Shown here: positions 1 through 14,413 of the stretch, one piece after another
Layout: each line of letters opens with the position of its first letter
Numbering within the stretch: position 1 is the first letter of the stretch
IMG/VR virus record: IMGVR_UViG_2663762810_000008
Direction: 5' to 3' (one strand)
Length of the DNA stretch: 14,413 bases
Source: a virus
Lineage: Duplodnaviria > Heunggongvirae > Uroviricota > Caudoviricetes
Made by a program: the position numbers and the translations under genes
The notes under the pieces: generated by a model
Database searches by the model: none
What the model was told of the DNA's origin: nothing
What the model saw: the letters and a program-made list of their open reading frames with translations, nothing else

Positions 1-319
1 TTGCCTCCCCCCCGTTGATGGGTAAAATAGCCGCAATTTTTCGTTTTCAACAAGCGCGGCGCGATGCCGCTTACTCAAGAAGAAAGAATTATGACGTTGT
101 CTCCTTATTTGCAAGAGGTGGCGAAGCGCCGCACTTTTGCCATTATTTCTCACCCCAATAATTAATCCCAAATTAAAGCTCTTTTACTCTTTCAAAATCC
201 TTTCAGTTAATTGAGGTCTGGTTATATAACTCATTTAAATACATATAGTTATGTGGCTTCTTTAATTGAAAATTCTTTCATGTAACTTTAAATCGATCAG
301 GTTGCTTTCATCAAAAATC

Positions 320-376
320 TGTACATATGCTTGTACATAATGTACAAAGCAGCAGAGGTGTTTTGCGATTTGTACA
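320..376. promoter_or_regulatory. Four copies of the palindromic hexamer TGTACA (320-325, 332-337, 341-346, 371-376) immediately upstream of the integrase start; candidate operator or integrase/accessory-protein binding array
   Basis: Direct: four exact TGTACA copies within 57 bp ending 10 bp before the integrase ATG at 386. Function is inference. Confidence 0.3.
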
Positions 377-385
377 AGGTGAGTA

Positions 386-1609
386 ATGGCGCTGTCTGAT
401 GCGTGGTTGCGTTCAGTCGTTGGAAAGGAACGTGATAAGGTTTTGGTTAAATCCGATCGTGATGGTCTGTCTGTCAGAGTATCACCGAAAGGTCGCGTAG
501 TGTTTCAATATCGTTATCAATGGGCAGGGAAAGGTGAGCGTCTTGATATCGGAACTTACCCGGCAACTGGATTAAAAGAGGCCAGAGAAGAAGTTATCCG
601 TCTCCGTGGTGAACTCGAGTCAAACCGTAATCCACGATTGGTCAAGCAGGCTGAAAAACGAAAAGCTACTGAAGCCATGACGGTAGAGTCTGTGATCCGT
701 GCCTGGTATGAAGCATATTGTGTAAAAAATAAAAAGGGTTCTGAACAGATACTCCGCTCGTTTGAGCTGCACCTGTTCTCTAAAATCGGGAATATCCCTC
801 ACGATGCAGCTACATTGCATGATTGGTTAGAAGTCCTGGAGCCTCTTAGCACTAAGACTCCAGCAATAGCAGACCGATTGCTAATTAACGCAAAGCAGGC
901 CCATGTCTGGGCGTATAAGAGAAAGCTTATTGAAACTCGCCCGCTGTCGGATATCACGGGTAAAGATATGGATATCCGTAAAGGTCAGAAGAAACGGTTT
1001 CTGACACACGATGAAATTAAAATTCTTTATGCTGCGATCGATGGCTCTAGAATGGTTCCCAAATACCGGGCCTTCATTAAACTATTACTGCATTTTGGTT
1101 GCCGTAGTTCGGAGCTAATTACTGCTAGGGTGGGTGATTTTGATTTCATAAATAAGGTATGGACTGTACCACCTGAACGACATAAGACAGGGGACATAAC
1201 AGGCGAACCGCTAAAGCGGCCCATTATTGAACCGGTTGAAGAGCTTATAAAATACGTTATCTCTATGAACAACGGTTCCGATATGCTTTTTACTAAGGAA
1301 GGAAGCAGGGAGCCAGTCGGTAGGACATCATTACAGTCGCTGCCTTACAATTTAATGCAGTACGCGTGGCGGCGTTTAGGATATCAATTCCCTCATTGGT
1401 CTCTTCATGACTTGAGACGGACAGCACGAACAAATTTTTCTGATCTTACTGCGCCTCATATCGCAGAAATTATGCTTGGTCATAAGCTGCCAGGGGTATG
1501 GCAAGTTTATGATAAGAGCGATTATCTAGAAGAACAGCGTAAAGCTTACCTGGCATGGTGGAAGAGGGTTGAATCGATTGTTAATTGTACTATCTCTGAT
1601 TCAAACTGA
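386..1609 (+). CDS. Tyrosine site-specific integrase, P4-like family
   Basis: 407-aa ORF with ATG start and AGGTGA ribosome-binding site upstream. N-terminal arm-binding-type region (ALSDAWLR...YRYQWAGKGERLDIGTYP), catalytic-region motifs HDLRRT and LGH, and a C-terminal tyrosine region (VWQVYDKSDY) typical of the family. Family call from motif memory, not a search. Confidence 0.9.
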   Translation: MALSDAWLRSVVGKERDKVLVKSDRDGLSVRVSPKGRVVFQYRYQWAGKGERLDIGTYPATGLKEAREEVIRLRGELESNRNPRLVKQAEKRKATEAMTVESVIRAWYEAYCVKNKKGSEQILRSFELHLFSKIGNIPHDAATLHDWLEVLEPLSTKTPAIADRLLINAKQAHVWAYKRKLIETRPLSDITGKDMDIRKGQKKRFLTHDEIKILYAAIDGSRMVPKYRAFIKLLLHFGCRSSELITARVGDFDFINKVWTVPPERHKTGDITGEPLKRPIIEPVEELIKYVISMNNGSDMLFTKEGSREPVGRTSLQSLPYNLMQYAWRRLGYQFPHWSLHDLRRTARTNFSDLTAPHIAEIMLGHKLPGVWQVYDKSDYLEEQRKAYLAWWKRVESIVNCTISDSN

Positions 1610-1894
1610 CGGTTTGTATCACCTGAACATAACCAAATCTCCTAGCACACTTTGAGCGAGATGTGAGCGTTAAGTTTACGCCATTGTGTTGACATAAGAG
1701 GGCACGGGTATAGATATCATCACTATCCCTATGCCCCTAAATCGCTCCTGCTATTTGATAAATGCAGATGTTTACCACCAAATGTTTTTGATACTATAGG
1801 TTGATTCATGATTTACCTAGAAACTTAGTTGTAACGAAAACTTCTTAACGGACACTATCTGGATAAAGTTAGTTTTTTATTTAAGAGGGTTAAC

Positions 1895-2614
1895 ATGTCA
1901 AAGTTAAAAAATGAACCATTAGTAAGGGTATCAGAAGAAGACGGAATAGAAATAAGGAAGATCCAATATCCAGATAATACGATAGAAAGAGTTTATAAGC
2001 AGAAAGGTGTAATATTACCACGAATACCTTTAAAAGGCCGCTTTGTAGAACAATATGTGGCCTTACAGTTGCTGGATAAAGATCTTCGGAATGTTATTGG
2101 TTGGGAGAATATAATAAAAAACATTTGTAATAACATTAATAGAGAACAACACTTTATTTATCCTGATTTAGAAAAGAATCTAATATTAAAGTCTTTATTT
2201 ATATCAAAAGTTGTTACTTACGGTAAGTGTTTTACAGAGGCGAAAGGGCGTCGATTCACATTGCAGAGAAAGCATGTGCCAGAAAAATACAGAGATTTAC
2301 ATGATTCTATTATGAATGTTAGACATAACTTTGCTGCCCATAAAGGTGAATTTGAATATGATCAATGTGGCTTGGTTTTAATATTGCCGGGGACCAAGAA
2401 AAAAAGGTGCTATCATATTTTTTCAGAACTCAATCAAATAAATTATGGTAATAATGAGGAAGATGATGAACGTTTTTTTATGTTATATGATTCACTGCGT
2501 AAAGTCATTAAAGAAAAACGAGATAAATTAATTGATAAAATATACGCTGAAAAGATTCATACTCAAACAATGGAGTATTGGTTGAGCCGAACAGGAAAAG
2601 AAACAGAGATTTAA
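1895..2614 (+). CDS. Hypothetical protein, 239 aa, AT-rich orphan gene with no family recognised; candidate accessory or defence cargo
   Basis: Clean ORF with ATG start and AGAGGG 5 nt upstream. Codon usage is visibly AT-rich (Lys/Asn/Ile/Glu-rich protein) compared with the flanking integrase and early operon. No transmembrane segment, P-loop or other motif recognised; an R-x5-H match (RHNFAAH, aa 143-149) is too degenerate to call HEPN. Confidence 0.6.
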   Translation: MSKLKNEPLVRVSEEDGIEIRKIQYPDNTIERVYKQKGVILPRIPLKGRFVEQYVALQLLDKDLRNVIGWENIIKNICNNINREQHFIYPDLEKNLILKSLFISKVVTYGKCFTEAKGRRFTLQRKHVPEKYRDLHDSIMNVRHNFAAHKGEFEYDQCGLVLILPGTKKKRCYHIFSELNQINYGNNEEDDERFFMLYDSLRKVIKEKRDKLIDKIYAEKIHTQTMEYWLSRTGKETEI

Positions 2615-2810
2615 TTTGTTCAGTATATAAAAGCTAATTTTTAAGGAGTAATTTTCAGATGATTAAAGCTGATTACATTGCGATAGGTACTCTACGACTA
2701 ACTTTTCAACAAGAGTAAGGGGGTAATCAATTTTATTTGTATCAATGGTATGACATTTCTTGGCGATAATGTTTTGATCTTATCGATTCATGTCATATGG
2801 TCATTGGTAA

Positions 2811-2842
2811 CGTCCGCTCTTGTTAAAGAGTGGACGCTCAGA
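2811..2842 (+). terminator. Candidate intrinsic terminator for the orphan-gene transcript
   Basis: Direct: 11-bp stem (2811-2821 with 2826-2836, loop GTTA) that is perfect in the plus-strand RNA through one G-U pair but has a C-A mismatch on the minus strand, followed by a moderately T-rich tail (GATTTGGTTTGG). Confidence 0.35.
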
Positions 2843-2896
2843 TTTGGTTTGGCATCTAATCATAGATGTGTCAGCTCACATCTAAGCTAATACATA

Positions 2897-3091
2897 TTAA
2901 TCAATCACTCCCGCAAATCTGTAAATCTTGTGTGATGCCCATTTATTTGGGCAGGATTTAATATCAGGATCTGGAAAGTCAGGCCTGTATTTCTGGCCAG
3001 TTCTCCTGTTTACGCTGTTCCAGCGAAGAACTGTCGATACTGAAACACCACAGAAATCGGCGACTTGTTTAGTTGTCATTAAGTTGTTCAT
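2897..3091 (-). CDS. Excisionase/AlpA-family helix-turn-helix DNA-binding protein
   Basis: 64-aa ORF; segment TTKQVADFCGVSVSTVLRW resembles excisionase/AlpA-type HTH proteins. Start ATG overlaps the upstream stop as TAATG (translational coupling). Confidence 0.65.
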   Translation of the reverse strand: MNNLMTTKQVADFCGVSVSTVLRWNSVNRRTGQKYRPDFPDPDIKSCPNKWASHKIYRFAGVID

Positions 3092-3711
3092 TACTTCACC
3101 TCCTGCGGCGGCTCCGGTAGCGGCATCCAGTGGGTTACTTTCGATGCCGGTTCTTCCCCATTGTCAGTAACTGCCCACCATTTGTTTCTCGAACAATCGT
3201 AATACCCTTCGAAGGTATCGTACTCAGTCCAGCCGTAAGACTTACCCCAACACCAAACATACTGTTTATCGTTCGGCATTCGCTCACTACAGCTTATCCA
3301 ACCATCCGGAGTTACCGGAGAGTTGCCCGACAGCTCGTTCAACTTGTAAGTCTGGCTTACAGGTTCGGCACCATTAAGCATGGCGGCGCGGCAGGCGTTC
3401 CAGCCTTCATCAAAGCCGACTATGCCATTATTTAAAGACGGACGAGCATCTGGCACCACCGGCACTGGCTTGGCTATATATAGCGGCTGAACATACCAGC
3501 CCTTTGATAACCAACTGTCAGCAATGTTTTTACTCCTCGTTATTGCCGGAATACCTAAGCCATTTTCTGAATGCAGCCATGCCACCGGCTCCTCTTCTAG
3601 CGATGCCAGAGCAATTTCATAAGCACGGCGCTCAATATCGTCTCGAACCTCTAGGCTGCTGATTCGTTCTTTGATTTCTTTAATCAGTTCTTTATTGGTA
3701 AATGTGGTCAT
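3091..3711 (-). CDS. DUF551-like prophage protein
   Basis: 206-aa ORF with C-terminal W-rich motif KWWAVTDNGEEP...THWMPLPEPP, remembered as characteristic of DUF551 (YfdS-like) prophage proteins. TAATG overlap with the upstream gene. Confidence 0.65.
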   Translation of the reverse strand: MTTFTNKELIKEIKERISSLEVRDDIERRAYEIALASLEEEPVAWLHSENGLGIPAITRSKNIADSWLSKGWYVQPLYIAKPVPVVPDARPSLNNGIVGFDEGWNACRAAMLNGAEPVSQTYKLNELSGNSPVTPDGWISCSERMPNDKQYVWCWGKSYGWTEYDTFEGYYDCSRNKWWAVTDNGEEPASKVTHWMPLPEPPQEVK

Positions 3712-4073
3712 TATGCTCCAGCCTCCGGCGCTTTTGGCATTACTGCCCAGTGAGTGATATTGAAGTTTTCAAGGTCCCCGACCTGAAATGTCCACTGCCA
3801 TTCTCCGGTTTCTTTTTGTCCCCAGGTGTACCAGAGAGAACGCCAGCCAATCAGCCAGCCTTCTCCGTTAGCATCAAATAACAGAACACTTTCATTTGCT
3901 GGTGGCAGTTCAGCTGACACTGGTATTATTTTGTTTTCCAGTGCCGCACATTTAGCTTCAAGCGCGTCGAATTTACGTACCAGGTACTCAGCATTTGTTT
4001 CGTTCACTTTCAGATCTCGCGGTACACATTTACCGCGAAGAAACCCTTCCATTTCGAAAACATTCATGCGCAT
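3711..4073 (-). CDS. Small DUF551-like paralog
   Basis: 120-aa ORF ending in ITHWAVMPKAPE, similar to the C-terminus of the adjacent gene. GGAG ribosome-binding site 8 nt upstream of the ATG at 4073; overlaps the upstream gene by 10 nt. Confidence 0.55.
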   Translation of the reverse strand: MRMNVFEMEGFLRGKCVPRDLKVNETNAEYLVRKFDALEAKCAALENKIIPVSAELPPANESVLLFDANGEGWLIGWRSLWYTWGQKETGEWQWTFQVGDLENFNITHWAVMPKAPEAGA

Positions 4074-4600
4074 TTGCGTAACTCCGATAACTCGTTAAAA
4101 CGTTCCATAAACATCCCGTAGGCATGGCTAGGTGCCAGTGGAATCACGTTGAACATCTCTGTTGCCGGGATGCCTTCCAGTACAGGCCAGAAAGAGCCAT
4201 CATCAAGCCCGAGATCGCGGCGTTCGGTTGCCAGCATGATAAGATCGGCATATTTCACGGGCGTACTCATAACTGGGGGTAACCCGTATTTCTCACGGAT
4301 TACGGCGTCAATTTTTTCTTCCATCCGTTTATAGTCAGGAAGAAGGCGTTTCAGTGGAGCGGGAATATCCTGGCAATACGCTTCTGTTGCATCATGCATT
4401 AACGCTTCAAAAGCAAATTCCTGCGGCACCAGCTGGCTGCAAAGCACCGCATGTTGGGCGACACTGTAGAAGTGAGAAAGATGACCGGCAAAGCGGCAGA
4501 TATTTGAAAGGGAAACCGCGATATCGTTAATCACGATGTCGTCTTTATTTATCTTGTCATAATAAAAATGCTTCCCGGAAAAAGTTTTAATAAATGACAT
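4064..4600 (-). CDS. HD-domain phosphohydrolase (YfdR-like 5'-deoxynucleotidase family)
   Basis: HD motif (ALMHDATEAY) plus upstream His (FAGHLSH). The track ORF begins at a GTG at 4627; the first ATG (4600, MSFIKTFSGKHFYYDK) has a GGAG site 6 nt upstream and is taken as the start (178 aa). Confidence 0.75.
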   Translation of the reverse strand: MSFIKTFSGKHFYYDKINKDDIVINDIAVSLSNICRFAGHLSHFYSVAQHAVLCSQLVPQEFAFEALMHDATEAYCQDIPAPLKRLLPDYKRMEEKIDAVIREKYGLPPVMSTPVKYADLIMLATERRDLGLDDGSFWPVLEGIPATEMFNVIPLAPSHAYGMFMERFNELSELRKCA

Positions 4601-4727
4601 TTTGTTCTCCACGTATATGCGCTGCACCGCGCTGAGTTTGGGTAAAAGGAAGCCCTCACCATCCGGTGATTATTGAGTTAATTACGTTTCCATAAATGCC
4701 CCCGCAGGGGCATTTGCAGTAATGAAA

Positions 4728-5345
4728 TCAGGCGGTGAAAGTACCAATAAAGGTTTCTACTTTGCTGTCTTTGAATTTCTCAACAAGCAGATCACGAAAT
4801 TCGTTAGCCATATCTTCCTGCACCGCTTCCAGCTGAATAATGCGCAGAACCAGTACAGGACGATCGCCAGTGATAATGCTGAGGCGTAATTTAAACGGAC
4901 GTTCTTTCAGACCTTCAAACGGAACGCATTTAATTTCAAATGCCACTGGCATAATGTCTTTGGTCTTCGCTTCGACAGATTCCATCAGGGAGCGTTTGCC
5001 GCTGAAGTCATTATCTTCAAAATCAGCGGTCTGGTTTGCTTCAATCGTGATTTTACGGACTGCCGCAGCTGCTTTTGTTGCCTGAATAGCGTCACCATTA
5101 GCATCAAAGCCCACAAGGTAGTCGGCCCAGTCTTCAATCCATTCTGCCAGTGACTTCTGGGAGTTACGCTCGCCGTTAACAGACAACAGGGCAGAGAACG
5201 GTGCTGTCTTTTTCAGTTTGAGAGTGGCGGTGTTATCTGCGTGACCTGGTTCATCAATAGTACCCAGGTTAAGTACACTGACGGCACGCATATTATCAGC
5301 ATCGATAAAGGTATTGTCCTGGATGAAAAAAGGACCCGGCTTCAT
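4728..5345 (-). CDS. DUF2303/YfdQ-like prophage early protein
   Basis: 205-aa ORF; resemblance to YfdQ-type proteins is from memory and uncertain. The 5' end lies antisense to the Q-homologous sequence, so the true start may be an internal Met (for example at 5291). Confidence 0.55.
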
Positions 5346-5561
5346 GGCGCGCCTGTTTATAAGATTTGTGGGCGTTGCAATGGAAACCGGTTTAGTCGTT
5401 TACCAACGACACTGGCGCGGTGTCATGTCCAGAAGCTGGTACCAGACCTGACTGATTATCAGTGGTACAAAGGATATGCAGATGTCATTGATAAACTGGT
5501 TACAAAGTGCTGGCAGGAAGAAGCATATGCTGAGGTGCAATTAAGAAAAGTGACGAGATAA
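5331..5561 (+). pseudogene. 5'-truncated lambda-type Q antiterminator remnant (C-terminal ~70 aa only)
   Basis: Translation [76 protein letters not shown] matches the remembered C-terminus of phage lambda Q (…ECGRCKGVGYSRMPASAAYRAVTMLIPNLTQPTWSRTVKPLYDALVVQCHKEESIADNILNAVTR). No in-frame start exists after the overlap with the opposite-strand gene. Confidence 0.6.
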
Positions 5562-5592
5562 ATGATTTTCGCCGAAGATGGCGACGTAATGC

Positions 5593-5621
5593 TTGCATTT
5601 TTCAAAAAATATGGATAAAAT
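5593..5621 (+). promoter_or_regulatory. Sigma-70-type promoter in the position of a late promoter pR'
   Basis: Direct: TTGCAT (5593-5598), 17-bp spacer, TAAAAT (5616-5621), about 30 bp downstream of the Q-remnant stop. Assignment as pR' is by position. Confidence 0.45.
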
Positions 5622-5666
5622 TTTTTCAACGATGGGCTTTATATACCCGACGTTAAGAAAAAGTAG

Positions 5667-5691
5667 AAAACCCGCTGATGAGCGGGTTTTT
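5667..5691. terminator. Intrinsic terminator hairpin in the position of tR', bidirectional in form
   Basis: Direct: AAAACCCGCT-GATG-AGCGGGTTTT; GC-rich stem (CCCGCT/AGCGGG) flanked by an A-run and a T-run, about 45 nt downstream of the predicted promoter. Confidence 0.6.
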
Positions 5692-5976
5692 GTGCTTTAA
5701 ATAGGGTAATAGAGATGTTGAATCTCATTCCGGGATTCATGTTTGTTTACTTATTATTTATCGGGTGACTTTGCCTGATGTTTAAAATGTTTTCTTCCAG
5801 TACTATGTCCCTAGATACAATGAGTCTGCATATTACATTATTAGCAGAGCTATTACGGTCAAAGTACAGCATAAGCTTTTAAAGCCAATCAACCAGTCAT
5901 CAAGACAGACGGGGTTATTCATGAAAACTCTCCATGTTTGATTCGATGGGGCCTGAAATTAAAGCTTTAATATAGC

Positions 5977-6189
5977 TCATGAAAGGTAAACATTGGCAGC
6001 TGAAGGGCCACGCAGACCATTTATCCGGCAAAATTCCACGCGTAATCCGGTGGTAATTTCTTCTGCATCGCGGAGATTGAGCGCTGAAACATGAAGCTGG
6101 ACATCGATACGACCATCGGATGGGGTGATAAGACCCTTGCCGCTTTTGCCGTCAAAGGTTTTGACAATTCCTGTCATTTTACGGGACAA
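5977..6189 (-). CDS. cspF: CspA-family cold-shock protein, CspF/CspH subtype
   Basis: Translation (M)[26 protein letters not shown]...[21 protein letters not shown] matches remembered CspF/CspH. The codon at 6189 is TTG, with an AAGGA site 7 nt upstream; the first in-frame ATG is at 6177. Divergent from cspB, as in Qin-type prophages. Confidence 0.8.
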
Positions 6190-6489
6190 AAAAATTCCTT
6201 AATACTGATAACTGGGCGCACTATACACACGTTCCTGAAGAAAGCTATAGTTTTTTGATGGGGTTGAAGATGGCTGGATGTCTAAAATAAACATTGCTTC
6301 ATATGTTCAACTATGCGTTAATGATTGCGTCGGTTTGAAGAACAGACGATATACGAAGTAGTTTACTAAAGCAGTTCTCATTTCAGGTGTTATTCACTTA
6401 TTCCTTCTTTGAGTCTCTCCAATTAAGTACGAAGTCGTTTCTGTTATACAAGCCATTTATGCCGAAAGGCTCAAGTTAAGGAATGTAGA

Positions 6490-6705
6490 ATGTCAAATAA
6501 AATGACTGGTTTAGTAAAATGGTTTAACGCTGATAAAGGTTTTGGCTTTATTTCTCCTGTTGATGGTAGTAAAGATGTGTTTGTGCATTTTTCTGCGATT
6601 CAGAATGATAATTTTCGAACCTTATTTGAAGGTCAAAAGGTTACCTTCTCTGTAGAGAGTGGTGCTAAAGGTCCTGCAGCAGCAAATGTCATAATTACTG
6701 ATTAA
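6490..6705 (+). CDS. cspB: Cold-shock protein CspB
   Basis: 71-aa translation [53 protein letters not shown]... carries the RNP1/RNP2 motifs of the cold-shock domain; AAGGAA ribosome-binding site and a long AT-rich 5' leader. Confidence 0.9.
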
Positions 6706-6986
6706 AATTCATAGTTTGTCTGTATACGATAACGAAGAAGGCTGATGCCTGAGTGGAGATACAGACAGAGTGGTGAATATTGGATCTCTTTAATAAATAG
6801 TAAGGAGGTCCAATACATGAAACAATGGCCAGCATATTTGGCAATAACTTAATCAGGAAAAGTATGCTAACCATTGTGGTGAAGTGCAGGTTTGCTGCAT
6901 GAATAGTTTTACAGCAGAAGCTAACTGCTGGCATAGCAAAACAAAGTGCGTAAGTGGATGACTCCCACAAAAAGTACCACAATATT

Positions 6987-7009
6987 AAACCCGCTCAGGC
7001 GGGTTTTTT
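6987..7009 (+). terminator. Intrinsic terminator downstream of cspB
   Basis: Direct: AAACCCGC-TCAG-GCGGGTTT followed by six T (7004-7009). Confidence 0.6.
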
Positions 7010-7068
7010 ATTATCTGCTTTAAATATGTTATTAAAATATAAAAAATACTTGTTACGAATAAAATCAA

Positions 7069-7239
7069 TCAAGCTACAGCTTTAAGATTTGTCTGGAATA
7101 CTTTGTTGCAATGAGGGCAGATCAAAAGGGCACCTTTTTGTACTCTTGAAAAACTGTGTTCTGACTCTTGGGTGCAGTTTGGGCAGGAACATTTAACGAG
7201 ATAATTACGGCGTGATTTTGAGTCTTTACGTTCTGACAT
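7069..7239 (-). CDS. Small zinc-ribbon protein (two CxxC pairs), 56 aa
   Basis: Translation MSERKDSKSRRNYLVKCSCPNCTQESEHSFSRVQKGALLICPHCNKVFQTNLKAVA has CPNC and CPHC pairs. AGGAAA site 6 nt upstream of the ATG at 7239; the longer track ORF (start 7290) has no ribosome-binding site. Confidence 0.45.
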   Translation of the reverse strand: MSERKDSKSRRNYLVKCSCPNCTQESEHSFSRVQKGALLICPHCNKVFQTNLKAVA

Positions 7240-7457
7240 AGGCTTTTCCTGTATAAATGGCCGTATACAGTACACTAAATATGAAAACATATCTCGTATT
7301 ATTATTTAATATATGATTTTCTTTTAAAATAATTACCCACATTTTTAATGTGTCTGTTTTTTAGCGCCGTTGAGAACAACGTTTGCTATAAAAACTAACC
7401 CATAGACTCCGATCTTTTCAAACATATTGCACCATCTGTGTACATCGGGGTGAGGAT

Positions 7458-7673
7458 ATGAAATCAATGGATAAGTTAACAACAGGTATCGCCTATGGCA
7501 CATCGGCTGGTAATGCTGGTTTCTGGGCATTGCAGTTACTCGATAAAGTAACTCCGTCACAGTGGGCTGCAATCGGTGTGCTGGGTAGTCTGGTTTTTGG
7601 CCTGCTGACGTATCTGACAAACCTTTATTTCAAGATTAAAGAAGACAGGCGTAAGGTTGCGAGAAGAGAGTAA
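7458..7673 (+). CDS. essQ: Phage 21 S-type pinholin (class II holin) with dual-start motif
   Basis: 71-aa translation [71 protein letters not shown] matches the remembered S21 pinholin; two hydrophobic segments; Met1-Lys-Ser-Met4 gives antiholin/holin dual starts; GAGGAT ribosome-binding site. Confidence 0.9.
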
Positions 7674-7677
7674 TCCA

Positions 7678-8229
7678 ATGACACAAGACTATGAACTGGT
7701 TGTGAAAGGAGTCCGCAATTTTGAGAATAAAGTGGCGGTAACTGTAGCCTTACGGGACAAAAAACGCTTTGACGGTGAAATTTTTGACCTGGACATCTCG
7801 CTGGACCGTGTTGAAGGTGCCGCGCTGGAGTTTTATGAGGCAGCAGCCAGAATGAGAATCAGACAGGTATTCCTGGATGTTGCTGCCGGGTTATGTGTAG
7901 GGGATGAGCAGTCGCCGGAAAAGCGCCCCATAATTTTAGAGGCGCAGAATGTGTGGATAACCTACAAAGGAAAGCTACCGGGAAGAATTACTGGTTCTCT
8001 GAAGACGCCACCGACGGCATTGCGGTCAGAAAAAGATGATATTGAATCGCCCATTGAAAAACTGGAGGGCAGCGTCGCTGATCTGAATAAAAAATTGTCG
8101 GTGCTGATCCCTTCTGAAGATGAAAAAAAACGCCGCGATGAGCAGTTTGCGGCGTTTTACGATTATTGCATTGAAGTTACTCGCAGGAATTTTGTGAAGA
8201 TTTTTGAGGAGGGTAAATCTCTTCAGTAA
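7678..8229 (+). CDS. Hypothetical protein between holin and endolysin (possibly YdfR/DUF1327-like, C-terminally extended)
   Basis: ATG at 7678, 4 nt after the holin stop (MTQDYELVVKGVRNFENKV...). The track start at 7657 overlaps the holin and is less likely. Resemblance to the small ydfR-type ORF of Qin-like lysis cassettes is from memory and not verified. Confidence 0.55.
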   Translation: MTQDYELVVKGVRNFENKVAVTVALRDKKRFDGEIFDLDISLDRVEGAALEFYEAAARMRIRQVFLDVAAGLCVGDEQSPEKRPIILEAQNVWITYKGKLPGRITGSLKTPPTALRSEKDDIESPIEKLEGSVADLNKKLSVLIPSEDEKKRRDEQFAAFYDYCIEVTRRNFVKIFEEGKSLQ

Positions 8230-8437
8230 GCTTAATGGCGGACGCTGCAATTAATTCAGGAAGGTCCGCAAGGTCATCTGTCAGTGGATATGATGAAAAA
8301 TCGGCGGCAGTTCTGTTAAGAAGCGCTTTAACTAATTCCTTTTCCTTCTCCGGCAACAAGTTGATTAGAGCTACGACTGCTTGCCTGAGTGCGATTAAAT
8401 CAGCAAAAGTTTGTTTTGGTAGATTTGTGTAATCCAT
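8177..8437 (-). CDS. Hypothetical protein, 86 aa, convergent with and overlapping the 3' end of the preceding ORF
   Basis: ORF MDYTNLPKQTFADLIALRQAVVALINLLPEKEKELVKALL... with a protein-like helical composition; fills an otherwise ~320-bp gap ahead of the endolysin. Start ATG at 8437 (track lists the GTG at 8443). No family recognised. Confidence 0.3.
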   Translation of the reverse strand: MDYTNLPKQTFADLIALRQAVVALINLLPEKEKELVKALLNRTAADFSSYPLTDDLADLPELIAASAIKLTEEIYPPQKSSQNSCE

Positions 8438-8550
8438 AGTCACCTCTGTGTTTATCAGATTGACATCCTCCTCCCGCCAGTGCCCATCACTGGTGAGGTA
8501 AGATTTAACATATCCGGGGATTTGAAGCCGATAAATCCTGATAAATATCC

Positions 8551-9578
<1,028 letters not shown>

Positions 9579-9941
9579 ATTAATATTAAATCGGATTATT
9601 TTTAGCGCTGAATGTGAAATTTAAATAAAAAGGACTCTTCCATGAGTCAAAATCCTTGAAATCTTAAGGGTAAGATAAAAGGTCATTAGACAGAATGACA
9701 CGTTTTATTAATAAATAAAGCTATTGTTTCATTCGTGTGTTTTTCTTTACAAAAGTAATCCTTGCTATGGTTGGTTAATCATGCGTTAATGGTGTTCTGG
9801 TTTGTTACAAAATTATCTGAAGCAGTCATTGTTATAATTTTATTATTTGTACCTCTTGAGATCTCCTTGTTGGTTTTTCTCTCTGATATTTTTTTTCGGA
9901 CCATTCTGCCCAAGGGCTAACTTCTTCAAAAGGTAATAATG

Positions 9942-10154
9942 ATGTCTAACAAAATGACTGGTTTAGTGAAATGGTTTAACCCTGAAAAAGGTTTTGGTTT
10001 CATCACGCCGAAAGATGGTAGCAAAGATGTGTTTGTCCATTTCTCAGTTATTCAGAGCAACGATTTCAAAACGTTAACTGAGAATCAGGAAGTCGAATTT
10101 GGTATTGAGAACGGACCTAAAGGCCCCGCGGCTGTTCATGTAGTGGCACTTTGA
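9942..10154 (+). CDS. cspI: Cold-shock protein CspI
   Basis: Translation [70 protein letters not shown] matches remembered CspI. Tandem ATGs at 9939 and 9942; long AT-rich 5' leader. Confidence 0.9.
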
Positions 10155-10358
10155 GGTAGAAAATATTACAAACCATATTCACTTTAGATGCCCGTGTTGC
10201 CATGGTTCTCAGTATAGAACATCATCTTTTGATGTTTCTGACAGGAATCCTTTCGGGGCAAAATGTATCTTTTGTAAATCAATGATGATTACATTTGATA
10301 ATATTTCACAATACTTAAATGTTAGCCGTCTGTCGTTAGATTTAAGAAAGTGAAAATG

Positions 10359-10381
10359 AAGGCTCCTTCGGGAGCTTTTTT
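10359..10381 (+). terminator. Intrinsic terminator downstream of cspI
   Basis: Direct: AAGGCTCC-TTCG-GGAGCTT stem with a UUCG tetraloop, followed by six T (10376-10381). Confidence 0.6.
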
Positions 10382-10425
10382 GCTTAGTGTCTAGTCGATG
10401 GATACTCACATATTACGGTAACATT

Positions 10426-10656
10426 ATGAAAAAAATAATAGTTTTTTTTAACTCTGAACCAGCAATGGTAGTGCCAGTGATGACCGGAGTTAACACCATC
10501 ATGCGTGAATATCCAAATGGCGAAACAACACACCTCACTGTAATGGCTGCAGGGTTTCCATCTCTGACCGGAGATCATAAAGTCATTTATGTAGCAGCGG
10601 ATCGACATGTAACTTCAGAAGAAATTCTGGAAGCAGCAATGAGACTCTTGAATTGA
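10426..10656 (+). CDS. Hypothetical small protein, 76 aa
   Basis: ORF MKKIIVFFNSEPAMVVPVMTGVNTIMREYPNGE... in the cspI-gnsB interval. The first ATG in frame is 10426 (track start 10387 is a GTG abutting the terminator T-run). No clear ribosome-binding site. Confidence 0.4.
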   Translation: MKKIIVFFNSEPAMVVPVMTGVNTIMREYPNGETTHLTVMAAGFPSLTGDHKVIYVAADRHVTSEEILEAAMRLLN

Positions 10657-10825
10657 TTTGATTCTAATGCATTGATAATAAATGATAATCATCTTTATCT
10701 GTTTGTGTGAAATTTAGACCGTCGTATGTTGATTATTGCGATGTTTCATCTTATCTTTTATACGTTTGCTCCATATAATTGACACTACTGTGTACCAGGA
10801 AAGTCATAACAGACTAAAAGAGGAA

Positions 10826-11002
10826 ATGATGAACATTGAAGAGTTAAAAACAAAAACAGAAGCAGATATTTCTGAATATATAACAAAAAAAATCATTGAG
10901 CTTAAGAAAAAGACCGGGAAAGAAGTTACCAGTATCCAGTTTACTGCACGGGAAAAAATGACTGGTCTTGAAAGCTATGATATCAAGATTGATTTAATCT
11001 AG
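10826..11002 (+). CDS. gnsB: GnsA/GnsB-family small protein
   Basis: 58-aa translation MMNIEELKTKTEADISEYITKKIIELKKKTGKEVTSIQFTAREKMTGLESYDIKIDLI matches the remembered GnsA/GnsB pattern. AAAAGAGGA ribosome-binding site; the longer track ORF is an upstream extension. Confidence 0.75.
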   Translation: MMNIEELKTKTEADISEYITKKIIELKKKTGKEVTSIQFTAREKMTGLESYDIKIDLI

Positions 11003-11067
11003 TATGTTTATAGTATTAGCATCAATTTCTCATCAGATGCTATTCAACAATACAAATTACCCATAAA

Positions 11068-11087
11068 CCTCGTTTTTACGGGGTTTT
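11068..11087 (+). terminator. Weak candidate terminator after the gnsB-like gene
   Basis: Direct: CCTCGT-TTTT-ACGGGG (6-bp stem including one G-U pair) followed by four T. Confidence 0.3.
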
Positions 11088-11297
11088 GTTATATTTAAAC
11101 ATTACCGAATAGATATAAATCTCGATTGTCGATGGTATTGGTTGTGTGACAATACCTAGTCTTTCCGGTATGCCTGAAGAGAATACAAACGACAGATTAT
11201 GTAAGGGAAACGCGCTGAAACTTTCACTCTTTCATGCTGAGTGATTTGACGTTATATTTTTAGCCGCAAGTGAAGAGCAAACGCATGGAGCGACAAA

Positions 11298-11504
11298 ATG
11301 CATAAAGATCAATACACTGATGCCCCCTCCCAGGAGCAGGTTCGTGTAAAAACTATGCTTAATAGCACCATTTCGATGGGTTACCCGGATGTTGTAATTG
11401 CATGTATAGAACATCAAGTATCTCTGGAAGCATTCAGGGCAATTGAGGCCGCGTTAGTAAAGCACGATAAGAATACGAAGGATTATTCCCTGGTGGTTGA
11501 CTGA
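11298..11504 (+). CDS. Hypothetical small prophage protein, 68 aa
   Basis: ORF with ATG start and GGAG site 8 nt upstream; lies just upstream of the cos/terminase region where small conserved ORFs sit in related cryptic prophages (recollection, uncertain). Confidence 0.5.
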
Positions 11505-11849
11505 TCACCATAACTGCTAACCATTCTGACCATTTCACAAGTGACAGAGTCAATATCGTATTCTGTCACTGTCAGGCTAATACAGTACTGCAATTCAACT
11601 ACAGCAATGCCTCGTATTTAGGTGAATTTACAATATCGTCCAGTTCGGATGCCGGCTGCATTTCTGAAGATAAGGCATTTCGGTTCGCGTATTTTCCCCT
11701 CATGCTCGTCAGTCCTGCGCGTAGTAAGAAACAGGACACTCACACTAATTTGTGTGGGCATGCTGTGATGTCCTTCTGAATTATCCCCACGCCATTATGT
11801 AAAGCTCTGTTTCAGATGCTCGTCACGGTTGTCAGGCTGTCGGGTCCTC

Positions 11850-12000
11850 CCTGGGGGGGGCCCTGCCACGGGGCGGGAGCGTCGCGGAAAAAGGCTAGTT
11901 TTTGCATTTTTATCGGCCACCATCATCTTTGCATCTTATTGATTATTAATGGTTGTTTGTTTTTTGTATGTCGAATTGAGTGTTTTTTGTTCGACATCGA
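11850..12000. other. cos-like DNA packaging site (putative cosN plus cosB-like inverted elements) upstream of the small terminase
   Basis: CCACGGGGCGGGAGCGTCGCGG (about 11866-11887) resembles the lambda cosN neighbourhood (ACGGGGCGGCGACCTCGCGGG, from memory). G8 run at 11853-11860. Inverted elements ATGTCGAA (11968-11975) and TTCGACAT (11990-11997) parallel the oppositely oriented R3/R2 sites of lambda cosB. Confidence 0.4.
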
Positions 12001-12056
12001 ACGCGTTTTCTTAAAGTTGTTCGCACGATGCATGTTTAAAGCTCTCCGGAGGAAAT

Positions 12057-12548
12057 ATGGATCATGAGTTGAAAAACCTGGTGCTGAATATTAATCAACT
12101 GGCGGCTTTATCTGGTCTGCACCGCCAGACTGTCGTGGCAAGACTGAAAAACATTCGTCCCGCTGGTGGACATGACAAACTCAAGCTATACCGGTTGACC
12201 GATATTCTGACTGAATTTATGGGGTTACCACCGCCGGTTGCTGAGGGCGAAATGGATCCACATGAACGCAAAGCCTGGTATCAGTCTGAACGTGAGCGTC
12301 TTAAGTTCGAACAGGAAACGGCACAACTCATTCCGGCCAGTGATGTCAGACGGGAGTTTGCCATCTGGGCAAAAGCGGTCGTGCAGGTGCTGGAGACATT
12401 ACCGGATATTCTGGAACGTGACTGCGGCCTGCAGCCTGCCGCTGTGAGCCGTGTTCAGTCCATTATTGATGATCTGCGCGATCAGATAGCCCTGCGGGTG
12501 ACCGAAGCAGGTGCGGATGATGAGGAGGAATTACAGCAGGAGGAGTAA
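12057..12548 (+). CDS. Terminase small subunit, Nu1-like
   Basis: 163-aa ORF with N-terminal HTH-like segment (LVLNINQLAALSGLHRQTVVARLKN) and acidic C-terminus; GGAGGA ribosome-binding site; stop overlaps the large-subunit start as TAATG; located just downstream of the cos-like site. Confidence 0.8.
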   Translation: MDHELKNLVLNINQLAALSGLHRQTVVARLKNIRPAGGHDKLKLYRLTDILTEFMGLPPPVAEGEMDPHERKAWYQSERERLKFEQETAQLIPASDVRREFAIWAKAVVQVLETLPDILERDCGLQPAAVSRVQSIIDDLRDQIALRVTEAGADDEEELQQEE

Positions 12549-14170
12549 TGCTGAATCAGGAAACCGCAAAGGCAGCACGAACCGATTCAGGTTATATCCT
12601 TCGCGCACCGAGACGAATGCGGGTTGCTGATGCCGTTGCTCAGTATATGCGGGTGCCCATGGGGGCCGGGAACTCAGTCCCGTGGGATCCGCTGGTGGCA
12701 CCGTATGTTATTGAGCCGATGAACTGCCTGGCCTCGCGTGAATACGACGCAGTGATATTTGTTGGCCCGGCACGAACTGGCAAGACTATCGGCCTGATTG
12801 ACGGCTGGGTGATTTACAACGTGATTTGCGATCCTGCTGATATGCTGATCATTCAGATGACGGAGGAAAAAGCCCGCGAACACTCCAAAAAACGACTTGC
12901 CAGAACGTTTCGCGTCAGCCCGGAAGTGGTCAGTCGCCTGAGTCCGAACAAAAATGACAACAACGTTTATGACAGAACATTCCTTGCTGGCAACTACCTG
13001 AAAATCGGCTGGCCGTCAGTCAATATCATGTCCTCATCAGATTATAAATGCGTGGCGCTGACGGATTATGACCGTTTTCCGGAAGATATTGATGGCGAGG
13101 GGGATGCCTTCTCTCTTGCCTCAAAACGTACCACCACATTTATGTCCAGTGGTATGACGCTGGTGGAGAGTTCCCCCGGCAGGGATGTGAAGGATGTGAA
13201 ATGGCGACGGACTTCACCGCATGAGGCTCCACCAACCACGGGGATACTGTCGCTCTATAACCGTGGCGATCGCCGTCGCTGGTACTGGCCCTGTCCACAC
13301 TGTGGTGAGTATTTTCAGCCCTGCGGCGATGTGGTTGCTGGTTTCCGTGATATTGCCGATCCCGTGCTGGCAAGTGAGGCGGCTTATATTCAGTGTCCTT
13401 CCTGTTCAGGACGGATTATGCCTGAACAAAAACGTGAGCTGAACGGACGTGGGGTCTGGTTGCGGGATGGTGAATCCATCAATGCGGATGGCAGTCGTTA
13501 TGGTGATCCCCGACGCTCACGTATTGCGTCATTCTGGATGGAGGGTCCGGCAGCTGCTTACCAGACACTCTCGCAACTCGTTTACAAACTGCTTGCTGCA
13601 GAACAGGAATACGAGACAACCGGAAGTGAAGAAACACTCAAGACGGTTATCAATACCGACTGGGGATTACCTTATCTTCCCCGTGCCAGCATGGAGCAAC
13701 GAAAAAGTGAACTGCTTGAGCAGCGGGCAGAGCCAGTTCCTTCCCGCAGTGTGCCGGATGGCGTTAATTTCCTGGTGGCGACAGTTGATGTGCAGGCGGG
13801 ACGTCATCGCCGTTTTGTGGTTCAGGTAACGGGCTATGGCAGCCGTGGCGAACGCTGGATTATTGATCGTTACAACATCACGCAGTCATTGCGCGGTGAC
13901 AGCGACGGGGAGAGCCAGCGAATTGATCCGGCCAGCTATCCGGAAGACTGGGATGTCCTGCTGACGGATGTTTTTCATAAAAGCTGGCCGCTGGCCTCCG
14001 ATCCTTCTCAACAAATGCGACTGATGGCAATGGCGGTGGACTCCGGCGGTGAAGACGGAGTCACTGATAATGCCTATAAATTCTGGCGTCGTTGCCGTCG
14101 TGATGGCCTTGGTAAACGTATTTACCTGTTTAAGGGCGACAGCATCCGGCGCGCAAAACTGATCACCCGT
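12548..14170 (+). pseudogene. Terminase large subunit (lambda gpA family), truncated after about 541 codons
   Basis: Manual translation from the ATG at 12548 shows no stop through the window end, which is why it is absent from the ORF track. Walker A (GPARTGKT), CPHCG zinc-finger-like motif, and blocks matching remembered lambda gpA (VATVDVQ...RWIIDRYNI; AVDSGGEDG...LFKGDS). The 3' boundary is approximate (plus or minus about 15 bp). Confidence 0.75.
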
Positions 14171-14413
14171 ATACGCGTGAATGAATGGTTCAGCGCGTAT
14201 GCGATGGCGGGTGTGGCTTACAGCCGTGTGTCGACTTTCTCCGGGGATTATCTCCGCGTAACTGACAACAAGGGGAAAACGCACGATGTGCTGACCGGAA
14301 GTGATGACGGTCGCCACAGCAACACGTCTCTGGCGTGGGGGGCTGGCGTGCAGTTTAACCCGACCGAATCCGTGGCCATTGATATTGCTTATGAAGGCTC
14401 CGGCAGTGGTGAC
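14171..14413 (+). pseudogene. lom: 3' fragment of a lom/ail/ompX-family outer-membrane protein gene, fused in frame to the truncated terminase; runs off the window end
   Basis: Translation VNEWFSAYAMAGVAYSRVSTFSGDYLRVTDNKGKTHDVLTGSDDGRHSNTSLAWGAGVQFNPTESVAIDIAYEGSGSGD carries the Ail/Lom/OmpX C-terminal signature (compare OmpX GAGLQFNPMENVALDFSYEQSR). No signal peptide or N-terminal strands are present. Confidence 0.7.

Follow-up and report, generated by a model that had tools for sequence, protein, structure and literature searches.

The question raised by this locus is what role is played by four identical copies of the hexamer TGTACA standing directly in front of a phage integrase gene. 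The window, meaning the whole 14.4 kb stretch of DNA that was analysed, is the left end (attL) of a lambdoid prophage of ~47 kb located in the 5′ end of Escherichia coli prfC, and the annotation of the complete prophage locus (L001) gives yjjG-prfC as the host context. A promoter-like site upstream of the native prfC start (TTGCCT-16-TAAAAT, 1–28, plus strand, from a consensus scan only) is likely to be the host prfC promoter, now facing attL and int. The truncated 5′ end of native prfC (24 codons, 91–165, plus strand) was read from the sequence and is an incomplete coding sequence in the L001 annotation. The 14-bp attL core ATTATTTCTCACCC at 142–155, common to attP and attB, is found as an identical 14-mer at attR (L001 49099–49112) and in the attP of the free phage 2H10 (L002 1257–1270), and carries the annotation of insertion duplication in the record of a Stx2c phage. 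The P′ arm (156–385) lies between the core and the start codon of int, and in 2H10 it forms one uninterrupted stretch with the core and the P arm. The product of int (386–1609, plus strand) is a tyrosine integrase of 407 aa, in which Pfam recognizes Arm-DNA-bind_3 (DUF4102) together with central and catalytic domains. The repeated word TGTACA is distinct from the core.

The four copies are exact and lie at 320–325, 332–337, 341–346 and 371–376. Counted back from the int ATG, which lies at 386, the array thus covers positions −66 to −10, and its final copy adjoins the Shine–Dalgarno sequence of int (AGGTGA, 377–382, plus strand). The earlier note had described this four-copy array and held that it was not random AT-rich sequence, and both statements are borne out. 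Chance clustering in AT-rich intergenic DNA would be favoured by the 31 % GC content of the array region and by a TGTACA total for the window that is ordinary (5 observed against 3.2 expected). The clustering, however, is not ordinary: the array holds four of the five copies, whereas a first-order Markov model gives 0.08 copies for the 221-bp AT-rich arm. In block-wise, composition-preserving shuffles of the complete prophage locus, none of 2000 reached four or more copies per 120 bp, a density that occurs twice in the real L001 sequence. Together with the recurrence of the first two copies as a pair in 48 of 54 relatives, this leaves chance with a negligible probability, and we regard it as already refuted. 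Separately, an 11-nt direct repeat (GGTTGCTTTCA at 300–310 and GGTTGCGTTCA at 405–415) brackets the array; its second copy is within the int coding sequence and the repeat may be due to chance.

The earlier note had also raised the question of the other prophage end, and the motif is present there. At attR, four further TGTACA copies are found within 115 bp (L001 48916, 48985, 49013 and 49025), just upstream of the phage-supplied prfC start, and the two att arms together hold 8 of the 13 copies in 49 kb. A near-identical 22-mer, TGTACATATG[A/C]TTGTACATAAT, is common to both arms in the same orientation, placed 45 bp before the int ATG in one and 17 bp before the surrogate prfC ATG in the other. 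The free phage 2H10 has an identical integrase and an uninterrupted attP, in which the order is four sites (L002 1074, 1143, 1171 and 1183), the core, four sites (1435, 1447, 1456 and 1486) and int (ATG at 1501), with a site span of 418 bp. Of 5426 complete E. coli genomes, 692 (roughly 13 %) have the P arm of this module at prfC, and substitutions among natural variants of the P arm end about 5 bp beyond the outermost site.

Two divergent free phages with intact attP, mEp234 and Brookers, whose integrases are about 31–33 % identical to the one studied here, also carry words on both sides. In mEp234 the word is GTACCA, at 500 and 512, then beyond the annotated core (574–586) at 751, 762 and 785; the P′ copies are all direct, and no further GTACCA copy was present elsewhere in the 2.7 kb examined. 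In the Proteus phage Brookers, where the core is without annotation, GTACA words form two clusters upstream of int. An alignment scan of viral contigs for divergent attP returned only copies 97–100 % identical. A Pantoea-type viral-contig match (L172) considered as an intact attP was rejected as another attL, and a Pseudomonas-type match (L253) was rejected as it begins at the contig edge.

With respect to the host gene, prfC is split within the segment encoding the GTPase G1 region (window 91–165; L001 49051–49112). At attR, prfC is intact with a phage-supplied 5′ end, the new start restoring the gene; the phage DNA provides its own start codon, a different N-terminus and the upstream DNA. 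Since both the start and the upstream DNA are phage-supplied, release factor 3 would be expressed from phage sequence in lysogens. Several other features of the prophage were recorded. Two LexA-box-like sequences (CTGT-N8-ACAG, L001 48847–48862 and 48875–48890) lie at the right prophage end outside the window, with a dinI-like gene (minus strand) on one side and the P-arm sites on the other; only about 25 bp separate the second of them from the outermost TGTACA. Two extra TGTACATAT 9-mers, matching the extended arm-site word, are also outside the window (L001 47385–47393 and 47429–47437, 44 bp apart), about 1.7 kb from attR and just upstream of a tail-fibre invertase-like recombinase gene. Directly downstream of int, a 239-aa open reading frame (window 1895–2614) without a Pfam match is confined to about 70 of some 690 E. 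coli genomes with this int/att module, which makes it a probable moron (variable cargo) gene. The Rfam cspA thermoregulator has two full-length matches, at window 6329–6768 (156.5 bits) and 9795–10200 (116.8 bits), both upstream of prophage-encoded cold-shock protein genes.

To place the array in a family context, 80 loci with integrase relatives at 30–99 % identity were retrieved. In an unbiased k-mer test against dinucleotide shuffles, GTACA was the top enriched 5-mer in the 300 bp before int. It was observed 61 times against 5.1 expected in 13 prfC-targeting relatives, and 161 times against 24.5 expected in 40 further relatives without a prfC fragment by a strict pattern; under a looser search, a few of those 40 did have prfC fragments and nine had lepA fragments. 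Layout was counted in 54 relatives from many genera with integrases at 39–83 % identity. The layout consists of a tandem pair, NGTACAY-N5-NGTACAYAA, with copies ~12 bp apart and roughly 45–65 bp before the ATG, and a further copy 10–16 bp before the int ATG. A GTACA-type pair spaced by 11–13 bp occurred in 48 of the 54 against 0.69 expected, a start-proximal copy (−35 to −8) in 37 against 10.2 expected, and both together in 32 against 0.31 expected. This layout is kept in the GC-rich Variovorax, Burkholderiaceae, Pseudomonas and Methylibium, where the rest of the region is unalignable. The first base of the pair varies among relatives (NGTACA), and the proximal copy varies at its last base (TGTACN). 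Read against these relatives, the TGTACA palindrome represents the form taken in E. coli by a longer, asymmetric site built on a GTACA core (roughly tgTGTACATAwt).

The same comparison bears on the possibility that the repeats are promoter or operator elements (TACATAAT −10-like boxes) for int and the surrogate prfC, unrelated to recombination. The consensus does hold CATAAT, a −10-like hexamer that in E. coli is inside the site at 332–341, and the shared 22-mer stands a short way before both start codons. In GC-rich hosts, however, the −10-like hexamer loses its last T (CATAAA, CACAAA) whereas GTACA is retained, and the word is seen in either orientation, in elements whose regulators differ, including phages and ICE-like islands. 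A promoter scan gave no sigma-70 match there on the plus strand. Hand-picked −35/−10 combinations were dropped because they were not conserved between E. coli and Pantoea. These observations, and the clade-specific change of the word described below, make a promoter function of this kind very unlikely.

A sister clade of elements targets lepA, the gene of EF4, rather than prfC (L034–L039, L042, L057 and L048), with the lepA fragment at about −260 to −200 of int. In the members from Klebsiella, Enterobacter, Kluyvera and Edwardsiella, insertion is at the lepA 5′ end, and the fragment upstream reads MKNIRNFSIIAHID*. lepA is a paralogous translational GTPase gene and the insertion position is equivalent to that in prfC; the prfC and lepA insertions together imply that, in at least two paralogues, the target of this integrase family is the segment coding for the G1 motif. 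No description of lepA/EF4 targeting by this integrase family was found in the literature searched, and the lepA-type element was absent from the E. coli genome collection. Some members of the clade have a perfect LexA-box-like sequence, CTGTTTGCATGTACAG, at about −115 to −100 of the int ATG (L035, L038, L039 and L042), and two have the variant CTGGTTGCATGTACAG at the same place (L036 and L057). This sequence is just upstream of the arm-site pair and hints at SOS control of transcription entering int.

In this enterobacterial lepA clade the word is non-palindromic but the geometry is the same: TGTCCA-N6-CGTCCA, followed by two inverted TGGACA copies, the final one just before the int ATG. This non-palindromic version shows the sites to be asymmetric, with two direct copies followed by two inverted ones. 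Retention of the geometry through a change from GTACA to GTCCA in one integrase clade also points to a clade-specific protein as the reader of the word, rather than RNA polymerase or a universal host factor. The word is, on this comparison, independent of the target gene: the prfC elements and an Acinetobacter element that targets lepA (L048) carry GTACA, and the enterobacterial lepA clade carries GTCCA.

Transferred by analogy to E. coli, this arrangement would make the sites at 320 and 332 direct and those at 341 and 371 inverted. The first two are candidate arm-type sites P′a (320–325, plus strand; TGTACATAT) and P′b (332–337, plus strand; TGTACATAAT, with the −10-like CATAAT). They form the tandem pair, P′a being supported by the P-arm 22-mer and by the 12-bp-spaced pair in the relatives, and P′b by the sequence and the relatives. 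Candidate P′c (341–346, minus strand) is probably inverted on the model of the GTCCA clade; among the int upstream regions of the relatives, an equivalent copy is limited to the elements of E. coli and Pantoea. Candidate P′d (371–376, minus strand), the start-proximal copy abutting the int Shine–Dalgarno sequence, is oriented from the relatives and from the GTCCA clade. An attempt to orient the individual E. coli sites with a weight matrix built solely from relatives was abandoned, as the flank scores were too weak.

Two proteins encoded near the array are candidates for reading the word. The first is the integrase (Int) itself. Its N-terminal domain matches Pfam Arm-DNA-bind_3 with E=1.9e-16, residues 1–94 are homologous to the crystallized arm-binding domains of HPI and HAI7 (PDB 3JTZ/3RMP and 3JU0), and an AF2 model shows a β-sheet and helix at residues 20–78 with a pLDDT of about 90. 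Integrases inserting at prfC (SXT, the cdt-I phage and relatives) have been assigned to the SXT cluster of the DUF4102-bearing IntSXT subgroup (Smyshlyaev et al., PMC8138268). On the basis of its DUF4102 domain and its insertion at the prfC 5′ end with a replacement 5′ end, the present Int is assigned to this cluster. The second candidate is a 64-aa Xis/AlpA-like protein with a weak Pfam HTH_17 match (2897–3091, minus strand), encoded convergently with int but uncoupled from it and presumed to be the recombination directionality factor (RDF).

If the hexamers were sites for this helix–turn–helix (HTH) protein, its binding would bend the arm for excision and repress int. The proposal draws on the homologues encoded convergently to int in 39–40 of 52 loci of relatives sharing the motif, and on the frequent arrangement of RDF sites as tandem direct repeats. 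There is also a precedent in KplE1, where the RDF TorI binds attL and helps to repress intS (PMC2951348). Conservation was compared in the 29 loci that have the GTACA word and encode both proteins. Within Int, conservation was highest in residues 1–62 (mean pairwise identity 62 %; at least 95 % conservation in 17 of 62 columns), whereas the HTH core averaged 36 % identity with 3 of 54 columns conserved, and its helix–turn–helix segment was widely divergent. The word is invariant across RDF homologues of only about 25 % identity; in most GTACA loci the HTH protein is 17–31 % identical to that of E. coli. Eleven loci with full 2.5 kb flanks have no HTH gene and still carry about three sites each. 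RDF sites are usually confined to one arm, as in lambda, P2 and L5, but the TGTACA copies stand on both arms, and co-variation of the word with the RDF was not seen.

The change from GTACA to GTCCA was used for a similar comparison. The GTCCA clade differs in Int by Q41F, R52K and D54T, at residues that are otherwise at least 95 % conserved and that lie in a β-hairpin (residues 38–58) of the AF2 model, whereas no column of the HTH protein separates the GTACA group from the GTCCA group. This covariation was seen among relatives of at least 39 % identity and involves a single clade, so that it is confounded with phylogeny, and we treat it as a lead rather than proof. A simple residue-to-base code for Q41, R52 and D54 is countered by one locus (L075) that has F41, Q52 and S54 yet carries GTACA(C).

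A better candidate for RDF sites is a second repeat in the P′ arm, CTTTCA, which occurs on the same strand at 189, 200, 275 and 305 (189–310, plus strand) between the core and the TGTACA array. Finding any hexamer in at least four copies has P of about 0.07 in the corresponding test, and the repeats are partly conserved in Pantoea; by inference only, they can be proposed as sites at which an accessory protein, the RDF for example, would bind. The CTTTCA copies are embedded in 20-nt direct repeats (191–210 and 266–285). With both the divergence of the HTH protein and the two-arm arrangement against it, we consider binding of the TGTACA copies by the RDF to be quite unlikely.

The copies are clustered and present on both arms, and their conservation follows the integrase through different genera, GC contents and target genes. 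The word appears to follow the N-domain of Int rather than the target or other genes, because GTACA is found across targets and the N-domain is the most conserved part when set against the HTH protein. The interpretation that we favour, with good confidence, is that the TGTACA copies are P′-arm arm-type sites for the DUF4102 domain of the adjacent Int, and that they probably also repress int. Of the claim in the earlier note that the array consists of protein-binding sites, the part naming arm-type sites for Int is supported by the presence on both arms, the attP of 2H10 and the family-wide conservation. The part naming the 64-aa excisionase-like protein is disfavoured, as that protein is highly variable at an invariant word and as the copies are on both arms. 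The part naming autoregulation of int is plausible from the position of the array and from the KplE1 example, although the promoter scan located no promoter for it. We infer binding by Int, the orientation of single sites in E. coli and the regulatory effect.

Under the arm-type reading, the N-domain of Int is predicted to bind the P′-arm TGTACA copies, and with four copies on the P′ arm and four on the P arm, Int protomers would bridge arm and core DNA. On the paradigm of lambda Int, N-domains on the arm sites and C-terminal domains on the core would build an intasome of roughly 420 bp, which would recombine the core ATTATTTCTCACCC with the prfC 5′ end. A search for matches to the IHF consensus with at most one mismatch found none in attP.

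For the regulation of int, no sigma-70-like promoter on the plus strand and no terminator were predicted between the core and int or across attP. The lack of a predicted promoter between the core and int suggests that int may be read from outside. In the integrated state it would be read from the native prfC promoter (the promoter-like site at 1–28), and in the excised state across attP from the P-arm promoter of the surrogate prfC. For such read-through, bound Int would be a roadblock. Occupancy by Int probably damps the transcription entering int, giving negative autoregulation, because the array fills the last 66 bp before the gene and its last copy touches the ribosome-binding site.

Read-through is also relevant to a further proposal, in which the inverted hexamers pair in the int leader RNA, hiding the ribosome-binding site or attenuating read-through. 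The minimum-free-energy fold pairs 320–325 with 332–337 and 341–348 with 369–376, and the change from GTACA to GTCCA is matched by one from TGTAC to TGGAC, which would preserve pairing. The int leader of ICEKp1 is a precedent (PMC13023037). Over the whole P′ arm (156–400) the RNA folds better than shuffles (z=−2.68, 2 of 200), but the local fold has no such advantage (z=−0.83, with 41 of 200 shuffles folding as well) and its stems are of 6–8 bp only. Inverted protein sites are in any case trivially self-complementary. RNA pairing also leaves unexplained the 12-bp direct pair, the four P-arm copies and the all-direct P′ copies of mEp234. A search of Rfam gave no match in window positions 1–2000. 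Pairing of the leader RNA is accordingly a highly improbable account of the hexamers. As a separate observation, the main contribution to folding of the P′ arm comes from a hairpin around 201–271, and this fold could be of consequence should transcription from the prfC promoter extend into int, comparable to the leader stem-loops of ICEKp1.

A more speculative extension of the arm-type reading is that the paired arm-site module is a switch coupling Int occupancy to expression at both junctions, including that of prfC. The P′ arm would gate transcription into int, from the prfC promoter when integrated or the surrogate-prfC promoter when excised, and the P arm would act through the 22-mer standing next to the phage-supplied prfC start. 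We regard this switch as doubtful. If it were true, release factor 3 expression would be under integrase control in the E. coli genomes with the module, roughly 13 % of the total.

Whether a temperate element recombines, and in which direction, depends on its arm-type sites, yet these are poorly defined in the large DUF4102 (IntSXT) group, whose members mobilize Stx and Cdt phages as well as the SXT/R391 resistance ICEs. For the prfC-inserting cluster, the present analysis offers a site model with a GTACA core, a 12-bp tandem pair and inverted start-proximal copies, on both arms and over about 420 bp, which holds from Enterobacteriaceae to Burkholderiales. GTCCA represents a natural specificity variant and may offer a first handle on a recognition code of DUF4102, for whose arm-binding domain we know of no solved DNA complex. 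The model should help to delimit attP and attL in prophage annotation, and it points to possible control by the integrase of int and of the phage-rebuilt prfC. Arm-type sites and attL-linked autoregulation of int are in themselves already well known. A published TGTACA/GTACA arm word or layout for the prfC/SXT cluster was not found in the searchable literature, which is absence of evidence only.

Compared with known systems, the arrangement resembles the attP of lambda in having a short repeated non-core word on both arms with a tandem group, an integrase with an N-terminal arm-binding domain, and a separate xis. The lambda arm-type word is C/AAGTCACTAT, whereas the core of the word here is GTACA. 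Eight candidate sites here extend over about 418 bp, compared with five in lambda over about 240 bp (P1, P2 and P′1–P′3). The present int points away from attP with the sites in its 5′ region, and the IHF consensus was not found in this attP, two further differences from lambda. The DUF4102 arm-binding fold itself differs from that of lambda by an extra strand and helix (PMC8138268). In the lambdoid phage Φ24B, the minimum attP is 350–427 bp and integration is independent of IHF (PMC7581858), which is similar to the 418-bp span and the IHF result here; arm sites are not defined in that study.

The SXT/R391 ICEs are closer in their integrase, and SXT likewise supplies a replacement 5′ end for prfC. 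Their integration module (Hochhut and Waldor 1999, cited in PMC8138268 and PMC4344509) shares with this element the DUF4102-bearing integrase cluster, insertion in the prfC 5′ end and convergent xis and int genes. The present element differs in being a lambdoid phage, and int of SXT requires the activator SetCD and the promoter Ps003. No published arm-site motif for SXT was found in the literature searched. ICEKp1, whose integrase is a different IntSXT member inserting at tRNA-Asn, undergoes state-dependent promoter switching of int (PMC13023037). A similar arrangement may apply here, with the host prfC promoter driving int when integrated and a far-end promoter acting across attP when excised.

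A mechanistic analogue is KplE1 (CPS-53), in which the arm-type P′ sites of IntS in attL overlap the intS promoter and repress intS (Panis et al. 2010, PMC2951348), and in which negative autoregulation by IntS and TorI has been established experimentally. KplE1 was set aside as a sequence homologue, IntS being 22 % identical and its attL being without TGTACA. It also differs in targeting the tRNA gene argW rather than the 5′ end of a protein-coding gene, and in having a mapped promoter. The two elements are alike, however, in that the 5′ end of int adjoins attL, the P′ sites are upstream of int and the int and RDF genes are uncoupled.

Follow-up and report, generated by a model that had tools for sequence, protein, structure and literature searches.

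A prfC prophage remnant of Escherichia coli, probably derived from a 2H10-type lambdoid phage by two deletions

Introduction

Phage 2H10 (Lambda_2H10; NC_049950.1/LR595862.1; genus Glaedevirus), an ICTV species exemplar virus, is a complete temperate phage of 46.3 kb. The usual criterion for a phage species is 95% nucleotide identity over the full length. Lambdoid phages have been described that integrate in prfC and replace its 5′ end (PMC2323221). Incomplete prophages are enriched in integrase and tail-fibre genes and depleted in replication and packaging genes, and release and packaging genes are reported as preferentially lost (PMC7744054). Here, we analyzed a 14,413-nt stretch of DNA (hereafter, the window; Table 1) that proved to belong to a remnant closely related to 2H10. 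A sequence-only reading had described it as a mosaic remnant that looked like selective retention of host-beneficial or mobilisable functions.

Results

We recovered the source locus and its flanks (window match 100%) and found that the window represents the left 14.3 kb, about two thirds, of a 20.7-kb prophage remnant at the 5′ end of prfC in E. coli GCA_900448675.1. The sequence is that of K-12 up to position 155 and diverges from there; the orphaned prfC start consists of an ATG at 91, 21 complete codons (91–153), and two bases. The same 14-mer that forms the attL core recurs as the attR core (20878–20891 when window numbering is continued to the right), and in phage 2H10 it occurs once, as attP, which combines the left half of attR with the right half of attL. 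Direct att repeats bound the element at a known phage attachment site, as in a defective lambdoid prophage. Host genes yjjG, rimI, and holD lie left of the window, and ordinary K-12 gene order is found on both sides of the element. To the right, the rest of lom is followed by stf, tfa, pin, ydfK/ynaE, ynaM, and dinI, then attR and prfC. The sequence-only reading had started the interval at 386 and listed the small terminase alone; the left end of the element is in fact the attL core, and 541 of the 700 terL codons are also present.

Table 1 Positions of the features in the window and the evidence for each
Feature	Position	Strand	Evidence
Host DNA: yjjG-prfC intergenic region and orphaned original prfC start	1..155	+	K-12 comparison
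attL core ATTATTTCTCACCC	142..155	.	Identical 14-mer at attR and in phage 2H10 attP
Tyrosine integrase, 407 aa, intact	386..1609	+	Pfam Arm-DNA-bind_3, Phage_int_M, Phage_integrase
orf239, low-GC cargo gene in the int-xis slot	1895..2614	+	PHROG 8440, unknown function
Excisionase (xis), 64 aa, intact	2897..3091	-	PHROG 1553 'excisionase', E=6.4e-36, full length
DUF551 protein, 206 aa	3091..3711	-	Pfam PF04448
yfdS-like early-left gene, 120 aa	3711..4073	-	PHROG 583; 97.9% nt identity, K-12 CPS-53 yfdQ-yfdT stretch
yfdR 5′-deoxynucleotidase, 178 aa	4064..4600	-	PHROG 318; gene calls in L005
yfdQ' (DUF2303), first ~80 codons missing	4728..5310	-	Pfam DUF2303 profile positions 77-269 only
Deletion junction 1, yfdQ to Q	5306..5310	.	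5-bp microhomology TAAAG; BLAST matches that overlap at their ends; three-way comparison
Q', C-terminal 84 codons of Qin-type antiterminator Q	5307..5561	+	Pfam Antiterm
cspF	5977..6189	-	Pfam CSD; 100% identical to K-12 CspF
cspB with own cold-responsive leader (CDS 6490-6705)	6329..6768	+	Rfam RF01766 cspA thermoregulator, 156.5 bits; Pfam CSD
ynfU zinc-ribbon protein	7069..7239	-	Pfam PF23499
essQ class II holin, intact	7458..7673	+	Pfam Phage_holin_2_1
Long YdfR (DUF1327) variant, 183 aa	7678..8229	+	PHROG 2091 matched 1-183/183
Insertion relative to other lambdoid phages, ~510 nt	8014..8523	.	510 nt in place of 51 nt (L012/L014)
orf86 in the ydfR-region insertion	8177-8437	antisense	PHROG 2572
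rrrQ endolysin, intact	8551..9084	+	Pfam Phage_lysozyme
rzpQ spanin, intact	9081..9578	+	Pfam DUF2514
rzoQ lipoprotein inside rzpQ, intact	9274-9528	+	Lipobox LTSC aligns with K-12 RzoQ
cspI with own cold-responsive leader (CDS 9942-10154)	9795..10200	+	Rfam RF01766, 116.8 bits; Pfam CSD
ymcF/ynfQ	10165-10353	+	RefSeq annotation of identical DNA; translation
ynfN	10426-10656	+	RefSeq annotation of identical DNA; translation
gnsB	10829-11002	+	RefSeq annotation of identical DNA; translation
ybcW-like 68-aa gene	11298..11504	+	PHROG 657; 85% nt identity to lambda 47742-48090
Mosaic boundary	11721..11722	.	Left 2H10-like; right mEp460/Tritos-type cos-terminase module
cosN-like site GGGCGGGAGCGT	11871..11882	+	Lambda counterpart GGGCGGCGACCT; ACG and CGCGG flanks conserved
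Small terminase (DUF1441), intact	12057..12548	+	Pfam PF07278; mEp460 and Ayreon homologues annotated small terminase
terL', gpA-type large terminase, first 541/700 codons	12548..14171	+	Translation; Pfam GpA_ATPase and GpA_nuclease on called product
Deletion junction 2, terL to lom	14171..14172	.	Blunt in-frame join; three-way comparison, L002 terL and L026 lom
'lom, C-terminal 95 codons of Lom	14172..14413	+	Translation, three-way comparison

Three blocks of the element are collinear with 2H10: the left arm (114–5310, 98.96% nucleotide identity), the late block from Q to gnsB (5306–11403, 99.67%), and the right arm from lom to attP (14174–20891 in continued numbering, 98.77%). Identity to the 2H10 proteins is 100% for Int, orf239, Xis, and DUF551; Int has all three integrase domains together with the HDLRR and LGH...Y motifs, the 2H10 counterpart of Xis is itself annotated 'excisionase', and orf239 had no match in Pfam or PADLOC searches. 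Both also carry the long ydfR (the same 183-aa gene), the orf86 insertion, and a 1117-aa tail fibre. Compared to the complete phage, the remnant has lost all head and tail-shaft genes as well as 8.3 kb of early sequence, and its cos-terS-terL module differs, with a DUF1441 terS and a gpA-type TerL only 25% identical to that of 2H10. Membership of the species Glaedevirus gv2H10 was rejected: of the 46.3-kb genome, about 18 kb can be aligned and 25 kb is missing, and the two packaging modules are not homologous. At the mosaic boundary, the matches to 2H10 and L004 both end at 11721, and the full-length prophage L002 goes on at 100% through terL' up to 14171. Over 5306–14171 (8,866 nt), the window does not differ from a full-length prophage in strain GPEC1222 (100% identity), and strain 2013C-3264 carries a full-length prophage of ~45.7 kb with all modules at the same site.

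Two remnant-specific deletion junctions were located, both with intragenic ends. At junction 1, a clean gap of 8,303 bp separates the first two collinear blocks on the 2H10 map. The yfdQ' fragment covers residues 81–274 of 2H10 YfdQ (tblastn), and Q' corresponds to residues 167–250 of an intact 250-aa Q (window 5307–5558, 100%, tblastn). At junction 2, terL nt 1624 (codon 541) is joined to lom nt 314 (codon 105), and relative to the map of the full-length prophage 16,688 bp is absent (L025 coordinates 1676 to 18365). The sizes add up to that of a full-length prophage (20.7 + 8.3 + 16.7 kb = 45.7 kb). Both junctions fall where the sequence-only reading had placed them, whereas its third, in the lysis cassette, was rejected: the ~510-nt stretch there is an ancestral insertion that also occurs in functional phage 2H10 and in the full-length prophages L002/L003 (relative to K-12 Qin, 657 nt at 7884–8540 in place of 92 nt).

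Three points concern annotation. ORF 4728–5345, annotated as a 205-aa 'CPS-53 protein', encodes a truncated YfdQ and borrows its start codon from antisense Q sequence. GenBank's 636-aa 'terminase' comes from the fusion of terL and lom, an ORF that stops 45 nt past the window. The downstream prfC has a phage-supplied 5′ end.

Proteins encoded wholly within either deleted block had no tblastn match in the window or the 10 kb beyond it. The early-region queries were yfdP, gp36, cI-like, cro, CP76/YmfL, Ash, gp41, the HTH_36 replication protein, PerC, LexA-like, RusA, KilA-N, and DUF968/HNH; the morphogenesis queries were 19 + 13 head and tail proteins from two module types. In that range, repressor, cro, replication, portal, capsid, tail tube, tape measure, and J proteins gave no match, which bears out the proposed absence of a cI/cro immunity region and replication genes. 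No intact Q is present, as had been predicted, and only its last 84 codons survive. The claim also holds for head and tail-shaft genes; the side tail-fibre genes stf and tfa lie immediately beyond the window end. Functions essential to lytic growth are missing, and Q and terL are truncated, as in a defective lambdoid prophage. The sequence-only reading had named missing modules just outside the window as the sign of rearrangement instead of loss; none was found there, the flanks hold only right-arm genes and host genes, and the proposed loss is thus real. The set described as kept (integrase, excisionase-like gene, cold-shock paralogs, lysis cassette, cos site, small terminase) was confirmed by Pfam, PHROG, and Rfam matches and by cos alignment; at the cosN-like site, the phage Tritos record ends in ...GCCACG and starts with GGGCGGGAGCGTCGCGG, corresponding to window 11870|11871.

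An assembly artefact, or a rearrangement with the missing modules elsewhere in the genome, has next to no probability, since the element is flanked on both sides by ordinary host genes in K-12 order and both junctions were recovered in independent assemblies: junction 1 in NCBI and in Logan runs SRR36486897, ERR4843456, SRR2000275, and ERR4843458, and junction 2 in CP057470.1, UGAU01000003.1, ERR1010196, SRR2000275, and SRR11949413. The remnant is recent and rare. Junction 1 was found on only ~6 contigs of a large assembly collection and junction 2 likewise on ~6, and neither occurred in 5,426 complete E. coli genomes. All junction-bearing contigs long enough to show flanking genes are at yjjG/prfC, the others being too short to tell. 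The element in CP057470.1 has junction 2 in common with the remnant (99.98% over 19 kb), but its early deletion is another one, running from the LexA-like gene to Q nt 644. Morphogenesis genes were lost first; two sister lineages then lost Q and the early region in separate events.

Discussion

These results indicate that the remnant is an ordinary defective lambdoid prophage made from a 2H10-type parent by two random-looking deletions, a reading to which we assign a probability of about 0.88. The parent would be a temperate 2H10-type (Glaedevirus) phage of ~45.7 kb carrying an mEp460/Tritos-type cos-terminase-head module; it is reconstructed from two relatives because none of the full-length prophages recovered joins exactly this left arm to this packaging module at 100% identity. 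One deletion of 16.7 kb, from inside terL to inside lom, would have removed all head and tail-shaft genes. The other, of 8.3 kb from inside yfdQ to inside Q, would have removed the repressor, cro, both early promoters, and the replication genes, together with RusA, KilA-N, DUF968, and two thirds of Q. Illegitimate recombination is the probable mechanism of both. The surviving genes would then be whatever lay outside the two holes; csp, ynfU, ymcF, ynfN, and gnsB are ordinary phage cargo with regulation of their own. Every gene of the lysis cassette is intact, yet with the activator Q gone these genes are probably silent; int, xis, attL, and attR are likewise intact, and xis, with its natural promoter gone, is predicted to be silent too. 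Deletion of the repressor may be survivable only if the lytic pathway is disabled as well. A viability filter on survivable deletions is plausible, and we infer that position, combined with the need for a repressor deletion to disable lysis, accounts for the retained set.

The sequence-only reading had instead proposed selective retention. On this view, selection shaped the deletions, and host-beneficial genes (csp proteins, GnsB, orf239, tail fibres) and mobility parts were kept by domestication, which we consider unlikely. In its favour, the cspB and cspI genes have autonomous cold-responsive leaders and terminators and therefore work without Q. Qin, an older remnant elsewhere, keeps the same block, with Csp proteins at 97–100% identity versus 90–96% for the lysis proteins, and Q was truncated twice independently among lineages with junction 2. 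The retention of integrase and tail fibres also matches the enrichment in incomplete prophages (PMC7744054). However, isolated phage 2H10 and full-length prophages carry the csp/ynfU/ymcF/ynfN/gnsB genes and the lysis cassette in the same order; because these genes are ordinary there, their presence needs no special explanation. Zero substitutions over the 8,866 nt shared with a full-length prophage mean that no time has elapsed, and purifying selection is thus unreadable. Both junctions are rare, and the deletions end inside genes and leave junk fragments. For the holin, endolysin, spanins, terS, and the remaining three quarters of terL, no host benefit is plausible, and their retention runs against the preferential loss of release and packaging genes reported in PMC7744054. 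The data give no sign of selective retention. In each of five independent prfC remnants, both the tail fibres and the Q-to-terS block are kept, and Qin keeps this block at 91–95% identity; such shared keeping could reflect selection rather than chance. Under the two-deletion reading, remnants of this type inherited their cold-shock and gnsB genes as phage cargo, so that the presence of these genes is not evidence of domestication, and the locus is a clean, datable case of stepwise prophage decay that matters little beyond correct annotation.

The element might also be a nascent helper-dependent (satellite-like) element, excised and packaged, for example as a ~41-kb dimer, by a co-resident mEp460/Tritos-type phage, in which case the csp/gnsB/orf239 cargo would be carried between strains. 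This is highly improbable. Excision, and packaging by a co-resident phage of the same terminase specificity, would require exactly attL/attR, int, xis, cos, and terS: the att cores are intact, Int and Xis are identical to those of a functional phage, and a cosN-like site lies beside an intact small terminase. The element, at 20.7 kb, is close to half a phage genome, and a dimer would be expected to fill a head. Like the PICIs of Enterobacteriaceae, the remnant is a sub-genomic element with an integrase and a cos site. In contrast to them, it is without a replication module, a regulator, and capsid-redirection genes, and is a visible phage deletion derivative with gene fragments typical of decay. 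No PICI-type replication or primase domain was found in any scanned ORF, the phage replication protein had no tblastn match, and no master repressor or AlpA-type regulator was found, the sole HTH protein being the excisionase. On the 2H10 map, the early-left promoter expected to drive xis falls in the deletion that also took cI and cro, and the junction-bearing contigs with readable flanks are confined to yjjG/prfC. Enterobacterial PICIs are usually 10–15 kb, smaller than the remnant.

The suggested comparison with Qin- and CPS-53-type prophages of K-12 was apt. Qin and the window share the order Q, ynfS, cspF, cspB, ynfU, essQ, ydfR, rrrQ, rzpQ/rzoQ, cspI, ynfQ, ynfN, and gnsB (95% identity over 5306–7883 and 91% over 8541–11139), and both are defective lambdoid remnants. 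Qin differs in its ydfJ/rspB site, its different pseudogenised integrase, its intact Q, its retained dicA/dicC immunity region, its short ydfR without the orf86 insertion, and its nohA packaging remnant. Orthology to Qin was rejected, as the element lies at yjjG/prfC and the late block alone matches the Qin locus (BLAST), with no match to intQ. The yfdQ-yfdR-yfdS-yfdT stretch of CPS-53 (KpLE1) is 97.9% identical to window 3587–5310, whereas its site is argW. Orthology was rejected here too, given that the integrase IntS is only 22% identical to the window Int and the excisionase TorI has no significant similarity to the window Xis. Unlike the Stx1 prophages in prfC, the remnant is without stx genes and is defective. 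It nevertheless shares with the prfC lambdoid prophages, Stx1 prophages included, insertion in the 5′ coding end of the gene (PMC2323221), where the phage provides RF3 with a new upstream region and N-terminal coding stretch; as a decayed prfC prophage, it is already known in kind.

Identity and integration site of the element

On its sequence, the element belongs with the cryptic lambdoid prophages and arose by deletion from a phage of the 2H10 type (isolated phage Lambda_2H10, genus Glaedevirus, NC_049950.1, 46,288 bp; listed as an ICTV exemplar in PMC12945033). The window matches UGAU01000003.1 (E. coli assembly GCA_900448675.1) at 100% over all 14,413 bases, and its position 1 is the base directly after the yjjG stop codon. 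Positions 1–155 are identical to the K-12 yjjG–prfC intergenic region and the start of prfC (ATG at 91), and identity breaks off sharply after 155. Because the 14-bp core of attL (see the table) stands at both ends of the element and is found once in 2H10, where its flanks form the expected attP hybrid, we place the prophage within the 5′ end of prfC, where lambdoid and Stx1 phages are already known to integrate (PMC2323221). The element extends from window 142 to position 20891 (numbering continued past the window end), and its left 14.3 kb lie inside the window.

Integration split prfC, leaving its original promoter, ribosome-binding site and opening 21 codons stranded at attL (window 91–155). 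At attR (continued positions ~20830–20891; from 18283 in L029, the retrieved stretch with the right flank), the functional prfC has a phage-encoded N-terminus in place of the original one, and a phage-derived upstream region.

Compared to 2H10, the element aligns in three blocks (window 114–5310 at 98.96%; window 5306–11403 at 99.67%; continued positions 14174–20891 at 98.77%), and the Int, orf239, Xis and DUF551 proteins are 100% identical. An 8,303-bp stretch that separates the first two blocks in 2H10 is absent from the element. It comprises the opening ~80 codons of yfdQ (its 5′ third), yfdP, cro and the gene for the cI-like repressor, together with CP76/YmfL, Ash, the replication protein, PerC, the LexA-like gene, RusA, KilA-N, DUF968/HNH and Q over the first two thirds of its length. 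The second gap was mapped on the ~45.7-kb full-length prophage of strain 2013C-3264, which contains every module at the same prfC site; there it covers the 16,688 bp that separate terL nt 1624 from lom nt 314 (20.7 + 8.3 + 16.7 kb gives the full length).

Features of the element, in window coordinates
Feature	Position	Strand	Description
attL core	142–155		14-mer ATTATTTCTCACCC; repeated 20.7 kb downstream, just within prfC with phage-supplied 5′ end
Integrase	386–1609		Three domains, intact (Pfam/PHROG scans)
Excisionase	2897–3091	minus	64 aa; PHROG 1553, E=6e-36
Junction 1 (yfdQ to Q)	5306–5310		5-bp microhomology TAAAG, common to yfdQ and Q parents
cspF	5977–6189		Present; divergently placed
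cspB with leader	6329–6768		Full-length cspA-type thermoregulator, Rfam RF01766, 156 bits
cspI with leader	9795–10200		Full-length cspA-type thermoregulator, Rfam RF01766, 117 bits
cosN-like 12-mer	11871–11882		~175 nt upstream of terS; equals first bases of Tritos record
Junction 2 (terL to lom)	14171/14172		Blunt join, zero bases in common, in frame by chance

Missing modules and deletion junctions

A sequence-only reading of the window had found no repressor, cro, replication or head genes, and tblastn searches of the element and its flanks bear this out. Neither the proteins lying wholly within the 2H10 early-region gap nor 19 + 13 head/tail proteins of two module types had a match in the element or flanks, and Q survives only as residues 167–250. 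The left flank carries yjjG, rimI, holD and rsmC; to the right of the window, the end of lom is followed by a side tail fibre of 1117 aa with its assembly protein, then by a Pin-type invertase, ydfK/ynaE, ynaM and dinI, and beyond dinI by attR, prfC and osmY. Since none of the missing modules lies just outside the window, where they were sought, their loss is real. The reported absence of tail genes applies to the window but not to the whole element, given the side tail fibre and assembly protein downstream.

Both junctions lie inside genes, as would be expected of illegitimate recombination and not of modular excision. A third junction had been proposed in the lysis cassette, where we found extra DNA instead of a deletion: the region spans 657 nt in the window vs. 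92 in K-12 Qin, and 510 nt vs. 51 in two other lambdoid phages. The same insertion occurs in 2H10 and in full-length prophages, and is compatible with lysis because 2H10 is a functional phage. It contains an antisense 86-aa ORF belonging to PHROG 2572 (function not assigned). Lying at 8014–8523 between ydfR and rrrQ, the insertion extends YdfR to 183 aa (PHROG 2091, full length).

Both junctions are absent from 5,426 complete RefSeq E. coli genomes. The junction-2 sequence, searched for as an exact match, did not occur in a one-genome-per-species collection, and each junction-spanning protein occurs on about six contigs of a large assembly collection (for junction 2, by exact cluster look-up of the fusion protein). 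The collection index, by comparison, lists the exact Int protein in about 5,400 blocks, at the yjjG site in 10/10 places shown and followed by a standard early region in 9/10; both Int and the small terminase are widespread proteins. Given the scarcity of the junctions, their absence from complete genomes and the very common Int, the window represents a rare and recent offshoot of a prophage that is itself very common. The sister genome CP057470.1 has an identical junction 2 (99.98% identity over 19 kb) but a different early deletion, which runs from the LexA-like gene to nt 644 of Q and leaves the last 110 nt of Q, a shorter remainder than in the window (2864–3286 of the retrieved stretch compared with window 5306–5561). 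Of the two deletions, junction 2 is therefore the earlier, and the truncation of Q took place independently in each lineage.

Retained genes and the packaging module

The retained genes listed by the sequence-only reading were each recovered by Pfam, PHROG and Rfam scans, including the lysis genes (holin EssQ, endolysin RrrQ and the spanin pair RzpQ/RzoQ) and the DUF1441 small terminase (terS); unlike cspB and cspI, cspF has no match to the cspA-type leader (RF01766). That inventory was correct for the small terminase and missed terL, of whose 700 codons 541 are present. They continue in frame into the last 95 lom codons, and the 636-aa ORF so formed stops 45 nt past the window. It joins the ATPase and a portion of the nuclease domain of the terminase to the C-terminal half of the Lom barrel, which lacks its signal peptide. 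The chimera, a product of in-frame deletion, runs from window 12548 through 14413 to 14458 (stretches L005 and L029, with the left and right flank) and is labelled a terminase in GenBank (STG44105.1, QMH82347.1).

A cos site is present, as proposed, but not with the lambda sequence, and a search for lambda cosN allowing up to 2 mismatches gave no relevant match. We located and confirmed the site via the ends of phage genome records: the Tritos record ends in ...GCCACG and starts with GGGCGGGAGCGTCGCGG, which places the cosN-like 12-mer in the window. Lambda cosN (GGGCGGCGACCT) and the window variant (GGGCGGGAGCGT) differ at 4/12 positions, within lambda-like flanks (ACG before, CGCGG after). 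The variant is associated with the DUF1441/gpA terminase type. From 11722 onward the element carries a different packaging module (DUF1441 terS and gpA-type terL), common to phages mEp460 and Tritos and 100% identical in the full-length prophage of strain GPEC1222. The boundary is sharp (11721/11722), with 2H10-like sequence to the left and mEp460/Tritos-type packaging to the right. As it lies ~150 nt upstream of cos, cos and terminase form one exchange unit, travelling together. The description of the element as a mosaic thus holds, yet the mosaicism is of the normal lambdoid modular kind and older than the decay.

Between int and xis, orf239 occupies a variable cargo slot, filled in another strain by a CHAT-domain protein. 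The orf239 product belongs to a small family restricted to Enterobacteriaceae, has no family assignment, and is confidently predicted (pLDDT 86.5) to form a helical bundle with small sheets.

Position or selection

The retained set had been read as selective retention of host-beneficial or mobilisable functions. In favor of this view, independent remnants repeatedly keep the same block, as does the older Qin, and integrase and tail-fibre genes are enriched in incomplete prophages (PMC7744054). However, no plausible host benefit accounts for the persistence of the lysis genes, terS and the greater part of terL, and the csp/ynfU/ymcF/ynfN/gnsB genes and lysis cassette stand in the same order in 2H10, so that no selective explanation is needed for the block. 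Purifying selection is not assessable, with 0 substitutions in 8,866 nt vs. a full-length prophage. The most economical account is positional: whatever fell outside the two deletions survived.

Removal of the repressor would be survivable only if the lytic pathway were also crippled, and junction 1 fits this constraint exactly, since the deletion that took cI also took both early promoters, the replication genes and the larger part of Q. An inducible prophage without head and tail genes would kill its host for nothing, which would favor Q truncation. The two Q losses after the loss of morphogenesis genes, in two lineages only, may reflect selection against lysis by a dead prophage; such selection would act against lethal functions, not for beneficial ones.

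Mobility and comparison with known elements

Both att cores are intact, and the Int and Xis proteins match those of a functional phage exactly. On the 2H10 map, however, xis ends the leftward early operon, and the deletion of cI and cro also took the promoter region of that operon; excision is possible but probably rare. No replication function was found in the element, and helper-dependent packaging is conceivable, if unsupported. A consensus promoter scan yielded 22 sites, fewer than in shuffled sequence (30.7), and was set aside together with its 9/12 match at junction 1 (5320–5292, minus strand).

A reading as a PICI was rejected on the defining tests. Qin and CPS-53 have modules in common with the element at 91–98% identity; neither is an orthologue, as site, integrase and excisionase all differ. 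The replacement of the prfC 5′ end agrees with that described for prfC prophages (PMC2323221), and everything in the element falls within well-described prophage biology, already known in kind.

What the first reader, a model, noticed from the sequence alone, without database searches (positions are those of the whole stretch)
1610..2896. AT-rich orphan gene between the integrase and the excisionase-like gene is the best candidate for an undescribed accessory or defence function
The 239-aa ORF at 1895-2614 is strikingly AT-rich relative to both flanking genes, has a good ribosome-binding site, and is followed by a strand-specific hairpin. It is the only plus-strand gene wedged between int and the leftward early operon. 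That gene-plus-terminator, compositionally foreign layout at an integrase-proximal position is typical of prophage cargo such as abortive-infection, superinfection-exclusion or anti-phage genes. I recognise no family; the one R-x5-H match (RHNFAAH) is too degenerate to support a HEPN call.
Basis: partly seen in the sequence, partly recalled or inferred. Interest (0 to 1): 0.75.

Follow-up and report, generated by a model that had tools for sequence, protein, structure and literature searches.

The report
Prophage cargo gene encoding HEPN-like nuclease
The AT-rich gene between the prophage integrase and excisionase is a real, mobile cargo gene from a large unnamed protein family that looks like a HEPN-type RNA-cutting enzyme, the kind of protein prophages use to abort infection by rival phages, but this role is untested.

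Summary
ORF 1895-2614 (+), 239 aa, has 31.2% GC (GC3 25.4%), the lowest in the window. It has an AAGAGGG ribosome-binding site. It sits between a P4-type integrase and a leftward excisionase-like gene in an E. coli lambdoid prophage at the prfC site, and is identical to gp29 of phage 2H10.

It is not an orphan. A profile search finds 925 clusters of about 230-250 aa. None has a Pfam, NCBIfam or PADLOC model, and PHROG 8440 is "unknown function".

The AlphaFold2 model (pLDDT 93.6) shows an N-terminal beta-sheet plus a four-helix bundle. Across 104 diverse members:
- R143 is invariant.
- Residue 144 is always H, N or D.
- H149 is present in 103 of 104.

This R-[HND]-x4-H motif lies at the end of helix 3, where the HEPN Rx4-6H active site sits. 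Comparison with a curated HEPN family (PF18736) aligns exactly this segment (P = 7e-4; 0 of 100 shuffles reach the score).

The gene always sits at a prophage edge or in a mobile-element cargo slot, and in Enterobacteriaceae it has no conserved partner gene.

Best reading: a stand-alone HEPN RNase acting as an abortive-infection or exclusion effector, analogous to HepS. Activity and phenotype are untested. It is a new family of a known kind, of moderate interest.

The parts
386..1609 (+). Tyrosine integrase, P4 type (Arm-DNA-bind_3 + Phage_int_M + Phage_integrase). It is the upstream neighbour on the same strand, not part of the cargo.
   Evidence: Pfam hits at E 6e-17, 1.9e-16 and 1.4e-07. 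Annotated as integrase in RefSeq and in phage 2H10.
1736..1823 (+). Block of the upstream region conserved with the Cronobacter copy. It contains an imperfect 20-bp palindrome, CTGCTATTTGATAAATGCAG (1748-1767), which may be an operator. This reading is inference only.
   Evidence: Alignments of the upstream regions. The sequence was read directly.
1829..1858 (+). Putative weak sigma-70 promoter: TTGTAA, 18-nt spacer, CACTAT. At the same position Leclercia has TTGATA, 16-nt spacer, TATTAT, and Cronobacter has TATTAT.
   Evidence: Three-genus alignment. The consensus scan did not call it, so this is inferred.
1883..1889 (+). Ribosome-binding site AAGAGGG, five bases (1890-1894) before the ATG.
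   Evidence: Sequence. Conserved in three genera.
1895..2614 (+). Cargo gene of 239 aa (WP_000040219.1; phage 2H10 gp29, YP_009909736.1). GC is 31.2%.
1919..2035 (+). N-terminal beta-strand region, residues 9-47.
   Evidence: AlphaFold2 secondary structure, with local pLDDT about 97-98.
2039..2557 (+). Predicted HEPN-like four-helix bundle, residues 49-221. Helices are 49-79, 92-111, 130-147 and 188-221. There is a loop insert at 112-129 and a beta-hairpin at 157-180 after the motif.
2321..2341 (+). R143-H-N-F-A-A-H149, an Rx5H motif and the proposed RNase active site.
   Evidence: R is present in 104/104 members, residue 144 is H, N or D in 104/104, and H149 is present in 103/104. The motif lies at the end of helix 3. 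It aligns to the RNSxAH motif of PF18736.
2811..2836 (+). Stem-loop of 11 bp followed by a U-rich stretch. It may terminate the cargo transcript. It lies at the junction between cargo and backbone.
   Evidence: Fold: centroid dG -18.7, z -3.5. Junction position. Not conserved with the gene in other genera.
2863..2884 (.). Perfect 8-bp hairpin, TAGATGTG/CACATCTA. It belongs to the backbone downstream of xis, not to the cargo.
   Evidence: Conserved in prophages that carry other cargo.
2897..3091 (-). Excisionase-like helix-turn-helix gene, the last gene of the leftward early operon. It is the downstream neighbour, convergent with the cargo gene.
   Evidence: Weak HTH_17 and MerR-type hits. Annotated as excisionase in phage 2H10.

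Best explanation
ORF 1895-2614 is an autonomous accessory (cargo) gene of a lambdoid prophage. It encodes a stand-alone enzyme of the HEPN superfamily.

Predicted structure. The protein has an N-terminal beta-sheet region and a four-helix bundle. The invariant R143-[H/N]-x4-H149 motif, at the end of helix 3, is the predicted metal-independent RNase site.

Proposed mechanism, by analogy with stand-alone HEPN defence proteins.
1. The protein is made at a low level in the lysogen. Expression would come from its own weak promoter or by read-through from int. In P2/186-like prophages the gene overlaps the end of int.
2. It is held inactive, because it has no antitoxin partner.
3. When a superinfecting phage component is sensed, it oligomerises or rearranges so that two Rx5H motifs form an active site.
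4. It then cleaves tRNA or another RNA. Translation stops and the infection aborts.

What is shown: the gene is real, it is foreign in composition, it is mobile between cargo slots, it has no partner gene in Enterobacteriaceae, it has the predicted fold, and the motif is conserved and correctly placed.

What is inferred: RNase activity, expression in the lysogen, the trigger, and the anti-phage phenotype.
For: Cargo status
- GC is 0.312 against about 0.45-0.49 for the neighbours.
- Sister prophages with the same int and xis carry unrelated unknown genes in the same gap.
- The gene is present in 71 of 5426 complete E. coli genomes and in the phage 2H10 genome record.

Mobility between cargo slots
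- int, then ORF, then xis in the window type: 14 of 22 IMG/VR contigs, one without int because the contig ends there.
- umuD, umuC, then ORF at the other prophage end. This holds while ORF identity falls from 85% to 31%.
- P2/186-type int, then ORF, then att. The gene overlaps int by 17-20 nt in two loci; the order is also seen.
- PMC13586616 reports the int-att gap of P2 as a minor defence hotspot.
- Members also occur in a Vibrio filamentous phage, on a conjugative element beside a Schlafen-type ATPase, and in a lambdoid prophage beside a type IV restriction HNH gene.
- No partner gene is conserved in Enterobacteriaceae.

HEPN assignment
- AlphaFold2 pLDDT is 93.6 and pTM 0.85, with helices 49-79, 92-111, 130-147 and 188-221.
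- Motif conservation: R143 104/104; residue 144 H59, N44, D1; H149 103/104.
- Motif position, the polar residue after R, and the insert between helices 2 and 3 all match the HEPN definition in PMC3710099.
- hhalign against PF18736 gives P = 7.2e-4 over helix 3 plus the motif.
- Controls score far lower than the real 29.5: reversed alignments 11.2 and 11.3; 100 column shuffles mean 13.2, maximum 22.8.
- The relaxed alignment is colinear and includes a beta-hairpin after the motif.
- Three of 104 members give weak hits to PF18734, HEPN_AbiU2.

Precedent
- HepS is a stand-alone prophage HEPN protein with no partner. It senses a phage protein and cleaves tRNA (PMC13043305).
Against: - No member reaches a curated threshold in Pfam, NCBIfam or PADLOC. 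The family consensus sequence also hits no HEPN model.
- The hhalign probability is only 26%, and the confident alignment is local (28 columns). That alignment is ungapped, so H149 is offset by one from the template histidine because the spacing differs.
- I could not obtain model coordinates. Whether D63, Y109, K111, R119, H136, R143 and H149 cluster in space is therefore unchecked.
- The alternative cargo genes in the same slot are not known defence genes either.
- The promoter is weak and not called by the consensus scan.
- Two IMG/VR copies appear disrupted, and one E. coli genome has an IS1 within or beside the region.
- There are no expression, toxicity or phage-resistance data.
Confidence: 0.5

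Rival explanations
1. It is a HEPN-type RNase, but it does not defend against foreign phages. It would serve the element itself. It could slow host growth or moderate phage yield during SOS induction, as a prophage competition or maintenance factor, or it could act as a selfish toxin.
For: Synteny with prophage umuD-umuC (SOS cargo) persists over large divergence, with ORF identity down to 31%. In P2/186-like prophages the gene is coupled to int. HEPN proteins of Gifsy-1 affect the prophage's own yield and RNA-repair signalling (PMC9879122; PMC13043305).
Against: No LexA box lies upstream of the gene in the window. No antitoxin-like partner is conserved. The gene also occurs in elements without umuDC or int, namely an inovirus and a conjugative element. 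The umuDC linkage may only reflect a shared cargo region next to att.
Confidence: 0.2
2. It is a non-catalytic four-helix-bundle protein. It might bind a ligand, protein or nucleic acid, or resemble a histidine-phosphotransfer domain. The conserved R and H residues would then be structural or binding residues, and the resemblance to HEPN would be convergent.
Against: An invariant R, followed six positions later by an invariant H, with H, N or D always after the R, is the HEPN signature. It lies at the end of helix 3, not in mid-helix as in HPt domains. The profile match to PF18736 is well above the shuffle controls. A phosphorelay domain has no obvious reason to be single-gene phage cargo.
Confidence: 0.15
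3. It is a phage-benefit gene for the lytic cycle or for counter-defence, for example an RNase that degrades host or competitor RNA or a defence signal. It would then not be a lysogen-expressed immunity gene.
For: It is carried by a sequenced phage genome, 2H10. HEPN folds are versatile. Expression timing is unknown.
Against: It is transcribed convergently to the early-left operon and lies outside the lytic operons. In P2/186-like prophages it follows cI and int, which in phage 186 form the lysogenic operon (my own knowledge). In the window it is retained in a prophage that has lost about 8.3 kb of immunity and replication genes.
Confidence: 0.1

Closest known systems
HepS, the 'HEPN Solo' abortive-infection protein of Salmonella prophage Gifsy-1 (PMC13043305)
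   Same: Both are single HEPN-type proteins under 250 aa, encoded as lambdoid-prophage accessory genes. Neither has a conserved partner or antitoxin. Both carry an Rx4-6H motif about 90-100 residues from the C-terminus. HepS shows that such a protein can both sense a phage (the tail-tip protein J) and act as the effector (a tRNA anticodon nuclease working as a tetramer).
   Different: I found no sequence or fold match to any PDB chain beyond generic bundles. I could not confirm that the HepS entry 9OIK is in the libraries searched. HepS has Rx4H (R100-H105), whereas this protein has Rx5H (R143-H149) and an extra N-terminal beta region of about 45 residues. [quoted passage not shown] Trigger, target and oligomeric state are unknown here.
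Pfam PF18736, HEPN_pEK499_p136 ('HEPN family nuclease'; family B of Anantharaman et al. 2013)
   Same: This is the only curated family with a measurable profile similarity: hhalign P = 7e-4, centred on helix 3 and the R-N/H-...-H motif. The relaxed alignment suggests the same order of elements: helix, helix, insert, helix 3 with the motif, beta-hairpin, helix 4. It is also carried on mobile elements, here plasmid pEK499.
   Different: PF18736 proteins are about 160 aa with Rx4H and no N-terminal beta region. Identity is about 21% over only 28 confidently aligned columns. The Pfam model does not hit this protein.
Lactococcal Abi HEPN proteins, especially AbiU2 (PF18734)
   Same: These are HEPN proteins of abortive-infection loci with a conserved Rx4-6H motif (PMC3710099). 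Three of 104 family members give weak hits to PF18734.
   Different: The hits have E about 0.04, far below the family threshold. Neither the window protein nor the family consensus hits the model. PADLOC Abi models do not hit.
HEPN-MNT (HepT/MntA) toxin-antitoxin toxins, for example PDB 7ae2 and 5yep
   Different: Those toxins are about 130-140 aa and are neutralised by an adjacent nucleotidyltransferase antitoxin. No such gene accompanies this family.
RemN of the RemAIN system (Gifsy-1 STM14_3218-3220)
   Same: It is a prophage HEPN nuclease of similar size (663 bp gene). Earlier domain searches also failed to recognise it (PMC9879122; PMC13043305).
   Different: RemN works with an ATPase (RemA) and an immunity protein (RemI). 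The window gene stands alone. I could not obtain the RemN sequence, so homology is untested.

Membership tests
HEPN superfamily (Anantharaman et al. 2013, PMC3710099) | A four-helix up-and-down bundle core. | tested here: met
HEPN superfamily | A conserved Rx4-6H motif with a polar residue (N, D or H) directly after the R. | tested here: met
   R143 is present in 104/104 members. Residue 144 is H in 59, N in 44 and D in 1. H149 is present in 103/104. The spacing is x5. The definition is quoted.
HEPN superfamily | [quoted passage not shown] | tested here: met
   Helix 3 spans 130-147/148 and the motif spans 143-149 in both models. The criterion comes from PMC3710099.
HEPN superfamily | [quoted passage not shown] | tested here: met
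   A loop at residues 112-129 carries the conserved G118 and R119.
HEPN superfamily | [quoted passage not shown] | tested here: inconclusive
   D63 is invariant. E61-x3-R65 occurs in about half of the members, but it lies in helix 1 of the model, not helix 2.
HEPN superfamily | Significant sequence or profile similarity to an established HEPN family. | tested here: inconclusive
   hhalign against PF18736 gives P 7.2e-4 but probability 26%, with a local alignment on the motif helix. The score is above all 100 shuffles and both reversed controls. No Pfam HEPN model is hit at threshold. PDB sequence profiles give nothing.
HEPN superfamily | Metal-independent endoribonuclease activity that depends on the R and H residues, usually through a dimeric composite site. 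| not testable with these tools
   This needs biochemistry, or at least multimer modelling.
HepS family (stand-alone HEPN Abi, PMC13043305) | Detectable homology to HepS, with Rx4H at about residues 100-105 and a tetramer sensing tail-tip protein J. | tested here: not met
Known anti-phage defence systems (PADLOC-DB v2.0.0) | A match to a model of a known or candidate defence protein. | tested here: not met
   The window protein has no hits at E up to 10. Across the 104 members there are only scattered single weak hits.
Abortive-infection or superinfection-exclusion gene (functional class) | Lower plating efficiency or premature cell death on phage challenge when the gene is expressed. | not testable with these tools
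   No experimental data were found. An accession search of the literature returned nothing.
Prophage 'moron' or cargo cassette | Foreign composition, presence or absence among otherwise homologous prophages, location at a module boundary, and its own expression signals. | tested here: met
   Composition. Alternative cargo in the same int-xis gap. Location at prophage ends in three phage types. The upstream region and ribosome-binding site are conserved with the gene across genera. The promoter and terminator are only putative.

The most novel reading that the evidence does not exclude
This family would be a new, widespread class of single-protein abortive-infection systems: a HEPN RNase fused to a small N-terminal beta-sheet sensor. 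There are at least 925 clusters at 50% identity, and the members I could trace to an organism are all Gammaproteobacteria. It would shuttle between the att-proximal cargo slots of lambdoid, P2/186-like and filamentous prophages and conjugative elements. It would detect a phage component directly and shut down translation. The int-xis gap of prfC-site prophages would then be a previously unmapped defence hotspot whose other occupants (150, 160, 271 and 417 aa, all unknown) are further new systems.
Probability: 0.35. Interest if true: 0.65.

Novelty: new member of a known kind. Interest (0 to 1): 0.5.

Why it matters
Stand-alone HEPN nucleases encoded by prophages have only recently been shown, with HepS, to combine sensing and killing in one protein and to shape competition between prophages.

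This family is large and has no curated model in Pfam, NCBIfam or PADLOC. It is carried by very different mobile elements, always in cargo positions. If it is an RNase-based defence, three things follow:
- It adds a new HEPN family with a distinct sensor region.
- It gives a ready test case, because phage 2H10 is a sequenced coliphage and the gene has its own upstream region.
- It marks the int-xis gap of prfC-site prophages as a place to look for more unknown systems.

If it is not a defence gene, it is still a conserved, mobile enzyme-like protein of unknown role that deserves a family definition.

Tried and rejected
Searches that gave nothing useful
- Pfam, NCBIfam and PADLOC scans of the protein, of 23 and 104 family members, and of the family consensus gave no significant family. 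The Tcp10_C hit (E 0.01, 15 residues) is noise.
- PDB sequence-profile searches with A1 and A2 gave only chance hits: bacterioferritin, RFC and poxvirus H7.
- Foldseek against PDB and BFVD found nothing at E below 0.001. The afdb50 library was unavailable.
- Rfam on the whole window found only two cspA thermoregulators, far from the gene.
- Literature searches on the accession and on phage 2H10 found no functional data.

Ideas tested and dropped
- A LexA box upstream, which would explain the umuDC linkage: none found, and the matches in the window are at chance level.
- A conserved downstream small ORF or antitoxin: the 19-codon ORF at 2659 with a good Shine-Dalgarno sequence is not conserved with the gene in Cronobacter.
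- A paralogue in locus L026: the second 227-aa gene is unrelated.
- An allelic variant in L047: it is a frameshifted copy.

Things I could not obtain
- An AbiU2 family alignment for hhalign. The supplement of PMC3710099 is not held as text.
- The HepS and RemN sequences and the RemAIN and Brenes & Laub papers, which are not held. One literature search was wasted on a term that matched common words.
- The search for related loci with A2 failed because no stretch was conserved enough. With A1 it found only one species-representative genome.
Full report
**1. What the window is**

The window is part of an E. coli lambdoid prophage integrated next to yjjG, at the 5' end of prfC.
- Bases 1-4700 are 100% identical to several E. 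coli chromosomes.
- The finding's region, 1610-2896, is 100% identical to phage 2H10 (NC_049950, genus Glaedevirus). There the ORF is gp29, "hypothetical protein", between gp28 (integrase) and gp30 (excisionase).
- RefSeq calls the protein WP_000040219.1, hypothetical.
- The gene order is: att/prfC fragment, int (+), ORF (+), then convergent xis-like, DUF551, DUF551 and yfdR genes on the - strand.

**2. Check of the observation**

The ORF runs from 1895 to 2614 and encodes 239 aa.

Composition is clearly foreign.
- ORF GC is 0.312 and GC3 is 0.254.
- int is 0.446, the xis-like gene 0.415 and the DUF551 genes 0.47-0.49.
- The lowest 720-nt GC window of the whole sequence lies inside the ORF.

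The ribosome-binding site AAGAGGG lies five bases (1890-1894) before the ATG. It is conserved in Cronobacter and Leclercia.

A stable stem-loop lies at 2811-2836.
- It has 11 bp, a centroid energy of -18.7 kcal/mol and z = -3.5 against shuffles.
- It is 197 nt past the stop codon.
- It has a G.U pair and a U-rich tail only on the + strand.
- The - strand folds nearly as well, and the terminator scan did not call the site.

Comparison with sister prophages places this hairpin at the junction between cargo and backbone. The second hairpin (2863-2884) is backbone sequence downstream of xis. In other genera the downstream region is not conserved with the gene. The description is therefore correct, but "strand-specific terminator of the cassette" is only weakly supported.

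**3. It is a real gene and not an orphan**

- A first search found 25 proteins of 235-253 aa in Enterobacteriaceae and Yersinia at 37-99% identity, all unnamed.
- A profile search of 1.84 billion cluster representatives found 925 with E at or below 1e-3, 399 at or below 1e-10 and 63 at or below 1e-30. Most are 220-250 aa.
- Named members come from Serratia, Pantoea, Acinetobacter baumannii and Parendozoicomonas, and all are "hypothetical".
- A Vibrio filamentous-phage protein is a full-length member (hhalign E 3e-63).
- Pfam, NCBIfam and PADLOC have no model for the family. PHROG 8440 matches end to end but has no assigned function.

**4. Fold and motif**

AlphaFold2 gave pLDDT 86.8 with 23 sequences and pLDDT 93.6 (pTM 0.85) with 104 sequences. 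Both models have the same topology:
- strands at 9-15, 18-24 and 30-36;
- helices at 49-79, 92-111, 130-147 and 188-221;
- a beta-hairpin at 157-163/174-180 between helices 3 and 4.

Across 104 members that share 19-54% identity with the window protein, conservation is as follows:
- Invariant positions: D63, Y109, R119, H136 and R143.
- Near-invariant positions: W70, K111, F113, G118, A148, H149, G151 and L197.
- Position 144 is H in 59 members, N in 44 and D in 1. H149 is present in 103 of 104.

Anantharaman et al. (PMC3710099, read) define the HEPN site as follows:
- an Rx4-6H motif in which the residue after R is "mostly N, D or H";
- frequent inserts between helices 2 and 3.

All three features are present here. 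The motif is R143-H-N-F-A-A-H149, helix 3 ends at 147/148, and the insert is residues 112-129. [quoted passage not shown]

**5. Independent tests of the HEPN reading**

For a sequence-level test I took a curated HEPN protein from plasmid pEK499. It is annotated "HEPN family nuclease", and all its homologues carry PF18736. I aligned 52 homologues and ran hhalign against the 104-member alignment.
- The single hit covers the loop, helix 3 and the motif: KLER..l.......HD..M..RHNFAAH against GL..S.I.....TL..LI..LRNSIAHF.
- It scores 29.5, with P = 7.2e-4 and probability 26%.
- Reversed alignments score 11.2 and 11.3.
- One hundred column shuffles give mean 13.2, sd 2.75 and maximum 22.8.
- With a relaxed threshold the alignment is colinear over 151 columns. 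It pairs the beta-hairpin after the motif and the last helix of both families, but at low confidence.

Three of the 104 members also give weak hits to HEPN_AbiU2. This was the only family hit by more than two members.

Taken together, I rate membership of the HEPN superfamily at about 0.7. The family is new within it. It differs from PF18736 by x5 spacing and by the N-terminal beta region.

**6. Genomic behaviour**

The gene is present in 71 of 5426 complete E. coli genomes, always on the chromosome. In the loci examined it is always in the prfC-site prophage.

Other strains have the same int and xis but different genes in the gap:
- two genes of 150 and 160 aa (O145 strain RM12367-C1);
- one of 271 aa (strain 204446);
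- one of 417 aa (strain PEC178).

All are on the int strand, and none has a Pfam or PADLOC hit at E of 1e-3 or better (only two marginal PADLOC hits, E 0.0012 and 0.0066, for the 271-aa protein). The gap is therefore a variable cargo slot.

Across genera the family occupies three recurrent positions:
- (A) P4-type int, then ORF, then convergent xis.
- (B) umuD, umuC, then ORF, then the prophage end. This linkage persists while ORF identity drops from 85% to 31%.
- (C) P2/186-type int, then ORF, then att. The ORF start overlaps the int stop by 17-20 nt in two loci, which implies co-transcription with cI and int.

A 2026 survey lists the int-att gap of P2 as a minor defence hotspot, holding 3% of P2 systems (PMC13586616).

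More distant members lie in other mobile-element settings:
- on a conjugative element, beside a Schlafen/AlbA_2 ATPase that matches PADLOC pAgo-associated models;
- in a lambdoid prophage, beside an HNH protein matching type IV restriction enzymes at E 4e-20;
- in the accessory region of a Vibrio inovirus.

An all-against-all comparison of neighbouring genes found no partner shared across contexts, apart from umuDC and int within each context. Neither flank carries a conserved small gene. In Acinetobacter the member is the last gene of a tight four-gene cluster of unknowns. The family may therefore also work within multi-gene systems.

**7. Mechanism proposed**

The closest functional precedent is HepS of Salmonella prophage Gifsy-1 (PMC13043305). 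HepS is a lone HEPN protein with no partner. It is constitutively present as a tetramer, is allosterically activated by the tail-tip protein of infecting siphoviruses, and cleaves tRNA anticodon loops to abort infection.

By analogy, I propose that the window protein is made at a low level in the lysogen. Candidate sources of expression:
- a weak promoter at about 1829-1858, whose position is conserved across three genera;
- read-through from int.

I further propose that it is kept inactive by its own architecture, possibly through the N-terminal beta region and the post-motif hairpin, and that it is switched on by a phage component to cut RNA through R143 and H149.

Shown: the gene is real, is cargo, is mobile, stands alone in Enterobacteriaceae, and has the predicted fold and the conserved, correctly placed motif. 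Inferred: catalysis, expression timing, trigger, target and phenotype.

My estimates:
- about 0.7 for a HEPN-type enzyme;
- about 0.45 for anti-phage defence;
- 0.5 for the combined statement as worded.

**8. Rivals**

- (a) The same enzyme, but serving the element itself during SOS or induction. The umuDC linkage and the Gifsy-1 precedents favour this. The absence of a LexA box and the gene's presence in elements without umuDC argue against it.
- (c) A lytic-cycle or counter-defence function. The gene's orientation, its coupling to the lysogenic operon in P2-like phages, and its retention in the deleted prophage of this window argue against it.

**9. Novelty and score**

The kind of system is known: prophage-borne stand-alone HEPN nucleases. 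This family is not described in any library or paper I could search, and no phenotype is known. I file it as a new member of a known kind. Interest is 0.5. It would matter to specialists in phage defence and gives a directly testable candidate, but it would not overturn current ideas.

Noticed in passing
window about 5300-5310 (junction), compared with locus L001 16728-26230: The prophage in this window lacks about 8.3 kb that is present in otherwise identical prophages such as strain Ec1119. The missing stretch runs from the 5' part of yfdQ through yfdP, the cI-like and cro-like repressors and the replication genes to the Q antiterminator. Homology resumes just before the cspF-like gene. The element is therefore a deletion derivative that has kept the cargo gene.
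   Followed up: partly
window 91-159 (+), and 1-385 overall: Upstream of int there is a short prfC 5' fragment ([22 protein letters not shown]), annotated in RefSeq as a partial CDS. This is presumably the duplicated attachment-site segment of a prophage inserted into the start of prfC.
   Followed up: partly
L019 2311-3287; L020 2364-3179; L021 2383-3636: Sister prophages with the same integrase and xis carry different genes in the int-xis gap: 150 + 160 aa, 271 aa, and 417 aa. None has a Pfam hit, and the only PADLOC hits are two marginal ones for the 271-aa protein (E 0.0012 and 0.0066). This is a variable cargo slot filled with unknowns.
   Followed up: partly
L012 5021-7720; L018 1077-3653; L043, L045, L048, L049, L054: In another group of prophages the family gene always follows a umuD-umuC (Y-family polymerase) pair at the prophage end. 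The linkage persists while the family protein's identity to the window protein falls to 31%. In L016 and L028 only umuD-like remnants are left upstream.
   Followed up: partly
L055 5773-8735 (Acinetobacter baumannii): A family member is the last gene of a tightly packed four-gene cluster (368, 149, 220 and 244 aa). None has a Pfam or PADLOC hit, and no integrase is nearby. This may be a multi-gene system that uses the same effector.
   Followed up: partly
L022 2670-3407 (Vibrio phage 10N.286.54.E4_PE002, Tubulavirales): A full-length family member (hhalign E 3e-63) sits in the accessory region of a 10.9-kb filamentous phage. The depositor's note reads "endonuclease".
   Followed up: partly
window 6329-6768 and 9795-10200 (+): There are two Rfam cspA thermoregulator matches (156 and 117 bits) in front of prophage-borne cold-shock genes. 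A third csp-like gene lies on the - strand at 5977-6189.
   Followed up: no
window 2863-2884: A perfect 8-bp hairpin (TAGATGTG/CACATCTA) just downstream of xis is conserved in prophages whatever their cargo. It may be the terminator or a processing site of the leftward operon.
   Followed up: partly
window 1748-1767: An imperfect 20-bp palindrome, CTGCTATTTGATAAATGCAG, lies in the best-conserved part of the gene's upstream region and is shared with the Cronobacter copy. It may be an operator.
   Followed up: no
L046 1510-2227; L047 1510-2226; hit H76 (NZ_CP116067.1): Some copies appear disrupted. In L046 only 176 of the 239 residues align, L047 contains five stop codons, and one E. coli genome has an IS1 within or beside the region. 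These could be real decay or assembly errors.
   Followed up: no
window 2897-3091 (-): The 64-aa excisionase-like gene is annotated in phage 2H10 but has no CDS in the RefSeq chromosome record. In that record the adjacent DUF551 gene is marked as partial or pseudo, although the window has an intact 206-aa ORF.
   Followed up: no

Follow-up and report, generated by a model that had tools for sequence, protein, structure and literature searches.

A truncated Qin-type Q gene beside a retained late promoter and terminator in a decayed prophage of Escherichia coli

The DNA considered here (14,413 nucleotides, IMG/VR virus record IMGVR_UViG_2663762810_000008; this whole stretch is referred to below as the window) is what remains, after heavy decay, of a Qin-like lambdoid prophage of E. 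coli integrated beside yjjG. A tRNA scan of the window returned no tRNA, so the element is not integrated at a tRNA within it. The genes and signals around the late control region are the following, with positions counted from the first nucleotide of the window.

4728-5305, minus strand: remnant of yfdQ (DUF2303), codons ~82-274 (Pfam PF10065, E 6e-66, match confined to profile positions 77-269 of 269)
5306-5310, no strand: deletion junction with one copy of the microhomology TAAAG, a pentamer present at 5800-5804 and 8852-8856 of the Z0117EC0005 locus (L002)
5307-5561, plus strand: remnant of a Q gene of YdfT/QuuQ type, Q-lambda family, comprising YdfT residues 167-250 and the stop codon (PF03589, alignment to lambda Q, identity with CFT073)
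5593-5621, plus strand: PR'-type late promoter, with -35 TTGCAT at 5593-5598, a 17-nt spacer at 5599-5615 and -10 TAAAAT at 5616-5621 (lambda PR' layout, conservation)
5628-5636, plus strand: sigma-dependent pause element AACGAT(GGG), identical to lambda AACGATGGG and placed 6 nt after the -10 in both
5667-5698, plus strand: tR'-type intrinsic terminator, stem 5667-5676/5681-5690, loop GATG, U-tract from 5687
5833-5922, minus strand: ynfS, a 29-aa small protein gene convergent on the terminator (translation compared with K-12 YnfS, PMC6001520; Pfam PF23697 on an identical contig)
5977-6189, minus strand: cspF, convergent with PR'
6329-6768, plus strand: cspB (CDS 6490-6705) with its own cspA-type thermoregulator 5' UTR (Rfam RF01766, 156.5 bits; CSD domain)
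7458-9578, plus strand: lysis cassette with intact ORFs (ORFs, Pfam families on the identical contig, annotation of homologous loci), made up of the next four genes
7458-7673, plus strand: essQ, holin
7678-8229, plus strand: ydfR-like gene
8551-9084, plus strand: rrrQ, lysozyme
9081-9578, plus strand: rzpQ

The plus-strand frame ending at 5561 had been proposed in the initial annotation to be the C-terminus of a lambda-Q-like protein, and the alignment to Q proteins suggested there as a check proved significant. The 84 residues encoded from 5307 match the Pfam family PF03589 "Antitermination protein Q" with an E-value of 1.7e-25 (profile positions 12-87 of 87) and, by BLASTP, align ungapped with residues 125-207 of lambda Q at 40% identity (E 9e-18). 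The remnant is longer than the roughly 70 codons first estimated, as it spans 84 codons corresponding to YdfT 167-250, and its DNA matches the 3' end of ydfT in CFT073, where the gene is intact, at 100% identity. Judged by its sequence, it belongs to the YdfT/QuuQ (Qin-type) proteins and not to lambda Q proper. The parental YdfT is a protein of 250 aa, of which codons 1-166 are deleted here; the full-length protein aligns to lambda Q over the N-terminal 120 and the C-terminal 92 residues (PDB 7UBM, E 1.4e-36) and also matches the lambda Q structure 4MO1 over both halves.

Full-length YdfT-type Q, as encoded by CFT073 ydfT (5504-6256 of locus L001), carries four CxxCxGxG motifs (Pfam DnaJ_CXXCXGXG, E 6.8e-8) and has an extra insert of ~40 aa relative to lambda Q. 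The "arm" of YdfT may thus be a DnaJ-like two-zinc module instead of the single zinc ribbon of lambda.

Using megablast against 5,426 complete E. coli genomes, we placed the break in homology at 5305/5306. The right side (5306-14171) is 99.8-100% identical to prophages that have a full-length 250-aa ydfT, such as that of CFT073, in which the match begins at ydfT codon 166/167. The left side (1-5310) is 99.5% identical to the prophage beside yjjG in E. coli Z0117EC0005, a locus where yfdQ (274 aa) and ydfT are both full length and compared with which 3,052 bp are missing from the window. The lost DNA comprises codons 1-81 of the minus-strand gene yfdQ, the gene yfdP, the intergenic region with the presumed leftward and rightward early promoters, the genes for a LexA-family cI-like repressor (ymfK) and a YdaS/cro-like protein, a DUF968 remnant, and the first 166 codons of ydfT. 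The endpoints of the deletion lie inside yfdQ and ydfT, so that both genes are 5'-truncated and fused head-to-head. A single illegitimate-recombination deletion between the two TAAAG pentamers accounts for the junction. The converse polarity, in which the shorter arrangement is ancestral and the other genomes have gained an insertion, was rejected, since the genes on both sides fall short of their Pfam profiles.

The initial annotation had the 5' part of Q replaced by the start of the opposite-strand early operon. The replacement itself is borne out, but the partner is the interior of the leftward early gene yfdQ, whose first 81 codons and promoter are among the lost DNA. The 205-aa ORF called at 4728-5345 on the minus strand starts inside antisense Q sequence, which supplies the ATG and the first 13 codons, and this "DUF2303 protein" is therefore a chimeric deletion artefact. 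A minus-strand promoter-like match (AGGACA-17-GATAAT, 5320-5292) crosses the junction and lies downstream of the ATG of the chimeric ORF.

The junction was found in none of the 5,426 complete RefSeq E. coli genomes, and a search for its exact 43-nt sequence in GTDB contigs gave 0 matches, although this collection holds one genome per species and is uninformative for a strain-level allele. Such absence is what would be seen if the junction were an assembly or chimera artefact and not a biological deletion. An exact look-up of the fused ORF, however, recovered it from a 4.98-Mb NCBI contig (GCA_900448675.1, UGAU01000003.1) that is 100% identical to window positions 1-13345, and from contigs of four other, independently assembled sequencing runs, three of them 100% identical across the junction and the fourth 99.95%. 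As five independent assemblies carry the fused ORF, and as a 5-bp microhomology is typical of illegitimate recombination, we give the artefact explanation next to no credence: the junction is a genuine, rare, strain-level allele.

The consequences of the deletion for Q can be read against the structure of the lambda protein, in which residues 1-44 form a torus, or nozzle, in the RNA-exit channel that is required for antitermination, residues 61-113 and 153-207 form a four-helix body (H1, H2, H4, H5) with H4-H5 as the DNA-binding helix-turn-helix, and residues 114-152 form a zinc-ribbon arm (PMC9388147). Of these parts, the remnant has counterparts only of H4-H5 and of the arm's distal half: the C-terminal helix-turn-helix region and the last CxxC motif are retained, and the torus-homologous segment, helices H1-H2 and three of the four CxxCxGxG motifs of the parental YdfT are lost. 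No intact upstream start, which the initial annotation had named as an observation that would speak against it, came to light, the plus frame 5' of 5305/5306 being antisense yfdQ. The Q-derived 84 residues contain no Met at all, and the early promoter that fed Q has gone with the deleted cI/cro promoter region. With 166 of 250 codons lost, and with them the start codon, the early promoter, the torus N-terminus and all but one of the CxxC motifs, the earlier claim that no functional Q can be made is well supported by the sequence; the remnant cannot antiterminate, and what is left of Q is an unexpressed pseudogene fragment.

The only in-frame start upstream of the Q-derived residues is a GTG at 5241, inside antisense yfdQ, which opens a frame of 106 aa (5241-5561). 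Because this frame is open and retains the region homologous to the DNA-binding H4-H5 of lambda Q, one can imagine a chimeric helix-turn-helix peptide that would bind the Q-binding element and either modulate PR' or block an incoming Q. Its first 22 codons are antisense yfdQ, however, no known promoter lies upstream since all the early promoters are deleted, and the gene callers run on the identical contig left the ORF uncalled. Stable folding is moreover unlikely for a peptide with just one of the four CxxC motifs and half of the four-helix bundle. We regard a function for this peptide as very improbable and keep to the reading of the fragment as a pseudogene.

The late promoter starts 32 nt past the Q stop codon and is in register with the lambda PR' hexamers. 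It had been described as near-consensus, which overstates it: the hexamers and their 17-nt spacing are indeed present, but the match to consensus is 3/6 in the -35 and 5/6 in the -10 (8/12 in total), and a generic promoter scan did not report it, as can be explained by a -35 with only three consensus positions. The case for the promoter consequently rests on its lambda PR'-like layout and on its conservation in relatives. As to layout, lambda PR' reads TTGACT-17-TAAATT-TGACTC-AACGATGGG and the window TTGCAT-17-TAAAAT-TTTTTC-AACGATGGG, that is, with the same order and distances; the combination TAAAAT-N6-AACGAT occurs once in the window against 0.10 expected by chance. By register with the lambda PR' start site, we take +1 to be at 5628, so that AACGAT would occupy +1 to +6.

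As to conservation, we aligned seven modules (K-12 Qin and five other strains) that are ~88-100% identical overall. All seven agree in the -35, in nucleotides 1-12 of the spacer and in AACGATGGGCTTT, while the -10 varies between TAAAAT, TAAGAT and TAGGAT; the pause element, too, is invariant in the relatives. The spacer segment TTTTCAAAAAA(T) is the same across the relatives, and 11 of the 17 spacer positions equal the lambda spacer when compared by eye. From this pattern, the first 12 spacer nucleotides are likely to be the Q-binding element and are treated here as a candidate for it. The PR'-tR' cassette as a whole is 100% identical to the copy beside the full-length ydfT of CFT073, and this identity, together with the pause element and a covarying terminator, upholds the earlier statement that the downstream promoter and terminator are intact. 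The invariant -35, spacer and AACGATGGGCTTT and the covarying terminator give a clean sequence definition of a Qin-type PR', pause element and tR', one that could guide work on Q specificity or on PR'-derived small RNAs in E. coli cryptic prophages.

The strong hairpin with a T-run noted earlier at the end of this cassette was confirmed. It consists of AAAACCCGCT-GATG-AGCGGGTTTT followed by TTTTTG (5667-5691), with a 10-bp stem at 5667-5690, and the 73-nt transcript folds at -27.8 kcal/mol (z -6.0). The relatives have different hairpin sequences in which the pairing is kept, four stem pairs being changed on both sides in a compensatory manner. Read on the minus strand, the hairpin is scored as a terminator too and probably also ends the convergent cspF-ynfS unit; because it is bidirectional, its retention need not reflect PR' function. 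With +1 at 5628, the terminated RNA is predicted, by analogy with lambda, to be ~64 nt long (5628 to ~5692).

A second terminator-like hairpin, TGAATCTCATTCCGGGATTCA with a T-rich tail, is found at 5719-5739 on the plus strand, ~30 nt beyond tR'; it could be a chance match or act as a back-up terminator.

The existence of a promoter and terminator without their Q raises the question of whether the short RNA itself is the reason for their retention. Short PR'-derived RNAs as regulators are an established idea, with StxS of Stx phages, lambda 6S RNA and IsrK of Gifsy-1 as precedents, and such RNAs have been proposed to constitute a common class (PMC7547250); like these, the RNA predicted here would be a short transcript running from an antitermination-controlled late promoter to tR'. 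An orphan cassette kept for a constitutive ~64-nt regulatory RNA would also fit with the A-rich stretch that precedes the strong terminator hairpin in the predicted transcript, and with the 100% identity of the cassette to copies in many strains. The A-rich stretch, however, is explained as the complement of the U-tract of the leftward terminator, and what is conserved across the diverged modules is mainly the promoter, the pause element and the ~13 nucleotides transcribed first, beyond which changes are scattered as far as ~+25; these are the parts that Q loading alone requires, and the middle of the RNA varies freely. The predicted RNA has no sequence or structure match to these precedents, and neither a gathering-threshold scan of the window nor an E-value scan of 5500-5800 assigned it to an Rfam family; matches to Phe_leader, STnc370 and isrK stayed far below threshold (isrK at 12.7 bits, where the threshold is 50) and are due to the terminator hairpin. 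In addition, only a few strains have the deletion and it seems to be recent, so that no selection is needed to explain why the cassette is still there. For these reasons we hold retention of the cassette for a regulatory RNA to be quite unlikely. As the conserved positions are those of Q loading and the RNA body is variable, nothing singles out the predicted ~64-nt RNA as a regulator. In the literature on ydfT/quuQ or the Qin PR' transcript, we found only the ynfS small-protein paper and the general StxS precedent, and nothing specific to the cassette.

Beyond the terminator, the late region contains cspF, cspB and cspI, cold-shock morons that are independent transcription units embedded in it. 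cspI provides the second cspA-type thermoregulator match of the window (9795-10200, plus strand, 116.8 bits), and both matches span the 5' UTR and the coding region. ynfU lies downstream of cspB, before the lysis cassette. The earlier expectation that the csp and lysis genes would be left on their own promoters is thus sustained for cspB and cspI, which have their own cspA-type 5' UTRs, but for the lysis genes no evidence of such promoters was found.

The ydfR-like DUF1327 ORF (7678-8229) is open in the window, with 183 aa called on the identical contig. RefSeq describes the gene as a truncated pseudogene in CFT073, Z0117EC0005 and Z142-6, and K-12 ydfR is shorter.

By analogy with lambda, RNA polymerase would start at ~5628, pause, and terminate at ~5692. 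If transcription from PR' ends at tR' when Q is missing, essQ-rrrQ-rzpQ would stay silent from this promoter unless another prophage supplied a cognate YdfT-type Q. YdfT-type Q modules are present in 2,472 of the 5,426 complete E. coli genomes (~45%), nearly always in full length. Because this type of Q is common in E. coli, and because the stretch that runs from the -35 to the end of the pause element is identical in K-12 Qin, a co-resident prophage could plausibly, in principle, activate the cassette in trans. With its lysis genes intact behind a Q-responsive promoter and no Q at the locus, the element would be a natural substrate for tests of cross-prophage trans-activation. We consider the account as a whole very likely to be correct: a deletion between TAAAG repeats beheaded Q and removed the control region, PR', the pause element and tR' were left untouched, and late transcription would need a Q provided in trans. 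That the Q-less cassette is more than debris, its ~64-nt RNA having been co-opted as a StxS-like regulator or its lysis genes forming a "listening" module, seems unlikely to us; were the listening version true, intact holin, lysozyme and spanin genes would fire only on YdfT-type Q from a co-resident or incoming phage.

The arrangement can be compared with several known systems. It shares with the Q/PR'/6S RNA/tR' system of lambda the order of Q gene, promoter, pause element, intrinsic terminator and lysis genes, the AACGATGGG element at the same distance from the -10, and the protein family PF03589 with 40% identity in the retained part. It differs from lambda in that Q residues 1-166 are missing, in the promoter hexamers (TTGCAT/TAAAAT here, TTGACT/TAAATT in lambda) and in the spacer that holds the candidate Q-binding element, in the length of the predicted terminated RNA (~64 nt against 194 nt), in the cold-shock morons placed between the terminator and the holin gene, and in the four CxxCxGxG motifs of the parental YdfT, as against the single zinc ribbon of lambda Q. 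K-12 Qin has, rightward of the junction, the same gene order (ydfT/quuQ-ynfS-cspF-cspB-ynfU-essQ-ydfR-rrrQ-rzpQ-cspI) and a region ~90% identical overall, with full identity from the -35 through the pause element; its ydfT, however, is full length and it occupies another chromosomal site, whereas in the window the element adjoins yjjG and lacks both its immunity region and the 5' two-thirds of Q.

A truncated Q with a retained PR' is already known elsewhere in E. coli prophages. E. coli SCU-116, for instance, has an N-terminally truncated gene of the Q-lambda family, listed by RefSeq as an "incomplete" pseudogene, and has kept PR'/tR'. By contrast with the microhomology deletion seen here, its breakpoint is a different one and an IS3-family transposase gene lies immediately upstream, which suggests that the truncation of Q in SCU-116 is IS-associated. 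The biology of the locus is ordinary prophage decay, in which a textbook Q/PR'/tR' cassette of the Qin type has been disabled by deletion, and it has little importance beyond correct annotation as a ydfT (Q) pseudogene lying head-to-head with a yfdQ pseudogene.

Other signs of decay were noticed in the same element and its relatives. Z0117EC0005, the closest fuller relative, is itself already defective: its cro-like gene runs straight into the DUF968 remnant (L002 7908-8341), and replication genes that are present in CFT073 are missing from its locus. The prophage of the window appears to have arisen in a second step of decay, from an element at the yjjG site that was already crippled. A second internal deletion is found within 12548-14413, with a junction at 14171/14174, where the gene for the terminase large subunit is fused in frame to lom (Ail/Lom). 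On the identical contig, the fusion product is a protein of 636 aa with GpA_ATPase, GpA_nuclease and Ail_Lom domains; ~2.5 kb are gone at this junction by comparison with strain Z142-6, and all head and tail genes by comparison with an intact phage.

What the first reader, a model, noticed from the sequence alone, without database searches (positions are those of the whole stretch)
7069..7239. Small zinc-ribbon protein gene on the opposite strand just upstream of the holin
A 56-aa ORF with two CxxC pairs and a good ribosome-binding site is transcribed divergently from the lysis cassette, between cspB and the holin. Small zinc-ribbon proteins in this position could be nucleic-acid-binding regulators; I do not confidently recognise the family.
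Basis: seen in the sequence. Interest (0 to 1): 0.4.

Follow-up and report, generated by a model that had tools for sequence, protein, structure and literature searches.

The report
Known small zinc-ribbon gene ynfU
The 56-codon gene is real but already known: it is ynfU, a translated small zinc-ribbon protein of unknown function, and its consistent neighbour across enterobacteria is a cold-shock gene, not the phage lysis genes.

Summary
The ORF at 7069-7239 (minus strand) is exactly as described: 56 aa, two CPxC knuckles, and a conserved RBS. It is ynfU (E. coli K-12 b4776, 98% identical; Pfam PF23499 at 2.5e-31; NCBIfam NF038384). Published Ribo-RET data, tagged western blots and a reporter-transposon screen show that it is translated. 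No function has been published.

New here:
- The family is confined to Enterobacterales and is under strong purifying selection (dN/dS about 0.09).
- It carries its own conserved RBS and about 75 bp of conserved upstream sequence.
- In 57 of 80 species-representative loci, a csp gene lies within 1 kb. It is usually convergent. In 13 of 14 loci checked (13 of 13 with a convergent cspB-like gene) it carries the cspA thermoregulator.
- Only 11 of 80 loci have Qin-like lysis genes, so the position next to the holin is incidental.
- The model (core pLDDT 83-89) is a generic C4 zinc ribbon with a basic N-terminal arm. No fold match is significant.

Best reading: ynfU is an autonomously expressed accessory gene of a cold-shock gene cluster carried by Qin-like prophages. 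It probably binds RNA, the ribosome or a partner protein. That mechanism is inferred, not shown. Novelty: already known. Interest is low to moderate.

The parts
7069..7239 (-). ynfU coding sequence (56 codons plus stop). It encodes a C4 zinc-ribbon protein with a basic N-terminal arm (residues 1-16), knuckles C19-P-x-C22 and C41-P-x-C44, and an invariant S26-E-H-S-F-x-R-x-Q-K-G36 segment.
7246..7251 (-). Shine-Dalgarno sequence CAGGAA, 6 nt upstream of the ATG.
   Evidence: Sequence. CAGGA(A/G) is conserved at this position in almost all of 80 loci.
7267..7272 (-). Candidate -10 hexamer TACTGT (family consensus TAtgGT; the GTA..GT columns are invariant). It would place the transcription start near 7260 and give a leader of about 20 nt. 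This is inferred, not mapped.
   Evidence: Alignments. The simple consensus scan picked another weak site at 7328-7301 instead.
7240..7315 (-). Upstream block of about 75 bp that travels with ynfU across genera (promoter region plus short leader). Sequence further upstream is not conserved. No conserved RNA structure was found.
   Evidence: RNAalifold predicted 0 pairs. No Rfam hit here.
6987..7006 (.). G+C-rich hairpin AAACCCGC-TCAG-GCGGGTTT between the convergent cspB and ynfU genes. It has a good T-tract on the + strand (cspB side) and a poorer one on the minus strand (ynfU side), so it is probably a shared, bidirectional terminator.
6329..6768 (+). cspB mRNA (CDS 6490-6705) with its cspA-type thermoregulator. 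It is convergent with ynfU and is the conserved neighbour of the family.
   Evidence: RF01766, 156.5 bits. (57/80 loci). (13 of 13 loci with a convergent cspB-like gene carry RF01766).
5977..6189 (-). cspF, divergent from cspB. It is the third member of the recurrent ynfU / cspB-like / cspF-like arrangement.
7458..7673 (+). essQ holin, the divergent neighbour. It is listed for orientation only and is not a conserved partner of ynfU.
   Evidence: lysis genes in 11/80 loci.

Best explanation
The ORF is ynfU, the Qin-prophage small protein gene of E. coli (98% identical to K-12 b4776).

Shown:
- It encodes a conserved, translated 56-aa protein.
- The predicted fold is a single zinc ribbon. The four Cys of the two CPxC knuckles (C19, C22, C41, C44) are the near-invariant residues of the wider family.
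- A lysine/arginine-rich N-terminal arm precedes the ribbon (net charge about +6 by residue count).
- The segment between the knuckles, SEHSF(S/T)RVQKG, is essentially invariant in the core family.
- It is a self-contained unit with its own RBS and about 75 bp of conserved upstream DNA.
- It is oriented against the phage late operon.
- In this window the Q antiterminator gene is truncated.
- In K-12, a homologous cryptic prophage produces readily detectable YnfU.
- Across Enterobacteriaceae its recurrent neighbour is a cold-inducible-type csp gene, not lysis genes.

Inferred:
- ynfU belongs to a cold-shock gene cluster (cspF-cspB-ynfU, with cspI/ynfQ/ynfN/gnsB further on). Qin-like lambdoid prophages carry this cluster as cargo between Q and the lysis cassette.
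- The zinc is structural.
- The protein acts by binding, through the basic arm and the invariant inter-knuckle surface, to RNA, the ribosome or a protein partner. The likely setting is the same low-temperature or lag-phase RNA-handling physiology as the Csp proteins.

Likelihoods: identity as ynfU about 0.98. An autonomous cargo gene rather than a lysis regulator, about 0.8. A functional tie to cold-shock/RNA physiology, about 0.35.
For: - Identity: 100% DNA match annotated 'ynfU: putative zinc-binding protein YnfU' in CFT073, S88 and APEC O1; the region is present in 1653 of 5426 complete E. coli genomes. Same gene order as K-12 Qin. 55/56 residues identical to K-12 YnfU. Pfam and NCBIfam matches are well above their cut-offs.
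- Translation: found by ribosome profiling with stalled initiation complexes. The tagged protein was the most abundant of the newly found small proteins (bioRxiv 10.1101/511675). It was recovered independently by PIRT-Seq (PMC12350097).
- Selection: dN/dS about 0.09, ORF intact in 75/75 loci. Invariant residues are listed.
- Autonomy: conserved RBS, start and upstream block. Chromosomal, non-prophage contexts in Klebsiella, Lelliottia, Kosakonia and Enterobacter. Q is truncated in the window: only residues 167-250 remain.
- csp linkage: 57/80 loci have a csp within 1 kb, median gap 231 bp, and 39 are convergent. This holds in 47 of the 69 loci without lysis genes. It appears in 20 of 28 distinct outer-flank contexts. 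The neighbouring csp carries the cspA thermoregulator in 13/13 convergent loci tested and in the window. Phage PHB10 has ynfU beside cspB/cspF and away from lysis genes. Lelliottia also has a YnaE-family gene alongside.
- Fold: AlphaFold2 with 48 sequences gives mean pLDDT 76.7, 83-89 in the core, with strands 14-18, 25-29, 38-40 and 47-49 and helix 30-35. The nearest solved structures are small zinc ribbons, several of them ribosome-bound archaeal proteins, though none is significant.
Against: - No experiment links YnfU to cold, RNA or ribosomes. I found no expression data for ynfU at low temperature.
- ynfU lacks the long cspA-type 5' UTR (no Rfam hit), and no conserved leader structure was found.
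- 23 of 80 core loci and some distant members (Yersinia, one Citrobacter group) have no nearby csp.
- Gene linkage could reflect joint transfer of a cargo block rather than joint function.
- Zinc binding itself is unproven.
Confidence: 0.55

Rival explanations
1. YnfU is a small protein-binding regulator or co-chaperone. Its zinc ribbon would dock on a larger host protein. Known precedents for this mode of action are YacG on gyrase and the DNL-type zinc finger Tim15/Hep1 on Hsp70. It would not bind nucleic acid at all.
For: Weaver et al. expect most small proteins to act by binding larger proteins. The best sequence hit in the PDB is Tim15 (E 0.028), with an alignment that shares C-x2-C, S-x-H, KG and CP-x-C. 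Tim15 is also rank 2 in Foldseek (probability 0.95). Pfam zf-DNL gives a weak hit (E 0.076). An invariant surface segment suits a specific protein partner.
Confidence: 0.25
2. YnfU regulates the adjacent phage lysis cassette or late transcription.
For: It lies divergent to and 218 bp from the holin in the window, in K-12 Qin, and in Klebsiella phage ST13-OXA48phi12.4, which has 57% identity and no annotated csp.
Against: Only 11 of 80 species-level loci have Qin-like lysis genes nearby. Most homologues are in non-prophage chromosomal sites. Phage PHB10 carries it away from the lysis genes. It is expressed from a cryptic prophage in uninduced cells.
Confidence: 0.05
3. YnfU is a prophage 'moron' that protects the lysogen, by superinfection exclusion or anti-phage defence, or that otherwise alters host physiology unrelated to cold.
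For: It sits in the classic cargo position between Q and the lysis genes, is antisense to late transcription, and is expressed in the lysogen. It is present in several temperate phages.
Against: There is no match to any PADLOC defence model. PHROG matches are only weak hits to families of unknown function. Most family members are chromosomal and not in prophages.
Confidence: 0.08
4. YnfU is a metal-handling protein (zinc or iron buffering, delivery or sensing), and the metal is not merely a structural ligand.
For: Its database name is 'putative zinc-binding protein'. There is an extra conserved Cys17 and an invariant His28 in the core family. One preprint groups ynfU with suf genes as up-regulated in lag phase and under hypomagnetic conditions.
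Against: Cys17 and His28 are not conserved in the wider family; only the four knuckle cysteines are. One metal site in a 56-aa protein is typical of a structural zinc ribbon. No metal-homeostasis genes recur as neighbours. The preprint's 'iron-metabolism' label comes with no evidence.
Confidence: 0.07

Closest known systems
YnfU of E. coli K-12 (b4776, Qin prophage); Pfam PF23499; NCBIfam NF038384
   Same: 55 of 56 residues are identical. The flanking genes are the same (cspF, cspB, ynfU, essQ, ydfR, rrrQ, rzpQ/rzoQ, cspI, ynfQ, ynfR, ynfN, gnsB). The family HMM matches are full-length.
   Different: One substitution (D6 here, N6 in K-12). The surrounding prophage is degraded differently: Q is truncated and the ydfR region is rearranged.
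Generic stand-alone zinc ribbons: PhnA/YjdM N-terminal ribbon (PA0128, 2akl), LysW, ZitP
   Different: All scores are below family cut-offs. The basic N-terminal arm and the invariant SEHSFSRVQKG segment are specific to YnfU.
Small ribosome-bound archaeal zinc-finger proteins (HVO_2753-like protein on archaeal 30S subunits; zinc-finger protein on the Methanosarcina acetivorans 70S, 9o17_AZ)
   Same: Similar size (50-62 aa). These are the top Foldseek neighbours: E 0.09-0.5, probability 0.66-0.97, 21-33% identity over 35-39 aligned columns.
DNL-type zinc finger (Tim15/Zim17/Hep1, Hsp70 escort protein)
   Same: Local pattern C-x2-C ... S-x-H ... KG ... CP-x-C. Foldseek rank 2.
   Different: It is below the Pfam cut-off (13.4 vs 27 bits), has no DNL motif, and the hit is not shared by most family members. 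It is a eukaryotic organellar family.

Membership tests
YnfU family (Pfam PF23499 / NCBIfam NF038384) | Full-length match to the family HMM above the curated cut-off | tested here: met
   PF23499: 107.7 bits (cut-off 27), profile positions 1-49 of 49. NF038384: 79.8 bits (cut-off 36), positions 1-51 of 52.
YnfU family (Pfam PF23499 / NCBIfam NF038384) | Stand-alone protein of about 50-60 aa with two CPxC zinc knuckles | tested here: met
   56 aa, with CPNC at 19-22 and CPHC at 41-44. C19, P20, C22, C41, P42 and C44 are the invariant or near-invariant columns of 48 members.
YnfU family (Pfam PF23499 / NCBIfam NF038384) | Orthology with E. coli K-12 ynfU (sequence and synteny) | tested here: met
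   98.2% identity to the K-12 protein. Same neighbours as in K-12 Qin.
YnfU family (Pfam PF23499 / NCBIfam NF038384) | Actual zinc binding | not testable with these tools
   Zinc binding is inferred only from the motif and from the predicted zinc-ribbon fold.
Lambdoid lysis cassette / late-gene regulators | Consistent co-occurrence with holin/endolysin genes | tested here: not met
   Qin-like lysis genes are present in 11 of 80 loci. Non-prophage contexts are seen. Holins unrelated to EssQ would have been missed by the tblastn.
CspA-type cold-shock genes | Long 5' UTR thermoregulator (Rfam RF01766) | tested here: not met
   RF01766 is found at cspB and cspI but not at ynfU. The predicted leader is only about 20 nt and no conserved structure was found.
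Cold-shock stimulon (any mechanism) | Induction after a temperature downshift | not tested
   No expression data are available to these tools. Only genomic linkage to cold-inducible-type csp genes was shown.
DNL zinc finger (PF05180) | HMM match above cut-off and the D-N-L motif after the second knuckle | tested here: not met
   13.4 bits against a cut-off of 27. The motif is absent. The family is not among those hit by most members.
PhnA/YjdM zinc ribbon (PF08274) | HMM match above cut-off | tested here: not met
   22.4 bits against a cut-off of 30.8. 33 of 48 members give weak hits, which indicates a shared fold class only.
Known anti-phage defence systems (PADLOC) | Match to any defence-protein model | tested here: not met
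   0 families at E <= 1.

The most novel reading that the evidence does not exclude
YnfU is a previously unrecognised component of the enterobacterial cold-shock/lag-phase RNA-handling system. It would be a zinc-ribbon protein with a basic arm that binds RNA or the ribosome and works alongside CspB/CspF-type chaperones. This would explain why ynfU has stayed next to a thermoregulated csp gene in about 20 different genomic settings, and why Qin-like phages carry the pair together.
Probability: 0.3. Interest if true: 0.5.

Novelty: already known. Interest (0 to 1): 0.22.

Why it matters
As a finding it adds little. The gene, its zinc-knuckle motif and its translation were published in 2019, and it is now annotated routinely. 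Its function is still unknown, and it was the most abundant of the small proteins found in that screen. The comparative result here is that the family is restricted to Enterobacterales, is under strong constraint, and is linked to thermoregulated csp genes rather than to lysis genes. That turns 'function unknown' into a cheap, specific experiment on cold-shift expression and phenotype and on RNA/ribosome association. It also argues against looking for a role in phage lysis.

Tried and rejected
1. The 73-aa reading from the upstream ATG at 7290. Rejected because the conserved RBS and start, and the public annotation, are those of the 56-aa form. The upstream ATG probably lies in the promoter region.
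2. A cspA-like or other structured leader upstream of ynfU. Rfam found nothing and RNAalifold found no pairs in 27 genera. A hairpin visible in the E. coli sequence (CTGTATA...TATACAG over the RBS) is not conserved.
3. Remote homology to DNL/Tim15, PhnA/YjdM, the terminase gpA zinc finger or archaeal ribosome zinc fingers. All are sub-threshold and inconsistent across members.
4. The first structure model, built from 15 sequences, was too poor to use (pLDDT 56.8). It was replaced by the 48-sequence model.
5. PHROGs and PADLOC gave nothing informative.
6. A search for another shared neighbour in the 23 loci without csp found none.
7. A mini-ORF with a perfect Shine-Dalgarno sequence between cspB and ynfU was checked as a possible conserved partner. 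It occurs only in Escherichia.
8. Literature. No functional study of YnfU is in the held library. A silver-nanoparticle evolution paper reports only a low-frequency intergenic ynfU/cspB polymorphism. A genomic SELEX paper lists RNA polymerase holoenzyme peaks in the essQ-cspB spacer, but its resolution and coordinates are too coarse to assign them to ynfU.
9. The exhaustive representative search found only 45 relatives at E <= 1e-3 among 1.84 billion proteins. No multidomain relatives gave a functional clue.

Full report
**Observation**

The minus strand of window 7069-7239 encodes a 56-residue protein, MSERKDSKSRRNYLVKCSCPNCTQESEHSFSRVQKGALLICPHCNKVFQTNLKAVA. It has CPNC at residues 19-22 and CPHC at residues 41-44. 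A CAGGAA Shine-Dalgarno sequence lies 6 nt before the ATG. The gene lies between cspB (6490-6705, +) and the holin essQ (7458-7673, +), and is divergent from essQ. The description in the finding is accurate.

**Identity**

A 511-bp stretch around the ORF is 100% identical to E. coli CFT073, S88, APEC O1 and others. RefSeq annotates it there as 'ynfU: putative zinc-binding protein YnfU'. The region is present in 1653 of 5426 complete E. coli genomes.

The gene order in CFT073 and in K-12 Qin is the same as in the window: cspF, cspB, ynfU, essQ, ydfR, rrrQ, rzpQ/rzoQ, cspI, ynfQ, ynfR, ynfN, gnsB. The protein is 55/56 identical to K-12 YnfU, b4776. It matches Pfam PF23499 'YnfU' (2.5e-31, 107.7 bits against a cut-off of 27) and NCBIfam NF038384 (79.8 bits against a cut-off of 36) over their full lengths.

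**What is published**

YnfU was discovered by ribosome profiling with stalled initiation complexes. The chromosomally tagged protein was the most abundant of the newly found small proteins. The authors noted the pair of CPXC zinc knuckles and a moderate modelling match to the PhnA-like protein PA0128 (bioRxiv 10.1101/511675).

A reporter-transposon screen, PIRT-Seq, recovered it independently (PMC12350097). Later papers only repeat 'possible metal binding' or list it among prophage genes. I found no functional study in the held library.

It fails on both counts, so the gene is real. It is also already known.

**Conservation**

A word-indexed search found 49 relatives. An exhaustive HMMER scan of 1.84 billion representatives found only 45 at E <= 1e-3. 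A profile that included the distant relatives reached 84, all in Enterobacterales: Escherichia, Citrobacter, Klebsiella, Raoultella, Enterobacter, Kosakonia, Kluyvera, Cronobacter, Hafnia, Yersinia, Serratia, Erwinia and Providencia. All carry PF23499 except one 30-residue fragment.

In the core family the invariant residues are K5, L14, C17, P20, C22, S26-E-H-S-F30, R32, Q34-K-G36, L39, C41, P42, C44 and F48. In the wider family only the four knuckle cysteines and the two prolines stay invariant or nearly so. C19, C22, C41 and C44 are therefore the likely metal ligands, and C17 and H28 are not required.

Across 75 species-representative loci the ORF is always intact. Median dN/dS against the E. 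coli copy is about 0.09 where dS is still measurable, and synonymous sites are otherwise saturated. The ATG and a CAGGA(A/G) RBS are conserved in almost every locus. This supports the 56-aa start over the 73-aa ORF listed.

**Regulatory anatomy**

About 75 bp upstream of the ATG is alignable across genera, and sequence further upstream is not. The block contains an invariant GTA..GT, read as TA(t/c)(g/t)GT. I read this as a -10 hexamer, at window 7272-7267 on the minus strand. It would give a leader of about 20 nt. This start site is inferred, not mapped. The simple consensus scan preferred a different weak site.

There is no conserved leader structure and no Rfam match at ynfU. cspB (6329-6768) and cspI (9795-10200) both carry the cspA thermoregulator.

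A G+C-rich hairpin at 6987-7006 lies between the convergent cspB and ynfU genes and probably terminates both.

ynfU is antisense to the phage late operon. In this window the Q antiterminator gene is reduced to its last 84 codons. Expression therefore cannot depend on late transcription. This agrees with its detection in uninduced K-12.

**Context**

This is the main new result. A scan of one genome per species returned 80 loci. tblastn with the window's own proteins gave the following:
- A csp gene lies within 1 kb of ynfU in 57 of 80 loci, with a median gap of 231 bp.
- In 39 of these loci a cspB-like gene is convergent with ynfU, often followed by a divergent cspF-like gene, as in the window.
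- Only 11 loci have Qin-like lysis genes.
- 47 of the 69 loci without lysis genes still have the csp neighbour.

Gene calls for individual loci confirm ordinary chromosomal settings. In Lelliottia the order is liv transporter genes, a YnaE-family gene, ynfU, a CSD gene, pgsA and uvrC. Klebsiella and Kosakonia are similar.

Clustering the outer flanks gives 28 distinct neighbourhoods, and 20 of them contain csp-linked loci. The pairing is therefore not a single inherited arrangement. Background expectation is low, by my own estimate: about nine csp genes per 4.6-Mb genome gives under 1% chance of one falling within 1 kb.

In 13 of 13 convergent loci tested, from 13 species, the neighbouring csp carries the cspA thermoregulator.

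The exceptions matter. 23 core loci have no csp and share no other neighbour. Among distant members:
- Hafnia has ynfU, then DUF2058, then a CSD gene.
- Cronobacter has a CSD gene 1.9 kb away.
- Yersinia and one Citrobacter group have none.

Among phages, PHB10 carries ynfU beside cspB/cspF and far from the lysis genes. A Klebsiella phage has it divergent from the holin with no annotated csp.

**Structure**

A first model from 15 sequences was unusable (pLDDT 56.8). With 48 sequences the mean pLDDT rose to 76.7, and to 83-89 for residues 11-50. The model has strands 14-18, 25-29, 38-40 and 47-49 and a short helix at 30-35. The helix covers the invariant segment.

Foldseek against the PDB gave no match at E <= 0.001. 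The best hits are:
- a small zinc-finger protein on the Methanosarcina 70S ribosome (E 0.09, probability 0.97, 33% identity);
- Tim15 (E 0.12);
- HVO_2753-like proteins on archaeal 30S subunits, and ZitP.

Scanning all 48 members against Pfam shows only generic zinc-ribbon families as secondary hits. zf-DNL is not among the consistent ones. The fold is a generic C4 zinc ribbon, and no specific family membership beyond YnfU is supported.

**Mechanism**

Shown: a constrained, translated, autonomously organised small zinc-ribbon protein gene whose recurrent genomic partner is a thermoregulated csp gene.

Inferred:
- ynfU is cargo of a cold-shock gene cluster carried by Qin-like prophages, and its place next to the holin is incidental.
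- The zinc is structural.
- The lysine/arginine-rich N-terminal arm (net charge about +6 by count) and the invariant inter-knuckle helix form a binding surface for RNA, the ribosome or a protein partner. The setting would be low-temperature or lag-phase RNA physiology.

I put the cold-shock/RNA link at about 0.35, a protein-binding regulator at about 0.25, and lysis regulation at about 0.05. The defence-moron and metal-handling readings each get under 0.1. PADLOC and PHROGs gave nothing informative. One preprint reports ynfU up-regulated in lag phase and calls it an iron gene, without giving evidence for that label.

**Verdict**

The gene and its family are already known, so novelty is 'already known' and interest is low to moderate. 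The useful residue is the csp linkage, which gives a specific and cheap experimental test for a protein whose function is still open.

Noticed in passing
window 5307-5558 (+): Only the C-terminal third (residues 167-250) of the Q antiterminator YdfT/QuuQ is present, next to a YfdQ-like gene (4728-5345, minus strand). The prophage in this window has lost the front of Q, so its late/lysis operon is probably not activatable.
   Followed up: partly
window 6818-6853 (+): An 11-codon mini-ORF (MKQWPAYLAIT) lies in the cspB-ynfU spacer behind a near-perfect Shine-Dalgarno sequence (TAAGGAGGT, 7 nt spacing). It is present in Escherichia loci, including a K-12-like one, but not in other genera. It is not annotated in CFT073 or K-12.
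   Followed up: partly
window 6706-7006 (+): The strong terminator hairpin (6987-7006) lies about 280 nt beyond the cspB stop codon. A weaker terminator-like hairpin is at 6884-6900. cspB therefore seems to have a long 3' region that faces the 3' end of ynfU. The spacer between the convergent genes varies from 77 to 410 bp across genera.
   Followed up: partly
window 6329-6768 and 9795-10200 (+): Two full-length cspA thermoregulator matches (156.5 and 116.8 bits) cover cspB and cspI.
   Followed up: yes
window 7657-8229 (+) and 8177-8443 (-): The gene after the holin matches YdfR only over its first 73 residues, then continues as a 190-aa ORF. An 88-aa ORF on the opposite strand overlaps its end. 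CFT073 annotates this as an incomplete YdfR family protein plus a hypothetical protein. The region between holin and endolysin is rearranged.
   Followed up: no
window 5836-5922 (-), 10165-10350, 10356-10418, 10501-10653, 10829-10999 (+): Other K-12 Qin small-protein genes are present: ynfS, ynfQ, ynfR, ynfN and gnsB (90-95% identity). The whole cold-shock/small-protein cargo set is retained although the prophage is degraded.
   Followed up: partly
loci L016, L038, L052, L054: ynfU loci typical of Enterobacteriaceae sit in assemblies labelled Veillonella parvula (MAG), Vagococcus sp., Kocuria sabuli and a Bacillota MAG. In L016 the ynfU protein is 100% identical to E. coli and the flanking genes are 85-97% identical. 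These are most likely contaminating contigs or binning errors.
   Followed up: no
K-12 essQ-cspB spacer (equivalent to window about 6706-7457): A 2017 genomic SELEX study lists RNA polymerase holoenzyme binding peaks (heat-shock and extracytoplasmic sigma factors) in the essQ-cspB spacer, before ynfU was annotated (PMC5493296). The resolution is too coarse to assign them to ynfU.
   Followed up: no
locus L004 (phage HannyBb), 4585-7350: Between Q and ynfU this phage has a run of about 20 tiny annotated 'hypothetical proteins' (30-55 aa each) instead of cspB/cspF. It may be a tRNA array or over-annotation. I did not check.
   Followed up: no

What the first reader, a model, noticed from the sequence alone, without database searches (positions are those of the whole stretch)
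7678..8450. Two convergent, overlapping ORFs inserted between pinholin and endolysin
Holin and endolysin are normally adjacent in S21-type cassettes; here about 870 bp separate them. The interval holds a 184-aa plus-strand ORF starting 4 nt after the holin stop and an 86-aa minus-strand ORF overlapping its 3' end by about 50 bp. The plus-strand protein appears longer than the small ydfR-type ORF I recall at this position, and the antisense ORF is not something I recognise. The arrangement could be cargo riding on late transcription or an antisense-regulated pair.
Basis: partly seen in the sequence, partly recalled or inferred. Interest (0 to 1): 0.55.

Follow-up and report, generated by a model that had tools for sequence, protein, structure and literature searches.

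The report
Backward accessory gene inside phage lysis cassette
Between the hole-forming and wall-degrading genes of an E. coli prophage sit an intact long version of the common ydfR gene and a small backward-facing gene of unknown function with a conserved start region and its own stop signal; this arrangement is a recurring and fairly ordinary kind of prophage cargo.

Summary
The plus-strand ORF runs 7678-8229 (183 aa). The minus-strand ORF runs 8437-8177 (86 aa). Their 3' ends overlap by 53 bp, inside an 877-bp gap between the pinholin and endolysin genes.

The plus ORF is an intact long-form YdfR/DUF1327 protein. It matches phrog_2091 end to end. RefSeq's "pseudogene" call in CFT073 looks like an artefact.

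The minus ORF is a real but narrow orphan family (phrog_2572), found in E. coli, Salmonella and a few metagenome contigs. Three subfamilies share only 41-57% protein identity. They keep the ORF, its ribosome-binding site, in-frame indels and a coding-type substitution pattern (position 3 > 1 > 2).

The minus ORF looks like a self-contained reverse transcription unit. A near-invariant 5' block abuts the endolysin start codon. A conserved GC hairpin plus U8 lies inside ydfR, and its stems encode ydfR's "KRRDE..AA" motif. The unit therefore supplies the last ~35 codons of whatever late gene precedes it. In other phages the same 5' block precedes other cargo ORFs.

Best reading: a moron-like accessory gene expressed in the lysogen and silenced by convergent late transcription. 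That expression pattern is inferred, not shown. Its function is unknown. No fold or family match was found.

Interest is moderate to low.

The parts
7458..7673 (+). essQ, an S21-type class II holin (pinholin) with an MKSM dual-start motif. Context gene.
   Evidence: PF04971, 116 bits. RefSeq annotates it as essQ.
7678..8229 (+). Long-form ydfR (DUF1327), 183 aa, intact late gene.
   Evidence: PF07041, 140.8 bits over residues 1-112. phrog_2091 matches 1-183 of 183. 183-aa homologues are named 'YdfR family protein'. Modular in-frame variants of 169, 176, 211 and 296 aa exist.
7678..7893 (+). YdfR N-terminal domain, residues 1-72, with a beta-beta-beta-alpha fold.
   Evidence: 82% identical to K-12 YdfR residues 1-73. 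AF2 model pLDDT is 63-81 here. In K-12, residues 1-72 bind the catalytic half of RNase E (PMC13232886).
7884..8540 (.). Segment that replaces 92 bp of K-12 Qin (mosaic replacement).
   Evidence: blastn break points at 7883 and 8541.
8044..8226 (+). C-terminal helical hairpin of long YdfR (helices 123-143 and 147-182).
   Evidence: AF2 model, pLDDT 54-66. The module recurs in frame in other architectures.
8123..8158 (-). GC hairpin plus U8: the putative intrinsic terminator of the minus-strand unit, embedded in ydfR codons EKKRRDEQFAAFY. Bidirectional in form.
   Evidence: Sequence found and fold. Present in all 9 sequences of 3 subfamilies. The 8 core pairs are always paired. One pair shows a compensatory GC to AU change.
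8177..8229 (.). 53-bp convergent 3' overlap of the two ORFs.
   Evidence: The overlap is 59 bp, in the same phase, in subfamilies B and C.
8177..8437 (-). Small ORF of 86 aa plus stop. Acidic, with three predicted helices. Orphan family phrog_2572 (WP_001306174.1).
   Evidence: AF2 single-sequence model has pLDDT 72 and helices 8-27, 30-48 and 56-74. Codon-position substitution rates run 3 > 1 > 2.
8441..8446 (-). Shine-Dalgarno sequence GAGGTG, five nucleotides before the ATG.
   Evidence: Sequence. An SD (AAGGA) is also present in subfamilies B and C.
8470..8498 (-). Hairpin in the 5' leader.
   Evidence: Fold z-score -2.4 in the window and in PhiR5_1. A stem is also present in the Salmonella type.
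8507..8535 (-). Candidate weak sigma-70 promoter: -35 TTTATC (8535-8530), 17-nt spacer, -10 TATGTT (8512-8507).
   Evidence: Only 7 of 12 consensus matches, but the position is conserved in all three subfamilies. It was not picked up by the consensus scan. This is an inference.
8528..8552 (-). Near-invariant 5' block ATGGATATTTATCAGGATTTATCGG (tandem ATTTATC, period 10) abutting the rrrQ start codon.
   Evidence: Conserved in subfamilies A, B and C, and upstream of different cargo ORFs in L007 and L113.
8551..9084 (+). rrrQ, endolysin with a hydrophobic N-terminal segment (SAR-like). Context gene.
   Evidence: PF00959. RefSeq annotates it as rrrQ.

Best explanation
The interval is a mosaic of two things.

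(1) An intact long-form ydfR late gene (7678-8229), transcribed with the lysis operon.
- Its N-terminal ~72 residues are the conserved YdfR domain. In K-12 this domain binds the catalytic half of RNase E.
- A poorly ordered linker and a C-terminal helical hairpin follow.

(2) A self-contained accessory-gene unit in the opposite orientation (a 'moron'), spanning roughly 8552 to 8123 on the minus strand. In order it contains:
- a near-invariant control block next to the endolysin start codon, with a weak promoter-like site;
- a leader hairpin;
- a Shine-Dalgarno sequence;
- an 86-aa acidic three-helix protein;
- a GC hairpin plus U8 terminator.

The terminator and the last 17 codons of the small gene lie inside ydfR. 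The unit therefore supplies the last ~35 codons of ydfR, and of whatever late gene precedes it in other phages.

Inferred mode of action: the small gene is transcribed from its own promoter while the late operon is silent, that is, in the lysogen. It is shut off when Q-antiterminated late transcription runs through it head-on. The biochemical role of the small protein is unknown. A prophage accessory or regulatory role is the default reading.

Shown here: the anatomy, the conservation, and that the minus strand is protein-coding. Inferred: promoter activity, expression in lysogeny, and silencing by late transcription.
For: The plus ORF is real and intact:
- DUF1327, 140.8 bits.
- Full-length match to phrog_2091.
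- 183-aa homologues at 80-95% identity, and in-frame variants of 169, 176, 211 and 296 aa with swapped N-domain types.

The minus ORF is coding:
- Exhaustive HMMER finds 93-aa and 89-aa relatives at 57% and 41% identity. A profile search adds Salmonella members.
- In-frame indels of 2, 4 and 7 aa.
- An SD is present in all subfamilies.
- Substitution rates run position 3 > 1 > 2 in every inter-subfamily comparison. That is the opposite of what coding on the plus-strand shadow ORF would predict.
- A confident three-helix single-sequence AF2 model.

It is an autonomous unit:
- A hairpin follows the stop codon in all 9 sequences, with U8 in the window, 8 pairs always formed and one compensatory pair.
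- The 23-nt 5' block is more conserved than the ORF itself. It is kept in the Salmonella context, where no endolysin is adjacent.
- The same block precedes different cargo ORFs in L007 and L113.

It is present or absent among relatives:
- K-12 Qin lacks it, with break points at 7883 and 8541.

The overlap is conserved:
- The convergent overlap is kept in three genomic contexts.

Precedent:
- Genes encoded antisense to prophage lytic genes, with their own promoter, are characteristic accessory loci expressed in lysogens (PMC7067206).
Against: - No promoter reaches the consensus threshold. The best candidate matches only 7 of 12 positions.
- No expression data were found.
- GC content is only slightly lower than in the flanks.
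- Constraint on the small ORF is only moderate. Pairwise Nei-Gojobori dN/dS is 0.34-0.61. Among the 80 loci there are about 10 non-synonymous against 7 synonymous polymorphic sites. 7 of 80 IMG/VR copies have ATG changed to ACG, and one has a nonsense codon.
- The U-tract after the hairpin is poor in subfamilies B and C.
- The protein has no match in Pfam, NCBIfam, PADLOC, PDB or BFVD, so nothing points to a function.
Confidence: 0.55

Rival explanations
1. The active product is the minus-strand RNA rather than, or as well as, the protein. It would be made in the lysogen and is fully complementary to the S-ydfR-R late transcript of any incoming phage that carries the same module. It would then destabilise or block that transcript (superinfection exclusion), or damp leaky read-through into the endolysin gene.
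For: - The unit is antisense to the late operon. Its transcript would cover the 3' end of ydfR up to the endolysin start (anatomy).
- The 5' block and the hairpin are more conserved than the protein.
- Protein-level constraint is only moderate.
- Precedent: the antisense RNA STnc6030 in the late genes of prophage BTP1 excludes self-like phage (PMC7067206).
- The hairpin is terminator-like on the plus strand too.
Against: - The ORF, its SD, its length and its in-frame indels are kept across 41-57% protein identity, with a coding-type substitution pattern. A pure RNA function does not explain this.
- No Rfam family matches.
Confidence: 0.17
2. The two products form a functional protein pair. The small acidic protein binds the C-terminal helical hairpin of long YdfR, or of the 73-aa stand-alone partner in Salmonella. 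It would act as antidote or regulator, with the convergent overlap coupling their expression, as in a toxin-antitoxin or lysis-timing switch.
For: - The small ORF always occurs with a partner ending in the same helical module, in three architectures: fused to DUF1327, as a free-standing 73-aa ORF after the spanin gene, and fused to a non-DUF1327 144-aa protein. The overlap phase is conserved.
- The Salmonella 73-aa partner overlaps the stop of the spanin gene, like a genuine late gene.
Against: - Partner similarity between subfamilies is limited to the 31 residues encoded by DNA shared with the small-gene unit (BLASTP E 2e-4).
- The conserved KRRDE..AA motif is the translation of the terminator stems. 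In subfamily C the peptide changes (RHH..VA) while the hairpin is kept.
- Inside the overlap, the most conserved codon class is position 2 of the small ORF, which is position 3 of the partner.
- The helical module also occurs without the small ORF, in L006, L007 and L113.
- Neither protein is hydrophobic or toxin-like.
Confidence: 0.12
3. Nothing functional is here. On this view ydfR is a decayed pseudogene, as RefSeq annotates it in CFT073, and the minus ORF is a chance or shadow ORF carried along in a prophage remnant.
For: - PGAP annotates only 336 nt of ydfR as 'incomplete, missing C-terminus'.
- A phase-locked 65-aa plus-strand ORF (8235-8432) also stays open. Within-subfamily dN/dS cannot tell the two strands apart.
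- Some copies carry start-codon or nonsense mutations or IS3 insertions.
Against: - The 183-aa frame is kept, with full-length family matches, and in viable phages (2H10, PhiR63_1).
- The minus ORF has divergent homologues that keep the SD, start, length and hairpin.
- The substitution pattern favours the minus strand.
Confidence: 0.05

Closest known systems
K-12 Qin prophage YdfR (b1555, 103 aa, DUF1327), located between essQ and rrrQ
   Same: - Same position, directly after the S21-type holin.
- N-terminal 73 residues are 82% identical.
- Same Pfam family.
- In K-12, residues 1-72 bind the RNase E catalytic half and the protein co-purifies with RNA (PMC13232886).
   Different: - From residue ~70 the sequence is replaced. 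The window has 115 residues (linker plus helical hairpin) where K-12 has 34.
- The tight stop/start overlap with rrrQ is lost.
- RNase E binding by the long form has not been tested.
Prophage 'morons': accessory transcription units, for example lambda bor downstream of Rz on the opposite strand (author's own knowledge), and STMMW_20121 of ST64B, which is antisense to lytic genes (PMC7067206)
   Same: - A small gene in reverse orientation within the late region.
- Its own terminator and a conserved upstream region.
- Present in some relatives and absent in others.
   Different: - The unit is nested in the 3' end of a late gene, so the terminator and 17 codons are shared in antisense.
- The promoter is not consensus-like and is untested.
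- The product is cytoplasmic, acidic and of unknown function.
- The same 5' block serves alternative cargo ORFs.
STnc6030, an antisense RNA within BTP1 late genes that mediates superinfection exclusion (PMC7067206)
   Same: A transcript antisense to late genes of its own prophage, expected to be made in the lysogen.
   Different: The unit here contains a conserved, translatable ORF with an SD. No RNA-level activity has been shown.
Type I toxin-antitoxin loci with convergent, 3'-overlapping transcripts, such as par/Fst and TxpA/RatA (author's own knowledge)
   Same: Convergent transcription with overlapping 3' ends around a bidirectional terminator.
   Different: - There is no small hydrophobic toxin.
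- Both partners encode soluble helical proteins.
- The similarity is one of layout only.

Membership tests
YdfR / DUF1327 (PF07041) | Match to the Pfam model above the gathering score | tested here: met
   140.8 bits against a cut-off of 25, over residues 1-112.
YdfR / DUF1327 (PF07041) | Position directly downstream of an S21-type holin in a lambdoid lysis cassette | tested here: met
   The ATG is four nucleotides after the essQ stop. K-12 has the same layout.
YdfR / DUF1327 (PF07041) | N-terminal domain binds the RNase E catalytic half (K-12 property; PMC13232886) | not testable with these tools
   Only 82% identity to the K-12 binding fragment is shown.
Moron (autonomous prophage accessory transcription unit) | Own intrinsic terminator | tested here: met
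   GC hairpin plus U8 at 8158-8123 on the minus strand, conserved in 9 of 9 sequences with one compensatory pair.
Moron (autonomous prophage accessory transcription unit) | Own promoter | tested here: inconclusive
   No site with at least 9 of 12 consensus matches. TTTATC-17-TATGTT is conserved in position inside a near-invariant block. L007 has a perfect TATAAT behind the same block.
Moron (autonomous prophage accessory transcription unit) | Present in some closely related phages and absent in others, with sharp boundaries | tested here: met
   Absent from K-12 Qin with break points at 7883 and 8541. Alternative cargo sits in the same slot in L007 and L113.
Moron (autonomous prophage accessory transcription unit) | Expression from the repressed prophage | not testable with these tools
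   No transcriptome data were found.
Moron (autonomous prophage accessory transcription unit) | Base composition distinct from the flanks | tested here: inconclusive
   GC is 41-46% in the unit, 47-49% in ydfR and 50-57% in rrrQ.
DUF1823 (the label given to this ORF in the PhiR phage records) | Match to PF08853 above the gathering score | tested here: not met
   13.2 bits against a cut-off of 25, E 0.11.
Known anti-phage defence proteins (PADLOC-DB) | Match to any PADLOC model | tested here: not met
   No match for either ORF or for the alternative cargo ORFs.
Type I toxin-antitoxin with 3'-overlapping convergent transcripts | A small hydrophobic membrane toxin opposed by a non-coding antisense RNA | tested here: not met
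   Both products are soluble, charged and helical (sequences; models). The antisense partner encodes a conserved protein.

The most novel reading that the evidence does not exclude
The stretch between ydfR and the endolysin start may be a dedicated cargo port of S21-type lysis cassettes. In this reading a constant reverse-facing control region (tandem ATTTATC block, leader hairpin) drives interchangeable lysogeny-phase genes. The 86-aa protein or its antisense transcript would actively gate the lysis cassette. Possible roles are excluding superinfecting relatives, insulating the SAR endolysin from read-through out of the cold-shock promoters upstream, or neutralising the C-terminal hairpin of the RNase E-binding YdfR until induction.
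Probability: 0.2. Interest if true: 0.65.

Novelty: new member of a known kind. Interest (0 to 1): 0.36.

Why it matters
This corrects an annotation. The long ydfR in CFT073-type prophages is intact, not a pseudogene.

It also defines a small, widespread orphan gene unit, present in about 5% of complete E. coli genomes, including Stx-phage-like prophages of STEC. The unit sits backwards inside a lysis cassette and shares its terminator and 3' codons with a late gene.

The case shows how a moron can donate the C-terminus of a neighbouring protein. An apparently conserved peptide motif (KRRDE..AA) can be the shadow of an RNA hairpin.

If the unit proves to regulate lysis or exclusion, it would bear on Stx-phage release. 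As it stands, it is a tidy example of known prophage mosaicism.

Tried and rejected
- **Within-subfamily dN/dS to decide the coding strand.** This was ambiguous. The plus-strand 65-aa ORF (8235-8432) is wobble-aligned with the minus ORF and scores equally well. The question was resolved with position 1 versus position 2 rates across subfamilies.
- **Fold searches of the small protein.** PDB Foldseek gave one hit at E 9.5. BFVD gave nothing below E 0.85. afdb50 was not available.
- **Sequence and profile searches of the small ORF.** Pfam, NCBIfam, PADLOC and PDB gave nothing. The 'DUF1823' label in GenBank records is below threshold.
- **P0019 (975-aa TPR/CHAT protein) and P0022 from the exhaustive search.** Rejected as repeat-driven hits or junk.
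- **Species-representative genomes.** Only one locus was found, the E. coli representative. The IMG/VR scan returned only near-identical copies.
- **L005 as an apparent 'ydfR without minus ORF'.** It is an IS3 insertion at 8245-8247, not a natural absence.
- **Rfam.** No family matches in the slot. The weak GcvB and ncr1175 hits are noise driven by the terminator.
- **Literature.** Nothing was found on the minus ORF or its accession.

Full report
**Source and observation**

The window is identical to a lambdoid, Qin-like prophage of E. coli CFT073, S88 and APEC O1. The local gene order is cspF, cspB, ynfU, essQ (pinholin, 7458-7673), then the interval in question, then rrrQ (endolysin, 8551-9084), rzpQ and cspI.

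The finding is accurate.
- A 183-aa plus-strand ORF (7678-8229) begins four nucleotides after the holin stop.
- An 86-aa minus-strand ORF (ATG at 8437, stop at 8177-8179) converges on it with a 53-bp overlap.
- Holin and endolysin are 877 bp apart.

The arrangement recurs.
- 266 complete E. coli genomes hold a place covering at least 80% of 7400-8600.
- 296 of 5,426 genomes hold at least 80% of 7990-8470.
- It is also present in the phages 2H10, PhiR63_1, PhiR5_1 and PhiR12_x.

**The plus-strand ORF**

This ORF is a long-form YdfR.
- Residues 1-112 match DUF1327 at 140.8 bits.
- The whole protein matches phrog_2091 from position 1 to 183.
- Public collections hold many 183-aa 'YdfR family proteins' at 80-95% identity, plus length variants of 114-116, 169, 176, 211, 268 and 296 aa.

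Two different N-domain types are found joined to the same C-terminal module, always in frame. This is modular exchange of a coding sequence, not decay. RefSeq's annotation in CFT073, a 336-nt pseudogene 'missing C-terminus', is therefore most likely an artefact of a model built on the short form.

Compared with K-12 Qin, homology runs through 7400-7883 (93.6% identity) and resumes at 8541. Positions 7884-8540 replace 92 bp of K-12, where the ydfR stop overlaps the rrrQ start. The first 73 residues are 82% identical to K-12 YdfR.

A 2026 study found that residues 1-72 of K-12 YdfR bind the catalytic half of RNase E, by two-hybrid and co-purification, and that the protein pulls down RNA (PMC13232886).

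An AlphaFold model built with 18 homologues shows three parts:
- a beta-beta-beta-alpha N-domain (pLDDT 63-81);
- an unstructured stretch, residues 72-127;
- a C-terminal helical hairpin, residues 123-182 (pLDDT 54-66).

**Is the minus-strand ORF a gene?**

A word-indexed search found only close E. coli relatives. An exhaustive HMMER search then found 93-aa and 89-aa proteins at 57% and 41% identity. A profile search added Salmonella members.

Three subfamilies emerge:
- A: E. coli, 86 aa.
- B: Salmonella and metagenomes, 93 aa.
- C: 89-93 aa.

They differ by in-frame indels of 2, 4 and 7 residues. All have a Shine-Dalgarno sequence at the right distance.

Within subfamily A, dN/dS is 0.34-0.61. 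A 65-aa plus-strand ORF (8235-8432) is wobble-aligned with the minus ORF and scores just as well, so that test cannot choose the strand.

A sharper test can. In this phase, codon position 1 of one strand is position 2 of the other. Across every inter-subfamily comparison, rates in the minus frame run position 3 > 1 > 2. For A against C they are 0.52, 0.42 and 0.26. That is the coding signature of the minus strand and the reverse of what the plus-strand shadow ORF predicts.

A single-sequence AlphaFold model gives three clear helices at pLDDT 72.

I conclude that the minus ORF encodes a protein. Constraint on it is only moderate. Among 80 IMG/VR copies there are about 10 non-synonymous and 7 synonymous polymorphic sites. 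Seven copies have ATG changed to ACG, and one has a nonsense codon.

**Anatomy of the minus-strand unit**

Downstream of the stop codon, inside ydfR, lies the sequence AAAACGCCGC-(11 nt)-GCGGCGTTTTTTTT (8158 to 8123 on the minus strand).
- A hairpin occupies the same place in all nine sequences from the three subfamilies.
- Eight core pairs are always formed.
- One pair changes from G-C to A-U in subfamily C by a double substitution.
- A further pair appears as C-G or G-C in some sequences.

With only three lineages the covariation evidence is thin, but the structure is universal. The U-tract is strong in subfamily A and weaker in B and C.

The stems CGCCGC and GCGGCG are read on the plus strand as Arg-Arg and Ala-Ala. 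The most conserved 'motif' of the YdfR C-module, KRRDE..AA, is therefore the translation of this hairpin. In subfamily C the peptide changes (RHH..VA) while the hairpin persists.

Upstream of the ORF is a 23-nt block, ATGGATATTTATCAGGATTTATCGG, at 8552-8528 on the minus strand. It is almost invariant in all subfamilies, even though the proteins are only 41-57% identical. It is retained in the Salmonella context, where no endolysin gene is adjacent. So it belongs to the unit and not merely to the endolysin leader.

Within and just after the block is the site TTTATC-17-TATGTT (8535-8507). It is a weak promoter-like match (7 of 12) whose position is conserved in all three subfamilies. The consensus scan did not report it. 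A leader hairpin follows at 8498-8470.

**Contexts**

The small ORF is always convergent with a partner. The overlap is 53 bp in subfamily A and 59 bp in B and C, in the same phase. The partners differ:
- DUF1327 proteins of 169-243 aa located between holin and endolysin.
- A free-standing 73-aa ORF overlapping the stop of the DUF2514 spanin gene, just before the terminase genes, in Salmonella prophages.
- A 144-aa protein without DUF1327.

This looks at first like a conserved two-gene system. Three observations argue for physical rather than functional coupling.
- Similarity between the A and B partners is limited to 31 residues over the hairpin and the overlap (E 2e-4).
- Inside the overlap, the best-conserved nucleotide class is position 2 of the small ORF, which is position 3 of the partner.
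- The helical module also occurs without the small ORF, in L006, L007 and L113.

The simplest reading is that the reverse unit carries with it the last ~35 codons of whichever late gene lies upstream.

**A cargo slot**

The same 5' block precedes other minus-strand ORFs:
- A 99-aa phrog_1853 protein in L007.
- In Stx1a-converting phages, an unannotated ORF of up to 233 aa that shares the block, the -10-like site and the leader hairpin, and has its own hairpin-T7 terminator.

None of these cargo proteins matches Pfam, PHROG functional categories or PADLOC. The site beside the endolysin start thus behaves as a recurrent insertion slot for reverse-oriented cargo.

**Mechanism**

The best-supported explanation is a moron-like accessory unit. 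It would be transcribed from its own regulated or weak promoter while the late operon is off. It would be terminated at the hairpin inside ydfR. It would be silenced when Q-antiterminated late transcription passes through it head-on.

Genes antisense to prophage lytic genes, with their own promoters, are typical accessory loci expressed in lysogens (PMC7067206).

Expression timing, promoter activity and the role of the protein are inferences. No transcriptome or proteome evidence was found.

There are three rivals:
- An RNA-level role like that of STnc6030, which excludes self-like phage by pairing with late transcripts.
- A true protein pair.
- No function at all.

**Comparison and novelty**

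The plus ORF is a member of a known family and is common. The minus ORF is an orphan family already clustered in PHROGs but undescribed in the literature searched. Its layout fits the known moron category.

Two features appear to be undescribed in the literature I searched:
- It nests in the 3' end of a late gene and shares its terminator and codons with that gene.
- It shares its 5' control block with alternative cargo.

I rate it as a new member of a known kind, with moderate-to-low interest.

Noticed in passing
window 7678-8013 versus 7678-8229 (CFT073 locus C_RS30310): RefSeq annotates ydfR here as a 336-nt pseudogene 'missing C-terminus'. The 183-aa frame is intact and matches phrog_2091 and many 183-aa 'YdfR family proteins' end to end. 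This is probably an annotation artefact. The same call appears in other genomes (L005, L006).
   Followed up: yes
window 8235-8432 (+): A 65-aa plus-strand ORF starts 5 nt after the ydfR stop. It is wobble-aligned antisense to the small gene, stays open in other subfamilies, and gives equally low dN/dS. It has no SD and no family match. Position 1 versus position 2 substitution rates argue it is a shadow ORF.
   Followed up: yes
window 8552-8505 (-): A 15-codon uORF-like frame, [15 protein letters not shown]. Its ATG shares a CATG palindrome with the rrrQ start codon. The start and the stop position are the same in the Salmonella subfamily (MYIYQALSAL.LWLL). It has no SD. It is incompatible with the proposed promoter, which lies inside it. 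Unexplained.
   Followed up: partly
window 8528-8548: Tandem direct repeat ATTTATC(N3)ATTTATC on the minus strand, with a 10-bp period, overlapping the -35-like site. It is near-invariant across subfamilies. The layout resembles sites for OmpR/PhoB-type response regulators, but this is my recollection only and is untested.
   Followed up: no
L113:1736-2437 (-), Stx1a-converting phage Stx1_14040 (LC567819.1): An unannotated minus-strand ORF of up to 233 aa in the same slot. It sits behind the same 5' block and leader hairpin and has its own hairpin-T7 terminator. The annotated 263-aa 'hypothetical protein' on the plus strand reads into it in antisense. It has no Pfam, PHROG or PADLOC match.
   Followed up: partly
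L007:2120-2419 (-) and L007:1450-2118 (+): Another variant of the slot. A 222-aa plus-strand protein lacks DUF1327 but begins with the same helical module. It is followed by a convergent 99-aa phrog_1853 ORF behind the shared 5' block, with a perfect TATAAT.
   Followed up: partly
L005 (insertion point = window 8245-8247); L013: IS3-family insertions interrupt the small gene or ydfR in some STEC genomes.
   Followed up: partly
IMG/VR loci L033-L112: Among 80 near-identical copies of the small gene, 7 have the start ATG changed to ACG, 1 has a Q19 nonsense codon, and 4 have a different 3' end (overlap of 21 bp). This suggests the gene is dispensable in some prophages.
   Followed up: partly
window 6329-6768 and 9795-10200 (+): Two cspA-type thermoregulator RNA elements (RF01766, 156 and 117 bits) lie upstream of cspB and cspI and flank the lysis cassette. 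cspB points toward the cassette, so cold-induced read-through into essQ-ydfR is conceivable. PMC13232886 notes cold-stress up-regulation of these genes in K-12.
   Followed up: no
window 9232-9528 (+), inside rzpQ: An embedded ORF in a different frame has a lipobox-like LTSC. It resembles the o-spanin rzoQ annotated in K-12 but is not annotated in the CFT073 record.
   Followed up: no
L017 (Salmonella enterica contig): A remnant of the unit. Only the first ~26 codons of the small ORF and its 5' region remain, fused to the antisense of a 139-aa DUF1327 gene. ParDE-like and HicAB toxin-antitoxin pairs are nearby in the same prophage.
   Followed up: no

What the first reader, a model, noticed from the sequence alone, without database searches (positions are those of the whole stretch)
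11850..12056. cos-like packaging site with a G8 tract and inverted R-like elements
The segment upstream of the Nu1-like gene contains a cosN-like GC-rich core resembling lambda, a G8 homopolymer 10 bp upstream, and a pair of inverted 8-mers (ATGTCGAA / TTCGACAT) 14 bp apart. That layout parallels lambda cosB, where oppositely oriented small-terminase sites flank an IHF site. With the large terminase truncated the site cannot be cut in cis, but it could be packaged by a helper phage.
Basis: partly seen in the sequence, partly recalled or inferred. Interest (0 to 1): 0.4.

Follow-up and report, generated by a model that had tools for sequence, protein, structure and literature searches.

The report
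Lambda-type cos site in decayed prophage
This is an ordinary, apparently intact lambda-type DNA-packaging (cos) site left in a badly decayed E. coli prophage, of a kind already present in sequenced phages and in about 2,200 of 5,426 complete E. coli genomes.

Summary
G8 lies at 11853-11860, the GC-rich core at 11866-11887, and ATGTCGAA/TTCGACAT at 11968-75/11990-97 with a 14-bp spacer.

The region is a lambda-like cos site:
- cosN with inferred 12-nt end GGGCGGGAGCGT at 11871-82. It matches lambda at 8/12 positions, including the whole left half, and has CG on both flanks.
- cosB upstream of a DUF1441-type small terminase and a gpA-type large terminase.

Phage records cdtI and Tritos begin with exactly this 12-mer. 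From cosQ to the terS ATG the site matches the deposited phage genome PhiR40_1 apart from six spacer substitutions.

The inverted 8-mers sit where relatives have R2 and R1. The IHF-like core (11932-44) lies upstream of them, between an R3-position element (11914-28) and R2. G8 is lineage-specific.

The large terminase is truly truncated: 541 of 700 codons, fused in frame to lom. Q, the immunity/replication region and the head and tail genes are also gone. The site can only be used in trans. Packaging of the whole element by a helper is unlikely.

Low interest; a known kind.

The parts
11842..11848 (+). cosQ heptamer GGGTCCT (packaging-termination signal in lambda)
   Evidence: Identical to the lambda heptamer and 22 bp before the predicted nick, against 23 bp in lambda. 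It is the single + strand occurrence in the window. It is conserved in 61 of 63 other distinct sequences from 79 viral-contig loci and as far as Halomonadaceae loci. Feiss 2015 (PMC4669245) describes the 7-bp cosQ as highly conserved.
11853..11860 (+). G8 tract in the cosQ-cosN spacer; lineage-specific, with no evidence of function
   Evidence: Present. Relatives have CGGTGGGGTGG, CGGTGGGGGCC or CAGTGGGGGTC with the same spacer length. The G8 allele also occurs in structurally complete prophages such as strain N51.
11866..11887 (.). cosN: CCACG|GGGCGGGAGCGT|CGCGG. The predicted staggered nicks are after 11870 (top strand) and after 11882 (bottom strand), giving a 12-nt 5' cohesive end at 11871-11882.
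   Evidence: 8/12 positions match the lambda end, with 1-6 identical and differences at 7, 8, 9 and 11, and CG on both flanks. This is the pattern of natural cosN variation described in PMC4669245. Phage records cdtI AB285204 and Tritos OV696610 start with this exact 12-mer, and Tritos ends at the base before it. How those record ends were set is not documented in the papers I could read.
11883..11913 (+). Conserved cosN-proximal spacer CGCGGAAAAAGGCTAGTTTTTGCATTTTTAT
   Evidence: About 27 bp are shared even with cdtI and Tritos, whose cosB differs and whose TerS is 42% identical. The counterpart ...GGCTAGTTTTTTGCATTTTATCGG is conserved across enterobacterial DUF1441 loci.
11914..11928 (+). 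R3-position element CGGCCACCATCATCT (bp 44-58 from the nick); inferred TerS site
   Evidence: It sits at the same distance from cosN as lambda R3 (CGTTTCC at bp 53). Relatives carry class-specific triplet repeats here: CATCATCAT, CACCACCAC or CAGCAGCAC. In this lineage its similarity to R2/R1 is at chance level (7-8 of 16), so the assignment rests on position only.
11932..11944 (-). IHF-like core AATCAATAAGATG (12/13 to WATCAANNNNTTR)
   Evidence: A site this good occurs in 25% of shuffles, so support comes from position. Relatives have TTGAT-type cores at the same place and orientation, perfect in mEp460-type (TATCAATCTATTA), cdtI/Tritos (TATCAATAAATTA) and CAT-class loci. Lambda's only hit to this consensus in cosB (79-91, 12/13) is also on the minus strand, where I1 lies between R3 and R2.
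11968..11975 (+).
   Evidence: TGTCGA is conserved in both E. coli TerS groups and in most enterobacterial loci, as (G)ATGTCGA or GGTGTCGA. Relatives show R2-R1 inverted pairs with their own words at the same place, for example CATGATG-24-CATCATG at bp 96 and ATGATG-21-CATCAT.
11989..12002 (+). It is itself a small palindrome, GTTCGA-CA-TCGAAC.
   Evidence: Relatives have TGTTCATCATCATG, TTCACCAC or GTGCAGTG here, matching their own R3 words. These are direct repeats of 7-11 nt, with p of 0.016 or less in 8 of 11 CAT-class loci. In the 87%-identical TerS group the arm reads TTCATCAC, so the perfect palindrome is specific to this lineage.
12057..12548 (+). terS: DUF1441-family small terminase, 163 aa
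   Evidence: Pfam PF07278, E 4.6e-44. It is 100% identical to the protein of phages PhiR40_1, PhiR47_1, PhiR55_1 and vB_EcoS-606R10, and homologous to the annotated TerS of mEp460, mEp213, Gifsy-2 and Fels-1. The predicted N-terminal topology is strand-helix-helix-strand-strand-helix, a winged HTH.
12548..14171 (+). terL' : gpA-type large terminase truncated after codon 541 of 700
   Evidence: GpA_ATPase is complete and GpA_nuclease covers 186 of 294 profile positions. The DNA is identical to the full-length gene of strain N51 up to 14171.
14172..14413 (+). 'lom: C-terminal part of an Ail/Lom gene fused in frame to terL'
   Evidence: Pfam Ail_Lom positions 104-185. The translation matches Lom from about residue 105.

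Best explanation
The segment is the complete cohesive-end site (cosQ-cosN-cosB) of a lambdoid prophage of the mEp460/Gifsy-2 type, which pairs a DUF1441 small terminase with a gpA-family large terminase. It survives in a heavily deleted prophage at the yjjG-prfC site of E. coli.

Mechanism, inferred by analogy with lambda:
1. The winged-HTH domain of TerS binds repeated R elements in cosB.
2. IHF bending between R3 and R2 helps assemble the complex.
3. This positions TerL to nick after 11870 on the top strand and after 11882 on the bottom strand, giving 12-nt 5' ends GGGCGGGAGCGT.
4. Packaging would then proceed rightwards through terS.
5. cosQ (11842-48) acts when a translocating terminase arrives from the left, allowing termination.

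In this locus the resident TerL lacks its last 159 residues. Q, the immunity/replication region and the head and tail genes are gone. The site is therefore inert unless a related phage supplies terminase in trans.

Shown: sequence identity of the subsites with lambda and with phage genomes, the gene families, and the truncations. Inferred: the nick positions, TerS and IHF binding, and any use in trans.
For: - cosQ heptamer, spacing, CG-flanked 12-mer and an identical left half compared with lambda, matching the rules for lambda-like cos sites in PMC4669245.
- cdtI and Tritos phage records start at window base 11871, and Tritos ends at 11870.
- From cosQ to the terS ATG the window differs from the PhiR40_1 phage genome record only by 4 substitutions in the cosQ-cosN spacer and 2 in cosB spacers. 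cosQ, cosN, R3, the IHF-like core, R2 and R1 are all identical.
- TerS is DUF1441 and TerL is gpA ATPase plus nuclease. DUF1441 proteins are the annotated TerS of many lambdoid phages.
- A distant DUF1441-type phage, Cr-LKS3, has experimentally determined 5' cohesive ends (PMC9303873). LLS/mEp213 are inferred to have GGGCGGCGCGCT ends (PMC12315714).
- The family-wide layout is R3, IHF-like core, inverted R2, direct R1, with class-specific words. These words track the TerS recognition helix.
- The same R3-I1-R2-R1 order is reported for lambda, 21, phi80 and Gifsy-1 (PMC9026076).
Against: - There is no physical evidence for cleavage here. The papers I could read do not say how the cdtI and Tritos record ends were set.
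- In this lineage the R3-position sequence matches R2/R1 no better than chance.
- The IHF-like core has one mismatch, and a site this good arises in 25% of shuffles.
- The inverted 8-mer pair arises in 6-9% of shuffles. Its right arm is not kept in the 87%-identical TerS group.
- Self versus cross-class R matching is only modestly above background (9.5 against 8.9 and 8.6 of 16) and is confounded by phylogeny.
- Structural similarity of TerS to gpNu1 was not significant.
Confidence: 0.85

Rival explanations
1. The cos site is a dead relic. It looks like cos, but the changes around G8 in the cosQ-cosN spacer, or other substitutions, have inactivated it, so no terminase can use it.
For: The window differs from most relatives, which have CGGTGGGGTGG, and from PhiR40_1 at four positions in this spacer. 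The surrounding prophage is heavily decayed.
Against: Spacer length is unchanged, and cosQ, cosN and all cosB elements are identical to PhiR40_1. The same G8 allele, 100% identical over 901 bp, is found in prophages with a full set of terminase, portal, capsid and tail genes, such as strains N51 and GPEC1222. The spacer varies freely among relatives.
Confidence: 0.1
2. The inverted 8-mers are a chance palindrome or an RNA/terminator hairpin upstream of terS, not terminase-binding sites.
For: Chance expectation is 6-9%. The RNA fold is -12.8 kcal/mol with z = -2.0. A weak terminator-like hairpin, TGTTCGACATCGAACG followed by CGTTTTC, was flagged at 11988-12003. The palindrome is not kept in the 87%-identical TerS group.
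Against: The two arms fall exactly where relatives carry their own R2 and R1 words. TGTCGA is conserved across genera. The terminator scan found 2 sites against 0.9 +/- 0.8 expected, and the stem has only 6 pairs. No Rfam family matched. Inferred by analogy with lambda (my knowledge): the late transcript would have to read through cos to express terS and terL, so a terminator here would be counter-productive.
Confidence: 0.12
3. The element is a helper-dependent satellite (PICI-like or cos-hitchhiking island) that has kept cos in order to be mobilised as a unit.
For: It retains an integrase (386-1609) and an intact cos, with no capsid genes. In E. coli O157 Sakai, the terminase-defective prophage Sp4 is packaged, probably by the terminase of Sp14, whose cos is identical (PMC2669165).
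Against: The content is that of a deleted full prophage: lysis genes, a Q fragment, terS, a terL'-'lom fusion and truncated early genes. There is no replication module and no Rpp-type redirecting protein. Related strains carry the same prophage with different deletion end points, which indicates decay rather than design. About 14 kb between int and lom is far below a lambda-size headful.
Confidence: 0.05

Closest known systems
Bacteriophage lambda cos (cosQ-cosN-cosB with R3-I1-R2-R1; Feiss and colleagues)
   Same: The cosQ heptamer is identical and its spacing is 22 bp against 23 bp. The 12-nt end has an identical left half and CG flanks. cosB lies between cosN and terS, with the ATG at bp 187 against 191 in lambda. 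There is an R3-position element at about bp 44-58, a minus-strand IHF-like core, and then oppositely oriented R2 and R1.
   Different: The cohesive end differs at positions 7, 8, 9 and 11. The R words are unrelated to lambda's CGTTTCC. R2 and R1 are 22 bp apart centre to centre, against about 41 bp in lambda. TerS is DUF1441, not the Pfam Nu1 family.
cos regions of deposited phages PhiR40_1, vB_EcoS-606R10 and mEp460, and cosN of cdtI and Tritos
   Same: PhiR40_1 has an identical TerS, and identical cosQ, cosN and cosB elements. cdtI and Tritos have identical cosQ and cosN plus about 27 bp beyond, and their records start at the same base.
   Different: The window has the G8 variant of the spacer and two spacer substitutions. 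mEp460-type phages (TerS 86% identical) have different R3 and R1 words. cdtI and Tritos have a different cosB and a 42%-identical DUF1441 TerS.
Terminase-defective prophage Sp4 of E. coli O157 Sakai, packaged via the Sp14 terminase (PMC2669165)
   Same: It is a defective lambdoid prophage that keeps a cos identical to that of a co-resident competent prophage.
   Different: Sp4 is a near-full-length prophage that is amplified and excised. The window's element lacks replication, Q, head and tail genes. Whether the source strain holds a helper is unknown.

Membership tests
Lambda-like cos site (as defined in PMC4669245) | [quoted passage not shown] | tested here: met
   GGGCGGGAGCGT against GGGCGGCGACCT: 8/12 match, positions 1-6 identical, differences at 7, 8, 9 and 11. 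This is shown at sequence level only.
Lambda-like cos site (as defined in PMC4669245) | Conserved CG dinucleotides flanking both nick positions | tested here: met
   CCACG|...|CGCGG.
Lambda-like cos site (as defined in PMC4669245) | 7-bp cosQ upstream of cosN at lambda-like spacing | tested here: met
   GGGTCCT at 11842-48, 22 bp before the nick against 23 bp in lambda.
Lambda-like cos site (as defined in PMC4669245) | Complex cosB: three R sequences with R2 opposite to R3 and R1, and an IHF site between R3 and R2 | tested here: inconclusive
   R2 and R1 form a perfect inverted 8-mer pair. An IHF-like core (12/13) lies between the R3 position and R2. The R3-position sequence does not significantly resemble R2/R1 in this lineage. 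The layout is clear in relatives.
Lambda-like cos site (as defined in PMC4669245) | terS and gpA-type terL immediately downstream of cosB | tested here: met
   DUF1441 TerS at 12057-12548. GpA_ATPase and GpA_nuclease from 12548.
Lambda-like cos site (as defined in PMC4669245) | Staggered nicking by terminase that gives annealable ends in virion DNA | not testable with these tools
   The only support is that the cdtI and Tritos records begin at this 12-mer, and the method used to set those ends is undocumented.
gpNu1 family small terminase (Pfam Phage_Nu1) | Sequence membership in the Nu1 family | tested here: not met
   Pfam gives DUF1441 (E 4.6e-44) and no Nu1 hit. hhalign against lambda Nu1 covers only residues 9-52 against 2-47, with E 0.003 and probability 10%.
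gpNu1 family small terminase (Pfam Phage_Nu1) | N-terminal winged HTH followed by a helical oligomerisation region | tested here: inconclusive
   The AlphaFold model (pLDDT 76) shows a strand-helix-helix-strand-strand-helix N-terminus followed by long helices. The Foldseek top hits are MerR-type winged HTH proteins, but with E of 0.18 or more.
PICI / cos-hijacking satellite | Compact island with int, its own replication module and a packaging-redirection gene (rpp) next to cos, and no lysis or terminase genes | tested here: not met
   The window carries lysis genes, a Q fragment, terS and terL', and no replication module. Sister strains show the same prophage with other deletions.

The most novel reading that the evidence does not exclude
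The DUF1441 small-terminase family may use a modular cosB code. Short triplet-repeat R words (CAYCAYCA, GCAGCAGCA, CCACCAC) co-vary with the TerS recognition helix, from Enterobacterales to Halomonadaceae. A second natural cosQ allele (AGGTACT) may also exist. In addition, intact cos sites stranded in decayed prophages such as this one may act as chromosomal packaging-initiation points for related helper phages, moving the adjacent prfC-side DNA.
Probability: 0.12. Interest if true: 0.4.

Novelty: new member of a known kind. Interest (0 to 1): 0.15.

Why it matters
There is little new here. Lambda-like cos sites, their natural cosN variation and complex cosB layouts are well described. This allele is already present in deposited phage genomes, and the region matches about 2,200 of 5,426 complete E. 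coli genomes.

Its modest value is practical:
- It fixes the likely genome ends for this common prophage type.
- It shows that DUF1441 proteins sit where terS is expected.
- It flags that a decayed prophage can keep a packaging site usable by co-resident or infecting relatives. This matters for prophage-prophage complementation and recombination.

Tried and rejected
- A PDB sequence search with the TerS profile gave no significant hit; the best was an HTH regulator at E 0.07.
- Foldseek of the AlphaFold model gave nothing with E of 0.001 or less.
- Rfam at a permissive threshold gave only a spurious lncRNA hit far below its gathering score.
- A full-text search for the 12-mer GGGCGGGAGCGT found only unrelated eukaryotic papers.
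- 'DUF1441' appears in only three phage papers, none on cos.
- Vahanian et al. 2017 (cosN natural history) is not in the held library.
- The Tritos and Ayreon papers do not document how termini were determined.
- Per-locus longest-common-substring tests and 16-mer sliding matches for R3 against R2/R1 were weak, and at chance for the window itself.
- No sigma-70-like promoter was found in 11400-12300.
- I considered G8 as a functional element (phase variation or G-quadruplex) and rejected it because it is not conserved.
- I considered the 83-aa ORF 11816-12067 across cos as a gene and judged it probably spurious. It has no Pfam hit and spans cosQ, cosN and cosB.

Full report
**Observation.**
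- G8 occupies 11853-11860 and is the only G8/C8 run in the window.
- Ten bases further on lies GGGCGGGAGCGT (11871-11882), within CCACG|GGGCGGGAGCGT|CGCGG.
- ATGTCGAA (11968-75) and TTCGACAT (11990-97) are perfect inverted 8-mers separated by 14 bp.
- The 8-mer pair alone is weak evidence. About 9% of dinucleotide shuffles of the 207-bp region, and about 6% of shuffles of the cosB segment, give an equally good inverted repeat.

**Context.** The window is a decayed lambdoid prophage inserted between yjjG and prfC of E. coli. A sister copy in strain Z142-6 has other deletion end points. From left to right it carries:
- an integrase (386-1609);
- fragments of early genes (DUF551 proteins and an N-truncated YfdQ/DUF2303);
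- only the C-terminal 85 or so residues of antiterminator Q. Window 5306 falls inside ydfT of the intact relative;
- the lysis genes and the cspI, ynfN and gnsB morons;
- the cos region, then a 163-aa DUF1441 protein (12057-12548) and a gpA-type large terminase starting at 12548.

The terminase frame stays open to the window end. It is identical to the 700-codon gene of strain N51 only up to 14171, which is codon 541. After that it reads as residues ~105 onward of Lom. Pfam sees GpA_ATPase complete, GpA_nuclease positions 1-186 of 294, then Ail_Lom 104-185. The truncation is therefore real. It results from a deletion that removed the portal, capsid, tail and tip genes.

**What the site is.** Comparison with lambda shows three points.
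1. The cosQ heptamer GGGTCCT lies at 11842-48, 22 bp before the predicted nick (23 bp in lambda). This is its only + strand occurrence in 14.4 kb.
2. The 12-mer matches lambda's cohesive end at 8/12 positions. Positions 1-6 are identical and the differences are at 7, 8, 9 and 11. CG dinucleotides flank both nick positions.
3. CGCGG follows the 12-mer, as in lambda.

This is the pattern Feiss and colleagues describe for lambda-like phages: conserved cosQ, conserved CG flanks and left half, and a free right half (PMC4669245).

Two phage genome records, cdtI and Tritos, begin with this same 12-mer, and Tritos ends at the base before it. The papers I could read do not say how those ends were set, so this is supportive rather than decisive.

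Related evidence from the same family:
- The DUF1441-type phage Cr-LKS3 has experimentally determined lambda-like 5' cohesive ends (PMC9303873).
- LLS and mEp213, whose TerS is 62-63% identical to ours, are inferred to have GGGCGGCGCGCT ends (PMC12315714).

From cosQ to the terS ATG the window differs from the PhiR40_1 phage genome record, whose TerS is 100% identical, by only six substitutions. Four are in the cosQ-cosN spacer and two are in cosB spacers. The site looks intact.

**G8.** The 63 other distinct sequences from 79 viral-contig loci have no G8. They carry CGGTGGGGTGG, CGGTGGGGGCC and similar at the same place, with the same spacer length. The G8 allele does occur, 100% identical over 901 bp, in prophages with complete morphogenetic gene sets. 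I find no support for a function.

**cosB and the inverted 8-mers.** I collected DUF1441 loci from viral contigs (80 loci) and from species-representative genomes (42 loci, from Escherichia to Halomonas and Marinobacter). A common layout appears after a conserved spacer (...GGCTAGTTTTTTGCATTTTATCGG):
- an element at bp ~45-60 from the nick, the position of lambda R3;
- a TTGAT-type IHF-like core on the minus strand;
- an inverted element;
- a direct element just before the terS ATG.

The words differ by clade:

| Clade | R3 position | Inverted (R2) | Direct (R1) |
|---|---|---|---|
| CAT | CATCATCAT | (C)ATGATGTCGA | TGTTCATCATCATG |
| CAC | CACCACCAC | GGTGTCGA | TTCACCAC |
| CAG | GTGCAGCAGCA | GCTGCA | CGTGCAG |
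| Halomonadaceae | CGGCAGCAGCACC | GGTGCCGATGGTGCCG | - |

Supporting measures:
- Direct R3-R1 repeats of 7-11 nt reach p of 0.016 or less in 8 of 11 CAT-class loci.
- R2-R1 inverted pairs recur at bp ~94-100, for example CATGATG-24-CATCATG.
- The words track the TerS recognition helix: HRQT, NRNM, HRDT, DRGT/DRRT.
- These clade-level correlations are confounded by phylogeny. A generic 16-mer self versus cross-class test is only modestly positive (9.5 against 8.9 and 8.6 of 16).

In the window:
Its TGTCGA core is conserved across genera.
- The right arm sits at the R1 position (bp 120-127), inside a local palindrome GTTCGACATCGAAC.
- The only IHF-like core (AATCAATAAGATG, 12/13, 11932-44, minus strand) lies upstream of both arms. 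It lies between R2 and the R3-position element CGGCCACCATCATCT (11914-28).
- Lambda's only hit to the IHF consensus in cosB (79-91, 12/13) is also on the minus strand, where I1 lies between R3 and R2. Lambda's R3, R2 and R1 start at bp 53, 114 and 155.

So the inverted 8-mers are best read as R2/R1. These are also opposite in lambda, but they are not the pair that flanks IHF.

Caveats for this lineage:
- The R3-position sequence resembles relatives' R3 rather than its own R2/R1, at chance level.
- The perfect palindrome is not kept in the 87%-identical TerS group, where R1 reads TTCATCAC.
- The IHF-like core alone is not significant. An equally good site arises in 25% of shuffles.

**The 'Nu1-like' gene.** It belongs to Pfam DUF1441, not the Nu1 family.
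- hhalign places residues 9-52 on gpNu1 residues 2-47, the winged HTH, with E 0.003 and probability 10%.
- The AlphaFold model (pLDDT 76) has a strand-helix-helix-strand-strand-helix N-terminus followed by long helices.
- The Foldseek top hits are MerR-type winged-HTH proteins but are not significant.
- Its role as TerS rests on gene position and on annotation in many phages, including mEp460, mEp213, Gifsy-2, Fels-1 and Stx phages.

**Use in trans.** The resident TerL is truncated, and Q and the head and tail genes are missing. The site can therefore only be acted on by a foreign terminase.
- Matching enzymes exist. TerS is identical in four deposited phage records (two marked 'complete genome', one partial) and in structurally complete prophages.
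- This cos-terS region matches 2,187 of 5,426 complete E. coli genomes, at up to seven places per genome.
- Precedent: in O157 Sakai the terminase-defective Sp4 is packaged, probably by the Sp14 terminase, whose cos is identical (PMC2669165).
- Packaging of this element as a unit is unlikely. There is no replication module, and only about 14 kb lies between int and lom.
- From established lambda biology, cutting at a single chromosomal cos would start rightward packaging through terS, lom and the prfC side. Efficient termination needs a second cos.
- A more likely fate is recombinational rescue of the cos-terS module by incoming relatives.

**Rivals.** I considered four alternatives:
- a dead relic, disfavoured by identity of all subsites and by the same allele occurring in complete prophages;
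- a chance palindrome or terminator hairpin. The RNA fold gives z = -2.0, the terminator-like hit is a weak 6-pair stem, and there is no Rfam match;
- a PICI-like satellite, where the gene content does not fit;
- a functional G8, which is not conserved.

**Verdict.** This is a correctly spotted but ordinary lambda-type cos site of a common prophage lineage. The cosB layout was partly misread and cosQ was missed. It is a new member of a known kind, of low interest.

Noticed in passing
L095, L096, L104, L109, L110, L111, L114, L131 (about 160-190 bp upstream of terS): At the cosQ position, and at the same distance from the nick, these loci carry AGGTACT (…AAAGGTACTCC…) instead of GGGTCCT. They come from several genera, including Scandinavium, Buttiauxella, Pantoea, Citrobacter and Kosakonia. 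PMC4669245 states that natural cosQ variation is not apparent.
   Followed up: no
L092-L131 cosB regions; window 11914-12002: R-position words in DUF1441 cosB are triplet-like repeats (CATCATCAT, CACCACCAC, CAGCAGCAC, CCACCAC). They differ by clade and track the TerS recognition helix (HRQT, NRNM, HRDT, DRGT/DRRT).
   Followed up: partly
L102, L103, L107, L109, L110 (bp ~74-100 from the nick); L092 and L094 (bp ~55-85): Short perfect inverted repeats with lineage-specific sequence lie just left of R2 (TCGTGAA-4-TTCACGA, TCCTGA-6-TCAGGA, TCATTGAAA-6-TTTCAATGA). In mEp460-type loci, 10-12 bp arms bracket the IHF-like core. The window has no such repeat.
   Followed up: partly
window 14171/14172: There is an in-frame fusion of terL codon 541 to lom at about codon 105. 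A deletion removing all head and tail genes created it. Sister strain Z142-6 has a different deletion (terL' joined to a gene L fragment).
   Followed up: yes
window ~5241-5561 and 4728-5345: The Q antiterminator is reduced to its C-terminal ~85 residues and abuts an N-truncated YfdQ/DUF2303 gene on the opposite strand. A large internal deletion has removed the immunity and replication regions.
   Followed up: partly
window 11816-12067 (+): An 83-aa ORF runs across cosQ, cosN and cosB. The equivalent is annotated as a hypothetical protein in PhiR40_1. It has no Pfam hit and is probably not a gene.
   Followed up: partly
window 11945-11961 and 11975-11991: T-rich direct repeats (ATTAATGGTTGTTTGTT and ATTGAGTGTTTTTTGTT, 76% identical, 30 bp apart) each precede R2 and R1. 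They could be phased intrinsic bends.
   Followed up: no
L001 13698-14860 (strain N51): An IS3 element is inserted about 140 bp upstream of the region matching window 11700-12600. The prophage is otherwise structurally complete and carries the identical G8 cos allele.
   Followed up: no
window 7-13: A C7 homopolymer lies in the host-side flank near the yjjG end.
   Followed up: no

What the first reader, a model, noticed from the sequence alone, without database searches (positions are those of the whole stretch)
12548..14413. In-frame chimera of large terminase N-terminal region and the lom 3' half
One continuous frame from 12548 to the window end switches near 14165-14180 (...SIRRAKLITR | IRVNEWFSAY...) from terminase gpA-like sequence to Ail/Lom/OmpX-like sequence. 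A single deletion has therefore removed the terminase C-terminus, all head and tail genes and the lom 5' half. The fusion is in frame, so a terminase ATPase-Lom beta-strand chimera could be translated, though without a signal peptide it is unlikely to reach the outer membrane. The large terminase ORF is missing from the ORF track only because it has no stop in the window.
Basis: partly seen in the sequence, partly recalled or inferred. Interest (0 to 1): 0.55.

Follow-up and report, generated by a model that had tools for sequence, protein, structure and literature searches.

The report
Deletion scar fusing terminase to lom
A roughly 16.6 kb deletion in a decayed lambda-like prophage of E. coli joined the first 541 codons of the large terminase gene in frame to the last 94 codons of the outer-membrane gene lom, which is an ordinary kind of prophage-decay scar and very probably a dead gene.

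Summary
One open frame runs from 12548 to the window end. It is gpA-family large terminase up to base 14171, with a complete ATPase domain and a nuclease domain cut at profile position 186 of 294. From 14172 it is Lom, residues 106-199 of 199. The window is identical to an NCBI E. coli chromosome contig (GCA_900448675.1). There the frame ends at the native lom stop 45 nt past the window, giving a 636-aa product. That product is already deposited as "terminase large subunit" (STG44105.1, QMH82347.1). Against the intact prophage of E. coli S88, about 16.6 kb is missing: the terminase 3' end, 16 head and tail genes, and the lom 5' half. The side tail-fibre genes remain. A second deletion at 5306-5310 removed the immunity/replication region and two thirds of antiterminator Q, so the late operon probably cannot be transcribed. 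The fusion lacks a signal peptide and keeps roughly half of the 8-strand barrel. Other strains carry different deletions of the same region. K-12 DLP12 (aaaD next to tfaD) is a textbook analogue. One oddity: the junction sits at the exact centre of an 18-nt quasi-palindrome, a property of only about 1 in 10,000 possible joins. Verdict: a real and ordinary prophage-decay pseudogene fusion of low interest.

The parts
12057..12548 (+). Small terminase subunit gene (DUF1441 type), intact, 163 aa. Its stop overlaps the start of the fusion gene (TAATG).
   Evidence: Pfam DUF1441 1-146/147, E 5e-44. PHROG 141 terminase small subunit, E 3e-77. Sequence read.
12548..14171 (+). Large terminase (gpA family) fragment, codons 1-541 of 700. 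The ATPase domain is complete and the nuclease domain is cut.
   Evidence: No mismatch to the S88 terminase up to 14171. Pfam GpA_ATPase 2-247/247 and GpA_nuclease 1-186/294. PHROG 15.
14163..14180 (.). Deletion junction (between 14171 and 14172) at the centre of an 18-nt quasi-palindrome TCACcCGTA|TACGcGTGA. There is no direct microhomology.
   Evidence: breakpoints. (inverted repeat I1). (fraction 1.0e-4 of all possible terminase x lom joins).
14172..14413 (+). lom 3' fragment (Lom residues 106-186 in the window). It continues 45 nt past the window to the native stop (...GVGYKF*).
   Evidence: Pfam Ail_Lom 105-185/199, E 9e-44. DNA identity to lom genes. Stop seen in the source contig L009.
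5306..5310 (.). Second deletion junction of the same prophage, with 5-nt microhomology TAAAG. It joins the 3' part of yfdQ (minus strand) to the last third of antiterminator gene Q (ydfT).
   Evidence: BLAST blocks against S88: window 2840-5310 = L003 2138-4608 and window 5306-14171 = L003 13307-22172. The junction is absent from 5426 complete genomes and present in 4 Logan contigs.
5241..5561 (+). Residual 3' part of antiterminator Q (ydfT). Only about the last 84 of 250 codons are Q-derived.
   Evidence: Pfam Antiterm 11-87/87 on the residual ORF. S88 ydfT map. BLAST blocks.
386..1609 (+). Prophage integrase next to yjjG, marking the left end of the decayed prophage.
   Evidence: Gene calls in L009. 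Annotated equivalents in Z142-6 and GmM066.

Best explanation
This is a deletion scar in a cryptic mEp460-like lambdoid prophage integrated beside yjjG in an E. coli chromosome. One illegitimate, homology-independent deletion (or nested ones) of about 16.6 kb joined large-terminase nucleotide 1624 to lom nucleotide 314. It removed the terminase 3' end (159 codons: the last third of the nuclease domain and the C-terminal tail), 16 head and tail genes, and the first 105 codons of lom. By chance (one in three) the join is in frame, so gene callers report a 636-aa terminase. The product is very probably non-functional. As a terminase it lacks part of the nuclease fold, and the prophage no longer has a portal or prohead genes. 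As Lom it lacks the signal peptide and the first four of eight barrel strands. A second deletion removed the immunity/replication region and two thirds of Q, so the late operon that carries the fusion should not be transcribed past its terminators unless another prophage supplies a compatible Q. Shown here: the anatomy, the junction, the deleted interval, the in-frame stop, and its presence in independent assemblies. Inferred: lack of expression and of function, and a single-step origin.
For: The intact S88 prophage has the 700-aa terminase at L003 20549-22651 and lom at 38436-39035, with 16 genes between them. The window aligns to L003 up to 22172 and again from 38751. The window has no mismatch to NCBI contig UGAU01000003.1, where a 636-residue product with GpA_ATPase, GpA_nuclease and Ail_Lom is called, followed by the tail-fibre gene. 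The exact 636-aa protein is on 3 contigs from NCBI and Logan (STG44105.1, QMH82347.1), so it is not an assembly artefact. Other strains hold different deletions of the same region: EC27 (out of frame), GmM066 (in frame, 762 aa), Z142-6 and EC931. Lom 3' fragments fused to portal, tail U/Z/L/I/J, protease, lysozyme, tail fibre and terminase are common in the protein database. K-12 DLP12 aaaD is a GpA_ATPase N-terminal fragment abutting tfaD. The literature describes such defects as typical of E. coli lambdoid prophages (PMC2669165). Q is truncated. On the + strand there is no promoter-like site between 10225 and 14413, and there are terminator-like hairpins at 6987-7006 and 11065-11086.
Against: The terminase fragment carries no degenerative mutation. 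It is 100% identical to intact alleles, and its ribosome-binding site and translational coupling to an intact small subunit are preserved. A translated product therefore cannot be excluded. Lack of transcription is inferred from consensus scans and the Q truncation, not measured. The junction's centred quasi-palindrome suggests that the breakpoints were not random.
Confidence: 0.9

Rival explanations
1. Assembly artefact: the terminase-lom join is a chimeric contig, not a real chromosome structure.
For: The 30-nt junction is absent from 5426 complete RefSeq E. coli genomes, from one genome per species, and from viral and metagenome contigs. Lom is a multi-copy sequence in E. coli, with a median of 2 and up to 14 places per genome.
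Against: The exact 636-aa product is on three contigs from different sources, including 4.98 Mb and 5.05 Mb contigs and a Logan assembly. The join is not at a repeat boundary, because terminase and lom share no homology there. The neighbouring second junction is seen in four further independent Logan assemblies.
Confidence: 0.02
2. Domesticated, functional fusion: the in-frame ATPase-Lom chimera, made together with the intact small subunit, acts for example as a decoy or dominant-negative terminase that interferes with packaging by incoming mEp460-like phages.
For: The small subunit, the ATPase domain and the translational coupling are all intact. There are no mutations relative to functional alleles. 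Two of the three independent terminase-lom joins seen in genome records are in frame.
Against: Two of three in frame is expected by chance (p about 0.26). Identity to intact alleles fits a recent event as well as selection. The join is rare: 0 of 5426 complete genomes. Q is truncated and no promoter-like site lies upstream. There is no match to any PADLOC defence model. Half of a beta-barrel in the cytoplasm should promote aggregation or degradation (inference).
Confidence: 0.03
3. The present junction is the end product of two or more successive deletions rather than a single event.
For: The same prophage carries at least one other deletion. Relatives show multi-step remnants, for example Z142-6 with terminase, then L, then K fragments, then lom.
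Against: No intervening remnant is left between 14171 and 14172. One event is the most economical reading.
Confidence: 0.15

Closest known systems
aaaD-tfaD in cryptic prophage DLP12 of E. coli K-12
   Same: A 5' fragment of a gpA-family large terminase gene, just downstream of the small-subunit homologue nohD, is joined by deletion of the morphogenetic genes to a gene of the tail-fibre region. aaaD translates to GpA_ATPase profile 3-60/247.
   Different: In DLP12 only about 100 codons of terminase remain and the partner is tfaD, annotated as a pseudogene. Here 541 codons remain, the partner is lom, and the join is in frame.
Terminase-lom joins in E. coli EC27 and GmM066 (same or related prophages)
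   Same: These are independent deletions from the large terminase gene into lom, annotated by PGAP as partial pseudogenes. GmM066 sits at the same yjjG site, is also in frame (762 aa), and its lom breakpoint (nt 310) is 4 nt from the one here (nt 314).
   Different: The terminase breakpoints differ: nt 1578 in EC27, about 2007 in GmM066, and 1624 here. EC27 is out of frame and keeps lom from nt 50. The GmM066 terminase allele is only 81% identical.
Intact prophage of E. coli S88/APEC O1 and phages PhiR47_1 and mEp460
   Same: They have the same small and large terminase genes: 100% identity to S88 up to 14171, 99.5% to PhiR47_1 and 96.7% to mEp460. The late-region gene order is the same.
   Different: They keep the full 700-aa terminase, the head and tail genes and a complete lom.
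Lambda gpA terminase and lambda Lom / OmpX / Ail
   Same: The Pfam families are the same (GpA_ATPase, GpA_nuclease, Ail_Lom). Lom of this type matches the solved lambda Lom chain 9wso_C (E 7e-51) and OmpX/Ail structures.
   Different: This is neither a complete terminase nor a complete barrel. The small subunit is DUF1441 type, not Nu1. No solved structure matches this terminase by sequence.

Membership tests
gpA-family phage large terminase | Complete N-terminal packaging ATPase domain | tested here: met
   PF05876 matched 2-247 of 247, E 7e-72.
gpA-family phage large terminase | Complete C-terminal endonuclease domain and C-terminal tail | tested here: not met
   PF20454 is matched only to profile position 186 of 294. 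The fragment is 541 of the 700 residues of the intact S88 protein.
gpA-family phage large terminase | Adjacent small-subunit gene and downstream portal/head genes | tested here: inconclusive
   The small subunit is present and translationally coupled. Portal and head genes are absent from the locus.
Ail/Lom/OmpX eight-stranded outer-membrane barrel | N-terminal signal peptide | tested here: not met
   Lom residues 1-105, including MRKVCAAILSAAICLAVSGAPAWA, are deleted. The chimera starts MLNQETAKAARTDSGY..., with no hydrophobic stretch.
Ail/Lom/OmpX eight-stranded outer-membrane barrel | Full barrel (all eight strands) | tested here: not met
   Only Ail_Lom profile positions from 104 onward are present. 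In the alignment to OmpX the join falls at OmpX Y71/R72. By my recollection of structure 1QJ8 this is the end of strand 4, so strands 5-8 remain. The AlphaFold model of Lom had too low confidence to use (pLDDT 37).
Ail/Lom/OmpX eight-stranded outer-membrane barrel | C-terminal strand ending in an aromatic residue | tested here: met
   The source contig reads ...GFIVGVGYKF* 45 nt past the window.
Deletion-derived pseudogene fusion in a cryptic lambdoid prophage | Lies in a prophage at a chromosomal attachment site, and intact relatives carry the missing interval | tested here: met
   The integrase lies next to yjjG. The intact S88 prophage has 16.6 kb between the two breakpoints.
Deletion-derived pseudogene fusion in a cryptic lambdoid prophage | Novel joint between unrelated genes, reproducible in independent assemblies | tested here: met
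   There is no homology at the joint. The same product is on 3 contigs.
Deletion-derived pseudogene fusion in a cryptic lambdoid prophage | Loss of function or expression of the fused gene | not testable with these tools
   This is only inferred, from the truncated Q, the absence of promoter-like sites and the presence of intervening terminator-like hairpins, and the missing domains.

The most novel reading that the evidence does not exclude
The in-frame chimera is made together with the intact small terminase subunit. It would poison packaging of superinfecting mEp460/PhiR47_1-type phages by forming dead mixed terminase complexes: complete ATPase domain and N-terminus, no complete nuclease, no portal-binding tail. 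The decayed prophage would then act as a decoy-terminase defence.
Probability: 0.03. Interest if true: 0.6.

Novelty: new member of a known kind. Interest (0 to 1): 0.12.

Why it matters
It matters little biologically. It is one more scar of prophage decay, and the protein is already in GenBank. It has some value for annotation, because the 636-aa product is deposited as a plain "terminase large subunit" although it is a terminase-Lom fusion pseudogene. Such chimeras contaminate protein clusters: its 90% cluster is made up of terminase fragments. The window also shows how different strains have independently cut the same prophage down to different remnants. The palindromic junction, and the possible clustering of breakpoints at lom nt 296-316, could be of minor interest to people who study illegitimate recombination, if a proper survey confirmed them.

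Tried and rejected
(1) I searched for the exact 30-nt junction in complete E. coli genomes, one-per-species genomes, viral contigs and metagenome contigs. All gave zero hits. The source was found instead through the exact 205-aa ORF created by the second deletion.

(3) I tested for a rearrangement hot spot in lom. Among 38 Lom N-terminal fusion proteins, about 9 distinct events start at Lom residues 99-107. At DNA level, eight endpoints fall at lom nt 296-316, next to a weak quasi-palindrome (z -2.0). However, those eight were picked for being there. Two have an N at the join. The 90% clustering of the database may hide fusions near the 5' end. A short-query protein search returned only proteins of 81 aa or fewer. 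An unbiased sample of 113 loci had only 2-3 internal truncations, none in that stretch. The result is inconclusive.

(4) A centred palindrome is not a general property of these deletions. It was absent at nine other junctions.

(5) I tried to place cos from the start of the mEp460 record. The record simply starts at the small-subunit gene, so it gives no information.

(6) The AlphaFold2 model of Lom from a shallow alignment had pLDDT 37 and was not used.

(7) No sequence relative of this terminase has a solved structure, so catalytic residues could not be mapped.

(8) Bobay et al. 2014 (PMC4143005) is not held in the library.

Full report
**Observation**

The frame starting at the ATG at 12548 is open for 622 codons to the last base of the window. 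The mechanical ORF list lacks it only because ORFs that run off the end are not listed. Pfam splits the translation as follows:

| Pfam family | Residues | Profile positions | E-value |
|---|---|---|---|
| GpA_ATPase | 41-304 | 2-247 of 247 | 7e-72 |
| GpA_nuclease | 326-541 | 1-186 of 294 | 1.6e-52 |
| Ail_Lom | 541-622 | 104-185 of 199 | 2e-42 |

PHROGs agree: large terminase for the first part and Lom outer membrane protein for the second.

**Exact junction**

- Bases 12548-14171 have no mismatch to the intact 2103-nt (700-aa) large terminase gene of E. coli S88. From 14172 the two sequences are unrelated.
- Bases 14174-14413 equal lom nt 316-555, at 236/240 for S88 and 239/240 for EC27.
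- With lom alleles that read GTA at codon 105 (O157 type), the match starts at 14172, which is lom nt 314.
- The join is therefore CACCCGTA|TACGCGTG between 14171 and 14172. It is either flush (GTA allele) or carries a 2-nt TA filler (GTG allele). It has no direct microhomology.
- In the reading frame, the first base of codon 542 comes from terminase and the other two from lom (ATA, Ile, in place of lom Val105). The fusion is in frame, which has a one-in-three chance.

**Source and the end of the frame**

The 30-nt junction is absent from 5426 complete RefSeq E. coli genomes, from one-genome-per-species contigs, from viral contigs and from metagenome contigs. I found the source through the exact 205-aa ORF at 4728-5345 (minus strand). 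The window has no mismatch to NCBI GCA_900448675.1 contig UGAU01000003.1, a 4.98 Mb contig.

In that contig the frame continues for 14 more codons to the native Lom end ...DWRTDGFIVGVGYKF*. The product is 636 aa and is called with GpA_ATPase, GpA_nuclease and Ail_Lom. A hairpin with a T-run follows, then a 1117-aa tail-fibre gene.

The exact 636-aa sequence is on three contigs from NCBI and Logan. It is deposited as STG44105.1 ("DNA packaging protein of prophage (terminase large subunit)") and QMH82347.1 ("phage terminase large subunit family protein"). The join is therefore real, and already public, but not labelled as a chimera.

**What was deleted**

In the intact S88 prophage the terminase is at L003 20549-22651 and lom at 38436-39035. 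The window aligns to L003 up to 22172 and again from about 38749-38751. About 16.6 kb is missing:

- the last 479 nt of the terminase gene;
- 16 complete genes: DUF6148, portal, protease/capsid fusion, two head-completion genes, the tail genes through the tape measure, M, L, K, I and J;
- the first 313-315 nt of lom.

The side tail-fibre genes downstream of lom are kept, so "all tail genes" is slightly too strong. The closest viable phages for the terminase pair are PhiR47_1 (99.5%) and mEp460 (96.7%). The upstream DUF1441 gene is their small terminase subunit.

**Context: a doubly deleted cryptic prophage**

The element sits next to yjjG with its integrase at 386-1609. A second junction at 5306-5310 has 5-nt microhomology (TAAAG). 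It joins the 3' part of yfdQ on the minus strand to the last third of antiterminator gene Q (ydfT). Relative to S88 it removes about 8.7 kb, including the repressor, cro-like, replication, rusA, KilA-N and DUF968 genes. The residual Q ORF keeps only about the last 84 codons. This junction is also absent from the complete-genome set, but it is present in four independent Logan contigs.

The region between Q and the terminase genes is 100% identical to intact prophages of several strains. The deletions are therefore recent on an evolutionary scale.

**Likely function**

*As a terminase.* The fragment keeps the whole ATPase domain. It loses 108 of the 294 profile positions of the nuclease domain and all 159 C-terminal residues. 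In lambda gpA the extreme C-terminus binds the prohead (established knowledge, not tested here). The locus no longer has portal or capsid genes.

*As Lom.* The fragment lacks the signal peptide and residues 1-105. In the alignment to OmpX the join falls at OmpX Y71/R72. By my recollection of the OmpX structure this is the periplasmic end of strand 4, so only strands 5-8 remain. The AlphaFold model of Lom was too poor to use (pLDDT 37).

*Translation and transcription.* Translation signals are intact: GGAGGAG lies before the ATG, which overlaps the small subunit's stop. Transcription should depend on Q-mediated read-through of the late operon, and Q is truncated. On the + strand the scan finds no promoter-like site between 10225 and 14413, and terminator-like hairpins at 6987-7006 and 11065-11086. 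The inference is that the fusion is silent or weakly expressed, and that any product is a cytoplasmic, non-functional, probably unstable protein. No PADLOC defence model matches it.

**How ordinary it is**

Other genomes carry different deletions of the same region:

| Strain or element | Structure |
|---|---|
| EC27 | Terminase nt 1578 joined to lom nt 50, out of frame |
| GmM066 (same yjjG site) | Terminase nt about 2007 joined to lom nt 310, in frame, 762 aa |
| Z142-6 | Terminase, then L, then K fragments, then lom |
| EC931 (Qin-like) | Terminase joined to J |
| K-12 DLP12 | aaaD is a GpA_ATPase N-terminal fragment abutting tfaD |

In the protein database, Lom C-terminal fragments occur fused to terminase (at least two further joins, P0018 and P0047), portal, protease, tail U, Z, L, I and J, tail fibre and lysozyme. 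The partners are thus scattered across the late region, as expected for random deletions. The literature describes deletions and disruptions as typical of E. coli lambdoid prophages (PMC2669165).

**Two oddities**

*(a) A palindrome at the junction.* The junction lies at the exact centre of an 18-nt quasi-palindrome, TCACcCGTA|TACGcGTGA, with 8 of 9 pairs. Only 1.0e-4 of all 1.2 million possible terminase x lom joins would give arms of at least 9 nt with at most one mismatch.

With the GTA lom allele, both parental sites contain GTAC (CCGTACATT and CTGTACGCG), and the product reads GTA|TAC with TA doubled. This hints that the two sites were brought together by pairing of a 9-10-nt inverted repeat, or were cut with a 2-nt stagger and filled in. 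It is a single event, however, and nine other junctions show nothing similar. I regard the mechanism as unresolved.

*(b) Possible clustering of lom-side endpoints.* The lom-side endpoints of several independent rearrangements fall at lom nt 296-316, beside a weak hairpin. Selection and clustering biases were not removed, and the unbiased samples were too small. This is inconclusive.

**Verdict**

The feature is a real pseudogene fusion created by deletion in a decaying prophage. It belongs to a well-known kind, and the sequence is already deposited. Interest is low, at 0.12. The most novel reading that is not excluded is a translated decoy terminase that interferes with related phages, to which I give about 3%.

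Noticed in passing
window 5306-5310 (and ORFs 4728-5345 minus strand, 5241-5561 plus strand): A second internal deletion of the same prophage joins the 3' part of yfdQ (DUF2303, minus strand) to the last third of antiterminator Q through a 5-nt microhomology (TAAAG). About 8.7 kb of immunity and replication genes is missing relative to S88. It creates a new 205-aa ORF that starts in antisense Q sequence. The junction is absent from 5426 complete genomes and present in 4 Logan contigs.
   Followed up: yes
window 14163-14180: The terminase-lom junction is the exact centre of an 18-nt quasi-palindrome (8 of 9 pairs). Only about 1 in 10,000 possible terminase x lom joins would have this. Both parental sites contain GTAC, and the product reads GTA|TAC. 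Nine other deletion junctions lack such symmetry.
   Followed up: partly
lom nt 296-316 (window 14172 onward; loci L007, L014-L019): Lom-side endpoints of at least eight rearrangements with different partners fall within about 20 nt, just 5' of a weak hairpin (CGCGTGAA..TTCAgCGCG). The partners are terminase, portal, J, an IS element, tail fibre and a tandem lom copy. This may be a hot region for illegitimate recombination, but the sample is biased and two joins contain an N.
   Followed up: partly
L007 22109-24397 (E. coli GmM066): An independent terminase-lom fusion at the same yjjG prophage site is also in frame (762 aa). It is annotated by PGAP as a partial terminase plus a 137-aa 'Ail/Lom family' protein that in fact starts inside terminase-derived sequence.
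   Followed up: partly
window 6329-6768 and 9795-10200: Two full-length matches to the Rfam cspA thermoregulator (157 and 117 bits) cover the leaders of the prophage cold-shock genes cspB and cspI. Together with cspF, the remnant carries three cold-shock genes.
   Followed up: no
window 1895-2614: A 239-aa ORF between the integrase and the DUF551 gene has no match in Pfam, NCBIfam or PADLOC. It is also annotated 'hypothetical' in strain Z0117EC0005. It may be prophage cargo of unknown function.
   Followed up: partly
loci L034-L046 (genome contigs): Lambda-type lom (70% identity to the query) sits on low-coverage contigs in genomes of unrelated taxa (Pseudomonas, Shewanella, Neobacillus, Kitasatospora and others). 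Four of these contigs are about 48.4-48.5 kb long. This most likely reflects lambda DNA contamination of those assemblies.
   Followed up: no
protein cluster of P0121: The 90% cluster holding the chimera has 310 members. Every listed member other than the chimera is a 469-607 aa terminase fragment, nearly all labelled 'partial', which shows how often this gene is cut at contig ends or by deletions.
   Followed up: no
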